Virus record (IMG/VR): IMGVR_UViG_2713896773_000001
Origin: a virus
Lineage: Duplodnaviria; Heunggongvirae; Uroviricota; Caudoviricetes
DNA length: 28,284 nt
Reading direction: 5' to 3' (one strand)
Part shown: in pieces, positions 1-28,284 of the stretch
How positions within the stretch are numbered: position 1 is the first letter of the stretch
Layout: every line of letters starts with the position of its first letter
Notes under the pieces: model-generated
Database searches by the model: none
Seen by the model: only the letters and a program-made list of their open reading frames with translations
Told to the model about the DNA's origin: nothing
Made by a program: the position numbers and the translations under genes

Positions 1-65
1 TACTGCCTATTTTTGAAGGTGATGTGAATACCAAGCTTAGCGCCGCTGGCATCAAGGGGGAGTGA
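1..65 (+). CDS. 3' end of an upstream gene (5'-truncated by the window edge); TGA at 63-65 overlaps the next start
   Basis: Open frame from the window edge to TGA 63-65, with a TGATG overlap to the ATG at 65. Too short to assign a function. Confidence 0.3.
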   Translation, partial: LPIFEGDVNTKLSAAGIKGE

Positions 66-496
66 TGCTTCAACATCAAATGCAGCCAACATTTAACACC
101 TGCATGGCTACCTGCGTTGCAATGGTTGCCGGTCAACCTGTCGATGAGGTAGTGGAACGCTGGCATCAGAAATTCCAAGACAGAACAGACTGGCTCGACG
201 ACGCGCTGGATTATTACAAAATCCCGTATTTTTACGGAAGCCAGCGCAAGGCCGAATTGCTTTACGGGTTTATTTACTTCCTGACCGTTCCGTCACTGAG
301 CATCAAAGGCGGCCTGCATCAGATTCTGATGTCGTTAACGGCAGAACGCGGCATAGAAGTATTTGACCCGGCAATGGGTCGGCCAGGATCAAAATATTAC
401 GTTTGGGGTGAAGCGCAGAACGATGATCAATTCGGCGTTATCTCCTGGTGCGTCGATTTATCGGTTCCGGTAGTGCAACAGAAAGGTGAGGACTAA
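65..496 (+). CDS. free-standing C39-like (papain-fold) cysteine peptidase domain protein
   Basis: ORF-track ORF 62..496; ATG at 65 preceded by AAGGGGGA. N-terminal Q-x5-C-x-A-x-C-x-A-M-x-A-G block (QPTFNTCMATCVAMVAG) and a downstream H-x-I-L...FDPAMG block match the Cys and His/Asp motifs of bacteriocin-processing C39 peptidase domains (ColV exporter N-domain type). Motif match by eye, no search run. Confidence 0.6.
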   Translation: MLQHQMQPTFNTCMATCVAMVAGQPVDEVVERWHQKFQDRTDWLDDALDYYKIPYFYGSQRKAELLYGFIYFLTVPSLSIKGGLHQILMSLTAERGIEVFDPAMGRPGSKYYVWGEAQNDDQFGVISWCVDLSVPVVQQKGED

Positions 497-499
497 CCC

Positions 500-1339
500 A
501 TGAGCACTATTACCAAAGAACTGGCAAAGCTGTTCAGAAAAATTACGAATTCTGAAATTGATGCGGAGGGAAACGCTCATGTTGTTTTATCTCCTGCTGA
601 TAGCCTCCTGATTAATAATGCGCGTATCGCGCTGGCATCGCTCGAAGCGGAGCCTGTGGCGTGGGCGCACAGATTAATCAACAAGCGTAACGGAGTCGTT
701 CACCCTTGGGTTTACGGTAGCGCAGAGGCGTGTCCAAGCGAGGGGGATATCTTCAATATTGAGGTAATGCCGCTCTACACCGTCCCTCCAGCGCCGGTAT
801 CTGTGCCCGCTGCGATGGAAATGGATGATGACTTTGACAGCGCGTTTGAACACGGAAAAGCTGTCGTCTGGAACGCCTATCGCGCCGCCATGCTTCAGGC
901 CGAACCTGTAAGTAATAGTGATGAGTTACCNNNNNNNNNNNNNNNNNNNNNNNNNNNNNNNNNNNNNNNNNNNNNNNNNNAGTGGGCTGCACAATTGGCA
1001 GAAGCCAATCATCCGCAAACAGGTGACTGGTTGTACGACGACCAAATCGATCTTGCCAGGGCGATTCGCAAAGGTCCGGATATGCCTACTGTTCAGGGTG
1101 GCAGCTCTCCGGTAACTCCGGATGGTTGGATAAGCTGTAGTGAGCGAATGCCGGAAAAGAATCAGAACGTGCTTATTTCGGTGAATTTCGATAGCTCTCT
1201 GGTTGAACCGCTAATATGCTCCGCACGCTATACCGGAAGCACATTTCGGCGCGGAGATGCAACGATTAAGCCGGGTAATGGTATTGAGCAAGCAACTCAC
1301 TGGATGCCTCTACCAGAACCGCCGCAGGAGGCAAAATGA
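500..1339 (+). CDS. phage protein with C-terminal DUF551-like domain; contains an N-run so the reading frame across the gap is unverified
   Basis: ATG at 500 with AAAGGTGAGGA upstream. C-terminal DGW...MPEKNQNVLI...HWMPLPEPP is typical of DUF551 phage proteins. The 50-nt N-run at 931-980 interrupts the gene. Confidence 0.55.
   Translation: MSTITKELAKLFRKITNSEIDAEGNAHVVLSPADSLLINNARIALASLEAEPVAWAHRLINKRNGVVHPWVYGSAEACPSEGDIFNIEVMPLYTVPPAPVSVPAAMEMDDDFDSAFEHGKAVVWNAYRAAMLQAEPVSNSDELXXXXXXXXXXXXXXXXXXWAAQLAEANHPQTGDWLYDDQIDLARAIRKGPDMPTVQGGSSPVTPDGWISCSERMPEKNQNVLISVNFDSSLVEPLICSARYTGSTFRRGDATIKPGNGIEQATHWMPLPEPPQEAK
931..980. other. run of 50 N (gap or masked sequence) inside a CDS
   Basis: Directly visible in the sequence. 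Confidence 1.
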
Positions 1340-1728
1340 TGGACTATTCACAGTTAAGTGATTTTGAAATTAACGTGGCGGTATTCGAAGCCATTCATAA
1401 CGGATCACCGGATTACAAAGAAGGTGAGAATGGCGATATGGTGTTTGTCTCATTTGAGGGAGACATTGTAAACGGAGACGCAGTTGAAGTAGAAGTTGAG
1501 CGCGGATCCTTTAACCCATGCGCAAACCCAGCAGACGCATGGCCGATTATCACTGAAAACAAAATCAGCATAATGTTTGATAGTACCGATACGAGATATG
1601 AAGGCGAATATCACGAGTGGTGTGATGCGATTTCATCTTGTCAAAAGTTCGGAATTCAGTATCAGTCTAATCCACTCCGAGCCGCCATGATTGTATTTCT
1701 CATGATGCAGGAAAATCAGAATGGCTAA
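1336..1728 (+). CDS. hypothetical early-region (nin-type) phage protein
   Basis: ORF coupled to the upstream gene (ATGATG overlap, GGAGG just upstream); acidic small protein. No function assigned. Confidence 0.5.
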   Translation: MMDYSQLSDFEINVAVFEAIHNGSPDYKEGENGDMVFVSFEGDIVNGDAVEVEVERGSFNPCANPADAWPIITENKISIMFDSTDTRYEGEYHEWCDAISSCQKFGIQYQSNPLRAAMIVFLMMQENQNG

Positions 1729-2059
1729 ATCAGCAGCAGAGCGCAAAGCCGCCCAGCGAGCCCGGCAAGCTGCTGCTGGTGGTCGTAAATTTGAGCTCAT
1801 GCTTGATACGCAGGAACTGGAGATGCTGGAGCGCAATTGTGCATCACGCCGCCCGGGGCGAGCGCCGTATGAAATGAGCGAATACGTCGCGATGCTGATC
1901 CGCCAGGACGATGCCCGCGTTCGTGGTCGCATTAAGTCAATCAGCGCGAACCGCTGCGGTAAATGCGGAGATGCGCTGCCGGTTAAGTCGTGTCCGTGCG
2001 ACGGTGATTCGAAATGCTGGGTTACGCGTGGCTGGCATGAAACTAAATTAGCATTGTGA
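1721..2059 (+). CDS. hypothetical protein with basic N-terminus and C-terminal Cys-rich (CxxC...CxC) putative zinc ribbon
   Basis: ORF overlapping the upstream stop; RCGKCGD...CPCDGDSKC cysteine cluster. Confidence 0.5.
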   Translation: MAKSAAERKAAQRARQAAAGGRKFELMLDTQELEMLERNCASRRPGRAPYEMSEYVAMLIRQDDARVRGRIKSISANRCGKCGDALPVKSCPCDGDSKCWVTRGWHETKLAL

Positions 2060-2068
2060 CATGTCACA
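2055..2068. promoter_or_regulatory. perfect 14-bp palindrome TGTGACATGTCACA overlapping the stop codon of the upstream gene; candidate protein-binding site
   Basis: Exact inverted repeat seen directly; function unknown. Confidence 0.3.
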
Positions 2069-2086
2069 ATGTAATCAATAACATAC

Positions 2087-2109
2087 AAGCCTCTTCGGAG
2101 GCTTTTTTT
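2087..2109 (+). terminator. rho-independent terminator (AAGCCTC-TTCG-GAGGCTT followed by a T-run); tR2-like by position upstream of ninB
   Basis: GC-rich stem with tetraloop followed by about 7 T on the + strand. Confidence 0.6.
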
Positions 2110-2204
2110 GTCGGCGTTAAATTGCTTTTGCCACAATGCCCATCCATAATATCCCTGTCAGCCTGAACAACTGACACCAGGACATTCGCGCCACGGAGAA
2201 CACC

Positions 2205-2303
2205 ATGGCGCAGCACCACCAGCTTAAACACATTCGCCTGACGTTATCCGACGTCAGCGATTTGTCGTATCTGTCGCTTAACCTCTTCGGGGGTGACGCG
2301 TGA
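2205..2303 (+). CDS. candidate small ORF (32 aa, MAQHHQLKHIRLTLSDVSDLSYLSLNLFGGDA) translationally coupled to ninB
   Basis: GGAG 6 nt upstream of the ATG; its stop TGA overlaps the ninB GTG start (GTGA). Below the ORF-track size cutoff; no homology claimed. Confidence 0.3.
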   Translation: MAQHHQLKHIRLTLSDVSDLSYLSLNLFGGDA

Positions 2304-2752
2304 GCCAACAATTCCACCTCGTTAACGAAAGCGTTAAGCAGAACGCTATCAACTACATTCGTCAGTTGCCAGTCGACAGTAAGCGCCCGCTGATACTCGA
2401 CGTCAAAGAGTCGACGCGCACCGCTATTCAAAATCGCAAGATGTGGCCGCTACTGAAAGATCTTTCCGACCAGGTTCTCTGGTTCGGCAATAAATACGAT
2501 TCCGACGACTGGAAAGACCTCATCACCGCGCTGGTGGCGAAGACCAAAAAGCAGGAACAGCGAATGGCCCCCGGGCTTGATGGCGGCGTCGTGATGTTCG
2601 GCCAGCGCACCAGCAAAATGACCATTCCCCAGATGGTAGAGGTCATCGAGGCGATTTACTGGTTCGGCACCCAGCAGGGCGTCACATTCAGCGAACAATC
2701 CCGCAATGAAATCGAGTGGGCAAAGCGCTGGGGGAACAGCAATGCGAAATAA
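2300..2752 (+). CDS. ninB: NinB-type recombination protein
   Basis: Clear similarity to lambda NinB over its whole length (for example QNRKMW, FGQRTSKM, EWAKRWG blocks); GTG start. Confidence 0.9.
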   Translation: MSQQFHLVNESVKQNAINYIRQLPVDSKRPLILDVKESTRTAIQNRKMWPLLKDLSDQVLWFGNKYDSDDWKDLITALVAKTKKQEQRMAPGLDGGVVMFGQRTSKMTIPQMVEVIEAIYWFGTQQGVTFSEQSRNEIEWAKRWGNSNAK

Positions 2753-3041
2753 CCCCAGTCAGAAAACCTACCGCAGCAAAAAATGGCTCGCCGCTGTCGG
2801 GCAGATCGAGCAGTGCGTGTTATGCGGTTCGTGGGGGACACAGGTAGCGCATCGCAATGAAGGCAAAGGCATGGGCCTGAAAGCCGATGATTGCGCCACG
2901 GCGGCGATCTGCGTTTGCTGCCACGACAGCATCGACAACGGCAGCAAGCTATCGCGAGACGAACGCCGCCAGCTGATGGACCGCGCTATCGTTCTGACCG
3001 TTATCCAGATAGCCCGCCTTGGGCTGGTGGTGCCAGCATGA
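2742..3041 (+). CDS. Cys-rich nin-region protein (DUF1364-like)
   Basis: ATG at 2742 overlaps the ninB stop; CVLCG...CVCCH cysteine pattern as in nin-region DUF1364 proteins. Family assignment from memory, not searched. Confidence 0.55.
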   Translation: MRNNPSQKTYRSKKWLAAVGQIEQCVLCGSWGTQVAHRNEGKGMGLKADDCATAAICVCCHDSIDNGSKLSRDERRQLMDRAIVLTVIQIARLGLVVPA

Positions 3042-3397
3042 AAATTTACGACATCACGCCGATCGGCAAGCCCCGTATGACCCGCGCCGACAAATGGAAA
3101 ACACGGCCTGCGGTCATGCGTTACCGCGCATTCTGCGATGAAGCACGTCTGCGCAAAATCAATCTCCCTGAGTCCGGCGCGCATATCACCTTCGTTATGC
3201 CAATGCCTCCGAGCTGGAGCAAAAAGAAGCGTGAACAGCTCAACGGCAAGCCGCACCAGTCAAAACCAGACTGCGACAACATGCTTAAAGCACTGATGGA
3301 TGCCCTGTTTGATGATGATTCCAGTGTCTGGGATTGTCGCATTACAAAGCTATGGGGCGAGAAAGGCCAGATCATCATTCGGGAGAACGGACAATGA
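3038..3397 (+). CDS. rusA: RusA-family Holliday junction resolvase
   Basis: PDCDNMLKALMDALFDD matches the RusA catalytic D-x-DN...K...DAL motif; position downstream of ninB in the nin region. Confidence 0.8.
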   Translation: MKIYDITPIGKPRMTRADKWKTRPAVMRYRAFCDEARLRKINLPESGAHITFVMPMPPSWSKKKREQLNGKPHQSKPDCDNMLKALMDALFDDDSSVWDCRITKLWGEKGQIIIRENGQ

Positions 3398-4077
3398 CAC
3401 GCACCGATATTAACAATTACCAGAAAGCGTCTGTTGAGCGTACCAACCCGCAAAACGCCTGGGTGACGCTGGCAGCAGCACCACGCAGATCTTACCTGGG
3501 GAAATACCGCCGACTGACACCATCGCAAAGCCGTTGGGTTCGTTCGTTGCTGAACAACTGGGGCGGCATGTATGGAGGCAGCGGAATAGAACACCTTTCA
3601 GGTGGCGGTGGTATGTGGTCAATGATATTGACCGGCTGGACTGGCGAACAGCAGGAGCGGATCGCTACCGTACTGTCTGGTCTGCGTAAAATTGGCTATA
3701 CCGGAGATGCGTTGTTTGAGCAGGCTAAAGCCATCATCTGGCCGAAGAAATCACTTTCTGACCTGATCGGCAACGCCGGGGATCAAGAGGAAGCTGCATT
3801 CATGGAGGCTATCATCCTGAAGTCCTTCAAGCCGGGGAATCCCGTGTATGAGATAGGGAAGGACTATTACACCTGGAGGAAAACCATTAATGACATGGCA
3901 CGGTGGATGCAATATTACTACGCGCCGTTTCTGACCGAAAAGCAATGTATTGACCGCGTGCGCTGGTGTATTGAGTTGTTTAATTCTGCTGTCTTCTTCA
4001 CGTTAAAAGATGAATTTGGCTTCGAAAATGCAAAAACTTGCGAAAAAGACTTGAAAACGAGTTTTGAAACTGCATAA
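3394..4077 (+). CDS. putative late-gene antiterminator (Q-like), assigned mainly by position
   Basis: ATGA overlap with rusA; last gene before a promoter/terminator pair and the lysis cassette, as for Q in lambdoid phages. Sequence family not confirmed. Confidence 0.5.
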   Translation: MTRTDINNYQKASVERTNPQNAWVTLAAAPRRSYLGKYRRLTPSQSRWVRSLLNNWGGMYGGSGIEHLSGGGGMWSMILTGWTGEQQERIATVLSGLRKIGYTGDALFEQAKAIIWPKKSLSDLIGNAGDQEEAAFMEAIILKSFKPGNPVYEIGKDYYTWRKTINDMARWMQYYYAPFLTEKQCIDRVRWCIELFNSAVFFTLKDEFGFENAKTCEKDLKTSFETA

Positions 4078-4078
4078 T
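4051..4078 (+). promoter_or_regulatory. candidate late promoter (pR'-like): -35 TTGAAA (4051-4056), -10 CATAAT (4073-4078), 16-bp spacer
   Basis: Sigma70-like hexamers at the 3' end of the Q-like gene, about 85 nt upstream of a strong terminator. Confidence 0.4.
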
Positions 4079-4161
4079 TCAGATATGCTCGGACGTCAAA
4101 GGCGAAAGAGCTTACCCACCAGCGGAGATGCCTTGCGCGGAGCGGTGTGAACCACATTTAA

Positions 4162-4188
4162 GCCCTTGCAGAAATGCAGGGGCTTTTT
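4162..4188 (+). terminator. rho-independent terminator (tR'-like): 9-bp stem, GAAA loop, TTTTT
   Basis: GCCCTTGCA-GAAA-TGCAGGGGC followed by 5 T. Confidence 0.65.
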
Positions 4189-4195
4189 GCATTCA

Positions 4196-4270
4196 GGGTC
4201 AGAAGCACAGAGGTTGTGAGATCGGCTGTTAACCGATTGGTCGAAGGTTCGAATCCTTCCTGTCCCGCCA
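4196..4270 (+). tRNA. tRNA-like element, anticodon GUU (Asn-type); acceptor and D stems imperfect, possibly degenerate
   Basis: Hand fold: canonical T-arm GAAGG-TTCGAAT-CCTTC, perfect anticodon stem ATCGG/CCGAT with loop CTGTTAA, 3' CCA present, total 75 nt. One T-T mismatch in the acceptor stem, one G-A in the D stem, and A at position 8. Confidence 0.5.
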
Positions 4271-4320
4271 AATACCTACCAGGACCATAAGAGCAAAAGC
4301 TCAACGCACTACCCTCTATT

Positions 4321-4344
4321 GCCCACCGCGCCGTGGGCTTTTTT
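4321..4344 (+). terminator. rho-independent terminator (GCCCAC-CGCGCC-GTGGGC followed by TTTTTT)
   Basis: Perfect 6-bp GC stem followed by 6 T; lies between the tRNA-like element and the holin gene. Confidence 0.65.
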
Positions 4345-4452
4345 ATTGCAGGCCGCAGATATCATTTTCAGATGCCATGTAGCAATCAGAGTCTGACGGC
4401 CTTTCCCCTACAAACACACACAGCACCATCCGGAAAATCGGAGGTGAGGCCT

Positions 4453-4776
4453 ATGAAAATGCCATACAAACAAGATTTCATCGCTGCGCTACTTGCCGCC
4501 AAGGAGCAGGGTATTGGTGCAATGCTGGCTTTTATCATGGCGTATCTGCGTGGTCGCTATAACGGCGGCGCGGTAACAAAAACGCTAATTGATGCGCTGA
4601 TGTGCGCGATGATTGCCTGGTTCGTTCGTGACCTTCTGGACTTTATCGGCCTGAGCAGCAACCTCGCCTACATAGCCAGCGTCTTTATTGGATACATCGG
4701 CACCGATTCGATCGGCAATCTGATTAAAAAACTTGCAGCAAAAAAGGCGGGAGTTGACGATGCAAACCAGTCCTGA
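4453..4776 (+). CDS. S: class I holin, lambda S type, with MKM dual-start motif
   Basis: Near full-length similarity to lambda S (107 codons, for example [24 protein letters not shown] blocks); GGAGGTGAGG upstream; ATG-AAA-ATG dual start. Confidence 0.9.
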
Positions 4777-5209
4777 CGGAATTGCTCTGATAAAAAAATT
4801 TGAAGGTTGTCGGCTGACTGCTTACCCCGACCCCGGAACGGGAGATGCGCCGTGGACCATCGGCTATGGCTGGACCCATCCGGTTGACGGAAAGCCAGTA
4901 AAGCGCGGTATGACTATCGACCAGCAAACCGCTGACAGGCTTCTGAAAACAGGGCTTGTTGGTTATGAGAATGACGTGCTGAAAGTTGTCAGGGTGAAGC
5001 TGACACAAGGCCAGTTCGATGCCCTGGTGTCGTTCACGTATAACCTCGGTGCGCGGTCATTGTCGACATCGACTCTCCTGCGAAAACTCAACGCCGGAGA
5101 TTACGCTGGTGCAGCCGATGAGTTCCTGCGCTGGAATAAAGCTGGTGGGAAGGTGCTGAATGGGCTGACACGTCGGCGGGAGGCAGAGCGAGCTCTGTTC
5201 CTGTCATGA
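4760..5209 (+). CDS. R: endolysin, T4/P22-type lysozyme (GH24)
   Basis: FEGCRL...DPGTG...WTIGYG catalytic region and ...[11 protein letters not shown]-terminus typical of P22/P21-type lysozymes. No N-terminal hydrophobic (SAR) segment. Confidence 0.9.
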
Positions 5210-5658
5210 TTAGCGCACTGGTTAAGCGTTACTGGCTGCAGTTGCTGGTGCTGGCGTTAATCGGCGCACTGGCTTTCTTCGTGAACCACTACCGCGACAA
5301 CGCCATCACTTACAGAGACCAGCGCGATAAGGCCACTGAGAAACTCCTCCTGGCGACCGCCACCATTAAAGACATGCAGACCCGCCAGCGTGATGTCGCT
5401 GCACTGGATGCCAAATACACCGGAGAACTGGCTGATGCGAAAGAAACCATTGAGCGTCTGCATAGCGATGTCATTGCTGGCCGTAAGCGGCTGCAAGTCG
5501 CCGCCACCTGTGCAAAGTCAACGACCGGAGCCAGCAGNNNNNNNNNNNNNNNNNNNNNNNNNNNNNNNNNNNNNNNNNNNNNNNNNNNACTACCTGCAGG
5601 AATACATCAGGACGCAATGCCTGAAATAATTTTTTTGCAAATCACAAAGTCAATTTAA
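5206..5658 (+). CDS. Rz: i-spanin Rz; 3' part passes through an N-run
   Basis: ATGA overlap with the endolysin; N-terminal transmembrane segment then coiled-coil-like region; about 150 aa. The 51-nt N-run at 5538-5588 is inside the gene. Confidence 0.7.
5435..5629 (+). CDS. Rz1: o-spanin Rz1 lipoprotein embedded in the +1 frame of Rz; 3' part passes through an N-run
   Basis: [20 protein letters not shown] lipoprotein signal with lipobox VSGC, followed by a proline-rich mature region ([13 protein letters not shown]). Confidence 0.6.
5538..5588. other. run of 51 N (gap or masked sequence) inside Rz/Rz1
   Basis: Directly visible in the sequence. Confidence 1.
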
Positions 5659-5661
5659 TGA

Positions 5662-5684
5662 GCCTCGCGATGCGGGGCTTTTTT
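5662..5684 (+). terminator. rho-independent terminator after the lysis cassette (GCCTCGC-GAT-GCGGGGC followed by TTTTTT)
   Basis: Stem-loop plus T-run immediately after the Rz stop. Confidence 0.55.
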
Positions 5685-5827
5685 ATGTCCGCAGTAAACG
5701 CGCATCTCACGCGCATATTAACGAGAGCCTTTCAGTAAGCGAGCCTGAGAAATGCCGTTATAGGTGGCGACCTCTCTCGGGCGGCTTTTCTGTGAGACAG
5801 GCTCACTTTCTAAAAGGTAAAGACGCT

Positions 5828-6346
5828 ATGAATAATCCGTCAGTTATTCCGGCCTTCGACTTCCGCGAAATGGTCACGACCCTCGACAACAAGATAATCA
5901 CCACATCACTCAAGGTGGCGGATTACTTTGGCAAGCGACACAAAGACGTTTTGCGTGCCATACGTAACCTGAAATGCTCCGATGACTTCACCCAGCGCAA
6001 TTTTGCGCCCATTGATTTCATTGATAAAAATGGCGATGTTCAGCCTATGTATAACATCACCCGCGACGGATGCATGATGCTAGTGATGGGATTCACTGGC
6101 AAAACAGCTGCCGCAGTGAAGGAGTGTTACATCAATGCCTTCAACTGGATGGCCGAGCAGCTAAACCGGCGCATGGCGATGGGTGAAGAATTGCAGCATC
6201 GCTACGCCATCAAAGAAACGCGCTCAAAGCTGAAAGGCACGATCGGAAGCCGTTTGATGAACGAGCGGAAGAAAGAGAAGCGCGTCCTGGAGCTCGAACA
6301 TGAGCACATCATGCAGGTAACGCAGCCGGAATTACTTATTGGCTGA
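5828..6346 (+). CDS. rha: Rha-family phage regulatory protein
   Basis: TTSLKVADYFGKRHKDVLRAIRNL...NITRDGCMMLVMGFTG matches the conserved Rha N-terminal domain. ATG at 5828 chosen over the GTG at 5792. Confidence 0.7.
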   Translation: MNNPSVIPAFDFREMVTTLDNKIITTSLKVADYFGKRHKDVLRAIRNLKCSDDFTQRNFAPIDFIDKNGDVQPMYNITRDGCMMLVMGFTGKTAAAVKECYINAFNWMAEQLNRRMAMGEELQHRYAIKETRSKLKGTIGSRLMNERKKEKRVLELEHEHIMQVTQPELLIG

Positions 6347-6406
6347 TCGCGGCATTACAGAAGCCCTTCATTGAGGGGCTTCGATAATGGAGCACTGGAA
6401 TTATTC

Positions 6407-7027
6407 ATGAACAGACCACACCCACCAGCGCATTTTACGATGCCACCTGACCCGAAGCCGTACATCAGCATTATGCCCGCTAATGACGTTGGCGAGTGGC
6501 TGAATCAGCACATCCTGAGCGATGAGGGTGACCTCTACAACCATGACCACCAGCATTTGCTTGAAGCGGATCTGTGCTTTCTCTGGGCGTCTAACGCTTT
6601 CGAGAAGAAAGGGCGTTCCGTGCTGGGGCAGGCGGAAGAAGTGGCAATGCGGGCTGGAGGCTGGCAGAAAGCGCGGATGGAGCAGCAGATGTATGAATGG
6701 TTCGGCAGGGTGCCGCAGTTCATCATCACGCTGGCCGCTGATTACTGCTCGCAATGTTCCGATCTGGAATTCTGTGCGCTGATAGAGCACGAGCTTTATC
6801 ACATCTGCCAGGCGACAGATGAATTTGGCGCGCCGAAGTTCACGCAGGAAGGGCAGCCAAAGCTGAAGCTGCGCGGCCATGACGTGGAAGAGTTTGTGGG
6901 CGTGGTTCGCCGTTACGGTGCAAGCCGGGACGTGCAGGAAATGATTGATGCGGCGAATCAGCCAGCGGAGGTTGCTCATCTCGATATTGCCAGAGCGTGC
7001 GGGACGTGCATGCTGCGACTGGCTTAA
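6407..7027 (+). CDS. putative zinc metallopeptidase-like protein (HExxH motif)
   Basis: IEHELYHI contains an HExxH zinc-binding signature; ATG at 6407 chosen over the TTG at 6371. Family not confirmed. Confidence 0.5.
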   Translation: MNRPHPPAHFTMPPDPKPYISIMPANDVGEWLNQHILSDEGDLYNHDHQHLLEADLCFLWASNAFEKKGRSVLGQAEEVAMRAGGWQKARMEQQMYEWFGRVPQFIITLAADYCSQCSDLEFCALIEHELYHICQATDEFGAPKFTQEGQPKLKLRGHDVEEFVGVVRRYGASRDVQEMIDAANQPAEVAHLDIARACGTCMLRLA

Positions 7028-7058
7028 ATACTGGACTGTATAAGACGAATGGTGATTT

Positions 7059-7532
7059 ATGGCTGCATTAAAACCTGATGTGAAAGCCTTCATCATTCAG
7101 TCGCTTGCGTGCTATGACACGCCATCGCAGGTGGTCGAGGCTGTCCAAAAAGAATTTGGGATCAAGATCACCCGCCAGCAGGCTGAATCTCACGACCCCA
7201 CGAAGGCCAGCGGTAAGACGCTCGCCAAAAAGTGGATCGAGATGTTCCACGCGACGCGCGAACGGTTCCTGACCGAAACCAGCGACATTCCGATCGCGAA
7301 CAAATCCTATCGCCTCCGCGTGCTTGACCGCATGGCAACCAAAACCGAGGGGATGAAAAACTTCTCCCTGACGGCGCAGCTGATTGAACAGGCCGCGAAA
7401 GAGGTTGGCGACGCTTACACCAATAAGCTGAAGGTTGAGAGCACCGGCAAGGATGGCGGCCCGATCAAGACCGAGACGACCAATCTCACTGCAGATCAGG
7501 CCGCAGAGATTTACCGCAAGATGATGGGGTGA
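7059..7532 (+). CDS. putative terminase small subunit (DUF2280-like)
   Basis: Small basic protein immediately upstream of and overlapping the large terminase gene; assignment by position and from memory of DUF2280-type proteins. Confidence 0.5.
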
Positions 7533-7534
7533 TC

Positions 7535-9157
7535 ATGCCTCTCCCGTTTGAATTCGATTTCAGAAACCCTGATTACCAGATGGTTTTTGAATGGCGGATG
7601 GAGCGCTTACAGCGCATTCGCCAGAACCCTGAAATGCTGCCAGCGCTAAAGCAGTTTTACCGCACCAACCCGGCACAGTTCATCATCGACTGGGGTATGA
7701 CTACTGACCCGCGTAACATCGATTATGGCTTGCCGGTCACCATCCCTTTTCTGCTGTTCCCGAAACAGGAAGAGTGGATTCACTGGATCATGGAGCGGCG
7801 CGAACGACTGGAGAACGGCATCACCGAAAAGAGCCGCGAAATGGGGCTCAGCTGGACGGCGATCGGGCTGGCCTGTTCGCTCTGCCTCTTCAACAAAGAA
7901 ATGGTCATCGGCTTCGGCTCCCGTAAAGAGGAATACGTCGACAGTACCGGTGACCCGAAGGCGCTGTTCTGGAAGGCGCGCAAGTTCGTGGAAACGCTGC
8001 CCGTCGAGTTTCGCGGTTCGTGGGACGAGAAGAAACACGCCCCGTACATGCGCGTTGAGTTTCCCGATACTGGCGCGGTCATCAAAGGCGAGGCTGGCGA
8101 CAATATCGGTCGTGGGGACCGTACCACGCTCTACCTGGTGGATGAAGCTGCATTCCTCCAGCGTCCTCTGTTGATTGATGCGGCGCTGTCGCAAACCACC
8201 CGTTGCCGTATTGACCTGAGCTCGGTTAATGGCATGGCGAACCCGTTCGCGCAGAAGCGTCACGGCGGGAAGATACCGGTTTTCACATTCCACTGGCGAG
8301 ATGACCCGCGCAAGGATGAAGAGTGGTATCGCAGGGAGTGCGAGAAAATCGACAATCCGGTGGTGGTGGCGCAGGAACTTGACCTGAACTACAGCGCATC
8401 TGCGGAAGGCGTCCTGATCCCGTCCGACTGGGTACAGGCTGCCGTCGACGCGCATATCAAACTTGGTATTCAGCCAACGGGCAAGCGACTGGGCGCGATG
8501 GACGTCGCCGACGAAGGCCGGGACAAAAACGCCTTTTCGACCCGTCACGGCTTCCTCCTGGAGAACGTGCGGGAATGGTCCGGCGTGGGCAGCGACATTT
8601 ACCAGTCCGTTGAGAAGGTCTTCGGCTTTTGCGAACAGGACAACCTCGAAGAATTTCGCTTCGACGAGGACGGCCTGGGCGCTGGCGTTCGCGGCGATGC
8701 ACGCGCCATCAACGAACTGCGTAACGCTGCGCGCCGACCGTCAATACTCGCCACACCGTTTCGCGGTAGCGGCGCGGTGTTTGATCCGGACGACGAAGCG
8801 GTGCGCGGCGACAACGGACAGGCCGCCCGCCTGAATAAGGACTTCTTCGCTAACGCCAAGGCCCAGAGCTGGTGGCATTTACGCAAGCTTTTCCAGAACA
8901 CCTATCGCGCCGTGGTTGAGGGCATGGCCTACAACCCGGACGAAATCATCTCAATCAGCAGCGCCATGGCGAGCAAAGACAAACTCATCATCGAGCTGTC
9001 GCAGCCGACCTACTCCATTAATGGCGTGGGGAAAATCGTTGTTGATAAACAGCCTGATGGCACCAAGTCGCCGAACCTCGCCGACTCGGTGATGATCAGC
9101 TACGCGCCAATGAATTCAGCCCTGAACATCTGGGAGCTGCTAGGGAGACAGGCCTGA
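7535..9157 (+). CDS. terminase large subunit
   Basis: About 540 aa, with a hydrophobic-DE Walker B-like motif (LYLVDEAAF) and a C-terminal nuclease-like region; sits between the small terminase and portal genes. GTG at 7529 is an alternative start. Confidence 0.85.
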
Positions 9158-10626
9158 TGGCACGAAACAAGCAATCCTCTCAGCGAACGGCACAGCCCAC
9201 CGCTGACGGCTACGAGAACTTCGTCGCCCGCGTTGGGATGCAGACGCCTAACCAGCATTCAGCATCGACCTACCGGGCGAACTCCACCAGCCGCAACCGC
9301 ATGCTGGTGGAATGGTCATATCGCGGTTCGTGGGTTATCGGTGAAGCGGTCGACGCTATCCCGGACGATATGACCCGAAAGGGCATTCGCATCACTTCGG
9401 AGATTGACGCCAAAGACCGTGGCACCCTCGAAGCGCAACTGGATGAGTTGCAGATCTGGGATGCGCTGAACGACGTGCTGAAATGGTCGCGTCTCTACGG
9501 CGGCGCGGTCGGCTTCATCATGATCGAGGGGCAAGCACCAATGACCCCGCTGCGACTCGAAACCATTGGCGAGGGCAAGTTTAAGGGCATTCTCCCGCTC
9601 GACCGCTGGATGATTAACCCGGTGCTGACACGCCGCATTAAAGAGATGGGGCCGGACCTCGGCAAGCCTGAGTTTTACGACGTGGTGACCACCGCAACGG
9701 GCATTCCGGCCTGGCGCATCCATCACAGCCGCCTGATCCGCTTTGATGGCGTCACGCTGCCATTCCAGCAGAAGATGACCGAAAACGAATGGGGAATGTC
9801 GGTTGTAGAGCGTATCTGGGATCGGCTTACTGCGTTCGATAGCGCCACTGTCGGCGCGGCGCAGCTGGTCTATAAAGCGCATCTGCGTACCTATAGCGTG
9901 GAGAAGTTGCGCGAGCTTATCGCGCTTGGAGGCCCGGCGTTCGAGGCGCTGCTGAAGAACATCGACCTGATCCGCCAGTTCCAGAGCAATGAAGGCATGA
10001 CGCTCATGGACTCGCGGGATAAGTTCGAAACCCACCAGTACAGCTTCAGCGGTCTGGATGACATTCTTTCGCAGTTTGCTGAGCAGATCAGCGGTGCCGT
10101 TGGTATCCCGCTGGTACGCCTGTTCGGTCAATCCCCGAAAGGCTTCTCTACTGGTGATGCAGACCTCGCCAACTATTACGACCGGGTGAGCTCATTGCAG
10201 GAGCGCCGCTTACGGCTGCCGATGCGCCGGATACTGGACATTATGCACCGCTCGGAACTCGGAAAGCCGCTGCCGGACGATTTCACGTTTGAGTTTAACC
10301 CGCTATGGCAAATGTCAGACGTTGACCGATCAACGGTGGCCGTAAACACCACCAACGCGATCAGTACCGCGCTGGGCGACGGATTGATGACGCGTAAGGC
10401 GGCGATGACCGACCTGCGCGAAAACTCTGACGTCACCGGCATCGGGGCATCCATTACCGACGAGGATATCGAGAATGCCGAAGACGAAGCGCCGCCAGGC
10501 ATCGGCGAACTTGGCGACAAACCGCCAGAGTCGCCAGGCGGAGATCCGATATCGAACGAGCCTACGGCAGATAGCGCGGGCGGTCGGGGATATCGTAAAT
10601 GGGCGCTACGATGGTTCAAACGATAG
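9157..10626 (+). CDS. portal protein (DUF1073-type)
   Basis: 489 aa, ATGA-coupled to the large terminase; size and position typical of a portal; acidic low-complexity C-terminus. Confidence 0.8.
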   Translation: MARNKQSSQRTAQPTADGYENFVARVGMQTPNQHSASTYRANSTSRNRMLVEWSYRGSWVIGEAVDAIPDDMTRKGIRITSEIDAKDRGTLEAQLDELQIWDALNDVLKWSRLYGGAVGFIMIEGQAPMTPLRLETIGEGKFKGILPLDRWMINPVLTRRIKEMGPDLGKPEFYDVVTTATGIPAWRIHHSRLIRFDGVTLPFQQKMTENEWGMSVVERIWDRLTAFDSATVGAAQLVYKAHLRTYSVEKLRELIALGGPAFEALLKNIDLIRQFQSNEGMTLMDSRDKFETHQYSFSGLDDILSQFAEQISGAVGIPLVRLFGQSPKGFSTGDADLANYYDRVSSLQERRLRLPMRRILDIMHRSELGKPLPDDFTFEFNPLWQMSDVDRSTVAVNTTNAISTALGDGLMTRKAAMTDLRENSDVTGIGASITDEDIENAEDEAPPGIGELGDKPPESPGGDPISNEPTADSAGGRGYRKWALRWFKR

Positions 10627-11248
10627 CGTCACCGAAATAATGGATGCGCTGGAGCGCTACAGCGAAATCATCACCCCCTGGGCGACGAAGGTTGCTGAGA
10701 ACTTCACCGCAGACATAGCGCGCCAGAATGAAAAGCAGTGGCGTCAGCACAGCCGGAACATCAGCGCAGAACTACGCAACATGGTCGACCGCGCCCCGGT
10801 AGGCCAGGTGATGAAATCCATCGTCGCCGAGCAAATTAAGTACATCAAATCGCTGCCTCTTGAGGCCGCCGATCGGGTGTATGACATTCAGAACAAAGCC
10901 ATCGAGGCCGTTGTGACTGGTGGCCGCGCTGAGCCATTCGCGAAAGAGATAGCTGCGTCCGGTGACGTTTCACGCTCACGAGCGAACCTTATCGCACGTA
11001 CCGAGCTTGGACGCGCAACCGGCGCGCTGGATCAGGCGCGTGCGCTGTCAATCGGCTCGAATGGTTATATCTGGCGTACAGCCGAAGATGGCGACGTCCG
11101 GCATTCTCATCGAGAGATGGAAGGGAAGTTTGTCGAATGGGGCCGACCTCCAACGCTTGACGGCATGACCGGTCACGCCGGGGAGTTACCTAACTGCCGT
11201 TGCTACAAAGAAATCGTATTCCCGACACCTCATCCCTATCTCGCCTGA
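10475..11248 (+). CDS. head morphogenesis protein (Mu F / SPP1 gp7 family); start uncertain (ATG 10475 overlapping the portal, or ATG 10640)
   Basis: Minor head protein conserved region including the HSHREMEGK...PNCRCY C-terminal motif; the long ORF overlaps the portal 3' end by 152 nt. Confidence 0.7.
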   Translation: MPKTKRRQASANLATNRQSRQAEIRYRTSLRQIARAVGDIVNGRYDGSNDSVTEIMDALERYSEIITPWATKVAENFTADIARQNEKQWRQHSRNISAELRNMVDRAPVGQVMKSIVAEQIKYIKSLPLEAADRVYDIQNKAIEAVVTGGRAEPFAKEIAASGDVSRSRANLIARTELGRATGALDQARALSIGSNGYIWRTAEDGDVRHSHREMEGKFVEWGRPPTLDGMTGHAGELPNCRCYKEIVFPTPHPYLA

Positions 11249-11262
11249 ATTGCAGGTAACCC

Positions 11263-11463
11263 ATGGAAAAAACAATCTATTTCCTGAAAGAACAGGCCAG
11301 CGAAGCTACGCGCATCACTGCTAAATACAATGGCGTAGAGGCTATTTATCAATCTGTTGGTGATAGAGCAAAGCGCTGCCAACTTATAGGTCGTGGTAAT
11401 GCGCGTCAGATAAAGCATCTGCTGCGTGAGTTTATTAAATCCACTAAGGCGGCGGATGGATGA
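11263..11463 (+). CDS. small hypothetical protein (66 aa)
   Basis: ORF with AGGT upstream, coupled to the next gene (ATGA). Confidence 0.45.
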   Translation: MEKTIYFLKEQASEATRITAKYNGVEAIYQSVGDRAKRCQLIGRGNARQIKHLLREFIKSTKAADG

Positions 11464-12692
11464 AATATTTCTTCTACACCCGGCTGGGGGAAACCCGCTA
11501 TCAGCTGGCTGACGGCTCGCTGCTGTGCAAAGACGTGCCGATAGGTCGAACGGGTAAGCAGCTCTATGGTGCTGATGACCTGCCAAAACTGAAACCCGAT
11601 AAGTTCGGTGAAATAGTCGTCACGCGTTCTCCTGAGCAGGTATTCCATCCGGCCACGCTCGCCTCATTCGAAGGGATGAGCATCACGATCCTGCATCCTG
11701 AAGATGAAAACGGGAATGTGCGGCTGGTCAACCCCGAGAACTGGAAAGAGCTTGCGGTCGGGCATCTTCAGAACGTTCGGCGCATGACTGGTGATCAGTC
11801 TGATTTGATGCTGGCTGACCTTATCGTCAAAGACGAAAACGCCATTCAGCTTATCGAAGATGGCCTGCGTGAAGTGTCGTGCGGCTATGACGCGGAGTAC
11901 GAGCAGACCGAGCCAGGTAAAGCCGAGCAGGTCGATATTACCGGAAACCATGTGGCTCTTGTCCCCAAAGGCAGAGCCGGAAATCGTTGTGCAATTGGAG
12001 ACAGAGACACAATGGCAAATCAAAAGAAAAGCTGGTGGACCCGCATGCGCACGGCCATCAAAACGGGTGACGCTGACACCATGAACGAACTGCTGGACTC
12101 TGCGCCAGCGGCGGTAACGGGTGACGAAGGGGATCTGCCGAGCGGCGTTAACCTCAACATTAACCTTTCACCGCAGCAACCATTGCCGGACAAAAAGCCG
12201 GAAATGGGCGGAGATCCAACCGGCGACGGCGAGGACGATATCAAAACCTTGCTCAAAGCCCTGCTGGCTAAGCTCGAAGGAACTGCGACGGGCGATAACG
12301 ACAATAAGCCTGACGAAAAAGACAAAAAAGATCCGACCGGCGACGGCGAGGACGACGAAGAGGAAACCACGATTACCGGTGACTCTGCCTATCGTGCCGA
12401 GGTTATCGTCCCGGGTATCGATCTGAGCCGTAAGGTGAAACCGACCGCGTTCAAACGTGATGTGCTGGCTGCCGCTGACAAAACACTGGTTCGCCAGGTT
12501 GTCGGTGATGCGGATATCCGCAAATTGCCCAAGCAATCGGTAGATATGGCGTTTAACGCCGTGTCAGAGATTGCCAAAGGGCGAAACACCCGCAGCACCA
12601 CGGGCGATGCACAACGTCCAAATATGGGCATGACCAGCATCGCTTCCCTGAACAAACAAAACGCCGACTTCTGGTCTAACCGCAAAGGATAA
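11460..12692 (+). CDS. putative scaffold / prohead-protease-like protein (DUF2213-like) with acidic repeat region
   Basis: Position between the head morphogenesis and capsid genes; acidic C-terminal half containing two DPTGDGEDD repeats. Confidence 0.55.
   Translation: MKYFFYTRLGETRYQLADGSLLCKDVPIGRTGKQLYGADDLPKLKPDKFGEIVVTRSPEQVFHPATLASFEGMSITILHPEDENGNVRLVNPENWKELAVGHLQNVRRMTGDQSDLMLADLIVKDENAIQLIEDGLREVSCGYDAEYEQTEPGKAEQVDITGNHVALVPKGRAGNRCAIGDRDTMANQKKSWWTRMRTAIKTGDADTMNELLDSAPAAVTGDEGDLPSGVNLNINLSPQQPLPDKKPEMGGDPTGDGEDDIKTLLKALLAKLEGTATGDNDNKPDEKDKKDPTGDGEDDEEETTITGDSAYRAEVIVPGIDLSRKVKPTAFKRDVLAAADKTLVRQVVGDADIRKLPKQSVDMAFNAVSEIAKGRNTRSTTGDAQRPNMGMTSIASLNKQNADFWSNRKG
12213..12355 (+). 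repeat. two copies of a 26-nt direct repeat (GATCCRACCGGCGACGGCGAGGACGA) 117 nt apart inside the scaffold-like gene
   Basis: Copies at 12213-12238 and 12330-12355 with one mismatch; encode the DPTGDGEDD repeats. Confidence 0.6.
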
Positions 12693-12696
12693 TCCA

Positions 12697-13200
12697 ATGA
12701 CTGCATATCTGTACCGGATGCCTGTTGGCATTGCCGGGGCTATCTCTCGCCCGCAGGACTTAACCGTCGAACCGGTGATCCTTAAATCCGCTAACGCCTT
12801 CGCTGCCTATGGTCTGGCTGGCAAATATGACGCTGACGGCTTTTTCGTGCCGCTGGCGGACGGTGACACCGCCGACAAGGTGAAGGGGATCTACGTTCGT
12901 CCGTATCCGACCACATCGCAGCCAGACATGGTTCGCCAGGTGGGGACGGATAAGAACTTCCCGGGTGACGCCATGAAGCGTGGCTACATGACCGTTAATC
13001 TCGGTTCTGATTTTGATGCCAGCACCATCAAAAAAGGCGACCCGGTATACGTTGTCGTCTCCACTGATGAATCCATAAAAGTGCCGCTGGGCGGCTTCAT
13101 GTCCACGTCCGTCAGTGGCAAAAACGTGGCGCTGACCAACGCCGAATTCACAGGGGCCGGTGACGCTAACGGCAATGTAGAAATCTCCTGGAAGATTTAA
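12697..13200 (+). CDS. putative head structural / decoration-type protein
   Basis: AAGGA upstream; sits between the scaffold-like and major capsid genes. Confidence 0.45.
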   Translation: MTAYLYRMPVGIAGAISRPQDLTVEPVILKSANAFAAYGLAGKYDADGFFVPLADGDTADKVKGIYVRPYPTTSQPDMVRQVGTDKNFPGDAMKRGYMTVNLGSDFDASTIKKGDPVYVVVSTDESIKVPLGGFMSTSVSGKNVALTNAEFTGAGDANGNVEISWKI

Positions 13201-13211
13201 GGAACAGACAA

Positions 13212-14153
13212 ATGATTACTTTTGATCAGGCAACCGTAGATAGCTCCGGTGCCTTTCTCATCGGGGAGCTGGAGCGACTCGACCAGACGCTGAACCTGCC
13301 TCTGGTGGGGTACACCTGGACCCGAGATATTCAACTGCGTGAAGACGTGTCTATCGCAGATGACATTTCCAGCTGGACGAATACCAGCTTCGCCGCTGCG
13401 GGTACTGGTGCAAATCCGAATGGTAAAAACTGGGTAGGCAAAGACTCCACCGCTATTGCTGGCGTGAACGTGGATATCAGCAAAGACGGCAATCCACTGA
13501 ACCTCTGGGGTATGGAACTGGGCTGGACCGTTGTAGAGCTGGCAGCTGCTCAGCAGGTAGGCCGCCCGATTGATACCCAGAAGTACGACGGGATGCAGCT
13601 CAAATGGCAGATGGACAACGACGAGCAGGTTTACATCGGTGATGACGCACTCGGCCTGAAAGGTCTGGCAAACCTCGTCGGTGTGACGCTGAACAACGCG
13701 CCGAAGACCTGGGCGAACTCAACCAACGACGAGATCCTCGATAGCGTGAACAGCATTCTGTCTAATGCCTGGGCAGCATCCGGTTATTCCATCGTGCCTT
13801 CTGATCTGCGCATTCCGCCAGAGCAGTATTCACTGCTGGCGAGCCGTAAGGTTTCCGAAGCGGGTAACCAGTCACTGCTGACCTATCTGGCTGTGAACAC
13901 TATCGCTTTCCACCAGAACGGCGTTCCGCTTGAAATCAAAGCGGTCAAATGGCTGAAAGGGCGTGGGGTTGGCGGTAAAGACCGTATGATCGCCTACACC
14001 AACGACAAGAAATACGTGCGCTATCCGCTGGTGCCGTTGCAGAGCGTTCCTGTCCAGTATCGCGGTCTGTATCAGATTGCGACCTACTACGGCAAGCTCG
14101 GTGCGGTTGAGCCAGTGTACAAAGAAACCCTGTCCTACGTGGACGGTATCTGA
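13212..14153 (+). CDS. major capsid protein
   Basis: 313 aa, good Shine-Dalgarno, position after the scaffold and decoration genes, followed by a stable stem-loop. Confidence 0.7.
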   Translation: MITFDQATVDSSGAFLIGELERLDQTLNLPLVGYTWTRDIQLREDVSIADDISSWTNTSFAAAGTGANPNGKNWVGKDSTAIAGVNVDISKDGNPLNLWGMELGWTVVELAAAQQVGRPIDTQKYDGMQLKWQMDNDEQVYIGDDALGLKGLANLVGVTLNNAPKTWANSTNDEILDSVNSILSNAWAASGYSIVPSDLRIPPEQYSLLASRKVSEAGNQSLLTYLAVNTIAFHQNGVPLEIKAVKWLKGRGVGGKDRMIAYTNDKKYVRYPLVPLQSVPVQYRGLYQIATYYGKLGAVEPVYKETLSYVDGI

Positions 14154-14163
14154 TAACCAGAAC

Positions 14164-14179
14164 GGCCCCGAAAGGGGCC
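14164..14179 (+). promoter_or_regulatory. GC stem-loop with GAAA tetraloop (GGCCCC-GAAA-GGGGCC), no T-run, directly after the capsid gene
   Basis: Perfect 6-bp GC stem seen directly; candidate transcript-stability or attenuation element. Confidence 0.4.
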
Positions 14180-14194
14180 AGAAGGGAACTGAAA

Positions 14195-14584
14195 ATGGCG
14201 AAAGAAAAGCTGGTTACCATCCATGTTCACACCCCGTTTACGCTGACGCTCGGCGATCAGTCAAAAAGGGAGTTTGGCCGGGGACGGCATAACGTACCGG
14301 AAGAGGTCGCGTCGCACTGGTTCACCCAGGCGCACTCCGAGCTTTCCGAAAGCGTGATTAGCGACACCGATGATCTGCAACCCATTATCGACAGCCTGCA
14401 AGCTCAGATTGCCGACAAAGATAAGCAGATTATCGATAAAGATCAGTTGATTGCCGATCTGCGAGAAGCGCTGCTCAAGCTGCAAGAGCAGAACGACAGC
14501 CTGCAAGCGCAGATTGCTGCCGCCCAGACTGGCGGTAATGGGGCGAAAGATGCCAAAGAATCAAAGCCTGCCAACAGTAAGTGA
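14195..14584 (+). CDS. hypothetical virion-associated protein with C-terminal coiled coil
   Basis: GAAGGGA upstream; heptad-like [32 protein letters not shown] region. Confidence 0.5.
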
Positions 14585-14957
14585 TTTTCGGCGCGACTTT
14601 CCACAGTTTGCTGACCCTGCCAAATATCCCGAAGCACAAATCCAGTTTCGTCTGAATCTGGCTGATGTGCTGCTGAGCGAAAACGTCACCGGCAAAGAGT
14701 TGTTTCCGTACTTTGTCGAGTTGTTCGTGGCTCACTACATGACGCTCTGGGCGGCAGATAGCCGGGCAATGCTCGTCGGCGGCCCGGGTGGCTCAACCAA
14801 TGGTGTTCAGTCCTCCAAGTCCGTTGACAAGGTAAGCGTCAGCTATGACACCAGCGCGACGCTAAACCCTGACGCAGGCTTCTGGAATAACACCCGATAT
14901 GGCGCTGAATTTTATCAGCTGATCACGATGTTCGGTGCGGGCGGTCGCCAGCTATGA
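14550..14957 (+). CDS. putative head-tail adaptor (DUF4054-like)
   Basis: [22 protein letters not shown]-terminal motif resembles DUF4054 proteins; start taken at ATG 14550 rather than the upstream ATG of ORF 14451. Confidence 0.5.
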
Positions 14958-15508
14958 GTTTCAAAAGTGGTGTAACAACGAGGGTTGATAACGCTCAGGC
15001 CATTCTGGATGCGCTCCGGTCGCTAACCAAAAAGGATGTGCTGGTGGGCATCCCGGAAGAAGACAGCGAGCGTGAGGATGTTCCGTTTGGTAATGCCGGG
15101 ATCGGTTACGTCAACGAATACGGCTCACCAGCGCAAAACATACCCCCACGCCCGCACCTGATCCCCGGCGTTAAATCCGTAGAGGAACAGACGGTGCCGC
15201 AGCTCAAAGCAGCGGCGCAGGCTGCGCTTGATGGAAATGCGGCGGGTGCGGAAAGAGCGCTTAACCGCGCCGGAACGCTGGCCGCGAATGGTGTCAGGCG
15301 TTACATGACCATTACCGGCTTTACACCGCTTGCTGATAGCACCGTTGAAGCACGCGCACGCCGTGGGCGCAAAGGGGCAAAAGAGGAACTTGCGCGGCGC
15401 GCTGCTGGTGAGTCTCCTGGAACCGATCTGGTGAAACCGCTAATCGACACCGGGCAATATCGCAGAGCTATTACCCATATTGTGAGGGATAAAGATGCCG
15501 ACTCTTGA
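14954..15508 (+). CDS. hypothetical head-tail joining / neck protein
   Basis: ATGA-coupled ORF in the head-tail region. Confidence 0.45.
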
Positions 15509-15884
15509 TGTAACAGACGTGCTTTTTGACCCCGATTTTTGCGACTTCAACCTGTGGGTAACGCGTCGCGCGCAAACGGTGGACGATGACGGGATCGGCA
15601 GCGACAGCGAAGTTAAAACGCAGTTTGCCGGGGTTGTTACTGTTGACCGCTCCCTGGAAAACCGCCGCATGCAGGCCGGGCAGGTTATCAGCGGCGCGAT
15701 TCTCATCGTGACAACTGAGCGGCTGACGCAGGGGCAGACTGGCCGTGATGCCGATATCGTGACGTATCAGAACCGTGATTATCGCGTGACATTCGTCGAC
15801 CCGTATACGGCTTACGGTGCTGGCTTCGTCCAGGCTCATTGTGAATTACTGCCGTTTGATGGGGGAACTCCCATTGAGCAATAA
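15495..15884 (+). CDS. hypothetical head-tail joining protein
   Basis: ORF overlapping the upstream stop, in the structural operon. Confidence 0.45.
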   Translation: MPTLDVTDVLFDPDFCDFNLWVTRRAQTVDDDGIGSDSEVKTQFAGVVTVDRSLENRRMQAGQVISGAILIVTTERLTQGQTGRDADIVTYQNRDYRVTFVDPYTAYGAGFVQAHCELLPFDGGTPIEQ

Positions 15885-16422
15885 CACCAGCACAGAGCGC
15901 GGCTGGCTGATACCAACCAGTGGCGATCCGGATTATGACGAAGCGCTCGACAGGCTGCTAAGCCAGTGGATGCGCAATGTTTCCGGCTTGCCGTCTGGAA
16001 TGGTTCGTCCGCGCTGGCAGAAAAATCAGCCGCCACAGCCACCCGTTGAAACGAACTGGTGCGCGTTTGGCGTTACCGGGTTGCTCATTGATAACAACCC
16101 TGCATTCACCAATCAGACCGACGAGGGCGCTCAGCTCTGGCGGCATGAAACGTTCGAGTGCATGGCGTCGTTCTATGGCCCGGCTGGTATGTCTTATGCG
16201 TCCCGTTTTCGCGATGGCATATCTGTCCCGCAAAACAATGCTGAGCTGAACGCGCTTGGTTTGTCTCTGGGCGACTATACCGGTCTGACCCCTTTCCCCG
16301 AACTTATCAACCAGCAATGGGTTCGCCGCTACGACATGACGGTGCGCCTGCGCCGCAAAGTTATCCGCGAATACGGCATCAAATCGCTGGTGGAAGCGCC
16401 AGTCACCTTTTTTGGAGAATAA
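15859..16422 (+). CDS. hypothetical tail-completion-type protein; start uncertain (15817 or 15859)
   Basis: ORF-track ORF 15817..16422 immediately upstream of the sheath gene. Confidence 0.45.
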   Translation: MGELPLSNNTSTERGWLIPTSGDPDYDEALDRLLSQWMRNVSGLPSGMVRPRWQKNQPPQPPVETNWCAFGVTGLLIDNNPAFTNQTDEGAQLWRHETFECMASFYGPAGMSYASRFRDGISVPQNNAELNALGLSLGDYTGLTPFPELINQQWVRRYDMTVRLRRKVIREYGIKSLVEAPVTFFGE

Positions 16423-16425
16423 ACT

Positions 16426-17916
16426 ATGCCTAACGGCTTATCTGTTCAGCGCGTCGTAAACGTGCAGGTCACGCTCGCCGTTCGCGCGGCGCTCGGGCGT
16501 AATTTTGGCGCGCTGCTGGTGCTTGGCACCTCAACCGTCATTACGGCACCAGAAGTCATGCGCCTTTATCAGGACATTGAAAGCGTCGCCACCGACTTTG
16601 GCACGAGTGCCGAAGAATACAAAGCAGCAAACCTGTATTTCCAGCAATCGCCGCAGCCGCGTGATCTGTATATCGGCAAACTGGACCGCACCTCGACACC
16701 TGCCACCGCTGGCAAGCTTATCGGGGCAGTGCTTTCAAGTTCAGAGCAGACGCTGGCTAACTTTACCGCTGTGACAGCTGGCGCTCTGAAACTATCAATC
16801 AACGGCACTGTATCAACGATCACCGGTATTAACCTGTCTGCCGCTTCCAACCTGGCTGGCGTGGCAACTGCCATCACCGCCAAACTGACCGGCGCTACGG
16901 TCTCCTGGGTGCCTGGCTCCAGCCAGTTTGTCATTACGTCTGGTACGACCGGCGCAAAGTCAGCGATCGGTATTCCAACGGCGGCCGGAACGGGTACTGA
17001 CCTGGCTCCACTACTGGGCATTGATTCAGCACACAACCCCACGGTGGTAAACGGCCAGGCGGCGTCCTCTTCAGTTCTCCCGTCGGTCACTACCGCCCTG
17101 AACTACTCCGCCGACTGGTATGGCCTGGTAATTGCCGACACGGCGATGACAGATCAGGACCATATCGATGTTTCCGCGCTGATTGGCTCTGCAAGTGACT
17201 CCCGCGTGTATGGTGTAACCACTTCCGCATCGGCGGTTCTGGATGCAACCAGTACCACGGATATTGCCTACAAGCTGAAAGCGGCGGGTTACGGTCGTAC
17301 ATTCTGTCAGTACAGCAATGTTCCTTATGCAGCTGCTTCAGCGTTCGGACGTGCGTTCACCGTGAATTTCCTGGGGAATAACACCACTATCACGCTGAAG
17401 TTTAAGCAGGAGCCGGGTATTACCGCCGAGACAATCACTGCGCAGCAGGCCAACACGCTGAAGGCCAAGAACTGTAACGTGTTTGTGCGCTACGCCAACG
17501 ATACCGCCATCATTCAGGAAGGCGTGATGTCCAATGGCGACTTCTTCGACGAGCGCCATGGTCTCGACTGGTTGCAGAACTACGTTCAGACCAACCTCTA
17601 TAACCTGCTTTACACCAGCACCACCAAAATTCCGCAGACTGATGCCGGTGTGACCCGTCTGCTTTCCAACGTTGAACAGTCCATGGATCAGTCCGTCAAG
17701 AATGGTCTGGTAGCGGCTGGCGTGTGGAATGGTGGCCCTATCGGGCAACTGAATTCCGGCGATACGCTGACTAAAGGTTATTACGTGTATGCGCAACCTC
17801 TGTCCGAACAGGCGCAGGCCGACCGAGAAGCTCGCAAAGCACCGTTAATCCAGGTGGCCTGTAAGCTGGCTGGCGCAGTTCATTATGCCGATGTGCAGAT
17901 CAACGTGGTTCGCTAA
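16426..17916 (+). CDS. contractile tail sheath protein (DUF3383-like)
   Basis: 496 aa, GGAG upstream, followed by a tube-sized gene, chaperone and tape measure; family assignment by position and memory. Confidence 0.7.
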
Positions 17917-17926
17917 GGAGCGATAA

Positions 17927-18367
17927 ATGGCAACTTATTCTTTTCTCGATGTAACCGCGTCGCTCACCGGGCCGACCGGAGTTATCGATCTTGGTCAGGG
18001 TTCTGCGAACTCTGAGGAAGGTATCACCCAGACCATGGGCGGCAACAAAAACACCATGACCATCGGTGCCGATGGCGAGGTGATGCACAGCCTGCACGCC
18101 GATAAGTCAGGCACCATTACGGTGACGCTGCTGAAAACCTCCCCGGTGAACAAGAAGCTGTCTCTGGCGTATAACGCGCAAAGCCAGTCCTCTGCCACCT
18201 GGGGAAATAACGTGATCGTCATTCGCAACACGGCATCGGGTGATATTTCTACTGCGCGTTCGTGTGCATTCCAGAAACAGCCTGATTTCAATAACGCTAA
18301 AGAGGGCGGAACCGTCGCCTGGGTATTCGACTGCGGCAAGATTGACCAGCTTCTCGGGGAGTTTTAA
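17927..18367 (+). CDS. tail tube protein (DUF3277-like)
   Basis: 146 aa, AAGGAG upstream, located between the sheath and chaperone genes. Confidence 0.65.
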   Translation: MATYSFLDVTASLTGPTGVIDLGQGSANSEEGITQTMGGNKNTMTIGADGEVMHSLHADKSGTITVTLLKTSPVNKKLSLAYNAQSQSSATWGNNVIVIRNTASGDISTARSCAFQKQPDFNNAKEGGTVAWVFDCGKIDQLLGEF

Positions 18368-18370
18368 CGC

Positions 18371-18796
18371 ATGGAATTCGAAATTAAAGGCGTGAAATAT
18401 CGCACCGCAAAGCTCAGCGTTTTCGAACAGCTGAAGGTGTCCCGCAAGCTGTTGCCGGTTCTGGCCGGGATGGTTTCGGACTTCCGGAGCGTTCAGGAGA
18501 AGATCAGCAGCAAAGACACCGAAGGCGCGATGGCTACCATCCTGCCAAAGATTGCCAATGCTGTGTCCGATCTGAGTGATGGCGACGTGGACGCTATCCT
18601 GTTCCCCTGTCTTTCCGTTGTTTCACGCGAGCACATGAAAGGCTGGGTGCCGGTCTGCCAGCATGGCGAAATGGCGTTTGACGATATCGACCTGCTTACC
18701 ATGCTGCAACTGGTGGCGCGGGTGGTCGCCGACTCGCTGGGAAATTTTTTGCAAGGACTCCCTACCAGCGAGACGCCCACCCCGCCAGCGGAATAA
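18371..18796 (+). CDS. tail assembly chaperone (G-like product)
   Basis: Small acidic protein directly upstream of the tape measure gene; contains a slippery site near its 3' end. Confidence 0.6.
   Translation: MEFEIKGVKYRTAKLSVFEQLKVSRKLLPVLAGMVSDFRSVQEKISSKDTEGAMATILPKIANAVSDLSDGDVDAILFPCLSVVSREHMKGWVPVCQHGEMAFDDIDLLTMLQLVARVVADSLGNFLQGLPTSETPTPPAE
18742..18751 (+). promoter_or_regulatory. candidate -1 programmed frameshift slippery site (A AAT TTT and T TTT TTG heptamers in the chaperone frame)
   Basis: AAATTTTTTG lies in the 0 frame as gga-AAT-TTT-TTG; the -1 frame is open from here to 18984. Confidence 0.5.
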
Positions 18797-18984
18797 CCTT
18801 CAACAGCCTGCCGGGCGGTGAAGATTTTATTCTTCGTCCGGCGCTTGCCTTCCATATTGACCAGAAAGACCTTAACAGCGGTGCGGTAGACCTTTGCCGC
18901 ATCGCGCTTCTCAATGACTACCTCGACATGCGCGAGGATAACGACGCCCGGGTAGATAAATGGAGAGCGGCCAATGAGCGGTAA
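18745..18984 (+). CDS. -1 frame extension of the tail assembly chaperone (GT-like fusion product)
   Basis: About 79 codons open in the -1 frame, with no start codon of its own, ending just inside the tape measure gene. Confidence 0.5.
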   Translation, partial: FFARTPYQRDAHPASGITFNSLPGGEDFILRPALAFHIDQKDLNSGAVDLCRIALLNDYLDMREDNDARVDKWRAANER

Positions 18985-21241
18985 CGCAGATACGATTAAA
19001 GATTTCCTTGTTTCGCTGGGATTCGATATCGATCAGGCTGGCGCTAATAAGTTTGAAGCCGTGCTGAAAGGCGTTACCGCGAACGTTCTGAAGGTCGGCG
19101 CGGTGGTGGAAGGCGCAGCGCTGAGCATTGTCGGATTTACCACCCAGATCGCGAATGGTCTGGATAAAATTTACTGGGCATCCCAGCGGACGGGGGCCAG
19201 CGTCCAGGGCATCAAAGCGCTGGGCTATGCCGCATCGCAAACGGGTGCCAGCGCCGAGTCGGCCATGTCCTCCCTCGAAGGGCTGGCCGGTTTCATGCGT
19301 AGCAATCCGGGGGCGGAAGGCTTCCTGAACCGTCTGGGTGTCCAGACCCGTGATGCCAGCGGAAAGATGCGTGATACTGCGGCCATCTTTACTGGCGTTG
19401 GGCAAAAGCTCAACAACATGCCGTATTACCGCGCGAAGCAATACGCGCAGATGCTCGGCATCGATGAAAACACGCTGATGGCGATGCGGCGCGGCATGAA
19501 TGGCTTTACCGCCGATTACCAGTCTATGCTGCAAAAGACGGGGTTCAACGCTGATAAGGCAGCCGTTCAGTCCAACAAATTCATGACGTCCATGCGCGGG
19601 CTTACGTCGCTGTTCGGCATTATGCGGGACAAGATCGGCTCAAACCTCGCTGGTGGTCTTGCTGGTTCGCTGGACAGCCTGCGGCGGCGCATCCTCGACA
19701 ACTTCCCGAAGATTGAAGAGACGCTGACCAGAGTTATTAAAGGCGTGATCTGGCTTGCGAACGCCTTCACGCGAATGGCGTGGCGGCTCATACAGGGCGC
19801 TGGCTTTGTCATTGACTGGTGGAAGCGTCTTGACGATGGCAGTAAAAATCTGCTGAAAATATTCGGTGCTCTACTTGTCGCATGGCGTCTGCTTAATTCT
19901 GCGTTCCTGAAATCCCCGATTGGAATTATCACCACGCTGATTCTGGCGATCGGATTACTCTATGACGATTATCAGACGTGGAAAGAAGGCGGTAAAAGCC
20001 TGATTGACTGGAGCAAGTGGGAGCCTGCAATAGAAAAGGCGAAAAAGGCAATTCTCTGGCTGCGCGATAAGCTTCTGGGGCTGAAAGATTCTGTTGGTGG
20101 ATGGCAGAACTCGCTGGAAATTTTGGCTACCTTCATTGCTGGGGTTTGGGTAACAAAAGTGCTAGGAGCGTTCGCAAAAATATCCGGCCTTCCGATACCC
20201 CCCTGGCTTAAATTATGGGGATTGTATGCCGGTTATGTGGTTTCAGATCGTGAAAACATAAAAGCCAGTGCGCAATCGTCGTGGAATTACGCAAAAAGGA
20301 ACGTTGGCGACGCTCTTGCAGCGATCGGCATCAAAACCGATCTTGGGCGCAAAGACGTTAGCGAGGTACGGGAGTGGCCTGCATGGATGGATTGGCTGCA
20401 TGGTGGCCCAGGTAAGATTATTCGTCAAGCGCAAAGCAATGGCGTCGTTTATGGCGATAATGTTCAGCCTGACATTCCTGGGGTGGAACAGCATGTTCGT
20501 AGTAATGAAATTGCCCCGCATGAAAGAGATGAAATAAAAAACCGACAGCAGGCTGCTAATGGTTATCTTGAAAAGATCTCAGACGGGATTGCCAAAATCG
20601 GTAATTTACTTTTCTCACCGGCAGGTGCTGCTGAAATCTCTCCAAATATACCGAGCGATCCCACCAAGTTGGCGCAATCAGTTAAACGCCCACAAGCCAC
20701 AGCGCAGGGCAAGGTTTTGCTCGACTGGATGGGGCCATTGTTCAATAAGCTGGAGTCTCTTTATCAGCTGCCTGCTGGCTTGTTGAAAAGCGTGGCGATC
20801 ACCGAGTCGGGTGGTAACCAGTTCGCTGTGTCCGGCGCAGGCGCGAAAGGACTGTTTCAGTTTATGGATGGCACGGCGCGCGACATGGGCCTGCGTGGGA
20901 ATGATGTATTCGACCCGGAAAAGTCAGCTCAGGCAGCCGCTAAGTACCTCAGCCAGCTGTTGCGGCAGAACGGCGGAGACCTTAGCAAAGCACTGGCATC
21001 ATATAACTGGGGGATCGGGAATGTTAAGCGTTATGGAATGGGGCTAATGCCGCAGGAAACGCGCAACTACATTCCGAAAGTAATGAGCAATATGCCCACC
21101 AGCGCCCCGGTGATTCAGCAGGAAACGAATATTAACATCCACGGCGTTTTCGATCCGCGCGAGGCTGCCCGTTTGACTGTTGACCGTCAAAAGGGCGTGA
21201 ATTCACAGTTAACCCAGCAACTCCCCGCAGGACCGAGATAA
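18974..21241 (+). CDS. tail tape measure protein with C-terminal lytic transglycosylase (SLT) domain
   Basis: 755 aa with a hydrophobic central region; C-terminal AITESGGNQFAVSGAGAKGLFQFMDGTA...AAKYLSQL...YNWG matches the SLT catalytic region. Confidence 0.85.
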   Translation: MSGNADTIKDFLVSLGFDIDQAGANKFEAVLKGVTANVLKVGAVVEGAALSIVGFTTQIANGLDKIYWASQRTGASVQGIKALGYAASQTGASAESAMSSLEGLAGFMRSNPGAEGFLNRLGVQTRDASGKMRDTAAIFTGVGQKLNNMPYYRAKQYAQMLGIDENTLMAMRRGMNGFTADYQSMLQKTGFNADKAAVQSNKFMTSMRGLTSLFGIMRDKIGSNLAGGLAGSLDSLRRRILDNFPKIEETLTRVIKGVIWLANAFTRMAWRLIQGAGFVIDWWKRLDDGSKNLLKIFGALLVAWRLLNSAFLKSPIGIITTLILAIGLLYDDYQTWKEGGKSLIDWSKWEPAIEKAKKAILWLRDKLLGLKDSVGGWQNSLEILATFIAGVWVTKVLGAFAKISGLPIPPWLKLWGLYAGYVVSDRENIKASAQSSWNYAKRNVGDALAAIGIKTDLGRKDVSEVREWPAWMDWLHGGPGKIIRQAQSNGVVYGDNVQPDIPGVEQHVRSNEIAPHERDEIKNRQQAANGYLEKISDGIAKIGNLLFSPAGAAEISPNIPSDPTKLAQSVKRPQATAQGKVLLDWMGPLFNKLESLYQLPAGLLKSVAITESGGNQFAVSGAGAKGLFQFMDGTARDMGLRGNDVFDPEKSAQAAAKYLSQLLRQNGGDLSKALASYNWGIGNVKRYGMGLMPQETRNYIPKVMSNMPTSAPVIQQETNINIHGVFDPREAARLTVDRQKGVNSQLTQQLPAGPR

Positions 21242-21867
21242 TGGATATTTTATCAGCGATTTTTCGCCAGCAATCCCGGCGAATTGGCATATTAATTCCC
21301 AGCGTGGTCGTCTCCGAAAAGCATTCTGATGCGCTCGAAATTACTGAGCATCCGGTGGAGAAGCCAACAACGAATAGCGCGTCGGGTTTCATCGCCGATC
21401 ATGCATATAAACGTCCCAGCGAAGTCACAATGGAATGCGGCTTCGCTGGTGGCGGTTCGTTGCTGGACTTCATTGATACATCTTCAATCGGTCTTAGCGC
21501 TGGGCTTAGCCCAAAGGAGACATACCAAAAGCTGCTGGATATGCAGCTTGAGCGCGTACCGTTCGATGTGGTTACCGGGAAGAGGGTGTACACCAATATG
21601 CTGGTGCGTGCCATTGAGGTGACGACCGATAAAACCAGCGAGAACGTGCTGAACTGCACGCTTACCCTGCGTGAAGTGATCATGTCGCAGACATTTAAAA
21701 AGCAGGTCGCAGATAAGTCGGATATGCAGGACGGGGTTAGTACATCTGCGGTGCAGAATTCCGGGACTAAATCCACCACCCCAGTAAATGAATCGGTAAT
21801 TAAGTCAACAGGGTGGTTTGATGGACTAAAAGGAACCAGTCTTGGTAACTCTATAGGTATCCAATGA
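21241..21867 (+). CDS. hypothetical tail / baseplate protein
   Basis: TAATG-coupled ORF following the tape measure gene. Confidence 0.45.
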   Translation: MDILSAIFRQQSRRIGILIPSVVVSEKHSDALEITEHPVEKPTTNSASGFIADHAYKRPSEVTMECGFAGGGSLLDFIDTSSIGLSAGLSPKETYQKLLDMQLERVPFDVVTGKRVYTNMLVRAIEVTTDKTSENVLNCTLTLREVIMSQTFKKQVADKSDMQDGVSTSAVQNSGTKSTTPVNESVIKSTGWFDGLKGTSLGNSIGIQ

Positions 21868-22169
21868 ATGTAACTGAAATCCCTTTATCGCCGGATAACC
21901 AGCTATTTCGCATTCAGTTAGCAGAGACAACATACACGCTGAGAGTCATTTGGCGTGATTCTGCTGGCTGGATTCTGGATGTACAAGATAGCAGTGGCGA
22001 ACCGCTTCTTTCTGGCGTGCCGCTGGTAACCGGTGTAAATCTTCTTGAGCAATATCCTCAACTAGGTATTAACGGGGCGCTGCTCGTTGGCTGCGATGTA
22101 GGCGCACCGGACGAGCCCACCAAAACCAACCTCGGCATATACAGCCACCTCATTTTCGTGCAGGAGTAG
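21864..22169 (+). CDS. hypothetical small baseplate-associated protein
   Basis: ATGA-coupled ORF. Confidence 0.45.
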   Translation: MNVTEIPLSPDNQLFRIQLAETTYTLRVIWRDSAGWILDVQDSSGEPLLSGVPLVTGVNLLEQYPQLGINGALLVGCDVGAPDEPTKTNLGIYSHLIFVQE

Positions 22170-22171
22170 AA

Positions 22172-23236
22172 ATGTCTCTTAACTGGATGCGCCATTTTGA
22201 GCTGCAACTGTTGGACCAGAACGGGCAGGGCGTTTCCCTGTCTGATTTTAAGGTCACGTTCCAGATCGAGTGGGCAGATACACGCTGGCCGCGAGTGGCG
22301 AACGTGAAAATTTACAACCTTTCGACCGATACCACGAACAAGATACTGGGGCAGGAGTTTGCAAAAATTCGCATCATTGCCGGGTATGACGGTATTGCGC
22401 CGGATGTTGATGCGAGCCAGGTTGGTGTCGCCCGGGAGATTTCACCAGACCAGGTAGGGCAGGTGAACGGTCAGAACTACGGCCTGATATTTGACGGTGA
22501 TATTCGCTTCACCGTCACCGGGAAGGACAACATCACCGATTCCTGGGTGCTGATTCAGGCCATCAGTAACCACGAAGCGTTCCTCTACGCGACTACCATC
22601 ACCACGCTTGCCGCTGGCTATACCGTTGCGGATCTGCACCGGGCGACGATGCAGGATTTCAACGCGTTCGGCGTGACACAGGGCATTACCGGCGATTTTC
22701 CTGATACCGTGTTTCCTCGTGGCCGCGCGATTTACTCATCCAGCCGCAACGTGATGGATAATATTGCTGCGCAGTGTAAAGCAACATGGCAACTGGTGGA
22801 TGGTCAGGTCCAGATGGTGCCTGAAGATAAATATATTCACGAAGCCATTGTGTTGAATGCTGATACTGGCCTGATCGGTATGCCGCAACAGACGATGGGC
22901 GGCGGCGTAAACGTGCGGTGCCTGATAAACCCGAACATCCGCATTAATGGTCTTATCCAGCTCGATCAGGCTTCGGTGTACCGCGCCGCGCTCGGCAATA
23001 GCGAAATCGCACAGTCGCCCGGGCGTATCACCGAAACAGAAGAGAACGGCAACCGTGTGCTGACCGGCACGACGTCACAGGCTGCCAGCATTGCGACGGA
23101 TGGCGTTTATATCGTCAAAGCTATCGACTATACTGGCGACACCAGAGGTCAGGCGTGGTACATGGATTTGATGTGTTTTGCGCGTGGCAGCCGTGATTTA
23201 GTTAATACTAGTGCTATGCAAAAAACAAACTACTGA
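22172..23236 (+). CDS. putative baseplate hub-type protein
   Basis: 354 aa, AGGAG upstream, positioned before the spike and wedge genes. The last codons are AT-rich, at the border of the cargo island. Confidence 0.5.
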   Translation: MSLNWMRHFELQLLDQNGQGVSLSDFKVTFQIEWADTRWPRVANVKIYNLSTDTTNKILGQEFAKIRIIAGYDGIAPDVDASQVGVAREISPDQVGQVNGQNYGLIFDGDIRFTVTGKDNITDSWVLIQAISNHEAFLYATTITTLAAGYTVADLHRATMQDFNAFGVTQGITGDFPDTVFPRGRAIYSSSRNVMDNIAAQCKATWQLVDGQVQMVPEDKYIHEAIVLNADTGLIGMPQQTMGGGVNVRCLINPNIRINGLIQLDQASVYRAALGNSEIAQSPGRITETEENGNRVLTGTTSQAASIATDGVYIVKAIDYTGDTRGQAWYMDLMCFARGSRDLVNTSAMQKTNY

Positions 23237-23246
23237 GGTACGGGAT

Positions 23247-23582
23247 GTGAAACTCGTAATTTTTACCATTGCAGCATTATTTTCTTTCCAGGCTATTGCT
23301 GATTCTCAGTGTGGTGATTTCAAAATCCATTGGGCTGATGATGGCTTTGCTCGCGTAAACGGAGCTAAACCAGAATCGCAAAAAGTGACATTTCTTAAAA
23401 ATGACGGTGATTATAACAACGTCAAAATTGAATGGCGTTTAGCTACAAATCAACCCGGACGATGGGTAGGCATGGAGTTTATTGGCCGTAATGGTAAAGC
23501 AATCCTGAATGCTCAGTGGCTGCAAGCCAGCATGAACGCGCCGCGACAGTACGCAACATACGACTGCGTGAAGGTGAAGTAG
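23247..23582 (+). CDS. small secreted protein (cleavable signal peptide, two Cys), moron-type cargo; GTG start
   Basis: GAGG upstream of GTG 23247; N-terminal KLVIFTIAALFSFQAIA then DSQCG...; AT-rich compared with the flanking tail genes. Confidence 0.5.
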   Translation: MKLVIFTIAALFSFQAIADSQCGDFKIHWADDGFARVNGAKPESQKVTFLKNDGDYNNVKIEWRLATNQPGRWVGMEFIGRNGKAILNAQWLQASMNAPRQYATYDCVKVK

Positions 23583-23590
23583 GTATAAAG

Positions 23591-23614
23591 AAAAAGCGCC
23601 GGGTTGACCGGCGC
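23591..23614 (-). terminator. stem-loop (GCGCCGG-GTTGA-CCGGCGC) with a T-run on the minus strand; terminator for the minus-strand cargo gene, possibly bidirectional
   Basis: Perfect 7-bp GC stem; AAAAA on the + side gives TTTTT after the hairpin for a minus-strand transcript. Confidence 0.5.
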
Positions 23615-23620
23615 GCCAAG

Positions 23621-23971
23621 TTATTCCTCTTTGAAGCTGATGTTCTTGCACTGCTCCATTACTTCAATCAGTTCTTTTGACGTCAGGTTTTCTACTTCGA
23701 TTTTACCTTTCTCTGTGGTCATTGTTATTTTTTTGGATGATCTGGTCTGTATCCATTTTCTTGCGATAGATGCAATGGCTATACAAGCTGGTGACGACGT
23801 GGCTACGATGATAGTTATGTCGACGAGCGTGCCAACCGCATTAATTGAGTCAGCAGTTCTGATTCGTCTGCGTATTTTATAGTCGCTTTCAGGTATGTTA
23901 TCCTGGATTATGGAGAGCAATTCTTTGCCTATTGCTGGAGTAAATTTTATGGTTGTTTCTGATTTTGGCAT
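23621..23971 (-). CDS. hypothetical small protein with a central hydrophobic (membrane-type) segment, moron-type cargo
   Basis: 116-aa minus-strand ORF in the AT-rich island, K/E/I-rich with AVGTLVDITIIVATSSPACIAIASIA segment; terminator immediately downstream on its own strand. Confidence 0.45.
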   Translation of the reverse strand: MPKSETTIKFTPAIGKELLSIIQDNIPESDYKIRRRIRTADSINAVGTLVDITIIVATSSPACIAIASIARKWIQTRSSKKITMTTEKGKIEVENLTSKELIEVMEQCKNISFKEE

Positions 23972-24110
23972 AAAGGTATCCGGCCCCTATCGTGAGAAGC
24001 TAAAAATTGCCTTGCGGCTTTTTCTTGGCAGCCTGTATCTCGCTACGAACCACGACGTTACCGTGGTTTTAAGCAAGACCTACATTCAGGGCTGCAAAGA
24101 AGATAAATAG
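23949..24110 (+). CDS. candidate small ORF (53 aa from ATG 23949) in the cargo island
   Basis: GGAG 8 nt upstream of ATG 23949; followed by a + strand terminator. Its 5' end overlaps the minus-strand gene start, so one of the two models may be wrong. Confidence 0.3.
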   Translation: MVVSDFGIKVSGPYREKLKIALRLFLGSLYLATNHDVTVVLSKTYIQGCKEDK

Positions 24111-24150
24111 CACGGACAAATCAGCCCTCAAACCCTGACATTTGATCAGT

Positions 24151-24175
24151 AACCCGCCGCCGAGCGGGTTTTTTT
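24151..24175 (+). terminator. rho-independent terminator (AACCCGC-CGCCGA-GCGGGTT followed by a T-run) directly upstream of the baseplate spike gene
   Basis: GC stem plus 7 T on the + strand. Confidence 0.6.
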
Positions 24176-24186
24176 ATGGAGTTTTT

Positions 24187-24927
24187 ATGCCAATTCCAAC
24201 TCAATCACAGATCGGCGGAGAGCAGCAGACCGCGCAGGCCATTGCCGATTCGGTGTCTGCCCAGATGCGCGTGGCGATGCCAGGCATCATTCAGTCGTTC
24301 GATCCTGCCGCTGTAACCTGCACAGTAGAAGTGGCGCTTCGCGGTATTGTTGGCGATGGTTCCACCGAATTAAAACCGCTGGTGGATGTGCCGGTCATCT
24401 TCCCGCGCGGCGGCGGTTGCACGCTGACCTTTCCGGTAAAAGAAGGCGACGAGTGCCTCCTGATTTTTGCTGACCGTTGCATCGATTTTTGGTGGCAGAG
24501 CGGCGGCGTTCAGGAGACCGTCGACCCGCGCCAGCATGACTTATCTGATGCGTTCGCCATCGTTGGCCCGCAGTCGCAAGCACAGAAAATCAGCGGTATC
24601 AGTACCAGCGCCGCGCAGCTGCGAACCGATGATGGCGCGGCGTTCGTAGAGGTCGCCGCAGGACATAACATCACCATTAAAACGCCGGGCCAGCTTACGG
24701 CTACGGCTGAAGGTGGAACGACAATCACATCCCCGACTATCACGCTGAACGGCAACGTAACGATTAACGGTAACCTGTCTCAGGGAATGGGAGAAAGTGG
24801 TGGTACTGCGACGATGCTTGGGCCGGTTACGGTAACGAATGATGTGACAGCTTCAGGTATAAGTGTCGCCACGCATAAACATGGCGGAGTTCAGACAGGC
24901 GGGGGAACTACTGGAGGGCCGCAATAA
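24187..24927 (+). CDS. putative baseplate spike protein (gpV-like)
   Basis: GGAG upstream; C-terminal Gly/Thr-rich repeat region (TITLNGNVTINGNLSQG...) typical of spikes; position before the wedge genes. Confidence 0.55.
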   Translation: MPIPTQSQIGGEQQTAQAIADSVSAQMRVAMPGIIQSFDPAAVTCTVEVALRGIVGDGSTELKPLVDVPVIFPRGGGCTLTFPVKEGDECLLIFADRCIDFWWQSGGVQETVDPRQHDLSDAFAIVGPQSQAQKISGISTSAAQLRTDDGAAFVEVAAGHNITIKTPGQLTATAEGGTTITSPTITLNGNVTINGNLSQGMGESGGTATMLGPVTVTNDVTASGISVATHKHGGVQTGGGTTGGPQ

Positions 24928-25280
24928 TGCGATACCGTCGCGAAGATGCTGACGGCGATTACACTTTCGGGCAGGGTGACGATACCTTCCTTATCGACAG
25001 CCCGGAGTGTGTCGCCCAGGCCGTAAAAACCCGTTTCGAGCTGTGGCGCGGTCAGTGGTTTCTCGATCTGACGGAAGGCACGCCGTATGTTCAGTCAGTG
25101 CTTGGGAAGCAGCGATCAGATGTCTACATCCTGGCTATACGCGAACGCATACAGGATACACCGGGCGTTCTGTCGATTCTTTCCTTCGATACCAATTATG
25201 ACGGCACCAGCCGTCGCGTCACCTTCACTTCCTCCATTGACACAATCTACGGCCAGACGACTGTAACAAGCGAGGCATAA
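24927..25280 (+). CDS. small baseplate wedge protein (gp25/W-like)
   Basis: 117 aa, TAATG-coupled, located between the spike and J-like genes. Confidence 0.45.
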   Translation: MRYRREDADGDYTFGQGDDTFLIDSPECVAQAVKTRFELWRGQWFLDLTEGTPYVQSVLGKQRSDVYILAIRERIQDTPGVLSILSFDTNYDGTSRRVTFTSSIDTIYGQTTVTSEA

Positions 25281-26480
25281 ATGGCTTTGAACCTCGACAC
25301 GCTGGGGCTATCGGCAACGGTAACCGCCCAGGGGATTAGTGCGCCTGATTACCAGACAATCCTTGATACACTGACCAGCTATTTCAGGCAGATTTACGGT
25401 AGTGATGCCTACCTCGAACCAGACAGCAAAGATGGGCAAATGGTCGCGCTGGTGGCTCTTGCGGTGCATGACGCTAACAATACCGCTATCGAGATCTACA
25501 ACTCTTTTTCACCGACGACAGCGCAGGCCGCAGCGCTTAGCAACAATGTGAAAATTAACGGGATCACGCGAAAAGTAGCGACAAACTCTACTGCTGACCT
25601 TCTGTTAACCGGTACGGCAGGCACGACTATCACGAATGGCTCCGCACGGGATAAAAACGGCATTATCTGGAATTTTCCCGCAAGTGTAGCGATCGGCGTT
25701 GATGGTACTGTGCTGGTGACGGCCACATGTGCGAATAGCGGTTCGGTTGCGGCGCTGGCCGGGACTATTACCACTATCAACACCCCGACCCGAGGTTGGG
25801 TGTCGGTAACCAATCCAGTTGCGGCTACTGTCGGTTCACCAGCCGAAACCGACGCAGAGCTGCGCATTCGGCAGGGGCAAAGCGTCGCGCTACCATCGAT
25901 CACACCGTTTGAAGGTGTCGACGGTGCTATCGCTAATGTTGCTGGCGTGACACGTCACAAACTATATGAGAACGACACTGGGGCAACCGACAGCAACGGG
26001 CTGCCGCCACACTCTATTTCCGCCATCGTCGATGGAGGGGATGTTACCGAGATAGCCCAAACAATCCGGGGGAGTAAAGGGCAGGGAACCGCAACTTACG
26101 GTAAAACTTCTGTCACGGTGCCGGATACTTACGGTAATCCACACGTCATCAGTTTTTCGCGCTCTACCGATGTGCCAATTTTCGTAGCCATTACCCTGAA
26201 AGTTTTTACCGGCTATACCTCTCAAATCGGCGAGCAGATTAAACAGGCTGTTGCCGATTATATAAATGGCCTAACAATTGGCGACGACGTTCTGCTGAGC
26301 CGTATTTATTCCCCGGCAAACCTCGGCGTTGTGAGCGGCGGGAATGCCCGCTATTACGATATTACCGACCTGCTGATCGGTAAGTCGTCTGGCAGCGTAT
26401 CGGCATCAAACATTGATATTGCCTATGATGCTTCAGCGTCCTGTAGCACCGCGAATATCAGTATCACGGTGACCTCATGA
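25281..26480 (+). CDS. baseplate J-like protein
   Basis: 399 aa; position and size consistent with baseplate wedge J-family proteins. Confidence 0.6.
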   Translation: MALNLDTLGLSATVTAQGISAPDYQTILDTLTSYFRQIYGSDAYLEPDSKDGQMVALVALAVHDANNTAIEIYNSFSPTTAQAAALSNNVKINGITRKVATNSTADLLLTGTAGTTITNGSARDKNGIIWNFPASVAIGVDGTVLVTATCANSGSVAALAGTITTINTPTRGWVSVTNPVAATVGSPAETDAELRIRQGQSVALPSITPFEGVDGAIANVAGVTRHKLYENDTGATDSNGLPPHSISAIVDGGDVTEIAQTIRGSKGQGTATYGKTSVTVPDTYGNPHVISFSRSTDVPIFVAITLKVFTGYTSQIGEQIKQAVADYINGLTIGDDVLLSRIYSPANLGVVSGGNARYYDITDLLIGKSSGSVSASNIDIAYDASASCSTANISITVTS

Positions 26481-27157
26481 GCAAATACACCGAACTGATC
26501 ACTAACTACCACGCTACCAAGCCACTCTTTTTTGACCATATAGATCTGAGCACCCGCCCGCTGATTGATGTGTCCAGCACTATGTCAGGGCTTATAACAG
26601 CCTTCGATATCGATACTGCTGTCGGTGTACAGCTCGACATCCTCGGTCTGTGGATCGGACGCAGTCGCATAGTCAGCCAGCCAATTAGCGGAGTTTATTT
26701 CAGCTGGGACACTGACTGGCTTGGGTATGACCAGGGCATCTGGCAAGGGCCATATGATCCTGATTCTGGCTATACGACGCTAAGCGATGAGACGTACCGC
26801 ATCATTCTGAAAGCGAAAATCGCTATCAACAACTGGGACGGTCGGAACGACTCTCTGCCTCCCATCCTTGACGCTGCTACCGCAGGCTCAGGCCTGAGGA
26901 TGCAGATCGTCGACAACCAGGACATGACGATTTCGGTCTGGGTTTTCCCTGAAACTGATATTTCTGATGTGTCTCTCGAACTGATCGCCGCTATCAAACA
27001 GGGCTATCTCACCGTTAAATCAGCTGGCGTATGGGCCGGTGATGTTGAAACGCCTTCGGTAGAAACACCGTCAGAAGGCTCTAAATTCTTTGGGTTTGAT
27101 ATGGATAACGAATACATCGGCGGGTTCGATGTTGGAGCATGGGGGACAATACTCTAA
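26477..27157 (+). CDS. baseplate / tail protein (gpI-like)
   Basis: ATGA-coupled ORF between the J-like and tail fiber genes. Confidence 0.45.
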   Translation: MSKYTELITNYHATKPLFFDHIDLSTRPLIDVSSTMSGLITAFDIDTAVGVQLDILGLWIGRSRIVSQPISGVYFSWDTDWLGYDQGIWQGPYDPDSGYTTLSDETYRIILKAKIAINNWDGRNDSLPPILDAATAGSGLRMQIVDNQDMTISVWVFPETDISDVSLELIAAIKQGYLTVKSAGVWAGDVETPSVETPSEGSKFFGFDMDNEYIGGFDVGAWGTIL

Positions 27158-28044
27158 TGGCAATAAACAACTTTAAACCTTTCGCGCTTGATCCGAACGC
27201 TAACGTCACCTCACAAGCTGACTGGGAAGCACTTCCGGCTCTGCTTTCAGGGTTTACGGCAGGTAAAGCATCCAGCGCACAGGTCAACAAAGCTATTCGG
27301 CAAGCCAGCTTTATCGCGGCAGCGTTGGCGCAGTACACCGCCAACAAAAGCGGGCTGGATGTGCTTGATGATGGAGACCTGAACGGGTTTATATCCAAAA
27401 TGGGGACCGCTTTCGGGAAAGATTTCCAGGCGCTTGATGCCACGCTGTCGGCATTAGCTGGGCTCGCAACAGGTGCAAATAAACTCCCATATTTCACTGG
27501 AAATGATACAGCAGCGCAGACTGATTTAACTTCTGTTGGCCGTGACATTATTGGGAAAAATACTATTGCTGACATTCTCACATACCTTGGTTTGGGAGAA
27601 GGCTCAGCGTTACCCGTTGGTGTACCTGTTCCGTGGCCTTCAGCCACTCCGCCAACAGGCTGGCTGAAATGCAATGGTGCGCCTTTTTCTGCCGAAGAGT
27701 ATCCGGAACTGGCAAAAGTTTATCCGACAAATGAATTGCCAGATTTACGTGGTGAGTTTATTCGTGGCTGGGATGATGGGCGAGGAGTTGATACGGGGCG
27801 CAGAATTCTGTCTGCTCAGGGGGATGCTATTAGAAATATTACAGGCTGGTTTGGTGCGCACGCCACAGTGGTGGCTAAACCTCCGTTTGTTAAATTTTCT
27901 GCGCCGGAAATAGCAGAAAATGTCGGGGTTGGAGGGGGGAGTACGCGAGACGCTGTCAAACTTGATTTATCGTTATCGGTCCCCACGGCAAGCGAAAACC
28001 GCCCACGCAGTATCGCATTTAACTATATCGTGAGGGCTGCATAA
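27157..28044 (+). CDS. tail fiber protein with phage tail-collar domain
   Basis: PTGWLKCNGAPFSAEEYPELAKVYP...LPDLRGEFIRGWDDGRG matches the tail-collar fiber motif; TAATG coupling. Confidence 0.75.
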   Translation: MAINNFKPFALDPNANVTSQADWEALPALLSGFTAGKASSAQVNKAIRQASFIAAALAQYTANKSGLDVLDDGDLNGFISKMGTAFGKDFQALDATLSALAGLATGANKLPYFTGNDTAAQTDLTSVGRDIIGKNTIADILTYLGLGEGSALPVGVPVPWPSATPPTGWLKCNGAPFSAEEYPELAKVYPTNELPDLRGEFIRGWDDGRGVDTGRRILSAQGDAIRNITGWFGAHATVVAKPPFVKFSAPEIAENVGVGGGSTRDAVKLDLSLSVPTASENRPRSIAFNYIVRAA

Positions 28045-28284
28045 TGACACAGGCAAAATTAAACAGTGAATTTATTGCCACAGTAGCGGGTGATATTACC
28101 GTCTATAACTATGACAACACGACACGGGAATACATTTCATCATCAACAGAATATCTTGCCGTTGGCGTCGGTATCCCGGCATGTTCTTGTTTAGATGCAC
28201 CAGTTACACATAAAGCTGGTTATGCAATCTGCCGTTCTGCAGATTTTAACTCATGGGAATATGTGCCAGACCATCGCGGTGAAA
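28044..28284 (+). CDS. tail fiber assembly protein (Tfa-like), 3'-truncated by the window edge
   Basis: TAATG-coupled to the fiber gene; N-terminal region ending ...WEYVPDHRGE resembles tail fiber assembly chaperones. Confidence 0.55.
   Translation, partial: MTQAKLNSEFIATVAGDITVYNYDNTTREYISSSTEYLAVGVGIPACSCLDAPVTHKAGYAICRSADFNSWEYVPDHRGE

Follow-up and report, generated by a model that had tools for sequence, protein, structure and literature searches.

The lambdoid-type prophage analysed here carries a gene whose 143-residue product is, as judged from its sequence family and a predicted structure, a divergent form of a known peptidase kind, the C39 domain, that stands alone and is specific to phages. 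The window, that is, the whole 28,284-nucleotide stretch under analysis (contig LDYI01000077.1, assembly GCA_001309485.1), is the right-hand part of this prophage. The gene and its immediate surroundings are as follows.

3 to 65, plus strand: 3' end of the upstream gene, truncated by the contig end and probably Ead/Ea22-like (translation ...LSAAGIKGE, then stop)
54 to 62, plus strand: AAGGGGGAG, a purine-rich, Shine-Dalgarno-like stretch 5' of the peptidase ATG, read off the sequence
65 to 496, plus strand: peptidase gene, stop codon included (143 aa, stand-alone, C39-like, PHROG 4049)
500 to 1339, plus strand: downstream gene of the same operon, with an EaA-like N-terminus, a DUF551 C-terminus and a 50-N gap inside

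The ATG at 65 is the start of the open reading frame 65-496 (+), with the GTG at 62 as an alternative start, and the TGA of the upstream frame (63-65) overlaps this ATG. In full-length copies elsewhere, the upstream position is held by a PF13935 (Ead_Ea22) gene whose C-terminus reads ...AAGIGKGE before the stop, and RefSeq annotates an 'ead/Ea22-like family protein' beside E. coli copies. The Ead/Ea22-like genes at window 1-65 and at 5378-5440 of a second lambdoid locus (L001) have otherwise unlike C-termini and both end in ...AAGI(G)KGE and the stop, probably because those codons also serve the coupled peptidase gene as its ribosome-binding site. The downstream gene begins 3 nt past the peptidase stop, at 500, and its N-terminus matches the start of P22 eaA. 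A scaffold gap (50 N at window 931-980) breaks this EaA-like/DUF551 frame, so that public annotation has two genes in its place, 500-930 and 981-1339. A sequence-only reading of this DNA had described a 143-residue stand-alone protein with no transporter attached, encoded upstream of a DUF551 protein. Both points are borne out, as the open reading frame is real and encodes a single domain, no ABC transporter is present in the window, and the DUF551 gene follows at 500..1339.

The same reading had assigned the gene to the early region, which is roughly right; more exactly, it lies where the replication genes meet the nin region. The peptidase gene is followed by EaA/DUF551, NinX, a 112-aa ORF, NinB, YbcO, RusA and a 227-aa ORF, then by a lysis cassette of holin, lysozyme and Rz (4453-5537) and, past it, by pRha, a metallopeptidase, DUF2280, a 542-aa ORF, portal, capsid and a contractile-tail module. 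The 542-aa ORF occupies the position of the large terminase and has no Pfam match, and the 227-aa ORF, which matches no family, may encode a Q-like late-gene activator, although this is a guess. A terminator-like hairpin with a 7 bp stem and a T-run (2087-2104, +) stands directly after ORF 1721-2059 and before NinB (2300-2752); it may represent a terminator of the nin region, with antitermination allowing transcription to pass. Window 5828-7027, past the lysis cassette and ahead of the terminase genes, holds a gene of the pRha family (5828-6346) and one labelled 'PhageMetallopep' (6407-7027). The structural module (16426-28044) resembles that of myoviruses: it includes a DUF3383 sheath-like protein, Baseplate_J and a tail collar, and it is joined here to a lambdoid early region.

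The motif blocks from which the C39-like reading started occur unaltered in the protein (Q7...C13-M-A-T-C17-V-A-M-V-A-G23, H85-Q-I-L and F100-D101-P-A-M-G105), and the codons of the key residues are these.

83 to 85, plus strand: Q7, the predicted oxyanion-hole Gln, six residues before the nucleophile; aligns with Gln21 of LahT150
101 to 103, plus strand: C13, the predicted nucleophilic Cys, at the N-terminus of helix 13-22; aligns with Cys27 of LahT150
113 to 115, plus strand: C17, a second conserved Cys one helical turn past C13; kept in 104/113 relatives
317 to 319, plus strand: H85, the predicted general base, in strand 84-92 after the conserved VPSLNxxGG block; aligns with His101 of LahT150
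365 to 370, plus strand: D101-P102, the predicted third triad residue in the DPxxG motif common to C39 domains; aligns with Asp117-Pro of LahT150 (DPAKG)

The protein matches PHROG 4049 ('unknown function') over nearly its whole length (E 5.9e-51, residues 1-140 on profile positions 2-144 of 145) and has close homologues in Enterobacteriaceae (E down to 1e-83). When 1.84 billion representative proteins were searched with a profile, 695 clusters (50% identity) were returned at E<=1e-3, largely of proteins 135-160 aa in length, and most of the 150 family representatives listed from these clusters are stand-alone proteins of 125-170 aa. Among longer members, the fusion partners are uninformative except for one C-terminal zinc ribbon. 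In Logan assemblies, two proteins (P0176, 392 aa; P0178, 400 aa) have a peptidase 98% identical to the query fused to DUF551 or Ead/Ea22, and these fusions are probably frameshift or assembly artefacts.

Conservation was assessed in an alignment of 113 diverse relatives sharing 22-57% identity with the query. Q7, C13, H85, D101 and P102 are invariant (113/113), and C17, A19, M20, V75, S77, N79, G105 and Y112 are each kept in at least 90% of the members. The spacing is equally constrained: six residues from Gln to Cys in 112/113 members, 70-76 from Cys to His in 105/113 and 14-17 from His to Asp in 99/113. Conservation of this order across such divergent relatives means that the motif blocks are not due to chance. 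LahT (6mpz alignment) has Ser at the position of C17, whose role may be redox-related or structural; for the C39 toxin domain StbD-CT, processing is redox-regulated.

Relationship to C39 domains emerged at the level of the family. When the 143-aa protein alone served as query, no peptidase match was obtained in Pfam, NCBIfam or PDB sequences; only RhaT was matched, below threshold and spuriously, and PF03412 (Peptidase_C39; curated Pfam threshold, 22 bits) gave no match even at E<=10. A profile of close homologues found nothing among PDB sequences. By contrast, 28 of the 113 family members have weak Peptidase_C39 matches at E<0.1, two of which (P0136, 27.9 bits; P0232, 25.2 bits) exceed the 22-bit threshold, the other members falling below it or having no match, and one of the 113 touches PF13529 (Peptidase_C39_2) at E 0.07. 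The search against peptidase-family HMMs that had been suggested as a check came back empty for the query and gave these mostly weak matches for its family.

The two top matches of the family profile among PDB sequences were a YopT-like domain and LahT150, neither of them significant (E 0.44 and 0.6). In the LahT150 match, the Gln, Cys, His and Asp-Pro align in register, and an hhalign comparison of the family profile with the LahT150 fragment, a single-sequence template, again aligned the catalytic residues (E 7e-5, 62% probability). In both the HMMER and the hhalign alignments, the Gln, Cys, His and Asp of the family stand in the C39 register, on Q21, C27, H101 and D117 of LahT150, together with the DPxxG motif. 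The catalytic spacing is 6/72/16 in the query, 6/74/16 in LahT150 and 75/17 in StbD-CT. The likeness to the YopT-like PfhB2 domain (SxNxEGGxH...DPNxG) is local and, at E 0.44, was set aside as not significant.

Structure prediction pointed the same way. An AlphaFold model built from the 113 diverse sequences reached pLDDT 95.4 and pTM 0.89, and a prediction from a 17-sequence alignment was poor (pLDDT 56). The confident model has the papain-like alpha/beta fold of C39 domains, with the Cys at the N-terminus of a helix and the His and Asp on consecutive strands, a triad placement described for LahT (PMC6363468). A search of BFVD with the fold returned uncharacterised phage relatives alone. The structure prediction that had been named as a further check agrees with a papain-like arrangement, and the C39-like reading is upheld at the level of fold and catalytic residues. 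The fold itself had been noted in passing: PHROG 4049 has a fold assignment in a table of PMC9409062, and one relative bears the UniRef name 'Peptidase C39 domain'. We found no functional study of the family in the literature.

Could the family nevertheless be a catalytically inert binding module, of the kind represented by the C39-like domain (CLD) of HlyB? Domains of that type have lost the catalytic Cys, the change that defines them, and no such loss is seen among the 113 relatives, in all of which Q, C, H and D are retained. Because C13 is invariant, the phage family is not of the HlyB type, and the persistence of Gln, Cys, His, Asp and Pro at 22-57% identity argues for a working enzyme over a degenerate binding domain. 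We therefore regard an inert module as exceedingly improbable, and consider it very likely that the product is an active papain-type hydrolase.

Several features suggest where such an enzyme would work. No membrane segment or export signal was found in the 143-aa protein by hydropathy, as Kyte-Doolittle values stay at or below 1.18 in every 19-residue window, and the pI is 4.8. With the nucleophile at residue 13, there is no leader peptide, and together with the lack of a hydrophobic segment this means that the protein should be cytoplasmic. The family shares its fold and catalytic register with the C39 domains of PCAT/AMS exporters (ComA PEP, LahT150, PCAT1; PF03412). Those domains, however, form the N-terminus of an ABC exporter or are encoded with one, whereas the phage protein is a stand-alone 143-aa polypeptide, and no ABC transporter was found in the window or in related loci. 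PCAT/AMS domains cleave after a Gly-Gly (or Gly-Ala, Gly-Ser) leader motif; a specificity of this type is proposed for the phage family by analogy. Stand-alone 'C39-like' proteins (PDB 3erv of Bacillus anthracis; Pfam Peptidase_C39_2) differ in being bacterial and larger, at about 200 aa with extra decorations, whereas the phage-borne proteins are smaller. PeiR, PeiW and PeiP, the MEROPS C71 enzymes of methanogen viruses, function in lysis: they have cell-wall-binding repeats and cleave an isopeptide bond in archaeal pseudomurein; in contrast, the peptidase described here has no export signal and is encoded outside the lysis cassette (4453-5537).

We then compared the genomic settings of the family. 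The gene always lies within runs of early or accessory genes. Among lambdoid prophages, it occupies the replication-nin junction in the window and in two further loci (L004, L005), and the early-left accessory region, after abc2, in L001. A second temperate group (L062-L091; about 25 IMG/VR contigs of 28-72 kb, with ~37-41% identity) has the order DnaC-like helicase-loader gene, 147-aa ORF without family, peptidase, NinB, which is the same replication-nin junction. In distant prophages of Pseudomonas abyssi and Alishewanella, the gene is part of the early-left operon after CI/Cro, and in P. abyssi it is flanked by a Lar-like anti-restriction gene and a DNA methylase. Virulent carriers (Vequintavirinae, Queuovirinae, phiVC8-like Vibrio cholerae phages and Pseudomonas phages) have it within series of small early genes, and some E. 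coli copies adjoin a PD-(D/E)XK nuclease or a TraR/DksA gene.

A dedicated partner was sought by clustering all ORFs within 3 kb of the gene at 96 loci representing 19 lineage groups. No neighbouring family occurred in more than four of the 19 groups across these 96 loci, and the clusters that recurred in three or four groups were antisense ORFs or neighbours common to related phages. Likewise, no conserved partner was seen in the annotated regions of nine phages, in the two distant prophages or in PHROG scans of neighbours, and no leader-bearing candidate substrate adjoins the peptidase gene. These results bear on whether the enzyme might instead mature a phage protein, such as the neighbouring Ead/Ea22-like or DUF551 protein or a leader-bearing peptide. 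Such a role would agree with the translational coupling to the upstream Ead/Ea22-like gene in most lambdoid copies examined, with the DUF551 gene that follows in most of five related places examined, and with the fused gene calls in assemblies (P0178, P0176), where Ea22 or DUF551 is joined to the peptidase. However, the neighbours are wholly different outside the lambdoid group and variable inside it, none recurs as a family in the set of 19 lineage groups, no double-glycine leader is seen where the DUF551 protein starts, and the fused calls are probably frameshift artefacts. A maturation protease is thus an improbable reading of the gene.

The family is phage-restricted, patchy and accessory. 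It was found in 193 phage records, from lambdoid prophages, Ackermannviridae, Vequintavirinae, Queuovirinae, Vibrio cholerae podophages and Pseudomonas phages, and in only two plasmid records. Nine of 5426 complete E. coli genomes carry the gene, as do ~39 of ~283 genomes with the Ackermannviridae-type topoisomerase II (about 14%). Two roughly 60-kb phages, Ec1-ASingh (PQ561393.1) and vB_Kpn2-P2 (PP848851.1), each have two matching places, which suggests paralogous copies, and the genome of E. coli ABWA45 (NZ_CP022154.1) has seven places that match the 432-nt query.

Carriers include both temperate and virulent phages, which is relevant to the idea that the gene encodes a prophage-borne toxin or exclusion factor guarding the lysogen through abortive infection, or is the remnant of an interbacterial toxin. 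C39 toxins do exist, and prophage accessory regions often hold defence genes. The known examples, Cpe1 (T6SS) and StbD-CT (CdiA-like), are nevertheless attached to delivery or entry domains (PAAR, VgrG, Rhs, CdiA) and accompanied by an adjacent immunity gene. The phage family has neither, since no delivery domain was found in the 143-aa protein and no immunity-like neighbour recurred in the 19 lineage groups, and it shows no specific sequence affinity to either toxin. PADLOC gave no defence-system match, the peptidase gene lies in operons that are repressed in the lysogen, and the family is common in the strictly virulent Kuttervirus, Vequintavirinae and Queuovirinae. A toxin or exclusion factor is accordingly a highly improbable explanation.

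We instead infer that the protein is an active enzyme, that it acts in trans on a host protein with a specificity of the Gly-Gly type, and that the phage benefits, along the following lines. The product would be a soluble, cytoplasmic Cys-His-Asp endopeptidase of the C39-like branch of the papain superfamily, acting alone, with no transporter, delivery domain or dedicated partner. It would be transcribed with the early genes, in the window as part of a delayed-early operon at the replication-nin junction. After induction or infection, it would cut a single, specific protein encoded by the host, which could belong to a defence system or be a housekeeping factor. By analogy with C39 enzymes, the cut would probably follow a motif of small residues of the Gly-Gly type, and this cleavage would serve counter-defence or host takeover. 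Taken as a whole, we give this mechanism an even chance of being correct. Its position as an accessory early gene is compatible with anti-defence, though no proof of it.

Free C39 domains can cleave cytoplasmic proteins, as Cpe1 (PMC12136450) and StbD-CT (bioRxiv 10.64898/2026.05.07.723447) both kill bacteria by cutting GyrB and ParE at LHAGGKF. The phage enzyme might therefore shut off the host in the manner of these toxins, cutting the GyrB/ParE ATPase subunits at LHAGGKF while a phage topoisomerase II replaces the host enzymes. In Salmonella phage Maynard (L006, 2986-3435) and Shigella phage Ag3 (L013, 2489-2935), the gene lies between the genes for the large and medium subunits of topoisomerase II, and this placement within the topoisomerase II operon of Kuttervirus and Agtrevirus is suggestive. 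Moreover, the large subunit of the phage topoisomerase II reads LYAGSNF at the LHAGGKF site. To our knowledge, however, a non-GG motif at this site is general in topoisomerase II of the T4 and eukaryotic types, and lambdoid replication needs host gyrase; we counted both points against GyrB/ParE cleavage. Just the ~39 of ~283 Ackermannviridae-type genomes noted above have the peptidase gene together with that topoisomerase II. The subunit genes abut in PhaxI and Det7, and LPST94 has an annotated HNH homing endonuclease next to its large-subunit gene. This scarcity, together with the abutting or HNH-bearing arrangements elsewhere, points to a permissive insertion spot and not to a functional link. 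No topoisomerase gene was found beside the peptidase gene in the lambdoid, Vequintavirinae, Queuovirinae, phiVC8-like and Pseudomonas neighbourhoods inspected. Finally, StbD-CT is no nearer to the family than PCAT domains are and is absent from the family-profile matches among PDB sequences. Cleavage of GyrB and ParE is, on this balance, an improbable rival to the mechanism that we favour.

Equally improbable is a deconjugase type of counter-defence, in which the enzyme, by analogy, would act as an isopeptidase after a C-terminal Gly and either remove or clip the ubiquitin-like modifiers of bacterial immunity, such as type II CBASS Cap2 conjugates or those of Bil-type systems. The likeness to Josephin- and UFM1-type deconjugases and to bacterial Josephin-like ubiquitin 'clippases' is one of analogy, and deubiquitinase-like matches score below C39 domains. 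No link to a defence system was found with PADLOC, and our literature searches turned up no support for the deconjugase reading.

Most phage proteins known to act in counter-defence or host takeover are binders, nucleases or enzymes that modify nucleotides, and we know of very few dedicated proteases from phages that cleave one particular host protein. There is some chance, albeit a small one, that the family will prove to be the first widespread phage site-specific protease directed against a host protein. Its boldest form would be a Gly-Gly cut in GyrB/ParE, with Ackermannviridae supplying a Gly-Gly-less topoisomerase II from the same operon; the alternative would be a phage 'deubiquitinase' acting on CBASS or Bil conjugates. 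The gene product is a good experimental candidate and not a surprise. The enzyme is compact and easily expressed, with C13A as the obvious knockout; C39 domains that cut GyrB and ParE supply a concrete first candidate substrate, and a cleavage-site-specific phage protease could serve as a tool. The family reaches across 193 sequenced phages that infect Enterobacterales, Vibrio and Pseudomonas, public sequence data contain 695 clusters of it, and its patchy distribution is as expected of arms-race genes.

Follow-up and report, generated by a model that had tools for sequence, protein, structure and literature searches.

We found that the window, by which we mean the whole stretch of 28,284 bases that was analysed, most probably carries at 4196-4270 a working phage tRNA-Asn(GUU) that is the first gene of the late operon; judging from its sequence, its fold and its relatives, we put the probability of this reading at about 0.8. 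The gene is an ordinary member of a known and already annotated kind. An earlier note on this DNA had described a tRNA-like element with a GUU anticodon at this place and had left the choice between a functional but unusual phage tRNA-Asn, a decaying tRNA and a tRNA-derived element, proposing as checks a tRNA predictor and a comparison with the host tRNA-Asn genes. ARAGORN returned a tRNA-Asn (gtt) on the plus strand at exactly these coordinates, the sole tRNA in the window, and the Rfam model RF00005 matched positions 4196-4267 over its full length (E = 1.5e-09). Where the note had named a predictor score below the pseudogene thresholds as the outcome that would speak against a tRNA, we obtained a tRNA call and 55.4 bits against a gathering score of 29 bits. 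A permissive Rfam scan of 3900-4600 gave no credible second or degraded tRNA and no other known RNA. The features of the region are as follows.

2891-3397: RusA gene (PHROG match)
3334-4077, plus strand: gene for a Q-like late antiterminator (phrog_753, anti-termination protein Q-like, E = 1.5e-57); the open reading frame is given as listed and the true start codon may be further downstream
4051-4078, plus strand: pR'-like site, putative late promoter, TTGAAA, 16-nt spacer, CATAAT (promoter scan, 10/12 matches)
4160-4188, plus strand: late terminator tR', an 11-bp GC-rich hairpin at 4160-4185 followed by a T-run (terminator scan)
4196-4270, plus strand: tRNA-Asn(GUU) gene, 75 nt, CCA encoded (ARAGORN, Rfam, fold, covariation and an annotated copy with 100% identity)
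4321-4344, plus strand: second intrinsic terminator, hairpin at 4321-4338 followed by T6 (terminator scan)
4453-4776, plus strand: holin gene, starting Met-Lys-Met (phrog_126, holin/anti-holin, E = 2.1e-39)

Locally, Q, pR', tR' and the late genes are arranged as in lambda, and the promoter also has the lambda position relative to Q and tR'. The -10 hexamer of the pR'-like site overlaps the Q stop codon, the T-run of tR' ends 7 nt upstream of the tRNA, and the holin gene is the first protein-coding gene of the late operon, being followed by endolysin, Rz spanin, Rha and terminase genes (PHROG matches). The tRNA thus has the place of a late-operon tRNA module, past Q, pR' and tR', ahead of the lysis genes and on their strand. 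Both the placement between the late terminator and the holin gene and the presence of terminators on the two sides, as the earlier note had them, were borne out by the scans. No promoter of its own was found for the tRNA, the pR'-like site being the only promoter-like site in 3500-5000, in a promoter scan that by itself is weak, with one site found against 1.6 in shuffled sequences.

The pR'-like site at 4051-4078 probably acts as the late promoter and, since the tRNA begins 7 nt past tR' and has no separate promoter in the scan, read-through dependent on Q is the natural inference for its expression. RNA polymerase would start at 4051-4078 and, when Q is absent, would halt at tR' just short of the tRNA; when Q is present, read-through would yield the tRNA together with the lysis and virion genes. 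The host RNase P and the 3'-end processing enzymes would then free the 75-nt tRNA, its CCA being already encoded. The bacterial asparagine identity set consists of the three anticodon bases (G34, U35, U36) and G73 (PMC9976931), and the window tRNA has this set complete: the anticodon GTT occupies 4228-4230 and the discriminator G is at 4267. Across the family, hardly any variation occurs in the anticodon loop CUGUUAA or at G73. Because the E. coli asparagine identity set is complete, the host AsnRS would be expected to charge the phage tRNA, and the charged tRNA would decode AAC and AAU.

Direct reading of the sequence confirmed each of the structural features that had been listed for the element. 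The acceptor stem GGGTCAG/CTGTCCC has T4199 facing T4263 (U4·U69), position 8 is A (4203), and the D stem GCAC/GTGA has G4205 facing A4219 (G10·A25). The anticodon arm (ATCGG and CCGAT around the loop CTGTTAA) has a perfect 5-bp stem, the T arm (GAAGG and CCTTC around the loop TTCGAAT) is perfect and has GGTTCGAATCC, and the discriminator G73 is followed by the encoded CCA. The conserved core of elongator tRNAs comprises U8, A14, G18-G19, A21, U33, T54-Psi55-C56 and A58; in the window tRNA, A14, G18-G19, U33 and the GTTCGAATC T loop are present and position 8 departs from the core. A further oddity, not listed in the note, is U at position 21 (4215), where the usual base is A. At positions 8, 21 and 4:69 the gene is at odds with features shared by almost all tRNAs, and we counted A8, U21 and U4·U69 against the reading of a working tRNA.

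The minimum-free-energy fold was the cloverleaf, both for the tRNA alone (-22.4 kcal/mol, compared with -26.1 kcal/mol for the common variant of the family) and within a transcript context of 261 nt, in which the two flanking terminator hairpins were also retained. Against shuffled sequences the fold z-score was -0.59 for the window tRNA and -1.71 for the host tRNA-Asn; fold energy alone is uninformative here, since the value for a genuine host tRNA-Asn is also unremarkable.

Over the 411 bases that were compared, the window and Citrobacter phage Omnitron are 100% identical; the Omnitron record carries no annotation, and the gene call fills this gap for a tRNA whose relatives are already annotated. 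The tRNA is 92-95% identical in coliphage HK639 and in Klebsiella and Enterobacter phages, with 17 phage records at 92% or more (megablast, blastn), and several of the Klebsiella and Enterobacter phage records annotate it as tRNA-Asn. Copies occur in 79 of 5,426 complete E. coli genomes, always chromosomal and single-copy, most of them 90-96% identical (blastn) and all annotated as tRNA-Asn by the NCBI pipeline. Four of these 79 genomes have copies at least 99% identical; at least two of these copies are 100% identical, and one of the two, inspected in RefSeq, has no pseudogene flag. All four E. coli copies whose surroundings were inspected lie between phage Q-type and lysis genes. The comparison with the host genes gave 59% identity to E. 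coli asnT/U/V and, together with the presence in only 79 of the 5,426 genomes, ruled out a copy derived from the host.

Pattern scans of GTDB genomes and IMG/VR collected at least 142 copies of the window type (family A), the genome hosts being Serratia, Klebsiella, Enterobacter, Cedecea, Pantoea, Atlantibacter, Lelliottia, Citrobacter and Apirhabdus. One identical tRNA sequence accounts for 101 of these at least 142 copies, and the 50-nt segment upstream comes in 78 versions. The order Q, tRNA, holin was found in every annotated relative, though the Q and lysis genes come from different families. When the upstream contexts of the at least 142 family A copies and of 121 copies of a second subfamily (family B, the SfI/21 type) were compared, a GC-rich hairpin with a T-run, varied in sequence, preceded the tRNA by 7-10 nt in nearly every one of the most common contexts listed. 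The tRNA is a mosaic module beside differing Q and lysis genes, tightly coupled to the upstream tR'.

Among the family A copies, tRNA-Asn is always the first gene of a small and variable tRNA array: it stands alone in 46 of the at least 142 copies, is accompanied by Thr(UGU) in 38 and by Arg(UCU) in 33, and in the remaining copies belongs to rarer combinations with Gly(UCC), Met(CAU), Phe and Ser. The segment with the second terminator is common only to the Omnitron-like lineage (8+2 of the at least 142 copies), and other phages have further tRNAs at that place. The idea of an independently inserted unit, which the note had drawn from the flanking terminators, consequently holds in part: the tRNA behaves as a module that is found near differing Q and lysis genes, but its upstream terminator is the coupled tR', a promoter of its own was not found in the scan of 3500-5000, and the downstream terminator is specific to the lineage.

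In a decaying pseudogene, disabling mutations would be accumulating and decoding would have been lost. Such a reading could draw on the three or four departures from a canonical tRNA (U4·U69, A8, U21 and G10·A25), on the Rfam score of 55.4 bits against 63.9 for the common allele and 72.6 for the host asn genes, on the fold z-score of only -0.59 and on the rare family members that are clearly broken, namely hybrids with a foreign 3' half (L007, L122, L016/L055) and one copy with C33 in place of U33 (L128). We nevertheless consider it quite improbable, because U4·U69 and A8 are fixed in the family: IMG/VR scans that demanded another base at position 4 or at position 8 gave no match, and relatives in lytic phages share A8. 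The identity elements, the anticodon loop, the T loop, the CCA and the fold are all intact, 101 of the at least 142 copies are identical, the residual variation is compensatory, and RefSeq sets no pseudogene flag. In Rfam score, the tRNA-Asn of SfI (55.3 bits) equals the window tRNA and the host serU (57 bits) is close to it.

Of the departures, only G10·A25 is recent and specific to a lineage. The common allele has C25 and hence a normal G10-C25 pair; A25 is found only in the Omnitron-like lineage, in 8 of the at least 142 copies, which are the window and seven other loci with flanks 91-99.9% identical to it. The window variant persists unchanged in these seven loci, which besides the Citrobacter phage include prophages in E. 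coli and Apirhabdus genomes, a further point against decay. The derived G10·A25 mismatch accounts for the lower Rfam score and the weaker fold of the window allele (L093, which shares A27-U43 with the window but not A25, scores 62.7 bits). At pair 27:43 we found the alleles U27-A43 (L005), U27·U43 (L031), A27-U43 (L093) and A27-U43 with A25 (window), a series consistent with a compensated swap from U27-A43 to A27-U43 in the window's own lineage, which again speaks against decay. As to the two remaining oddities, A8 co-occurs with U21 in the relatives, and relatives with U8 have A21; the predicted fold lengthens the D stem by an A14-U21 pair. This suggests that A8/U21 may represent a rearranged 8-14-21 triple or a 5-bp D stem, rather than damage. 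With U4·U69 and A8 as family traits, the options of a decaying tRNA and of a tRNA-derived element find no support, and the functional but unusual phage tRNA-Asn is the option supported by the predictor calls, conservation, covariation and identity set. A comparison with a diverged relative (L048) was dropped as an argument for purifying selection, since its 9% divergence is concentrated at 3070-3444 and the neighbourhood of the tRNA is identical.

The second subfamily, the SfI/21-type tRNA-Asn, of which IMG/VR holds more than 120 copies, is 69.7% identical overall to the window tRNA; it has the identical acceptor stem GGGUCAG/CUGUCCC including U4·U69 and the same anticodon loop, G73 and CCA, and its D, anticodon and T stems all differ, seven pairs being changed on both sides. 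We aligned 40 distinct sequences, comprising both subfamilies and three relatives from lytic phages. The cloverleaf pairs were formed in 92.2% of the cells against 79.4% in shuffles, none of 500 shuffles reaching the observed value, and 9 of the 18 tested pairs change on both sides. As a control, sliding the 3' partners by 1-3 columns lowered the pairing to 34-54%. Covariation thus supports the cloverleaf. In 34 of these 40 distinct sequences positions 4 and 69 do not pair, so that the U4·U69 mismatch is itself conserved.

The same data bear on the possibility that the element is a tRNA-like processing signal acting in cis, at which RNase P and 3' processing would cut the late transcript after tR', removing the leader and defining the 5' end of the lysis mRNA, with decoding being incidental. 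The position 7-10 nt past a terminator in essentially all copies, the failure to find a promoter of its own and the constant first place in the array would fit this, as would the acceptor stem, the substrate of RNase P, which is identical, U·U included, across two subfamilies that differ in the other three stems. An element that served processing alone would have no need of a GUU anticodon, of G73 or of an invariant CUGUUAA loop, yet these are the most conserved parts. The partner tRNAs, whose anticodons differ, are just as well formed, and lambda and P22 have no tRNA at this position (PMC8022706). We therefore hold this explanation to be very unlikely.

A third explanation would make the locus an attB-like target at which the integrases of satellites, or of other mobile elements, could dock, or else a hotspot where recombination reshuffles the modules of the late operon. 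Classic targets of integration include tRNA-Asn genes, the homology of one relative (L047) stops at 4273, 3 nt past the CCA, and some copies have replaced 3' halves. On the other hand, the 28 kb window holds no second copy of the tRNA 3' end even with 3 mismatches allowed, none of the annotated relatives has an integrase adjoining the tRNA, the sequence is unlike the host asn 3' end (59% identity overall), and the hybrids resemble deletions between tandem tRNAs, all of which makes a docking site highly improbable. A working tRNA-Asn remains the reading that we follow below.

The closest known systems include HK639, the Klebsiella and Enterobacter lambdoid phages (among them vB_Kpn_Chronis, GZ7 and ST11-VIM1phi8.1) and E. 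coli prophages, which carry the same family, 92-100% identical in the close phage copies; the HK639 tRNA-Asn is 94.7% identical to the window tRNA. Copies of the HK639/Klebsiella type share with the window the order Q, tR', tRNA, lysis genes as well as U4·U69, A8, U21, the anticodon loop, G73 and CCA. Compared with them, the window has a minor allele (8 of the at least 142 copies) with A16, A25 and A27-U43, and has no second tRNA, but a private terminator instead. For SfI, Sf6, ST64T, PS3, 21 and L, published work already describes a late operon that opens with a tRNA-Asn(GUU), frequently accompanied by Thr(UGU) (PMC3636060; PMC8022706). In phages 21, SfI, Sf6, ST64T and L it lies at the same spot, directly past the terminator, with the same acceptor stem, loop, G73 and CCA as in the window. 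Unlike the window tRNA, the phage 21/SfI type has the canonical U8 and A21 and a 4-nt variable loop, and differs in the other three stems, mostly with compensated pairs.

Relatives were also found in virulent phages, the tRNA being 85.7% identical in Aeromonas AhSzq-1 (Demerecviridae) and 78.9% identical in Salmonella pSal-SNUABM-01. Both share with the window A8-A9, U21, the U28-A42 pair and G73. Unlike the window, they carry the tRNA in large multi-tRNA arrays that do not lie past a Q-controlled terminator, and they have U4·G69 in place of U·U. The T5 tRNA-Asn was ruled out as a close relative, being 62.5% identical and of a different lineage. The tRNA-Asn of AhSzq-1, pSal-SNUABM-01, T5 and the window all lack the host U39 and the host CNG motifs.

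As to what the phage gains, we tentatively favour, at somewhat short of even odds, the reading that the gene would provide a replacement copy sustaining asparagine decoding when Toprim-class nucleases (P2 OLD, PARIS AriB) cut or deplete the host tRNA-Asn. Among the E. coli tRNAs that PARIS AriB cuts and depletes are Lys(UUU) and Thr(UGU), with Asn(GUU) as a validated, biologically relevant secondary target; the cut falls at 40|41, the determinant in the host tRNA-Asn is U36AAUC, and U39A abolishes AriB cleavage of tRNA-Lys (PMC12409363). The Lys, Thr and Asn tRNAs of T5 together give near-complete rescue from PARIS, to which the T5 tRNA-Asn contributes (PMC12409363). P2 OLD cuts tRNAs with CNG at 28-30 and 40-42 and with A37, and the host tRNA-Asn is one of three comparison tRNAs in the assay of its cleavage kinetics (PMC12445682). 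Experiments showed that phages 21 and HK446 encode Thr(UGU) tRNAs able to counter OLD (PMC12445682; bioRxiv 10.64898/2026.07.10.737580).

We compared these determinants with the sequences at hand. The host tRNA-Asn carries both signatures, U36AAUC|C41 on the one hand and C28GG/C40CG with A37 on the other. The window tRNA reads U36AACC|G41 and U28CG/C40GA, and with C39, G41, U28 and A42 both motifs are missing; all the phage tRNA-Asn compared are likewise without both host signatures. The CGG/CCG motif persists in the window tRNA, shifted by 1 nt toward the loop (29-31/39-41). Such differences argue only weakly for a role in defence, as any diverged tRNA could differ at these positions. The role is further weakened by three points: the Omnitron-like phage has no Thr(UGU) or Lys(UUU) tRNA, the primary targets of OLD and AriB; the OLD library screen enriched only Thr tRNAs and not Asn tRNAs (PMC12445682); and the tRNA-Asn of phage SP15 gave no rescue from PrrC170.

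A broader form of this idea, which we regard as possible but rather doubtful, starts from the arrays, in which the commonest partner is Thr(UGU), so that Asn with Thr(UGU) matches two of the three shared nuclease targets. Together with the Thr(UGU) that usually comes next, the late-operon Asn(GUU) may form a counter-defence cassette of cleavage-resistant tRNAs directed against the OLD and AriB nucleases of competing P2-like prophages and P4-like satellites. The oddities U28-A42, C39, G41, A8/A14-U21 and U4·U69 would then be adaptations that escape the nucleases and spare AsnRS and ribosome function, and the two terminators could allow leaky read-through of tR', giving a little tRNA in lysogens without lysis. 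If the Asn tRNA does add resistance, the tRNA content of prophages would help to predict conflicts between phages, and between phages and satellites, in Klebsiella, Enterobacter, E. coli and Citrobacter; and A8/U21 together with U4·U69 would be examples of how a tRNA can be reshaped to evade nucleases and still serve translation.

Alternatively, the benefit could be an extra supply of tRNA for virion proteins that are rich in asparagine and biased to AAC, a plausible reading to which we give clearly less than an even chance. The late genes have 45.5 Asn codons per 1000, 65% of them AAC, where E. coli usage is about 39 per 1000, and Asn makes up 6.4% of the open reading frame taken as the capsid gene, encoded by 15 AAC and 5 AAT. 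Codon compensation is weak as an explanation, given the modest enrichment of a common codon and the four host asn genes in E. coli. In the published work on SfI, the authors detected no bias in codon usage and described what the Asn tRNA signifies as 'not clear' (PMC3636060). The phage L authors proposed a supply for the AAC-rich capsid gene, and remarked that nobody knows if excision releases the tRNAs from the late mRNA (PMC8022706). The supply reading is thus weakened by AAC and AAU not being rare, by the number of host genes and by the absence of codon bias for the SfI authors.

The Shiga-toxin phage 933W offers a comparison, carrying ileZ-argN-argO upstream of stx, between Q/pR'/tR' and the late genes. 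Its tRNAs read the rare codons AUA and AGA/AGG, which fits codon compensation, whereas the GUU anticodon of the window tRNA reads common codons that the host serves with four gene copies. What the family presents is a tRNA for common codons which hundreds of temperate enterobacterial phages keep, near-perfectly conserved, at the head of their late operon.

The acceptor stem was compared between the window-type tRNA-Asn (family A) and the second subfamily, in which a tRNA-Asn of the SfI/21 type is paired with a tRNA-Thr(UGU), using the following sequences:

Window 4196-4202 and 4260-4266, plus strand: acceptor stem of tRNA-Asn(GUU)
L148 1239-1313: tRNA-Asn of a locus of the second subfamily

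The two acceptor stems are 100% identical, U4·U69 included, although overall identity is only 69.7%, and G73 and the CCA end are likewise common to both subfamilies. The remaining three stems all differ, with changes that are mostly compensated. Either selection on the stem sequence itself or repeated re-use of the ends by recombination may account for this identity. The homology of IMGVR_UViG_2791355277_000001 to window 2000-4273 (96.9%) ends at 4273, that is, 3 nt past the CCA, so that, as read from this alignment, the 3′ end of the tRNA is a mosaic breakpoint.

A few family copies (L007 3001-3075, L122, L016 and L055) are hybrids, consisting of the 5′ two-thirds of the Asn tRNA followed, from the T loop or the 3′ strand of the acceptor stem on, by the sequence of another tRNA. 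They are probably deletions between tandem tRNAs with a common GGTTCGAATCC T loop. The L007 copy is still labeled tRNA-Asn by PGAP, with an annotated length of 67 nt.

The tRNA core was compared at three positions:

Window 4203, 4209 and 4215, plus strand: tRNA positions 8, 14 and 21
L008 1501-1577 and L009 1501-1576: relatives

Sequence comparison showed that U21 accompanies A8 in the window family and in both Aeromonas AhSzq-1 and Salmonella pSal-SNUABM-01, and that A21 accompanies the canonical U8 in the SfI type and in Pseudoalteromonas C7. The pattern resembles a swap within the 8-14-21 base triple. In the predicted window fold an additional A14-U21 pair extends the D stem to 5 bp and leaves a loop of 5 nt.

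The partner Thr(UGU) tRNAs are of at least two types, as documented by the comparison of:

L005 3081-3154: tRNA-Thr(UGU) accompanying a family A copy
L148 1319-1391: tRNA-Thr(UGU) of the SfI/21 type

The SfI/21 type carries G27·A43 and U28-A42, both of which the study of the P2 tRNA nuclease OLD (PMC12445682) ties to resistance. The commoner family A type has C28-A29-G30/C40-U41-G42, an intact CNG pair, given which it would be predicted to be OLD-sensitive.

In coliphage HK639 (L001), a tRNA-resembling sequence with the anticodon loop CTTCCAA, ending GGTTCGATTCCCGCTGCCCGCTCCA, lies directly 3′ of the Asn tRNA (about 2596-2680) and looks like a Gly-UCC tRNA. It is called by neither ARAGORN nor Rfam, although at 15 other loci a Gly(tcc) call was obtained with ARAGORN. 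The downstream sequence ATTCTGCATCTGTCGTAG... is common to 12 family copies. Between the tRNA and the lysis genes of HK639, amid four annotated terminators, there is also a hit to STnc100, an sRNA family of Rfam (2938-3143; 52.6 bits, threshold 47); no such hit occurs in the window.

The window holin gene starts with ATG-AAA-ATG (Met-Lys-Met, 4453-4461), which is the same dual-start arrangement as in lambda gene S, where it yields holin and antiholin. Upstream, in the interval 4051-4190, the pR′-like promoter shares part of its -10 hexamer CATAAT (4073-4078) with the stop codon of Q (TAA, 4075-4077). Termination at tR′ would leave a short transcript of about 100 nt, to which lambda 6S RNA would be the analogue.

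Follow-up and report, generated by a model that had tools for sequence, protein, structure and literature searches.

The closest known Rha systems are the rha gene of phage phi80, which is the founding gene, and orf201 (rha) of phage P22, both covered by the Pfam family PF09669. Rha genes are late-operon genes, and they harm phage growth in IHF-defective hosts (PMC4936722; phi80 record note). Among small zinc proteases, the minigluzincins (projannalysin, proabylysin and selecase) are archaeal proteins of ~105-110 aa that are related to M48/M56 catalytic domains, and the ImmA/IrrE proteins (Peptidase_M78) resemble the protein discussed below in being HExxH zinc proteases of mobile elements. Around the terminase genes of other phages, both accessory enzymes and recognition sites are familiar: the gene for the HNH endonuclease gp74 adjoins the terminase genes in HK97-like phages, the cosB site of lambda holds two direct and one inverted gpNu1 sites, and the pac site of P1 consists of hexamer clusters.

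Here we describe a locus in a stretch of 28,284 nucleotides from a virus of the Caudoviricetes (IMG/VR virus record IMGVR_UViG_2713896773_000001), which as a whole is referred to as the window. Two open reading frames, for a Rha-family and an HExxH protein, are found at 5828-6346 and 6407-7027, where an earlier note on this DNA had placed them, and they do lie, as it had described, at a junction between modules, with a lambda-type holin, lysozyme and Rz upstream of rha and the terminase genes further on. Both genes are real, but by their distribution across genomes they are not a functional pair. We somewhat favour a reading in which the region consists of two independent units that are joined at a hairpin, the second of which would be the head of a packaging module, with the peptidase perhaps as an accessory of DUF2280-type packaging. 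As submitted, the locus is no new regulatory pair: two annotated members of known families stand at a mosaic junction in a lambdoid prophage. The leads that it offers are a large zinc-peptidase family, PF18894, which is nearly always encoded just before DUF2280 and is widely mislabelled 'transposase'; the behaviour of DUF2280 itself, which is like that of a small terminase; and a co-varying repeat element at the start of the small terminase gene (terS). The terminase linkage and the repeat element are new. The main features are, in order:

5660-5686, + strand: intrinsic-terminator-like hairpin with T-run, closing the lysis cassette after Rz
5828-6346, + strand: rha, Rha-family protein of 172 aa counted from an ATG; swappable insert after the lysis genes
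6353-6389, + strand: two-tier hairpin between rha and the peptidase gene, without U-tract
6407-7027, + strand: PF18894 zinc metallopeptidase-like protein, 206 aa, pI 5.2; first gene of the block running into terS
7059-7532, + strand: DUF2280 protein, 157 aa, putative small terminase (TerS); Pfam PF10045, E 5e-50
7529-9157, + strand: large terminase (TerL); PHROG 2, E 3e-32; RefSeq 'TerL protein'
9157-10626: DUF1073 portal, downstream of TerL

The terminator that the earlier note had reported upstream of the two genes is present at 5660-5680, with a 9-bp G+C-rich stem containing 6 GC pairs, a folding energy of -14.1 kcal/mol and the tail TTTTTTAT; the corresponding site in the phi80 record is annotated as a terminator. 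From it starts a leader of ~170 nt (5660-5832) that is common to other lambdoid phages, being 93-100% identical in HK106, HK620 and Salmonella phages, where it is followed by unrelated genes (GIY-YIG nuclease, KilA-N). The Rha assignment of the earlier note was correct, as the product matches Pfam Phage_pRha (PF09669; E 6e-31, 107.2 bits against a cut-off of 29.9) and TIGR02681 (103.3 bits, cut-off 45.95) above their cut-offs, next to a match to PHROG 518; in the NCBIfam search, Rha alone was named. The gene shares 98.4% nucleotide identity with phi80 rha over 730 nt, and the protein is 100% identical over the aligned 172 aa; an alternative GTG start at 5792 would give 184 aa, as annotated in phi80. 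Like phi80 rha, it sits after Rz and the terminator, and the alignments show it to be essentially phi80's own gene. In phi80, however, unrelated genes and the cos end come after rha, and no peptidase lies there. Related prophages have KilA-N/ORF11CD3, KilA-N/P63C or HNH genes in this slot, or none at all. Terminator, leader, rha and the two-tier hairpin (5660-6389) would form a self-contained cassette after the lysis genes, in a slot that KilA-N, HNH or GIY-YIG genes, or nothing, may take in other lambdoid phages. An Rfam search over 5500-7300 returned chance-level matches only.

A hairpin between the two genes had been claimed before, and it is indeed found at 6353-6389. Its outer stem pairs CAUUA with UAAUG, its inner stem is formed by 10 bp between 6360-6369 and 6373-6382, and its energy lies between -21 and -25 kcal/mol. 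A 45-nt element containing it folds at -21.1 kcal/mol (z -5.65), with 0 of 200 shuffles folding as well, and for a 71-nt stretch with the hairpin the z-score is -2.85, with 1 of 200 shuffles folding as well. As an intrinsic terminator it has the stem but not the U-tract, its tail being CGAUAAUGG; a true T-run occurs at the equivalent place in relatives from other genera. The fold is kept in variants through compensatory changes, the stem arms being GAAGCCCUUC/GAGGGGCUUC in the window, CAGGCAUUC/GAGUGCCUG in phi80, AAGCCCAUC/GGUGGGCUU in locus L028 and AAGCCAUUC/GAGUGGCUU in locus L004. Homology to phi80 covers 5660-6389 of the window at 98.4% and stops at 6389, and in Rha-less E. coli prophages the homology runs from 6353 onward at 98-99%. 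These two boundaries place the mosaic breakpoint, at which rha cassette and packaging module meet, in the hairpin itself. Here the second unit would start, with the PF18894 protein, a 31-nt spacer and DUF2280 at the head of the DNA-packaging module.

The HExxH protein, which had been called unassigned, belongs to Pfam PF18894, 'Putative phage metallopeptidase' (E 4e-43; 147.3 bits, gathering threshold 23.7; profile positions 2-134 of 134), a family of ~900 clusters at 50% identity. An identical protein in RefSeq is annotated 'putative metallopeptidase', and the label 'transposase' of PHROG 513, which it matches with E 9e-97, is a mislabel. Three short segments of the protein stand out:

6788-6802, + strand: HELYH active-site motif (H128, E129, H132), residues 128-132
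6878-6883, + strand: H158-D159; H158 is invariant, D159 conserved in at least 90% of 88 sequences
6998-7009, + strand: CGTC motif (C198, G199, C201), C-terminal in the peptidase

Across these 88 sequences, which are 33-98% identical to the query, H128, E129, H132 and H158 are all invariant, as are C198 and G199; C201 is invariant in an alignment of 16 sequences. By analogy with HExxH...H zincins, H158 would be the third zinc ligand. Since H48 and H50 are nearly invariant as well, and C198 and C201 invariant, a second metal site is possible. The earlier note had named a metalloprotease fold in structure prediction as a check, and the predicted structure is a confident minimal zincin fold (pLDDT 94), of which the closest folds appear to be the minigluzincins and the SprT domain of Spartan. 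The conserved HExxH motif and the zincin fold of the model agree with membership of PF18894, and all family-invariant residues are present in the window protein. A BFVD fold search returned other PF18894 proteins and otherwise weak matches only, and PDB sequence searches with the peptidase sequence and with the family profile gave nothing useful. Some family members, the long forms, have an HTH-like N-domain, whereas the short form in the window is without a recognisable DNA-binding domain. Neither a signal peptide nor a hydrophobic segment can be seen in its sequence, and a secreted or envelope protease was rejected on that ground; a prohead protease was rejected as the head module carries its own DUF2213 gene. 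Taken with the model, the protein is predicted to be a soluble, acidic, single-domain enzyme with an intact HExxH...H site. Rha and peptidase are each an ordinary member of their family, the latter typical and identical to database entries. In the literature, PF18894 appeared in a descriptive mention only, no function was assigned to it by an experiment or paper, and nothing was found under the accession or PHROG numbers or under 'phage metallopeptidase' combined with terminase.

How does this protein compare with described metalloproteases? Towards Spartan/SprT and Wss1, its sequence similarity stays under family thresholds: the window protein has no match to SprT-like PF10263 or WLM, and SprT-like Pfam matches occur in 4 of the 88 relatives, where they are weak (best E 0.012). 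Unlike those proteases, it is acidic, neither an SprT zinc-ribbon nor a zinc-binding subdomain could be found in it, and the spacing to its third His is 26 residues. Compared with the minigluzincins, to which it is 10-16% identical, it is longer by ~55 N-terminal and ~70 C-terminal residues, which have their own invariant His and Cys. An ImmA/IrrE-like repressor protease was rejected, as there is no PF06114 match and the neighbours are lysis and terminase genes of the late operon. A positional analogue is gp74 of the HK97-like phages, likewise the product of a small metal-dependent enzyme gene, which many phages retain just upstream of terS, and a candidate terminase accessory, albeit with another fold and chemistry.

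Downstream, the stop codon of the DUF2280 gene (7530-7532) overlaps the start of the TerL gene at 7529, and the order of DUF2280 and then TerL is the same in all related loci; TerL itself has no match in Pfam. The N-terminal 125 aa of DUF2280 are conserved and basic (pI 9.4), and its last ~30 aa are specific to each of nine TerL clusters. Position upstream of and overlapping terL, a length of ~150 aa, and a conserved N-domain with a TerL-matched C-segment are all as expected of a TerS. Because the N-domain stays with the peptidase while the C-tail changes with nine large-terminase types, DUF2280 is likely the small terminase, whose short C-tail would be exchanged together with the large terminase. 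For AH14a, a headful-packaging phage, the DUF2280 homologue has been described as its most probable TerS (PMC4936722). Elsewhere in the literature DUF2280 appeared as a table entry only, and the DUF2280 profile gave chance-level matches only against PDB sequences.

The peptidase gene lies next to that of DUF2280 in 80/80 and 76/77 loci, and in 75/76 when the search is seeded from DUF2280. AH14a, for which headful packaging has been shown experimentally, has this gene pair (PMC4936722). The 31-nt spacer of the window measures 30-32 nt in 225 of 241 loci, and among isolated phages the counts per genus are identical for the two genes (Acinetobacter 62, Pseudomonas 44, Vibrio 8, Burkholderia 7, and others). 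The adjacency is near-constant in phages of Enterobacterales, Pseudomonas, Acinetobacter, Vibrio, Burkholderia and Rhizobium, the pair precedes nine unrelated TerL clusters, and even distant homologues (34-46% identity) are located 0-4 kb upstream of terminase genes. Since it travels almost everywhere with the small terminase gene, the peptidase probably belongs to the DNA-packaging module. Exceptions are 181 Salinibacter phage records, in which DUF2280 is preceded by a membrane protein; locus L180, where DUF2280 occurs without the peptidase; Bordetella phage PHB04, which has the peptidase without a detectable DUF2280; and locus L164, with the two genes 4 kb apart.

Around the start of terS, we further identified a repeat element:

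7029-7046, + strand: direct repeats R1, TACTGGAC (7029-7036), and R2, TATAAGAC (7039-7046), repeat period 10 nt, within the 31-nt spacer upstream of terS
7141-7148, + strand: R3, CTGTCCAA, within terS codons 28-30; the R1/R2 motif in inverted orientation

The period of R1 and R2 is 10 in 67 of 102 unique spacers, and in 46 of the 102 they match at 7 or more of their 8 positions, where ~4 such spacers are expected from shuffles. The variable 5' part of the motif changes together in both copies. R3 is complementary to R1 in 77.5% of cells and to R2 in 70.5%, against 23-51% with slid partners, and the covariation score of R1/R2 with R3 is reached by 0 of 500 shuffles. Although complementarity and covariation exceed their controls, an RNA helix between R1/R2 and R3 is not supported thermodynamically, as RNAalifold found no consensus structure over 50 terS-start regions. 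Where the peptidase is absent (L180) or distant (L164), the element stays with DUF2280. Its arrangement, with a 10-bp period between the direct copies R1 and R2 and with R3 inverted ~100 bp downstream, is reminiscent of lambda cosB and P1 pac.

The earlier note had read Rha and the HExxH protein as a two-gene unit, in which a regulator or anti-repressor would act alongside a peptidase whose target might be a repressor, a defence protein or a host protein. In the window and in no fewer than 16 near-identical prophages, the two genes do lie side by side in one direction, with hairpins on either side, and Rha-family genes recur somewhere in that slot in 7 of 78 species-level loci. The adjacency itself is nonetheless rare: Rha immediately precedes the peptidase in 16 of 79 IMG/VR loci, 1 of 78 one-per-species genome loci and 0 of 73 DUF2280-seeded loci, and among 5,426 complete E. 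coli genomes 4 show it, while 34 carry the peptidase-DUF2280 block and 108 this rha. The longest ORFs within 1 kb upstream of the peptidase fall into 101 clusters among 224 loci, including Rz, lysozymes, KilA-N and HNH. Furthermore, the homology breakpoint falls between the two genes, and phi80 has this rha without the peptidase. As the two genes are not conserved together, which the earlier note had itself set as grounds for refutation, the co-occurrence counts largely refute a functional pair, and we regard it as extremely improbable. The repressor-cleaving role finds no support either, with no Peptidase_M78/ImmA match and a gene that sits in the late operon by the terminase and adjoins no repressor. 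Could the HExxH protein be something other than a peptidase? It might use a zincin-like scaffold, as YbeY does, for a metal-dependent nuclease or RNase, or be a structural partner of TerS without catalytic activity, in the role of the HNH proteins beside the terminase of HK97-like phages. This, too, is very improbable: the invariant Glu of HExxH is a peptidase signature, YbeY having HxxxHxxxxxH without that Glu; the best matches of the protein are proteases; and an invariant catalytic site speaks against a purely structural role.

A weightier alternative is that the peptidase is a free-standing late accessory, e.g. an anti-defence or host-modifying protease, inherited in one block with terS, perhaps via a cis-acting site, and without a role in packaging. 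DUF2280 works without it in the Salinibacter phages and L180, R1/R2/R3 go with terS and not with the peptidase, and the alleles of the two genes recombine independently, as in locus L025, where the peptidase is 99% and DUF2280 72% identical. The adjacency could therefore reflect co-inheritance around a cis-acting site instead of a protein partnership, and zincin proteases are common weapons in host-virus conflict. Against this, the upstream region is hypervariable, yet the peptidase-terS junction is kept over more than six genera and nine TerL types; loss or exchange of a gene unconnected with terS should be as frequent as that of the genes upstream of it. As for the anti-defence or host-modifying role that the earlier note had also suggested, it may exist, but no result speaks for it: PADLOC had no match for the peptidase, nor for Rha or DUF2280, and the peptidase gene is expressed late, whereas most known anti-defence genes are early. 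We consider a free-standing accessory somewhat unlikely. The most likely reading appears to be a late cytoplasmic zinc peptidase that serves DUF2280-type packaging. It would be made late with the packaging proteins, and we tentatively suggest, as its likeliest form, a Spartan/SprT-like protease acting on a DNA-bound protein or a partner at the packaging-initiation complex. If the peptidase does act in packaging, a protease would be added to the known terminase accessories, and two 'unknown function' families that are common in Pseudomonas, Acinetobacter, Klebsiella and E. coli prophages would gain a concrete function.

A more far-reaching version, in which PF18894 supplies a widespread and so far undescribed terminase type with a dedicated third component, a zincin working with the DUF2280 TerS at packaging initiation, and R1/R2/R3 is the TerS recognition (pac) site, seems unlikely. 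A scan of synonymous-site conservation along the peptidase and DUF2280 genes, aimed at an embedded pac site, showed a mild rise over peptidase codons 85-135 (0.55-0.66 versus 0.47, values that are not corrected for codon degeneracy).

The window is a lambdoid prophage, and Citrobacter phage Omnitron and the E. coli TOK-001 prophage are 99.6% identical to it over the tested 1.9 kb. Its genes from the lysis cassette to the portal are arranged as follows:

Upstream of 5660-5680: lambda-type holin, lysozyme and Rz genes
5660-5680: terminator-like hairpin with a T-run, after Rz
5828-6346 (+): Rha-family gene (rha), 172 aa (PF09669, E 6e-31; TIGR02681)
6353-6389: strong hairpin between rha and the peptidase gene
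6407-7027 (+): HExxH protein (the peptidase), 206 aa (PF18894 'Putative phage metallopeptidase', full-length, E 4e-43)
7059-7532 (+): DUF2280 gene, downstream of the peptidase
7529-9157 (+): large terminase, TerL (PHROG 2)
After TerL: DUF1073 portal gene

TerL is recognised by PHROG 2 alone, without a Pfam or NCBIfam match at the thresholds used. Within the Rz gene, 51 masked bases (N, 5538-5588) lie where the embedded Rz1 lipoprotein gene sits in phi80, so that the Rz translation carries X residues and Rz1 is unreadable. Just upstream of the holin is a tRNA-Asn(GUU) gene (4196-4270), flanked by terminator-like hairpins at 4160-4185 and 4321-4338; the 247-aa ORF before it (3334-4077) has no Pfam match and occupies the position of a Q-type antiterminator.

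Both ORFs of the rha-peptidase junction are present as the earlier note described them (5828-6346 and 6407-7027), and each is an ordinary member of a known family. The note's proposal that the two form a unit is, however, refuted on its own terms, lack of conservation as a unit, by split homology and by adjacency counts. In a megablast search with 5660-7540, the matches of phi80 (98.4%) and several Klebsiella and Enterobacter phages are confined to the rha part (5660-6389), whereas those of many E. coli prophages (98-99%) are confined to the peptidase part (6353-7540). Phi80 carries unrelated genes 3' of the same rha, and in E. coli EH09-18-41 the lysis genes are followed by the peptidase without rha. 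A Rha-family ORF directly precedes the peptidase in 16 of 79 IMG/VR loci, in one of 78 loci when one genome per species is taken, and in none of the 73 loci seeded with DUF2280. The 5,426 complete E. coli genomes include 34 with the peptidase-DUF2280 block and 108 with this rha, the two being adjacent in four. The region upstream of the peptidase is in fact hypervariable, its longest ORF within 1 kb falling into 101 clusters among 224 loci, with Rz, lysozymes, Rha, KilA-N/ORF11CD3, KilA-N/P63C and HNH among the commoner ones. Rha is therefore one of several alternative post-lysis inserts; that it adjoins the peptidase here is an accident of mosaicism in a single prophage lineage. The terminator and the leader of about 170 nt before rha (5660-5832) recur at 93-100% identity in HK106, HK620 and Salmonella phages, with a GIY-YIG nuclease or KilA-N gene behind them in place of rha; judged by this shared stretch, the leader looks like a common entry sequence for alternative inserts. 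That Rha is the partner of the peptidase, or that the latter cleaves a repressor, as the earlier note had suggested, is very improbable.

The 37-nt overlap between the rha-side and peptidase-side homologies is exactly the hairpin at 6353-6389, which marks the joint of module exchange. The hairpin is two-tiered, with conserved flanks (CAUUA/UAAUG) pairing around an inner stem of 9-10 bp that varies by compensatory changes. Five natural variants, one of them the copy after rha in phi80 (locus L003, about 4700-4740), fold alike, with energies of -15 to -25 kcal/mol and z-scores of -3.6 to -6.0; for each variant, none of 200 shuffles folds as well. It also lies 5' of the peptidase in the related loci L002, L004, L017, L025 and L028, and occurs before the peptidase in Rha-less prophages. 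Having no U-tract, it does not qualify as an intrinsic terminator; the equivalent place in other genera is taken by a canonical terminator.

Far from being unassigned, as had been thought, the HExxH protein is a full-length member of PF18894 (3,468 clusters at 90% identity, 903 representatives at 50%), and its RefSeq annotation already reads 'putative metallopeptidase'. The metalloprotease fold, the part of the earlier interpretation that stands, is supported by a confident AlphaFold2 model (pLDDT 94, pTM 0.86); outside this predicted fold, some 55 residues at the N-terminus and 70 at the C-terminus are specific to the family. In 88 sequences that share 33-98% identity with the query, H128, E129, H132, H158, G171, C198 and G199 are invariant, and H48, H50, D159 and E161 nearly so. 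Weak SprT-like Pfam matches in four of the 88 members (best E 0.012, under the family thresholds) hint that SprT-like proteins might be the nearest sequence relatives. The protein is acidic (pI 5.2), with no signal peptide or hydrophobic segment in its sequence. Searches of PDB sequences and with PADLOC gave no match for it, and in the literature we found no functional paper on the family. Longer homologues (260-327 aa; P0130, P0131, P0133, P0137, P0147, P0176 and P0244) have an additional N-terminal helix-turn-helix-like domain, with weak HTH_Tnp_1, HTH_28 and MerR matches, and an acidic linker. These additions probably explain the widespread 'transposase' mislabel in PHROG 513 and many phage records.

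What does accompany the peptidase is DUF2280. All 80 IMG/VR loci have it immediately 3' of the peptidase, as do 76 of the 77 loci tested with one genome per species, which span Enterobacterales and Pseudomonas (65-100% identity); a DUF2280-seeded search conversely finds the peptidase directly upstream in 75 of 76. Of 241 loci, 225 have a spacer of 30-32 nt between the two genes. Across 50,697 phage records their counts per genus are equal (Acinetobacter 62, Pseudomonas 44, Vibrio 8, Burkholderia 7, and 2 each in Salmonella, Pectobacterium, Cronobacter and Rhizobium), with three exceptions. One is a partial Klebsiella record whose first gene is DUF2280. Another comprises 181 near-identical Salinibacter phage records, in which a predicted membrane protein replaces the peptidase and DUF2280 stands beside TerL (L250, Salinibacter phage 4_8, 4432-5480). 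The third is two Bordetella phage records with the peptidase and no DUF2280 match in the search; in the one examined, PHB04, DUF2280 was not detectable.

DUF2280 (157 aa), whose gene overlaps the TerL start, is built as would be expected for a small terminase (TerS) with a tail docking on the large subunit. Its residues 1-125 are conserved and basic, while the C-terminal 30 or so (126-157; 7434-7532) are alike within a TerL cluster and different between the nine clusters (30% identity) found downstream of the peptidase-DUF2280 pair in 234 loci. This pattern implies a putative recombination joint inside the gene, together with a TerL-docking tail, and the conserved block is therefore the peptidase plus the TerS N-domain. 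A search of the DUF2280 profile against PDB sequences gave no match above chance level. In phage AH14a, the homologous gene was named the most probable TerS by the authors, and headful packaging was shown (PMC4936722).

Two direct repeats, R1 (TACTGGAC, 7029-7036) and R2 (TATAAGAC, 7039-7046), follow each other at a period of 10 nt in the 31-nt spacer before this inferred terS. Many relatives have perfect copies, ACCTGGAC, TATTGGAC, CCCCTGAC or TTTATAC, each twice, and 46 of 102 unique spacers agree at seven or more of the eight positions, where about 4 are expected. An inverted copy, R3, lies about 100 nt downstream in terS codons 28-30 (7141-7148) and varies in step with R1 and R2 between lineages: where its Val codon is GUA rather than GUC, a synonymous change, both R1 and R2 have UAC rather than GAC. 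Matches within a sequence exceed cross-lineage and same-sequence controls, base pairs are counted in 77.5% (R1:R3) and 70.5% (R2:R3) of cells versus 23-51% for slid partners, and the covariation score was reached by 0/500 shuffles. The three-copy motif stands at the same places in L025, L112, L113, L118, L131, L134, L164, L174 and L180. Since the element is kept with DUF2280 where the peptidase is absent (L180) or 4 kb off (L164, with yet another motif), it belongs to terS. The repeats may be helically phased DNA sites for TerS, i.e. a pac-type site, or they may pair over a long range in the RNA and so tune translation of terS. RNAalifold predicted no structure in the terS-start region, and we favour the DNA sites in view of the 10-bp phasing and the presence of a duplicate copy. 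This element, the modularity of TerS and the link between peptidase and terS are leads of modest interest.

So what might the peptidase do? It is encoded in the same direction as the lysis and terminase genes, with only the 5660 terminator and the 6353 hairpin in between, and is therefore probably transcribed late alongside them. The reading that we rank first, possible rather than probable, is that it would be an active cytoplasmic zinc peptidase serving DUF2280-type packaging, acting like a small Spartan/SprT-like protease on a protein at the packaging-initiation complex. Its main rival, about equally possible, is a free-standing late accessory protease merely riding beside terS. The Salinibacter records indicate that the peptidase is not universally needed by DUF2280. 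Distant homologues (34-46% identity) still precede terminase genes, of the Terminase_3, Terminase_6N and GpA types, at a distance of 0-4 kb. In several linear phage records the peptidase is the last gene, which fits a numbering that the authors began at terS. Finally, nucleases recur beside the peptidase-terS block, as a Vsr-like endonuclease gene overlaps the peptidase start in Acinetobacter phages (L249, PhabP_R1, 3592-4630) and an HNH endonuclease adjoins the peptidase in Burkholderia phage vB_PL1.

Follow-up and report, generated by a model that had tools for sequence, protein, structure and literature searches.

What is an AT-rich stretch of DNA doing between two structural genes of an otherwise gapless, same-strand tail operon? 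The window, by which we mean the whole stretch of viral DNA analysed here (28,284 nucleotides), carries such a stretch at positions 23237-24186, where an earlier note on the same DNA had proposed a single island of accessory genes encoding three small proteins. We ask how this interval is put together, what its relatives carry at the same place, and what its genes may do. The features on which the argument draws are collected in Table 1.

Table 1. Coordinates of the genes and signals discussed in the text (positions in the window).
Feature	Position	Strand	Description
Q-like late antiterminator	3334..4077	+	phrog_753, E 1.5e-57
Baseplate hub gene, left backbone flank	22172..23236	+	weak Pfam E217_GP41 match
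ORF A, 111 aa	23247..23582	+	GTG start 8 nt after GAGG; signal peptide, AxA|D site; two invariant Cys
Exchangeable B-C cassette	23583..24150		begins just past the ORF A stop, ends immediately short of the backbone terminator
ORF B intrinsic terminator	23586..23614	-	stem GCGCCGG/CCGGCGC, then T-run; between ORF A and ORF B
ORF B, 116 aa	23621..23971	-	EACC1 family (PF19953); N-domain 1-38; loop carrying the invariant T39 and D41; hydrophobic segment at 52-70
ORF C, 53 aa	23949..24110	+	GGAG 8 nt 5' of ATG; head-to-head overlap with ORF B start, 23 nt
Palindrome-like motif CTGACATTTGATCAG	24135..24149		between ORF C stop and terminator
Backbone intrinsic terminator	24151..24175	+	7-bp stem, 6-nt loop, T7; directly 5' of the spike ribosome-binding site
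gpV-type spike gene, right backbone flank	24187..24927	+	Pfam PF18352, E 1e-41, plus Apex motif

The interval is bordered exactly by the hub stop (23236) and the spike start (24187). Its GC content is 0.440, where the window as a whole has 0.534; a value this low or lower is reached in just 0.6% of all 950-bp windows, and the minimum of the whole window at that window size falls inside the interval. GC3 is 0.41 for ORF A and 0.42 for ORF B against 0.51-0.63 in the TMP, baseplate, hub and spike genes, while the tail-fibre gene is also low at 0.43. In every related locus the gap region has a lower GC content than its 2-kb flanks. The description of an AT-rich stretch that breaks a same-strand tail operon is thus borne out by GC, GC3 and gene positions, and the windowed GC and codon-usage check called for in the earlier note sets its composition apart from that of the flanking baseplate genes.

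Comparison with related prophages, among which the hub gene is kept at 52-99% identity (loci L001-L025), shows a cargo hotspot in a lambdoid prophage tail operon, with the order hub, ORF A, variable cassette, conserved terminator, spike. Two sites are empty, with at most 62 bp from the ORF A stop to the terminator (L009, L022). Elsewhere the slot is occupied by PD-Lambda-1 (L015, E 2.8e-82), by PDC-S42 (L014, E 1.7e-36) or by a Phd/Doc toxin-antitoxin pair (L010), and further relatives hold a T5orf172 domain or a Clp-fold protease, so that known defence systems stand at the equivalent position in related elements, as expected of a defence hotspot. The cassette formed by ORF B and ORF C (B-C) is 97-100% identical across loci in which the spike gene is 66-100% identical and ORF A only 59-76% identical; because it is so well preserved where ORF A is not, the B-C cassette must move horizontally. 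Of the first 25 related loci, about 20 have ORF A directly 3' of the hub gene, although in two of those about 20 it forms just the C-terminal domain of a longer lipoprotein; it is also present in 17 of 17 viral contigs carrying ORF B. Since it follows the hub gene in most of the related prophages surveyed, ORF A is a resident accessory gene of the tail module and not a recent insert. The presence/absence pattern that defines a moron is accordingly found for B-C and not for ORF A, which is nearly always there.

The terminator just upstream of the spike gene is likewise part of the backbone and not of the cargo. It was found in 24 of 24 loci compared, the two empty sites included, with 99.2% of cells paired, three pairs showing compensatory changes and none of 500 shuffles equalling it. 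The interval is therefore three layers (resident ORF A, swappable cargo and backbone terminator), and the single 950-bp inserted island of the earlier note does not hold up. The accessory slot that it proposed, for a moron or defence cargo, does exist, as the empty sites and alternative alleles demonstrate; its expectation that relatives would lack the insert holds for B-C, which is absent from most of them, and fails for ORF A, which most of them conserve. By the same token its own counterargument, that the ORFs might be conserved in related tail modules, applies in part, and to ORF A alone. Nor do strand-specific terminators stand at both ends, the first one lying inside the interval and the second belonging to the backbone.

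What is the resident gene? The small secreted protein expected here does carry its signal peptide (AxA|D site), and ORF A is predicted to be an exported, disulfide-bonded, 8-stranded beta-barrel protein. Its fold match is generic, with a specific fold likeness not found, and it belongs to phrog_3443, a family of unknown function; no PADLOC-DB 2.0 model matches it. One could suppose that the interval simply holds ordinary tail structural or assembly genes and no cargo at all, a view that suits the position of ORF A behind the hub gene in most relatives and its overlap with the hub stop codon in some records. It is hardly credible nevertheless: the signal peptide and conserved disulfide imply that ORF A leaves the cytoplasm, where tails assemble; its alleles have been reshuffled without following the hub and spike genes; other exported lipoproteins stand in its place in five loci (L004, L011, L049, L050, L053); and most relatives do without B-C, two having nothing in the slot. 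ORF A is probably a periplasmic envelope or superinfection-exclusion factor, which is the weakest inference of our analysis.

Several signals accompany the cargo. The scan for terminators places the one serving ORF B at 23614-23596 on the - strand; its hairpin is retained in two relatives with a compensatory C-G to T-A change (L027, L028), and a third has a different hairpin (L031). Every B-C cassette retains the motif CTGACATTTGATCAG, which also accompanies other cargo on the minus strand (L013, L023) and is missing from the two empty sites. Consensus scans for a promoter of ORF B or ORF C returned no better than weak sites, of which some fall within genes; the 3' end of the hub gene contains a conserved TTTATA-17-TATACT site, but conservation extends over that whole 3' end. 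A + strand hairpin at 23239-23258 is weak and overlaps the ORF A start codon, and we take it as chance. Scanning 22800-24600 against Rfam 15 returned no family at gathering score (sroD 21 bits against a threshold of 50, tmRNA 12 against 47). Far upstream, the Q-like late antiterminator is followed by holin, lysozyme and Rz genes, and it could carry late transcription past the internal terminator.

We now turn to the cargo itself. ORF B scores 23.6 bits against Pfam PF19953, which is exactly the gathering threshold and thus borderline, and 14 of 15 members of its family match the same profile (best E 3.4e-7); database records name its relatives EACC1, and precomputed PF19953 matches are found on them. 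Against the characterised member KrEACC1 (WP_007905045.1), BLASTP gives E 4e-10 over 93 residues, with 15-106 aligned to 22-106, and hhalign gives a probability of 85% (E 6e-6). The alignment spans both the inhibitory and the effector half, and sequence comparison shows ORF B to be a full-length EACC1 homologue. Among PADLOC-DB 2.0 models it finds only a weak SngB match (E 0.0025). The earlier note had recognised none of the three proteins; the homology and structure searches that it suggested lead from ORF B to EACC1 and from ORF A to phrog_3443, and its statement stands for ORF C only.

EACC1 was first described in 2020, when it was read as a single-TM membrane protein with a conserved central hydrophobic helix bearing a small-residue patch (Kaur et al. 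2020, PMC7159879). Its functional characterisation is a 2025 preprint, in which KrEACC1 is a soluble autoinhibited monomer that becomes active only after cleavage, predicted at Asp49, with fragments reported as 5.7 and 7.1 kDa (Evans et al. 2025, bioRxiv 10.1101/2025.11.14.688446). The fragment masses that we compute for KrEACC1, 5.7 and 7.2 kDa, agree with the reported ones. BLASTP aligns Asp41 of ORF B with this residue, giving the candidate cleavage motif IRTAD|S. T39 and D41 are invariant even in a homologue that is 25% identical (L023), and the T-x-D motif is retained in two others (L050, L053). The AF2 model of ORF B, of moderate confidence (pLDDT 69), opens with a beta-alpha-beta unit at the N terminus; residues 39-47, Asp41 among them, form a low-confidence loop, and the C-terminal part follows. 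ORF B also has the central hydrophobic helix with small residues that is characteristic of EACC1: its segment 52-70, ITIIVATSSPACIAIASIA, has a Kyte-Doolittle value of 1.96 and lies at the same position in KrEACC1. Residues S59, S60, P61, A62, C63, A65, I66, A67, S68 and I69 are invariant. SSPAC-AIASI is the most conserved stretch of the protein, and its C-terminal half, which is predicted to form the pore, is the best conserved part.

This hydrophobic segment invites another interpretation, namely that ORF B is never cleaved and that its central helix inserts it into the membrane, where it would exclude superinfecting phages or time lysis in the manner of an Imm/Sie protein or a holin. The original single-TM reading of EACC1 agrees with that, and a prophage accessory slot beside the exported ORF A would suit an envelope function. 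We nonetheless consider it quite improbable, given that the studied homologue is soluble, autoinhibited and dependent on cleavage, that AF2 places the segment within an alpha/beta domain, and that the invariant Asp loop would be left without an explanation; lysis timing is an unlikely role for a gene that runs antisense to the late transcripts and those for lysis.

If ORF B is cleaved, which protease cuts it? No caspase-like or other protease gene is linked to ORF B in about 30 loci (L001, L007, L027-L048, L050, L053), and in place of the adjacent caspase gene expected of EACC1, the 3' side of ORF B holds its own terminator and then ORF A on the opposite strand. The B-C cassette occurs in 13 of 5426 complete E. 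coli genomes, and the prophage hosts of this protease-less EACC1 lineage include E. coli, Klebsiella, Citrobacter, Kosakonia and Symbiopectobacterium. Two candidate partners in trans failed the co-occurrence test, and neither is a consistent companion: the 5426 complete genomes contain no DNA match to the effector-less E. coli caspase of Evans et al. 2025 (WP_001598021.1), and among the 28 genomes with the SDH Clp-fold protease that neighbours cI in the E89 prophage, E89 is the only B-C carrier.

A cleavage motif that is kept with no protease of its own could also mark a decoy, an EACC1 look-alike borne by the phage to absorb or block a caspase-type defence protease of the host, and effector-less caspases that defend E. 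coli do exist (Evans et al. 2025). We regard this as very improbable. A gene that opposes the late operon is expected to be expressed in the lysogen and not during infection; the best conserved part of ORF B is the predicted pore-forming half, which is unexpected in a decoy; the published caspase is missing from the genomes of the 13 B-C carriers as from all the others; and ORF B is not found in any of 50,697 deposited phage genomes.

The third ORF, which the earlier note had listed as possible, is real, yet shorter than the mechanical ORF: a 71-aa version starting at 23895 was set aside, as relatives do not conserve its upstream ATG, and 53 aa is the length given by gene callers and homologues alike. 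The variable columns of ORF C fall 15/5/30 by codon position, dN/dS is about 0.05-0.3, and all five other frames over the gene contain stops, from which we judge that it is a real protein-coding gene under purifying selection. Its relatives form 14 close clusters, mostly of 53 aa, and small relatives number only 7 among 1.84 billion representatives; it lacks a RefSeq annotation in 12 of 13 E. coli records inspected. ORF C matches nothing in Pfam (to E 10), PHROGs or PDB sequences, and the 71-aa ORF that contains it matches nothing in PADLOC-DB 2.0, so it is the sole truly undescribed protein of the three. It invariably accompanies an ORF B homologue, including in the distant pairs (L023, L050, L053). 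We also considered ORF C as a mimic of the inhibitory domain of ORF B and rejected this, since a profile-profile comparison finds the two unrelated (probability 0.3%). Because ORF C has no detectable similarity to anything, ORF B included, the role proposed for it below is read solely from the arrangement of the genes.

Two small genes that are strictly co-inherited, with 5' ends overlapping on opposite strands, bring to mind an addiction or toxin-antitoxin module, in which ORF B would be a membrane toxin and ORF C (as a protein, an antisense transcript or both) its antidote. The main effect of such a module would be to keep the prophage or the cassette itself stable, and a protease step that senses phage would play no part in it. 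A genuine Phd/Doc pair is another allele of the slot, and in E. coli M172-1, a single case, the toxin part of ORF B is deleted and ORF C is intact, which is the usual pattern of toxin-antitoxin decay. Against this, the RTxD motif is conserved from Ktedonobacter to the phage proteins, which is hard to explain without proteolysis, the head-to-head genes are unlike type II operons, and ORF C has no match to any antitoxin family. We consider such a module unlikely, though it deserves to be kept in mind.

The B-C cassette is most likely a lysogen-borne, protease-gated membrane toxin that serves defence or addiction. In this scheme, ORF B would be transcribed in the lysogen from its own promoter, against the late operon, with transcription ending at its own terminator, and the resting protein would be an autoinhibited monomer like KrEACC1. 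A cut after Asp41 would remove the N-terminal domain, and the freed C-terminal part, with its small-residue hydrophobic helix, would form oligomers and then membrane pores, leading to cell death or arrest. Because no protease is linked to ORF B, the cut would have to be supplied in trans, by a host protease or by one that an infecting phage brings or induces, and the cassette would then serve the prophage through abortive infection or exclusion. ORF C, on the late strand and antisense to the 5' end of ORF B, would most likely be the safety catch or regulator of the cassette: Q-antiterminated late transcription would run antisense through ORF B and sense through ORF C, such that ORF B would be silenced and ORF C made during lytic growth of the prophage. 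We give this overall explanation (a cargo hotspot, a protease-gated ORF B toxin and ORF C as safety catch or regulator) a probability of roughly 0.5. A bolder version is that B-C is a new type of self-contained immunity module, a caspase-less EACC1 pore-toxin fired in trans at RTAD|S by a protease of the host or of an invading phage, with ORF C, made from the late strand, disarming the toxin in the lytic cycle of the prophage itself. We offer it only tentatively, as possible but doubtful; if true, the effector would act as protease bait, with a switch between the lysogenic and lytic states that is encoded in its strands.

These observations matter since in every description of EACC1 to date it is the constant partner of a caspase-type protease encoded next to it (Kaur et al. 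2020; Evans et al. 2025), and in the single experimental study it needs that protease to become a pore (Evans et al. 2025). Here a whole prophage lineage of EACC1 genes has no linked protease, yet keeps the cleavage motif and always has the tiny overlapping ORF C along. Knowing what fires this effector would bear on whether protease-gated death effectors can fire in trans, for example through the proteases of infecting phages, and on how a prophage keeps its own lytic cycle safe from such a weapon. It would also bear on whether the hub-spike slot of this common prophage family is worth mining for new defence genes.

How does the locus compare with known systems? The closest are the EACC1-caspase pairs, two-gene conflict or defence systems (Kaur et al. 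2020; Evans et al. 2025). ORF B shares with them its full length of about 115 aa, the succession of N-terminal beta-alpha-beta unit, Asp linker, small-residue hydrophobic helix and C-terminal strands, and an RTxD that aligns with the predicted cleavage residue of KrEACC1. It differs in having no caspase or other protease 3' of it or nearby, in its setting (an Enterobacterales prophage tail-operon slot, whereas the known systems are mainly from actinobacteria and other multicellular bacteria), and in being paired with the new ORF C, which overlaps its start on the opposite strand.

With bacterial gasdermin-protease systems the cassette would share its proposed logic, that of an autoinhibited pore-former freed by site-specific proteolysis in abortive infection, without any relation in sequence or fold. 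Gasdermins are larger, and are freed by the loss of a C-terminal inhibitory peptide through a protease encoded next door; the part that ORF B is proposed to lose is N-terminal. In type I toxin-antitoxin loci such as symE/symR and hok/sok, an opposite-strand transcript crosses the 5' end and start codon of a small membrane-active toxin gene, as a transcript of the late strand would do for ORF B. Here, however, the opposite strand bears a conserved coding gene under purifying selection, no RNA family matches, and ORF B is 3-4 times larger than typical type I toxins. The co-directional operon and recognisable domain of type II systems are not found in B-C, which is head-to-head and whose ORF C lacks a Pfam, PHROG or PDB match.

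Prophage superinfection-exclusion factors such as T5 Llp, phi80/N15 Cor and T4 Sp are periplasmic proteins or lipoproteins. ORF A resembles them in being small, exported and encoded in or beside the tail genes of a temperate phage, with alleles that diversify and are sometimes replaced by lipoproteins, and differs from them in having no sequence or specific fold similarity. Finally, the morons of lambdoid phages and the defence hotspots of P2/P4-like prophages are an established concept (Juhala/Hendrix 2000; Rousset et al. 2022). The present locus fits it in having AT-rich accessory genes between conserved late genes, varying between relatives, with their own terminator, some of them on the opposite strand, and with known defence systems at the slot in relatives. 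What sets it apart is its place, with the baseplate hub gene on one side and the spike gene on the other, in a myovirus-type tail module joined to a lambdoid backbone, and its two-tiered build, in which a near-constant exported protein is followed by a variable cassette and the whole is closed by a conserved backbone terminator.

We find that the interval 23237-24186, which runs exactly from the end of the baseplate hub gene to the start of the gpV-type spike gene, is an AT-rich break in a same-strand tail operon, as the earlier note had proposed. With a GC content of 0.440, where the 28-kb window as a whole has 0.534, the interval ranks among the lowest 0.6% of all 950-bp windows and includes the minimum of the entire window. 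GC3 is 0.41 in ORF A and 0.42 in ORF B versus 0.51-0.63 in the surrounding TMP, baseplate, hub and spike genes, and it is equally low (0.43) in the tail-fibre gene at the window end. The interruption is real, since the neighbouring tail genes all lie on the plus strand and abut or overlap. Two other low-GC spots, the tail-fibre gene and the stretch after Rz (with a KilA-N gene near the same position in the relative from E. coli E89), are probably other mosaic or accessory positions.

Coordinates of the features discussed, in the window or, where a handle precedes them, in a compared locus
Feature	Position	Strand	Remarks
Q-like antiterminator	3334-4077	+	phrog_753, E 1.5e-57
Stretch after Rz	5501-6000		GC 0.44
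Tape measure protein	18974-21241		
Baseplate hub gene	22172-23236	+	weak Pfam E217_GP41 match
Promoter-like TTTATA-17-TATACT	23106-23134		
ORF A	23247-23582	+	GTG start, 8 nt after GAGG
Terminator of B	23614-23596	-	hairpin kept with compensatory change in L027, L028
ORF B	23621-23971	-	116 aa
ORF C	23949-24110	+	53 aa; conserved ATG, GGAG 5' of it
Palindrome-like CTGACATTTGATCAG	24135-24149		
gpV-type spike gene	24187-24927	+	PF18352, E 1e-41, and Apex motif
Tail-fibre gene	27139-28044		GC3 0.43
Lipoprotein with A domain	L008 5099-5989		lipobox
Lipoprotein with A domain	L016 5075-5941		lipobox
Phd/Doc toxin-antitoxin pair in slot	L010 3107-3702		
PDC-S42 in slot	L014 5503-6372		E 1.7e-36
PD-Lambda-1 in slot	L015 2830-4059		E 2.8e-82
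SDH family Clp fold serine proteinase gene	L026 41209-42213		E89 prophage
Decayed B-C cassette	L049 1989-2265		E. coli M172-1

The window belongs to a lambdoid prophage and encodes NinX, NinB, RusA, a Q-like antiterminator, holin, lysozyme and Rz, and the lysis genes are followed by head genes and then by a contractile-tail-type module (tape measure protein with SLT domain, Dit-like protein, plug, hub, spike, baseplate J and fibre gene). The tail region of the E89 prophage is 95-97% identical to that of the window, and the regulatory region there encodes CI, CII, CIII and Q. RefSeq annotation of the E89 homologue places a lytic transglycosylase (SLT) region at the C terminus of the tape measure protein, and Pfam SLT matches a relative in another locus, L031.

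We compared the interval with 21 loci from other species (found via the hub protein) and 5 from E. coli records, and further with 5 loci found via B homologues, 17 viral contigs carrying B and 4 loci found via distant C homologues. The interval consists of three layers: a resident ORF A, a variable slot and a plus-strand terminator belonging to the backbone. Immediately 5' of the spike gene's ribosome-binding site, every locus compared has a hairpin with a T-run behind it, including two with an empty slot (L009 and L022), in which the A stop is just 62 bp from the spike start. For 19 distinct sequences of it, pairing holds in 99.2% of cells, and compensatory double changes occur at three of the seven pairs, a degree of pairing and covariation reached by 0 of 500 shuffles. 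What varies is the stretch between the A stop and this terminator, and this slot is a hotspot: its cargo includes a DUF4236 protein (L002), a Clp-fold protease (L013) and, in prophages of Pantoea and Yersinia, a Phd/Doc pair, PD-Lambda-1 and PDC-S42. Other alleles are two-gene sets carrying no annotation (L012/L013/L021 and L016/L020/L025), which we regard as candidate new defence genes. The earlier note had taken the entire 950 bp for a moron or defence insertion; with its empty sites and varied cargo, 23583-24150 fits that description, but the full stretch does not, because ORF A is resident and the terminator is backbone.

ORF A encodes a protein with a signal peptide (AxA|D site) and two invariant cysteines, C22 and C107; its AlphaFold2 model is confident and all-beta (pLDDT 84). 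The protein matches phrog_3443 (E 9e-44), a family of unknown function, and its homologues form 117 clusters, all enterobacterial, unnamed or labelled 'secreted/exported protein'. Directly 3' of the hub, a homologue that is 36-96% identical is present in all 17 viral loci and in about 20 of the first 25; in L004, L011, L049, L050 and L053 another exported protein or lipoprotein takes its place. In two prophages, from Enterobacter and Phytobacter (L008 and L016), the A domain is found at the C terminus of a ~290-aa lipoprotein that has a lipobox (…TGC / …AGC), which suggests that the domain may work at the membrane-periplasm interface. Alleles of A reshuffle independently of hub and spike, as in one case with identities of 97% for the hub, 59% for A and 100% for the spike. 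That the interval holds backbone structural genes only is very hard to credit: being exported and disulfide-bonded, A is not a tail part assembled in the cytoplasm, and we therefore read it as a resident accessory gene that would act in the envelope, possibly in superinfection exclusion. About 110 nt 5' of ORF A, inside the hub 3' end, is a promoter-like site whose TATACT is kept in 17 of 18 loci, wobble positions included, but the whole hub 3' end is highly conserved.

The cargo of the slot in the window is the B-C cassette. It moves between backbones as a unit: loci that share 97-100% identity in B-C have only 59-76% in A and 66-100% in the spike. Of 5426 complete E. coli genomes, 13 carry the cassette; a search of 50,697 deposited phage genomes found no copy. 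E. coli M172-1 carries a decayed copy, with B cut to residues 1-42 plus three foreign codons, the break falling right at the RTAD|S site, and with C intact (annotated WP_016243572.1). The junction sequence there, taacccgccgc|tgagtcagc, looks like one half of a terminator, suggesting that illegitimate recombination with an upstream lipoprotein cassette took place. The palindrome-like CTGACATTTGATCAG between the C stop and the backbone terminator is kept in all B-C cassettes and also stands beside other minus-strand cargo (L013, with the Clp-fold protease, and L023). Empty sites lack it. Candidate roles are an operator, a recombination joint or part of a promoter.

Judged by sequence, B is a member of the EACC1 protein family. 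It reaches 23.6 bits against Pfam EACC1 (PF19953), exactly the gathering threshold, the profile matches 14 of 15 B-family members (best E 3.4e-7), and several database sources name B relatives 'effector-associated constant component EACC1'. Kaur et al. 2020 (PMC7159879) defined EACC1 as the constant first gene of a two-gene system in which the second encodes a caspase-like protease with fused variable domains. The Ktedonobacter protein, KrEACC1, is an autoinhibited monomer that its partner protease KrAvs12 cuts, at a site predicted at Asp49, into N- and C-terminal fragments of 5.7 and 7.1 kDa; toxicity resides in the C-terminal fragment only, and this fragment permeabilises liposomes (Evans et al. 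2025, bioRxiv 10.1101/2025.11.14.688446). Taking the KrEACC1 sequence from the supplement of that study, we compute 5.7 and 7.2 kDa for a split after residue 49, close to the published values. B aligns with KrEACC1 over 93 residues (BLASTP E 4e-10; profile comparison probability 85%), with IRTAD(41) opposite LRTQD(49). T39 and D41 are invariant in the B family, a 25%-identical Kosakonia homologue included, and the T-x-D motif recurs in two further distant homologues. The AF2 model of B is moderate (pLDDT 69): an N-terminal beta-alpha-beta unit leads into a low-confidence loop at 39-47, followed by strand, helix, hairpin, helix and strand. Residues 52-70, hydrophobic and rich in small residues, are the best-conserved part of B and occupy the same place as KrEACC1's own such segment. 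B might instead be a membrane exclusion protein that is never cleaved, which we consider distinctly unlikely.

What B lacks is the defining linked protease. No protease gene adjoins or lies near B in any locus examined; 3' of B come its own terminator and then ORF A on the opposite strand, and all enterobacterial B relatives whose context was examined, down to 25% identity, sit in the same hub-spike slot. For this reason B, although in the EACC1 family by sequence, falls outside the canonical EACC1-caspase system. That B serves as an anti-defence decoy seems to us a long shot.

The genuinely new element of the interval is ORF C. A mechanical ORF start at 23895 was rejected as its ATG is not conserved; gene callers give a 53-aa product for most homologues, matching the ATG at 23949. 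In five cassettes whose B differs by up to about 35%, variable columns outside the B overlap number 15, 5 and 30 by codon position, pS is about 0.7 versus pN of about 0.13 (dN/dS about 0.05-0.3), and all five other frames contain stops, a pattern that marks C as a real protein-coding gene. C lies head-to-head with B, covering its first 23 nt, and accompanies B in every cassette examined, distant pairs included (19 nt of overlap in L023; 23 nt in L050 and L053, where C is about 40-50% identical). A profile search of 1.84 billion representative proteins returned only seven small relatives of 51-63 aa; C has no match in Pfam, PHROG or PDB, and profile comparison finds no similarity to B. RefSeq annotates C in only one of the 13 E. 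coli records, that of M172-1. The constant pairing could be that of a plain toxin-antidote addiction module, an explanation to which we assign a minor share of the probability.

The reading that we prefer, at about even odds (roughly 0.5), is that B is a latent pore-former made in the lysogen, cut in trans after Asp41, with C as its safety catch or antidote. B would be expressed from a promoter inside or beyond C, though promoter scans located no convincing site for either gene, and would stay latent until a protease cuts after Asp41 and pores form; the cut would have to come in trans because no protease is linked. In lambda, Q renders late transcription resistant to terminators. Such transcription would cross B in the antisense and C in the sense direction, so that B would be turned off and C turned on during the prophage's own lytic growth, and a role for C as safety catch or antidote would fit this late-strand switch.

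Two candidates for the trans partner of B failed. No DNA match to the effector-less E. coli caspase of Evans et al. turned up in the 5426 complete E. coli genomes searched. The Clp-fold 'SDH' protease, whose gene adjoins a cI-like repressor in the E89 prophage, is present in 28 complete E. coli genomes, of which a single one belongs to the 13 B-C carriers. Clp-fold proteases, found by cI in E89 and in the slot of L013, seem to be a recurring type of prophage cargo themselves.

The slot is a prophage accessory and defence slot, a kind of feature already known; what is new relative to the known effector family is an orphan EACC1 that occupies it with a new, overlapping partner gene.

Follow-up and report, generated by a model that had tools for sequence, protein, structure and literature searches.

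The late region of a lambdoid prophage carries a conserved, mobile, low-G+C cassette of two protein-coding genes that lie head to head on opposite strands and overlap at their starts. The larger gene encodes a 116-aa protein that sequence and profile comparisons identify as a homologue of the latent pore-forming effector EACC1, with the R-T-x-D loop retained; the smaller encodes a 53-aa partner. The reading that we favour, with confidence that stands at about even, is a latent pore-toxin expressed in the lysogen together with its cognate small regulator, the two coupled by antisense overlap and presumably serving in exclusion or abortive infection.

A two-gene cassette between the baseplate hub and gpV genes

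The window, that is, the whole stretch of 28,284 nucleotides that was analysed, corresponds to the late region of a contractile-tailed lambdoid prophage, and its late genes all lie on the plus strand. A Nin region (NinX, NinB, a YbcO/DUF968-like gene and RusA) is followed by an ORF in the Q slot, lysis genes (holin, lysozyme and Rz), genes for Rha, a putative metallopeptidase, portal, Mu-F-like protein, major capsid protein and sheath, and then SLT tape measure, baseplate hub, gpV spike and W/J-like baseplate genes. Between the hub and gpV genes, an island (23100-24150) has 39-46% G+C, against 52-60% in the flanking tail genes. The cassette in this island has the order terminator, EACC1-like gene, start overlap, 53-aa gene, terminator, and is inserted antisense-first where the baseplate hub region gives way to the gpV spike gene; Citrobacter phage Omnitron matches the cassette flanks only. 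The features to which the text refers are these:

22172-23236, plus strand: baseplate hub gene
23247-23582, convergent with the EACC1-like gene: backbone gene for a secreted phage protein (phrog_3443; 'STY1065/STY2022 family')
23596-23614, minus strand: intrinsic terminator of the EACC1-like gene, GCGCCGG-loop-CCGGCGC followed by TTTTTCTTT
23621-23971, minus strand: EACC1-like gene, 116 aa (ATG at 23971, stop at 23621), homologue of a latent pore-forming effector by PF19953, BLASTP and hhalign
23728-23734, minus strand: A7 tract, read as T7 on the plus strand, that codes for the conserved S79-K80-K81; other isolates repeatedly show +/-1 frameshifts here
23849-23860, minus strand: codons for R38-T39-A40-D41, a putative site of activation by proteolysis, within predicted loop 39-47
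23937-23940, plus strand: Shine-Dalgarno sequence GGAG of the 53-aa gene, 8 nt upstream of its ATG
23949-23971, both strands: head-to-head overlap of 23 bp with both start codons inside it
23949-24110, plus strand: partner gene, 53 aa (ATG at 23949, stop codon ending at 24110), product identical to WP_016243572.1
24132-24152, plus strand: conserved motif ACCCTGACATTTGATCAGTAA, between the partner stop codon and the terminator
24151-24177, plus strand: intrinsic terminator after the 53-aa gene, 10 nt ahead of the gpV ribosome-binding site
24187-24927, plus strand: gpV spike gene

The overlap, put at about 23 bp in the earlier note on this DNA, is exactly 23 bp, and the signals that the note assigned to each gene were borne out. 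The minus-strand ORF has its own terminator on the correct strand, with seven G-C pairs and a T-run (23614-23596; -14.9 kcal/mol, z = -2.8), also conserved in an 80%-identical allele. The plus-strand ORF from 23949 has the GGAG ribosome-binding site and a downstream plus-strand terminator, composed of a hairpin (24151-24170) and a T7 run (-11.9 kcal/mol), whose stem shows compensatory changes across loci; at a lysis-cassette locus (L036), a terminator likewise lies 3' of the partner ORF. The motif ahead of the plus-strand terminator belongs to the tail context, where it is kept from E. coli to Pantoea, and is absent from other contexts.

The larger protein resembles EACC1 and retains a putative cleavage loop

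EACC1 has been described as an autoinhibited monomer whose C-terminal fragment assembles membrane pores after cleavage, and cleavage of the Ktedonobacter racemifer protein (KrEACC1) by the KrAvs12 caspase domain has been placed at Asp49 (bioRxiv 10.1101/2025.11.14.688446). The 116-aa protein only just passes the Pfam PF19953 model (23.6 bits, equal to the gathering cutoff of 23.6; E = 5.4e-5), which is matched by 14 of 15 close relatives (best E = 3.4e-7), and several homologues are named 'effector-associated constant component EACC1' by PGAP. BLASTP aligns it with KrEACC1 (WP_007905045.1; sequence as listed by Evans et al. in a supplementary table, bioRxiv 10.1101/2025.11.14.688446) over 93 residues at 25% identity (E = 4e-10), and hhalign of the family alignment A6 against KrEACC1 gives E = 1.5e-5 and a probability of 79.5%. 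In both alignments, R38-T39-A40-D41 falls on R46-T47-Q48-D49 of KrEACC1. T39 and D41 are invariant in the close-relative alignments A3 and A4, and D41 is >90% conserved in the wide alignment A6.

The AF2 model of the protein (pTM 0.61) is an alpha+beta fold with the predicted order strand 1, helix 1, strand 2, loop (39-47), hydrophobic strand 3/helix 2 (48-77), a hairpin of strands 4 and 5, and helix 3, a modelled topology that agrees with the published pairing of an N-terminal lid with C-terminal strands. The hydrophobic segment, rich in small residues (52-70, ITIIVATSSPACIAIASIA; Kyte-Doolittle 1.96 over 19 residues), is buried in the monomer model, and S59-S60-P61-A62-C63 and A65-I69 are invariant in A3. 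Features of the EACC1 family found here are a size within ~110-145 aa, one hydrophobic small-residue segment, alpha+beta flanks and a conserved loop Asp at the putative cleavage site. The label 'membrane protein' that the earlier note gave to this product is partly right: EACC1 is reported to be soluble as the autoinhibited monomer and membrane-active after cleavage.

What defined EACC1 was that a gene for a caspase-like protease consistently accompanies it on the 3' side (Kaur et al. 2020, PMC7159879). In the canonical two-gene system, this Peptidase_C14 enzyme is as a rule fused to sensor or effector domains. In the window, no protease gene adjoins the EACC1-like gene, whose 3' side is taken up by the terminator and the convergent backbone gene, and there is no adjacent protease in any of the phage-borne relative loci examined; the identical look-up applied to a canonical EACC1 (P0064) as positive control finds Peptidase_C14 10 nt downstream. 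Retention of the R-T-x-D loop suggests that proteolysis still matters. One alternative keeps the canonical EACC1 mechanism and supplies the protease in trans: the EACC1-like protein would be a decoy substrate that, on cleavage after D41, goes on to form pores, and the 53-aa protein would have no more than an accessory or immunity role. Candidates for the protease are a host orphan caspase-like defence protease and an enzyme from a superinfecting phage, for example a prohead maturation protease. [quoted passage not shown] 13, 10.1101/2025.11.14.688446). We regard it as unlikely, since the published rule is a tight physical linkage of EACC1 and caspase and since the scheme leaves the invariable, start-overlapping small neighbour unexplained.

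Both overlapping frames encode protein

A total of 49 related loci were collected from complete E. coli genomes, IMG/VR contigs, public-assembly look-ups and, for one locus, a genome-contig collection. In Nei-Gojobori counts over nine distinct alleles and the 45 partner codons outside the overlap, pN/pS is 0.19 in the 53-aa frame, whereas the two remaining plus-strand frames give 0.98 and 1.91, and comparison with Klebsiella, Symbiopectobacterium and other divergent alleles gives dS above 1 (saturated) and dN of ~0.15. Variable sites are distributed 28/16/44 over codon positions 1/2/3 in this frame (p = 0.001) and 21/13/53 in the 116-aa frame (p = 2e-7). The 53-aa frame is the sole open frame of six in ten alleles. 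All 13 close partner homologues in the protein database are full length, 11 of them 53 aa long and two called at 62 aa, of which one is extended at the N-terminus and the other diverges at the C-terminus. Homologues of the 116-aa protein extend down to 22-39% identity, and both proteins are conserved to ~25% identity. Both overlapping ORFs are true protein-coding genes.

The suspicion raised in the earlier note that one of the two gene models is wrong is refuted by these data, because both frames show purifying selection and a coding signature and both proteins have remote homologues; across homologous islands, both frames are conserved and not, as the note had also allowed for, only one of them. 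A start of the minus-strand gene at an internal TTG is unsupported and unlikely, given a conserved N-terminus (M-P-K-S-E-T-x-I) in which residues 5-10 form predicted strand 1, an element with a counterpart in the characterised EACC1.

The head-to-head overlap is present in every related locus examined. It spans 23 bp from E. coli to Pantoea and also in a locus of different context (L035), and 20, 26 or 41 nt in remoter relatives; as length varies while the arrangement stays, what is retained is the overlapping head-to-head arrangement rather than one sequence. Its recurrence across loci, with a coding substitution signature in both frames, is more than chance. The partner's Shine-Dalgarno sequence is kept in all alleles as GGAG or GGTGG, although this conservation alone is not diagnostic because the same bases encode residues of the EACC1-like protein. 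The ribosome-binding site of the EACC1-like gene is weak, and a search of 10 alleles for sigma-70 promoters found no positionally conserved or convincing candidate for this gene; plus-strand candidates are weak and confounded by coding constraint.

A second alternative takes the plus-strand transcript to be chiefly an antisense RNA that masks the translation initiation region of the toxin, as in the type I toxin-antitoxin pair hok/sok, with the 53-aa frame incidental or secondary. Necessary complementarity of the two 5' transcript ends across both start sites, a short plus-strand unit that ends at a terminator of its own, and an arrangement kept though overlap length varies would all suit an antisense RNA. 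We nonetheless consider this quite improbable: purifying selection clearly acts on the protein encoded in the plus frame (pN/pS 0.19, saturated dS and a dN of ~0.15), the partner protein motif is conserved at ~25% identity beyond DNA alignability, no RNA family is found in Rfam, and a toxin of 116 aa with a predicted soluble fold is unlike type I toxins. For the intergenic and overlap region, the candidates for a structured RNA in Rfam (E-value mode) were sroD and Trp_leader, both of them sub-threshold matches only.

The small partner protein

The partner family has the motif I-x(5-7)-[PS]-Y-x-x-K-L-[KR]-x-A-x-x-L, after which come a hydrophobic stretch and N-x-x-V-x-L. This pattern is seen in remote loci too, at ~25% identity, where the DNA is no longer alignable. 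A central helix is moderately hydrophobic across the family (Kyte-Doolittle 1.1-1.9 over 19 residues). Structure prediction of both products, proposed as a check in the earlier note, was informative for one of them: AF2 gave the alpha+beta fold of the 116-aa protein at pLDDT 71, and one long helix of low confidence for the partner (pLDDT 63), a model that was excluded from inference for that reason.

Searches of Pfam, NCBIfam, PADLOC and PHROGs detected neither similarity of the partner to known families nor a DNA-binding domain in it. NCBIfam, PADLOC and PHROGs gave no functional name for either protein: the PHROGs matches were to phrog_12509 (unknown function) and phrog_31205 (E = 0.27), and PADLOC-DB v2 gave a weak partial SngB match for the 116-aa protein (E = 0.0025, 15 bits) and none for the partner. 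The pair is not recognised as a defence system by PADLOC. The partner has no detectable similarity to EACC1 either, and the possibility that it is a free-standing mimic of the EACC1 N-terminal lid finds no support in the sequences (hhalign of A2 against A4, probability 0.1%).

The hydrophobicity of both products allows for a non-suicidal membrane function, in which constitutive insertion into the inner membrane would block DNA entry by superinfecting phage or modulate lysis timing, with the partner as a membrane co-factor. In favour of this are the hydrophobic small-residue segment of the larger protein (1.96 over 19 residues), the partner helix (1.1-1.9) and the location of the pair in moron positions typical of exclusion genes, including sites near lysis genes and beside cI. 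It is very improbable in our judgement, in that the characterised homologue is soluble until cleaved and then forms large pores (bioRxiv 10.1101/2025.11.14.688446), the hydrophobic segment is buried in the AF2 monomer, and a membrane function of this kind gives the conserved cleavage loop no role.

The pair moves as a unit among phage contexts

A partner HMM (A5), built from eleven partner sequences, detects the partner in 43 of the 45 loci with an EACC1-like gene. The two sub-threshold loci (L037 and L038) both encode the remotest relative (P0053), each on a short metagenomic contig, and by-eye inspection of L037 finds a 56-aa divergent ORF that overlaps the EACC1-like start by 26 nt. Sister prophages whose backbone matches but whose slot holds different cargo and no EACC1-like gene (L001, L004, L008 and L009) all lack the partner (0 of 4). 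The pair moves as a unit among four phage contexts. The first is the hub/gpV junction, in prophages of E. coli, Klebsiella, Citrobacter, Enterobacter, Symbiopectobacterium and Pantoea, with EACC1 identity down to 39%; the second lies between tape-measure and tail-tube genes (L035), and the third adjoins holin/endolysin genes (L036, L047 and L049). The fourth is directly downstream of cI (L039/L040), with the partner gene antisense to the cI transcript. In lambda, the position immediately downstream of cI is that of rexAB.

The cassette occurs in 13 of 5,426 complete E. coli genomes and is full-length in 12. The clade is rare: 1.84 billion representative proteins include 28 clusters that match at E < 1e-3, and tblastn against 50,697 isolated phage genome records found neither protein. 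The literature, searched for the protein accessions and for modules of this type, yielded nothing, expression and phenotype data included. We note that PGAP annotates one gene or the other of the pair, never both, so such small overlapping partners are likely to be under-counted elsewhere.

In four loci, the EACC1-like gene is broken beside an intact partner, and no locus showed the opposite. The gene is deleted to 42 codons in L010, where most of it has been replaced; in L027 the A-tract is A8, and in L041 and L042 it is A7 against an intact allele with A8, each change giving an 81-aa truncation with an intact partner. Toxin/antidote pairs typically show this asymmetry, which would follow from a large protein that does harm and a small one that protects, with the qualification that the sample is small and that homopolymer sequencing errors are possible. 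The retention of the small ORF in L010, like its orientation with the late genes in tail and lysis contexts, could also be taken to mean that the two genes are functionally unrelated neighbours, the 53-aa gene a late-operon tail or baseplate accessory and the EACC1-like gene a separate moron that abuts it, a notion made scarcely credible by the lack of the small ORF in the same-backbone sisters with other cargo and by its travel with the EACC1-like gene to the rex slot, antisense to cI, and to two other contexts.

A proposed switch between lysogeny and lytic growth

The earlier note had offered, as one of its options, a compact divergent module of toxin/antitoxin-like or exclusion type. The divergent pair itself stands, and the option agrees with the evidence as a whole and is strengthened by the EACC1 identity and the joint mobility of the genes; toxicity, neutralisation and exclusion are its predicted parts. 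In the reading of a latent pore-toxin with a cognate regulator, the EACC1-like protein would be made in the lysogen and held latent, and the 53-aa protein would act on it, most likely negatively (antitoxin-like), holding the place that a caspase-sensor fusion has in canonical systems. The geometry implies that the transcription start of each gene lies inside or beyond the other gene, so the two mRNAs are complementary over both ribosome-binding sites and start codons, and mutual antagonism is predicted, both from transcriptional interference and from duplexes between the two RNAs.

At the tail and lysis sites, the partner gene has the direction of the late operon and the toxin gene the opposite one. 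Late transcription of the resident phage would then silence the toxin and boost the partner at induction. In the lysogen, the terminator 3' of the partner gene would shield gpV from the partner transcript; during lytic growth it would have to be read through, presumably by Q-type antitermination, a route made likely by the lambdoid Nin-Q-lysis layout. Relatives in the rex slot would share a transcript with cI, an indication of expression in the lysogen. Activation could come about through a trans-acting protease, or through loss of the partner during superinfection or stress, and the outcome would be abortive infection or exclusion, analogous to that of RexAB. The A7/A8 tract in the toxin gene may provide phase-variable on/off control.

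A fuller scenario, which we put forward tentatively and somewhat short of even confidence, is that temperate enterobacterial phages captured a protease-less branch of EACC1 in which the caspase-sensor gene was replaced by the head-to-head ~53-aa protein. Post-translational gating of the toxin and mutually exclusive expression, the latter protecting the resident phage at induction, would together make a self-contained abortive-infection or exclusion switch.

EACC1 was shown to be a protease-licensed pore former only recently, and the cassette raises the possibilities of a second way to license or restrain this pore former, of trans-activation by host or invader proteases, and of a new compact class of prophage cargo in classic exclusion slots, including the rex position. 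It also offers a clean natural case of two conserved genes on opposite strands with their start codons and ribosome-binding sites at one 23-bp overlap.

Comparison with known systems

Bacterial gasdermin-protease systems would share with the cassette, by its EACC1 homology, a latent pore former with a proteolytically removed N- or C-terminal lid, but the cassette has neither gasdermin homology nor an adjacent protease. The pair does not fit the definition of type II toxin-antitoxin systems, as its genes are divergent and overlapping rather than in a co-directional operon and no DNA-binding domain was detected in the partner. Type I systems such as hok/sok are closer in layout, with head-to-head units, complementarity to the toxin initiation region, own terminators and a membrane-damaging product (a property predicted for the cassette). 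However, they are defined by a non-coding antisense RNA and a short hydrophobic toxin, whereas here the antisense partner encodes a selected protein and the larger product is a folded protein of 116 aa rather than a hydrophobic peptide under 60 aa.

Lambda RexA/RexB resembles the cassette as two-gene prophage cargo with expected expression in the lysogen and a membrane-permeabilising component (putative in the cassette), and relatives of the cassette occupy the rex slot; the two have no kinship in sequence or fold, and the cassette genes are divergent and overlapping rather than co-transcribed.

The nearest likeness in the proteins themselves is to the EACC1-caspase system (PMC7159879; bioRxiv 10.1101/2025.11.14.688446), which shares the size of the larger protein, its central hydrophobic segment, the C-terminal strand-strand-helix arrangement and the R-T-x-D loop, as well as a compact two-gene unit in a conflict-type setting, here prophage cargo. 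The phage cassette differs in having no caspase, other protease gene or sensor domain, and in a partner of 53-68 aa that is divergent with overlapping starts instead of a downstream operon gene. Host range differs too: the cassette is found in temperate phages of Enterobacterales, whereas EACC1-caspase pairs are found mainly in actinobacteria, cyanobacteria and other multicellular bacteria. Compared with that system, this clade has kept the cleavage loop, lost the protease and gained an obligate, start-overlapping micro-partner.

A cargo slot upstream of gpV

This prophage lineage has a cargo hot-spot, the slot that separates the small secreted-protein gene from the spike gene gpV, as seen by comparing the window with four sister prophages that lack the EACC1-like gene (L001, L004, L008 and L009) and with L010, in which it is mostly replaced. 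The features concerned are:

23247-23582, plus strand: small secreted-protein gene, signal-peptide-like N-terminus (phrog_3443, E = 8e-44)
23583-24186: cargo slot
23728-23734, minus strand: A7 homopolymer tract, codons S79-K80-K81 of the EACC1-like gene
24132-24152: motif ACCCTGACATTTGATCAGTAA, between the stop codon of the 53-aa partner gene and the terminator

The secreted-protein gene, whose product PGAP names 'STY1065/STY2022 family phage-derived protein', is a conserved backbone gene flanked by the hub gene and the slot, and its G+C is also low. In L004 the slot instead encodes a DUF4236 membrane-anchored protein on the minus strand, and this variant likewise has a terminator hairpin immediately 5' of gpV; the alternative contents also include several unrelated genes on the plus strand. 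Motif ACCCTGACATTTGATCAGTAA is conserved in the tail context from E. coli to Pantoea and is absent where the cassette (EACC1-like and partner genes) occupies other contexts.

Possible additional genes in other contexts

Further genes or gene calls were noted in loci that carry the cassette at the rex slot directly after cI (L039, L040) and at the tape-measure/tube junction (L035):

L039 4537-4941 and L040 3014-3418, same strand as the EACC1-like gene: gene for a 134-aa protein whose N-terminus carries a transmembrane segment
L035 4432-4926, plus strand: 164-aa gene call of the collection, low complexity
L035 4191-4802, minus strand: 203-aa ORF after the partner gene, with a terminator at its end

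In the rex slot, the EACC1-like gene is followed by the 134-aa protein gene, whose product may be a third component of the cassette there. The 203-aa ORF is possibly additional cargo, and the low-complexity 164-aa call looks spurious.

Annotation and integrity of the overlapping pair

In RefSeq (L002, L003, L005, L006, L007 and L010), PGAP calls either the 116-aa minus-strand gene or the 53-aa plus-strand gene at the cassette locus, never both, and its choice differs even where the DNA is identical. The start-codon overlap seems to make pipelines omit one real gene. Most divergent alleles of the EACC1-like gene keep the homopolymer tract as A7/A8, where independent +/-1 frameshifts in L027, L041 and L042 cut the protein to 81 aa. 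They could stem from phase variation, from a toxic gene being knocked out repeatedly, or from sequencing error in the homopolymer.

Other ORFs in the window

3334-4077, plus strand: 247-aa ORF that occupies the place of late antiterminator Q, between RusA and the holin
6371-7027, plus strand: ORF matching 'Putative phage metallopeptidase' (PF18894, E = 4e-43)

The 247-aa ORF has no Pfam match. The putative metallopeptidase ORF lies between Rha and the terminase region, and a single prophage encodes both a putative phage protease (PF18894) and a homologue of a protease-gated toxin.
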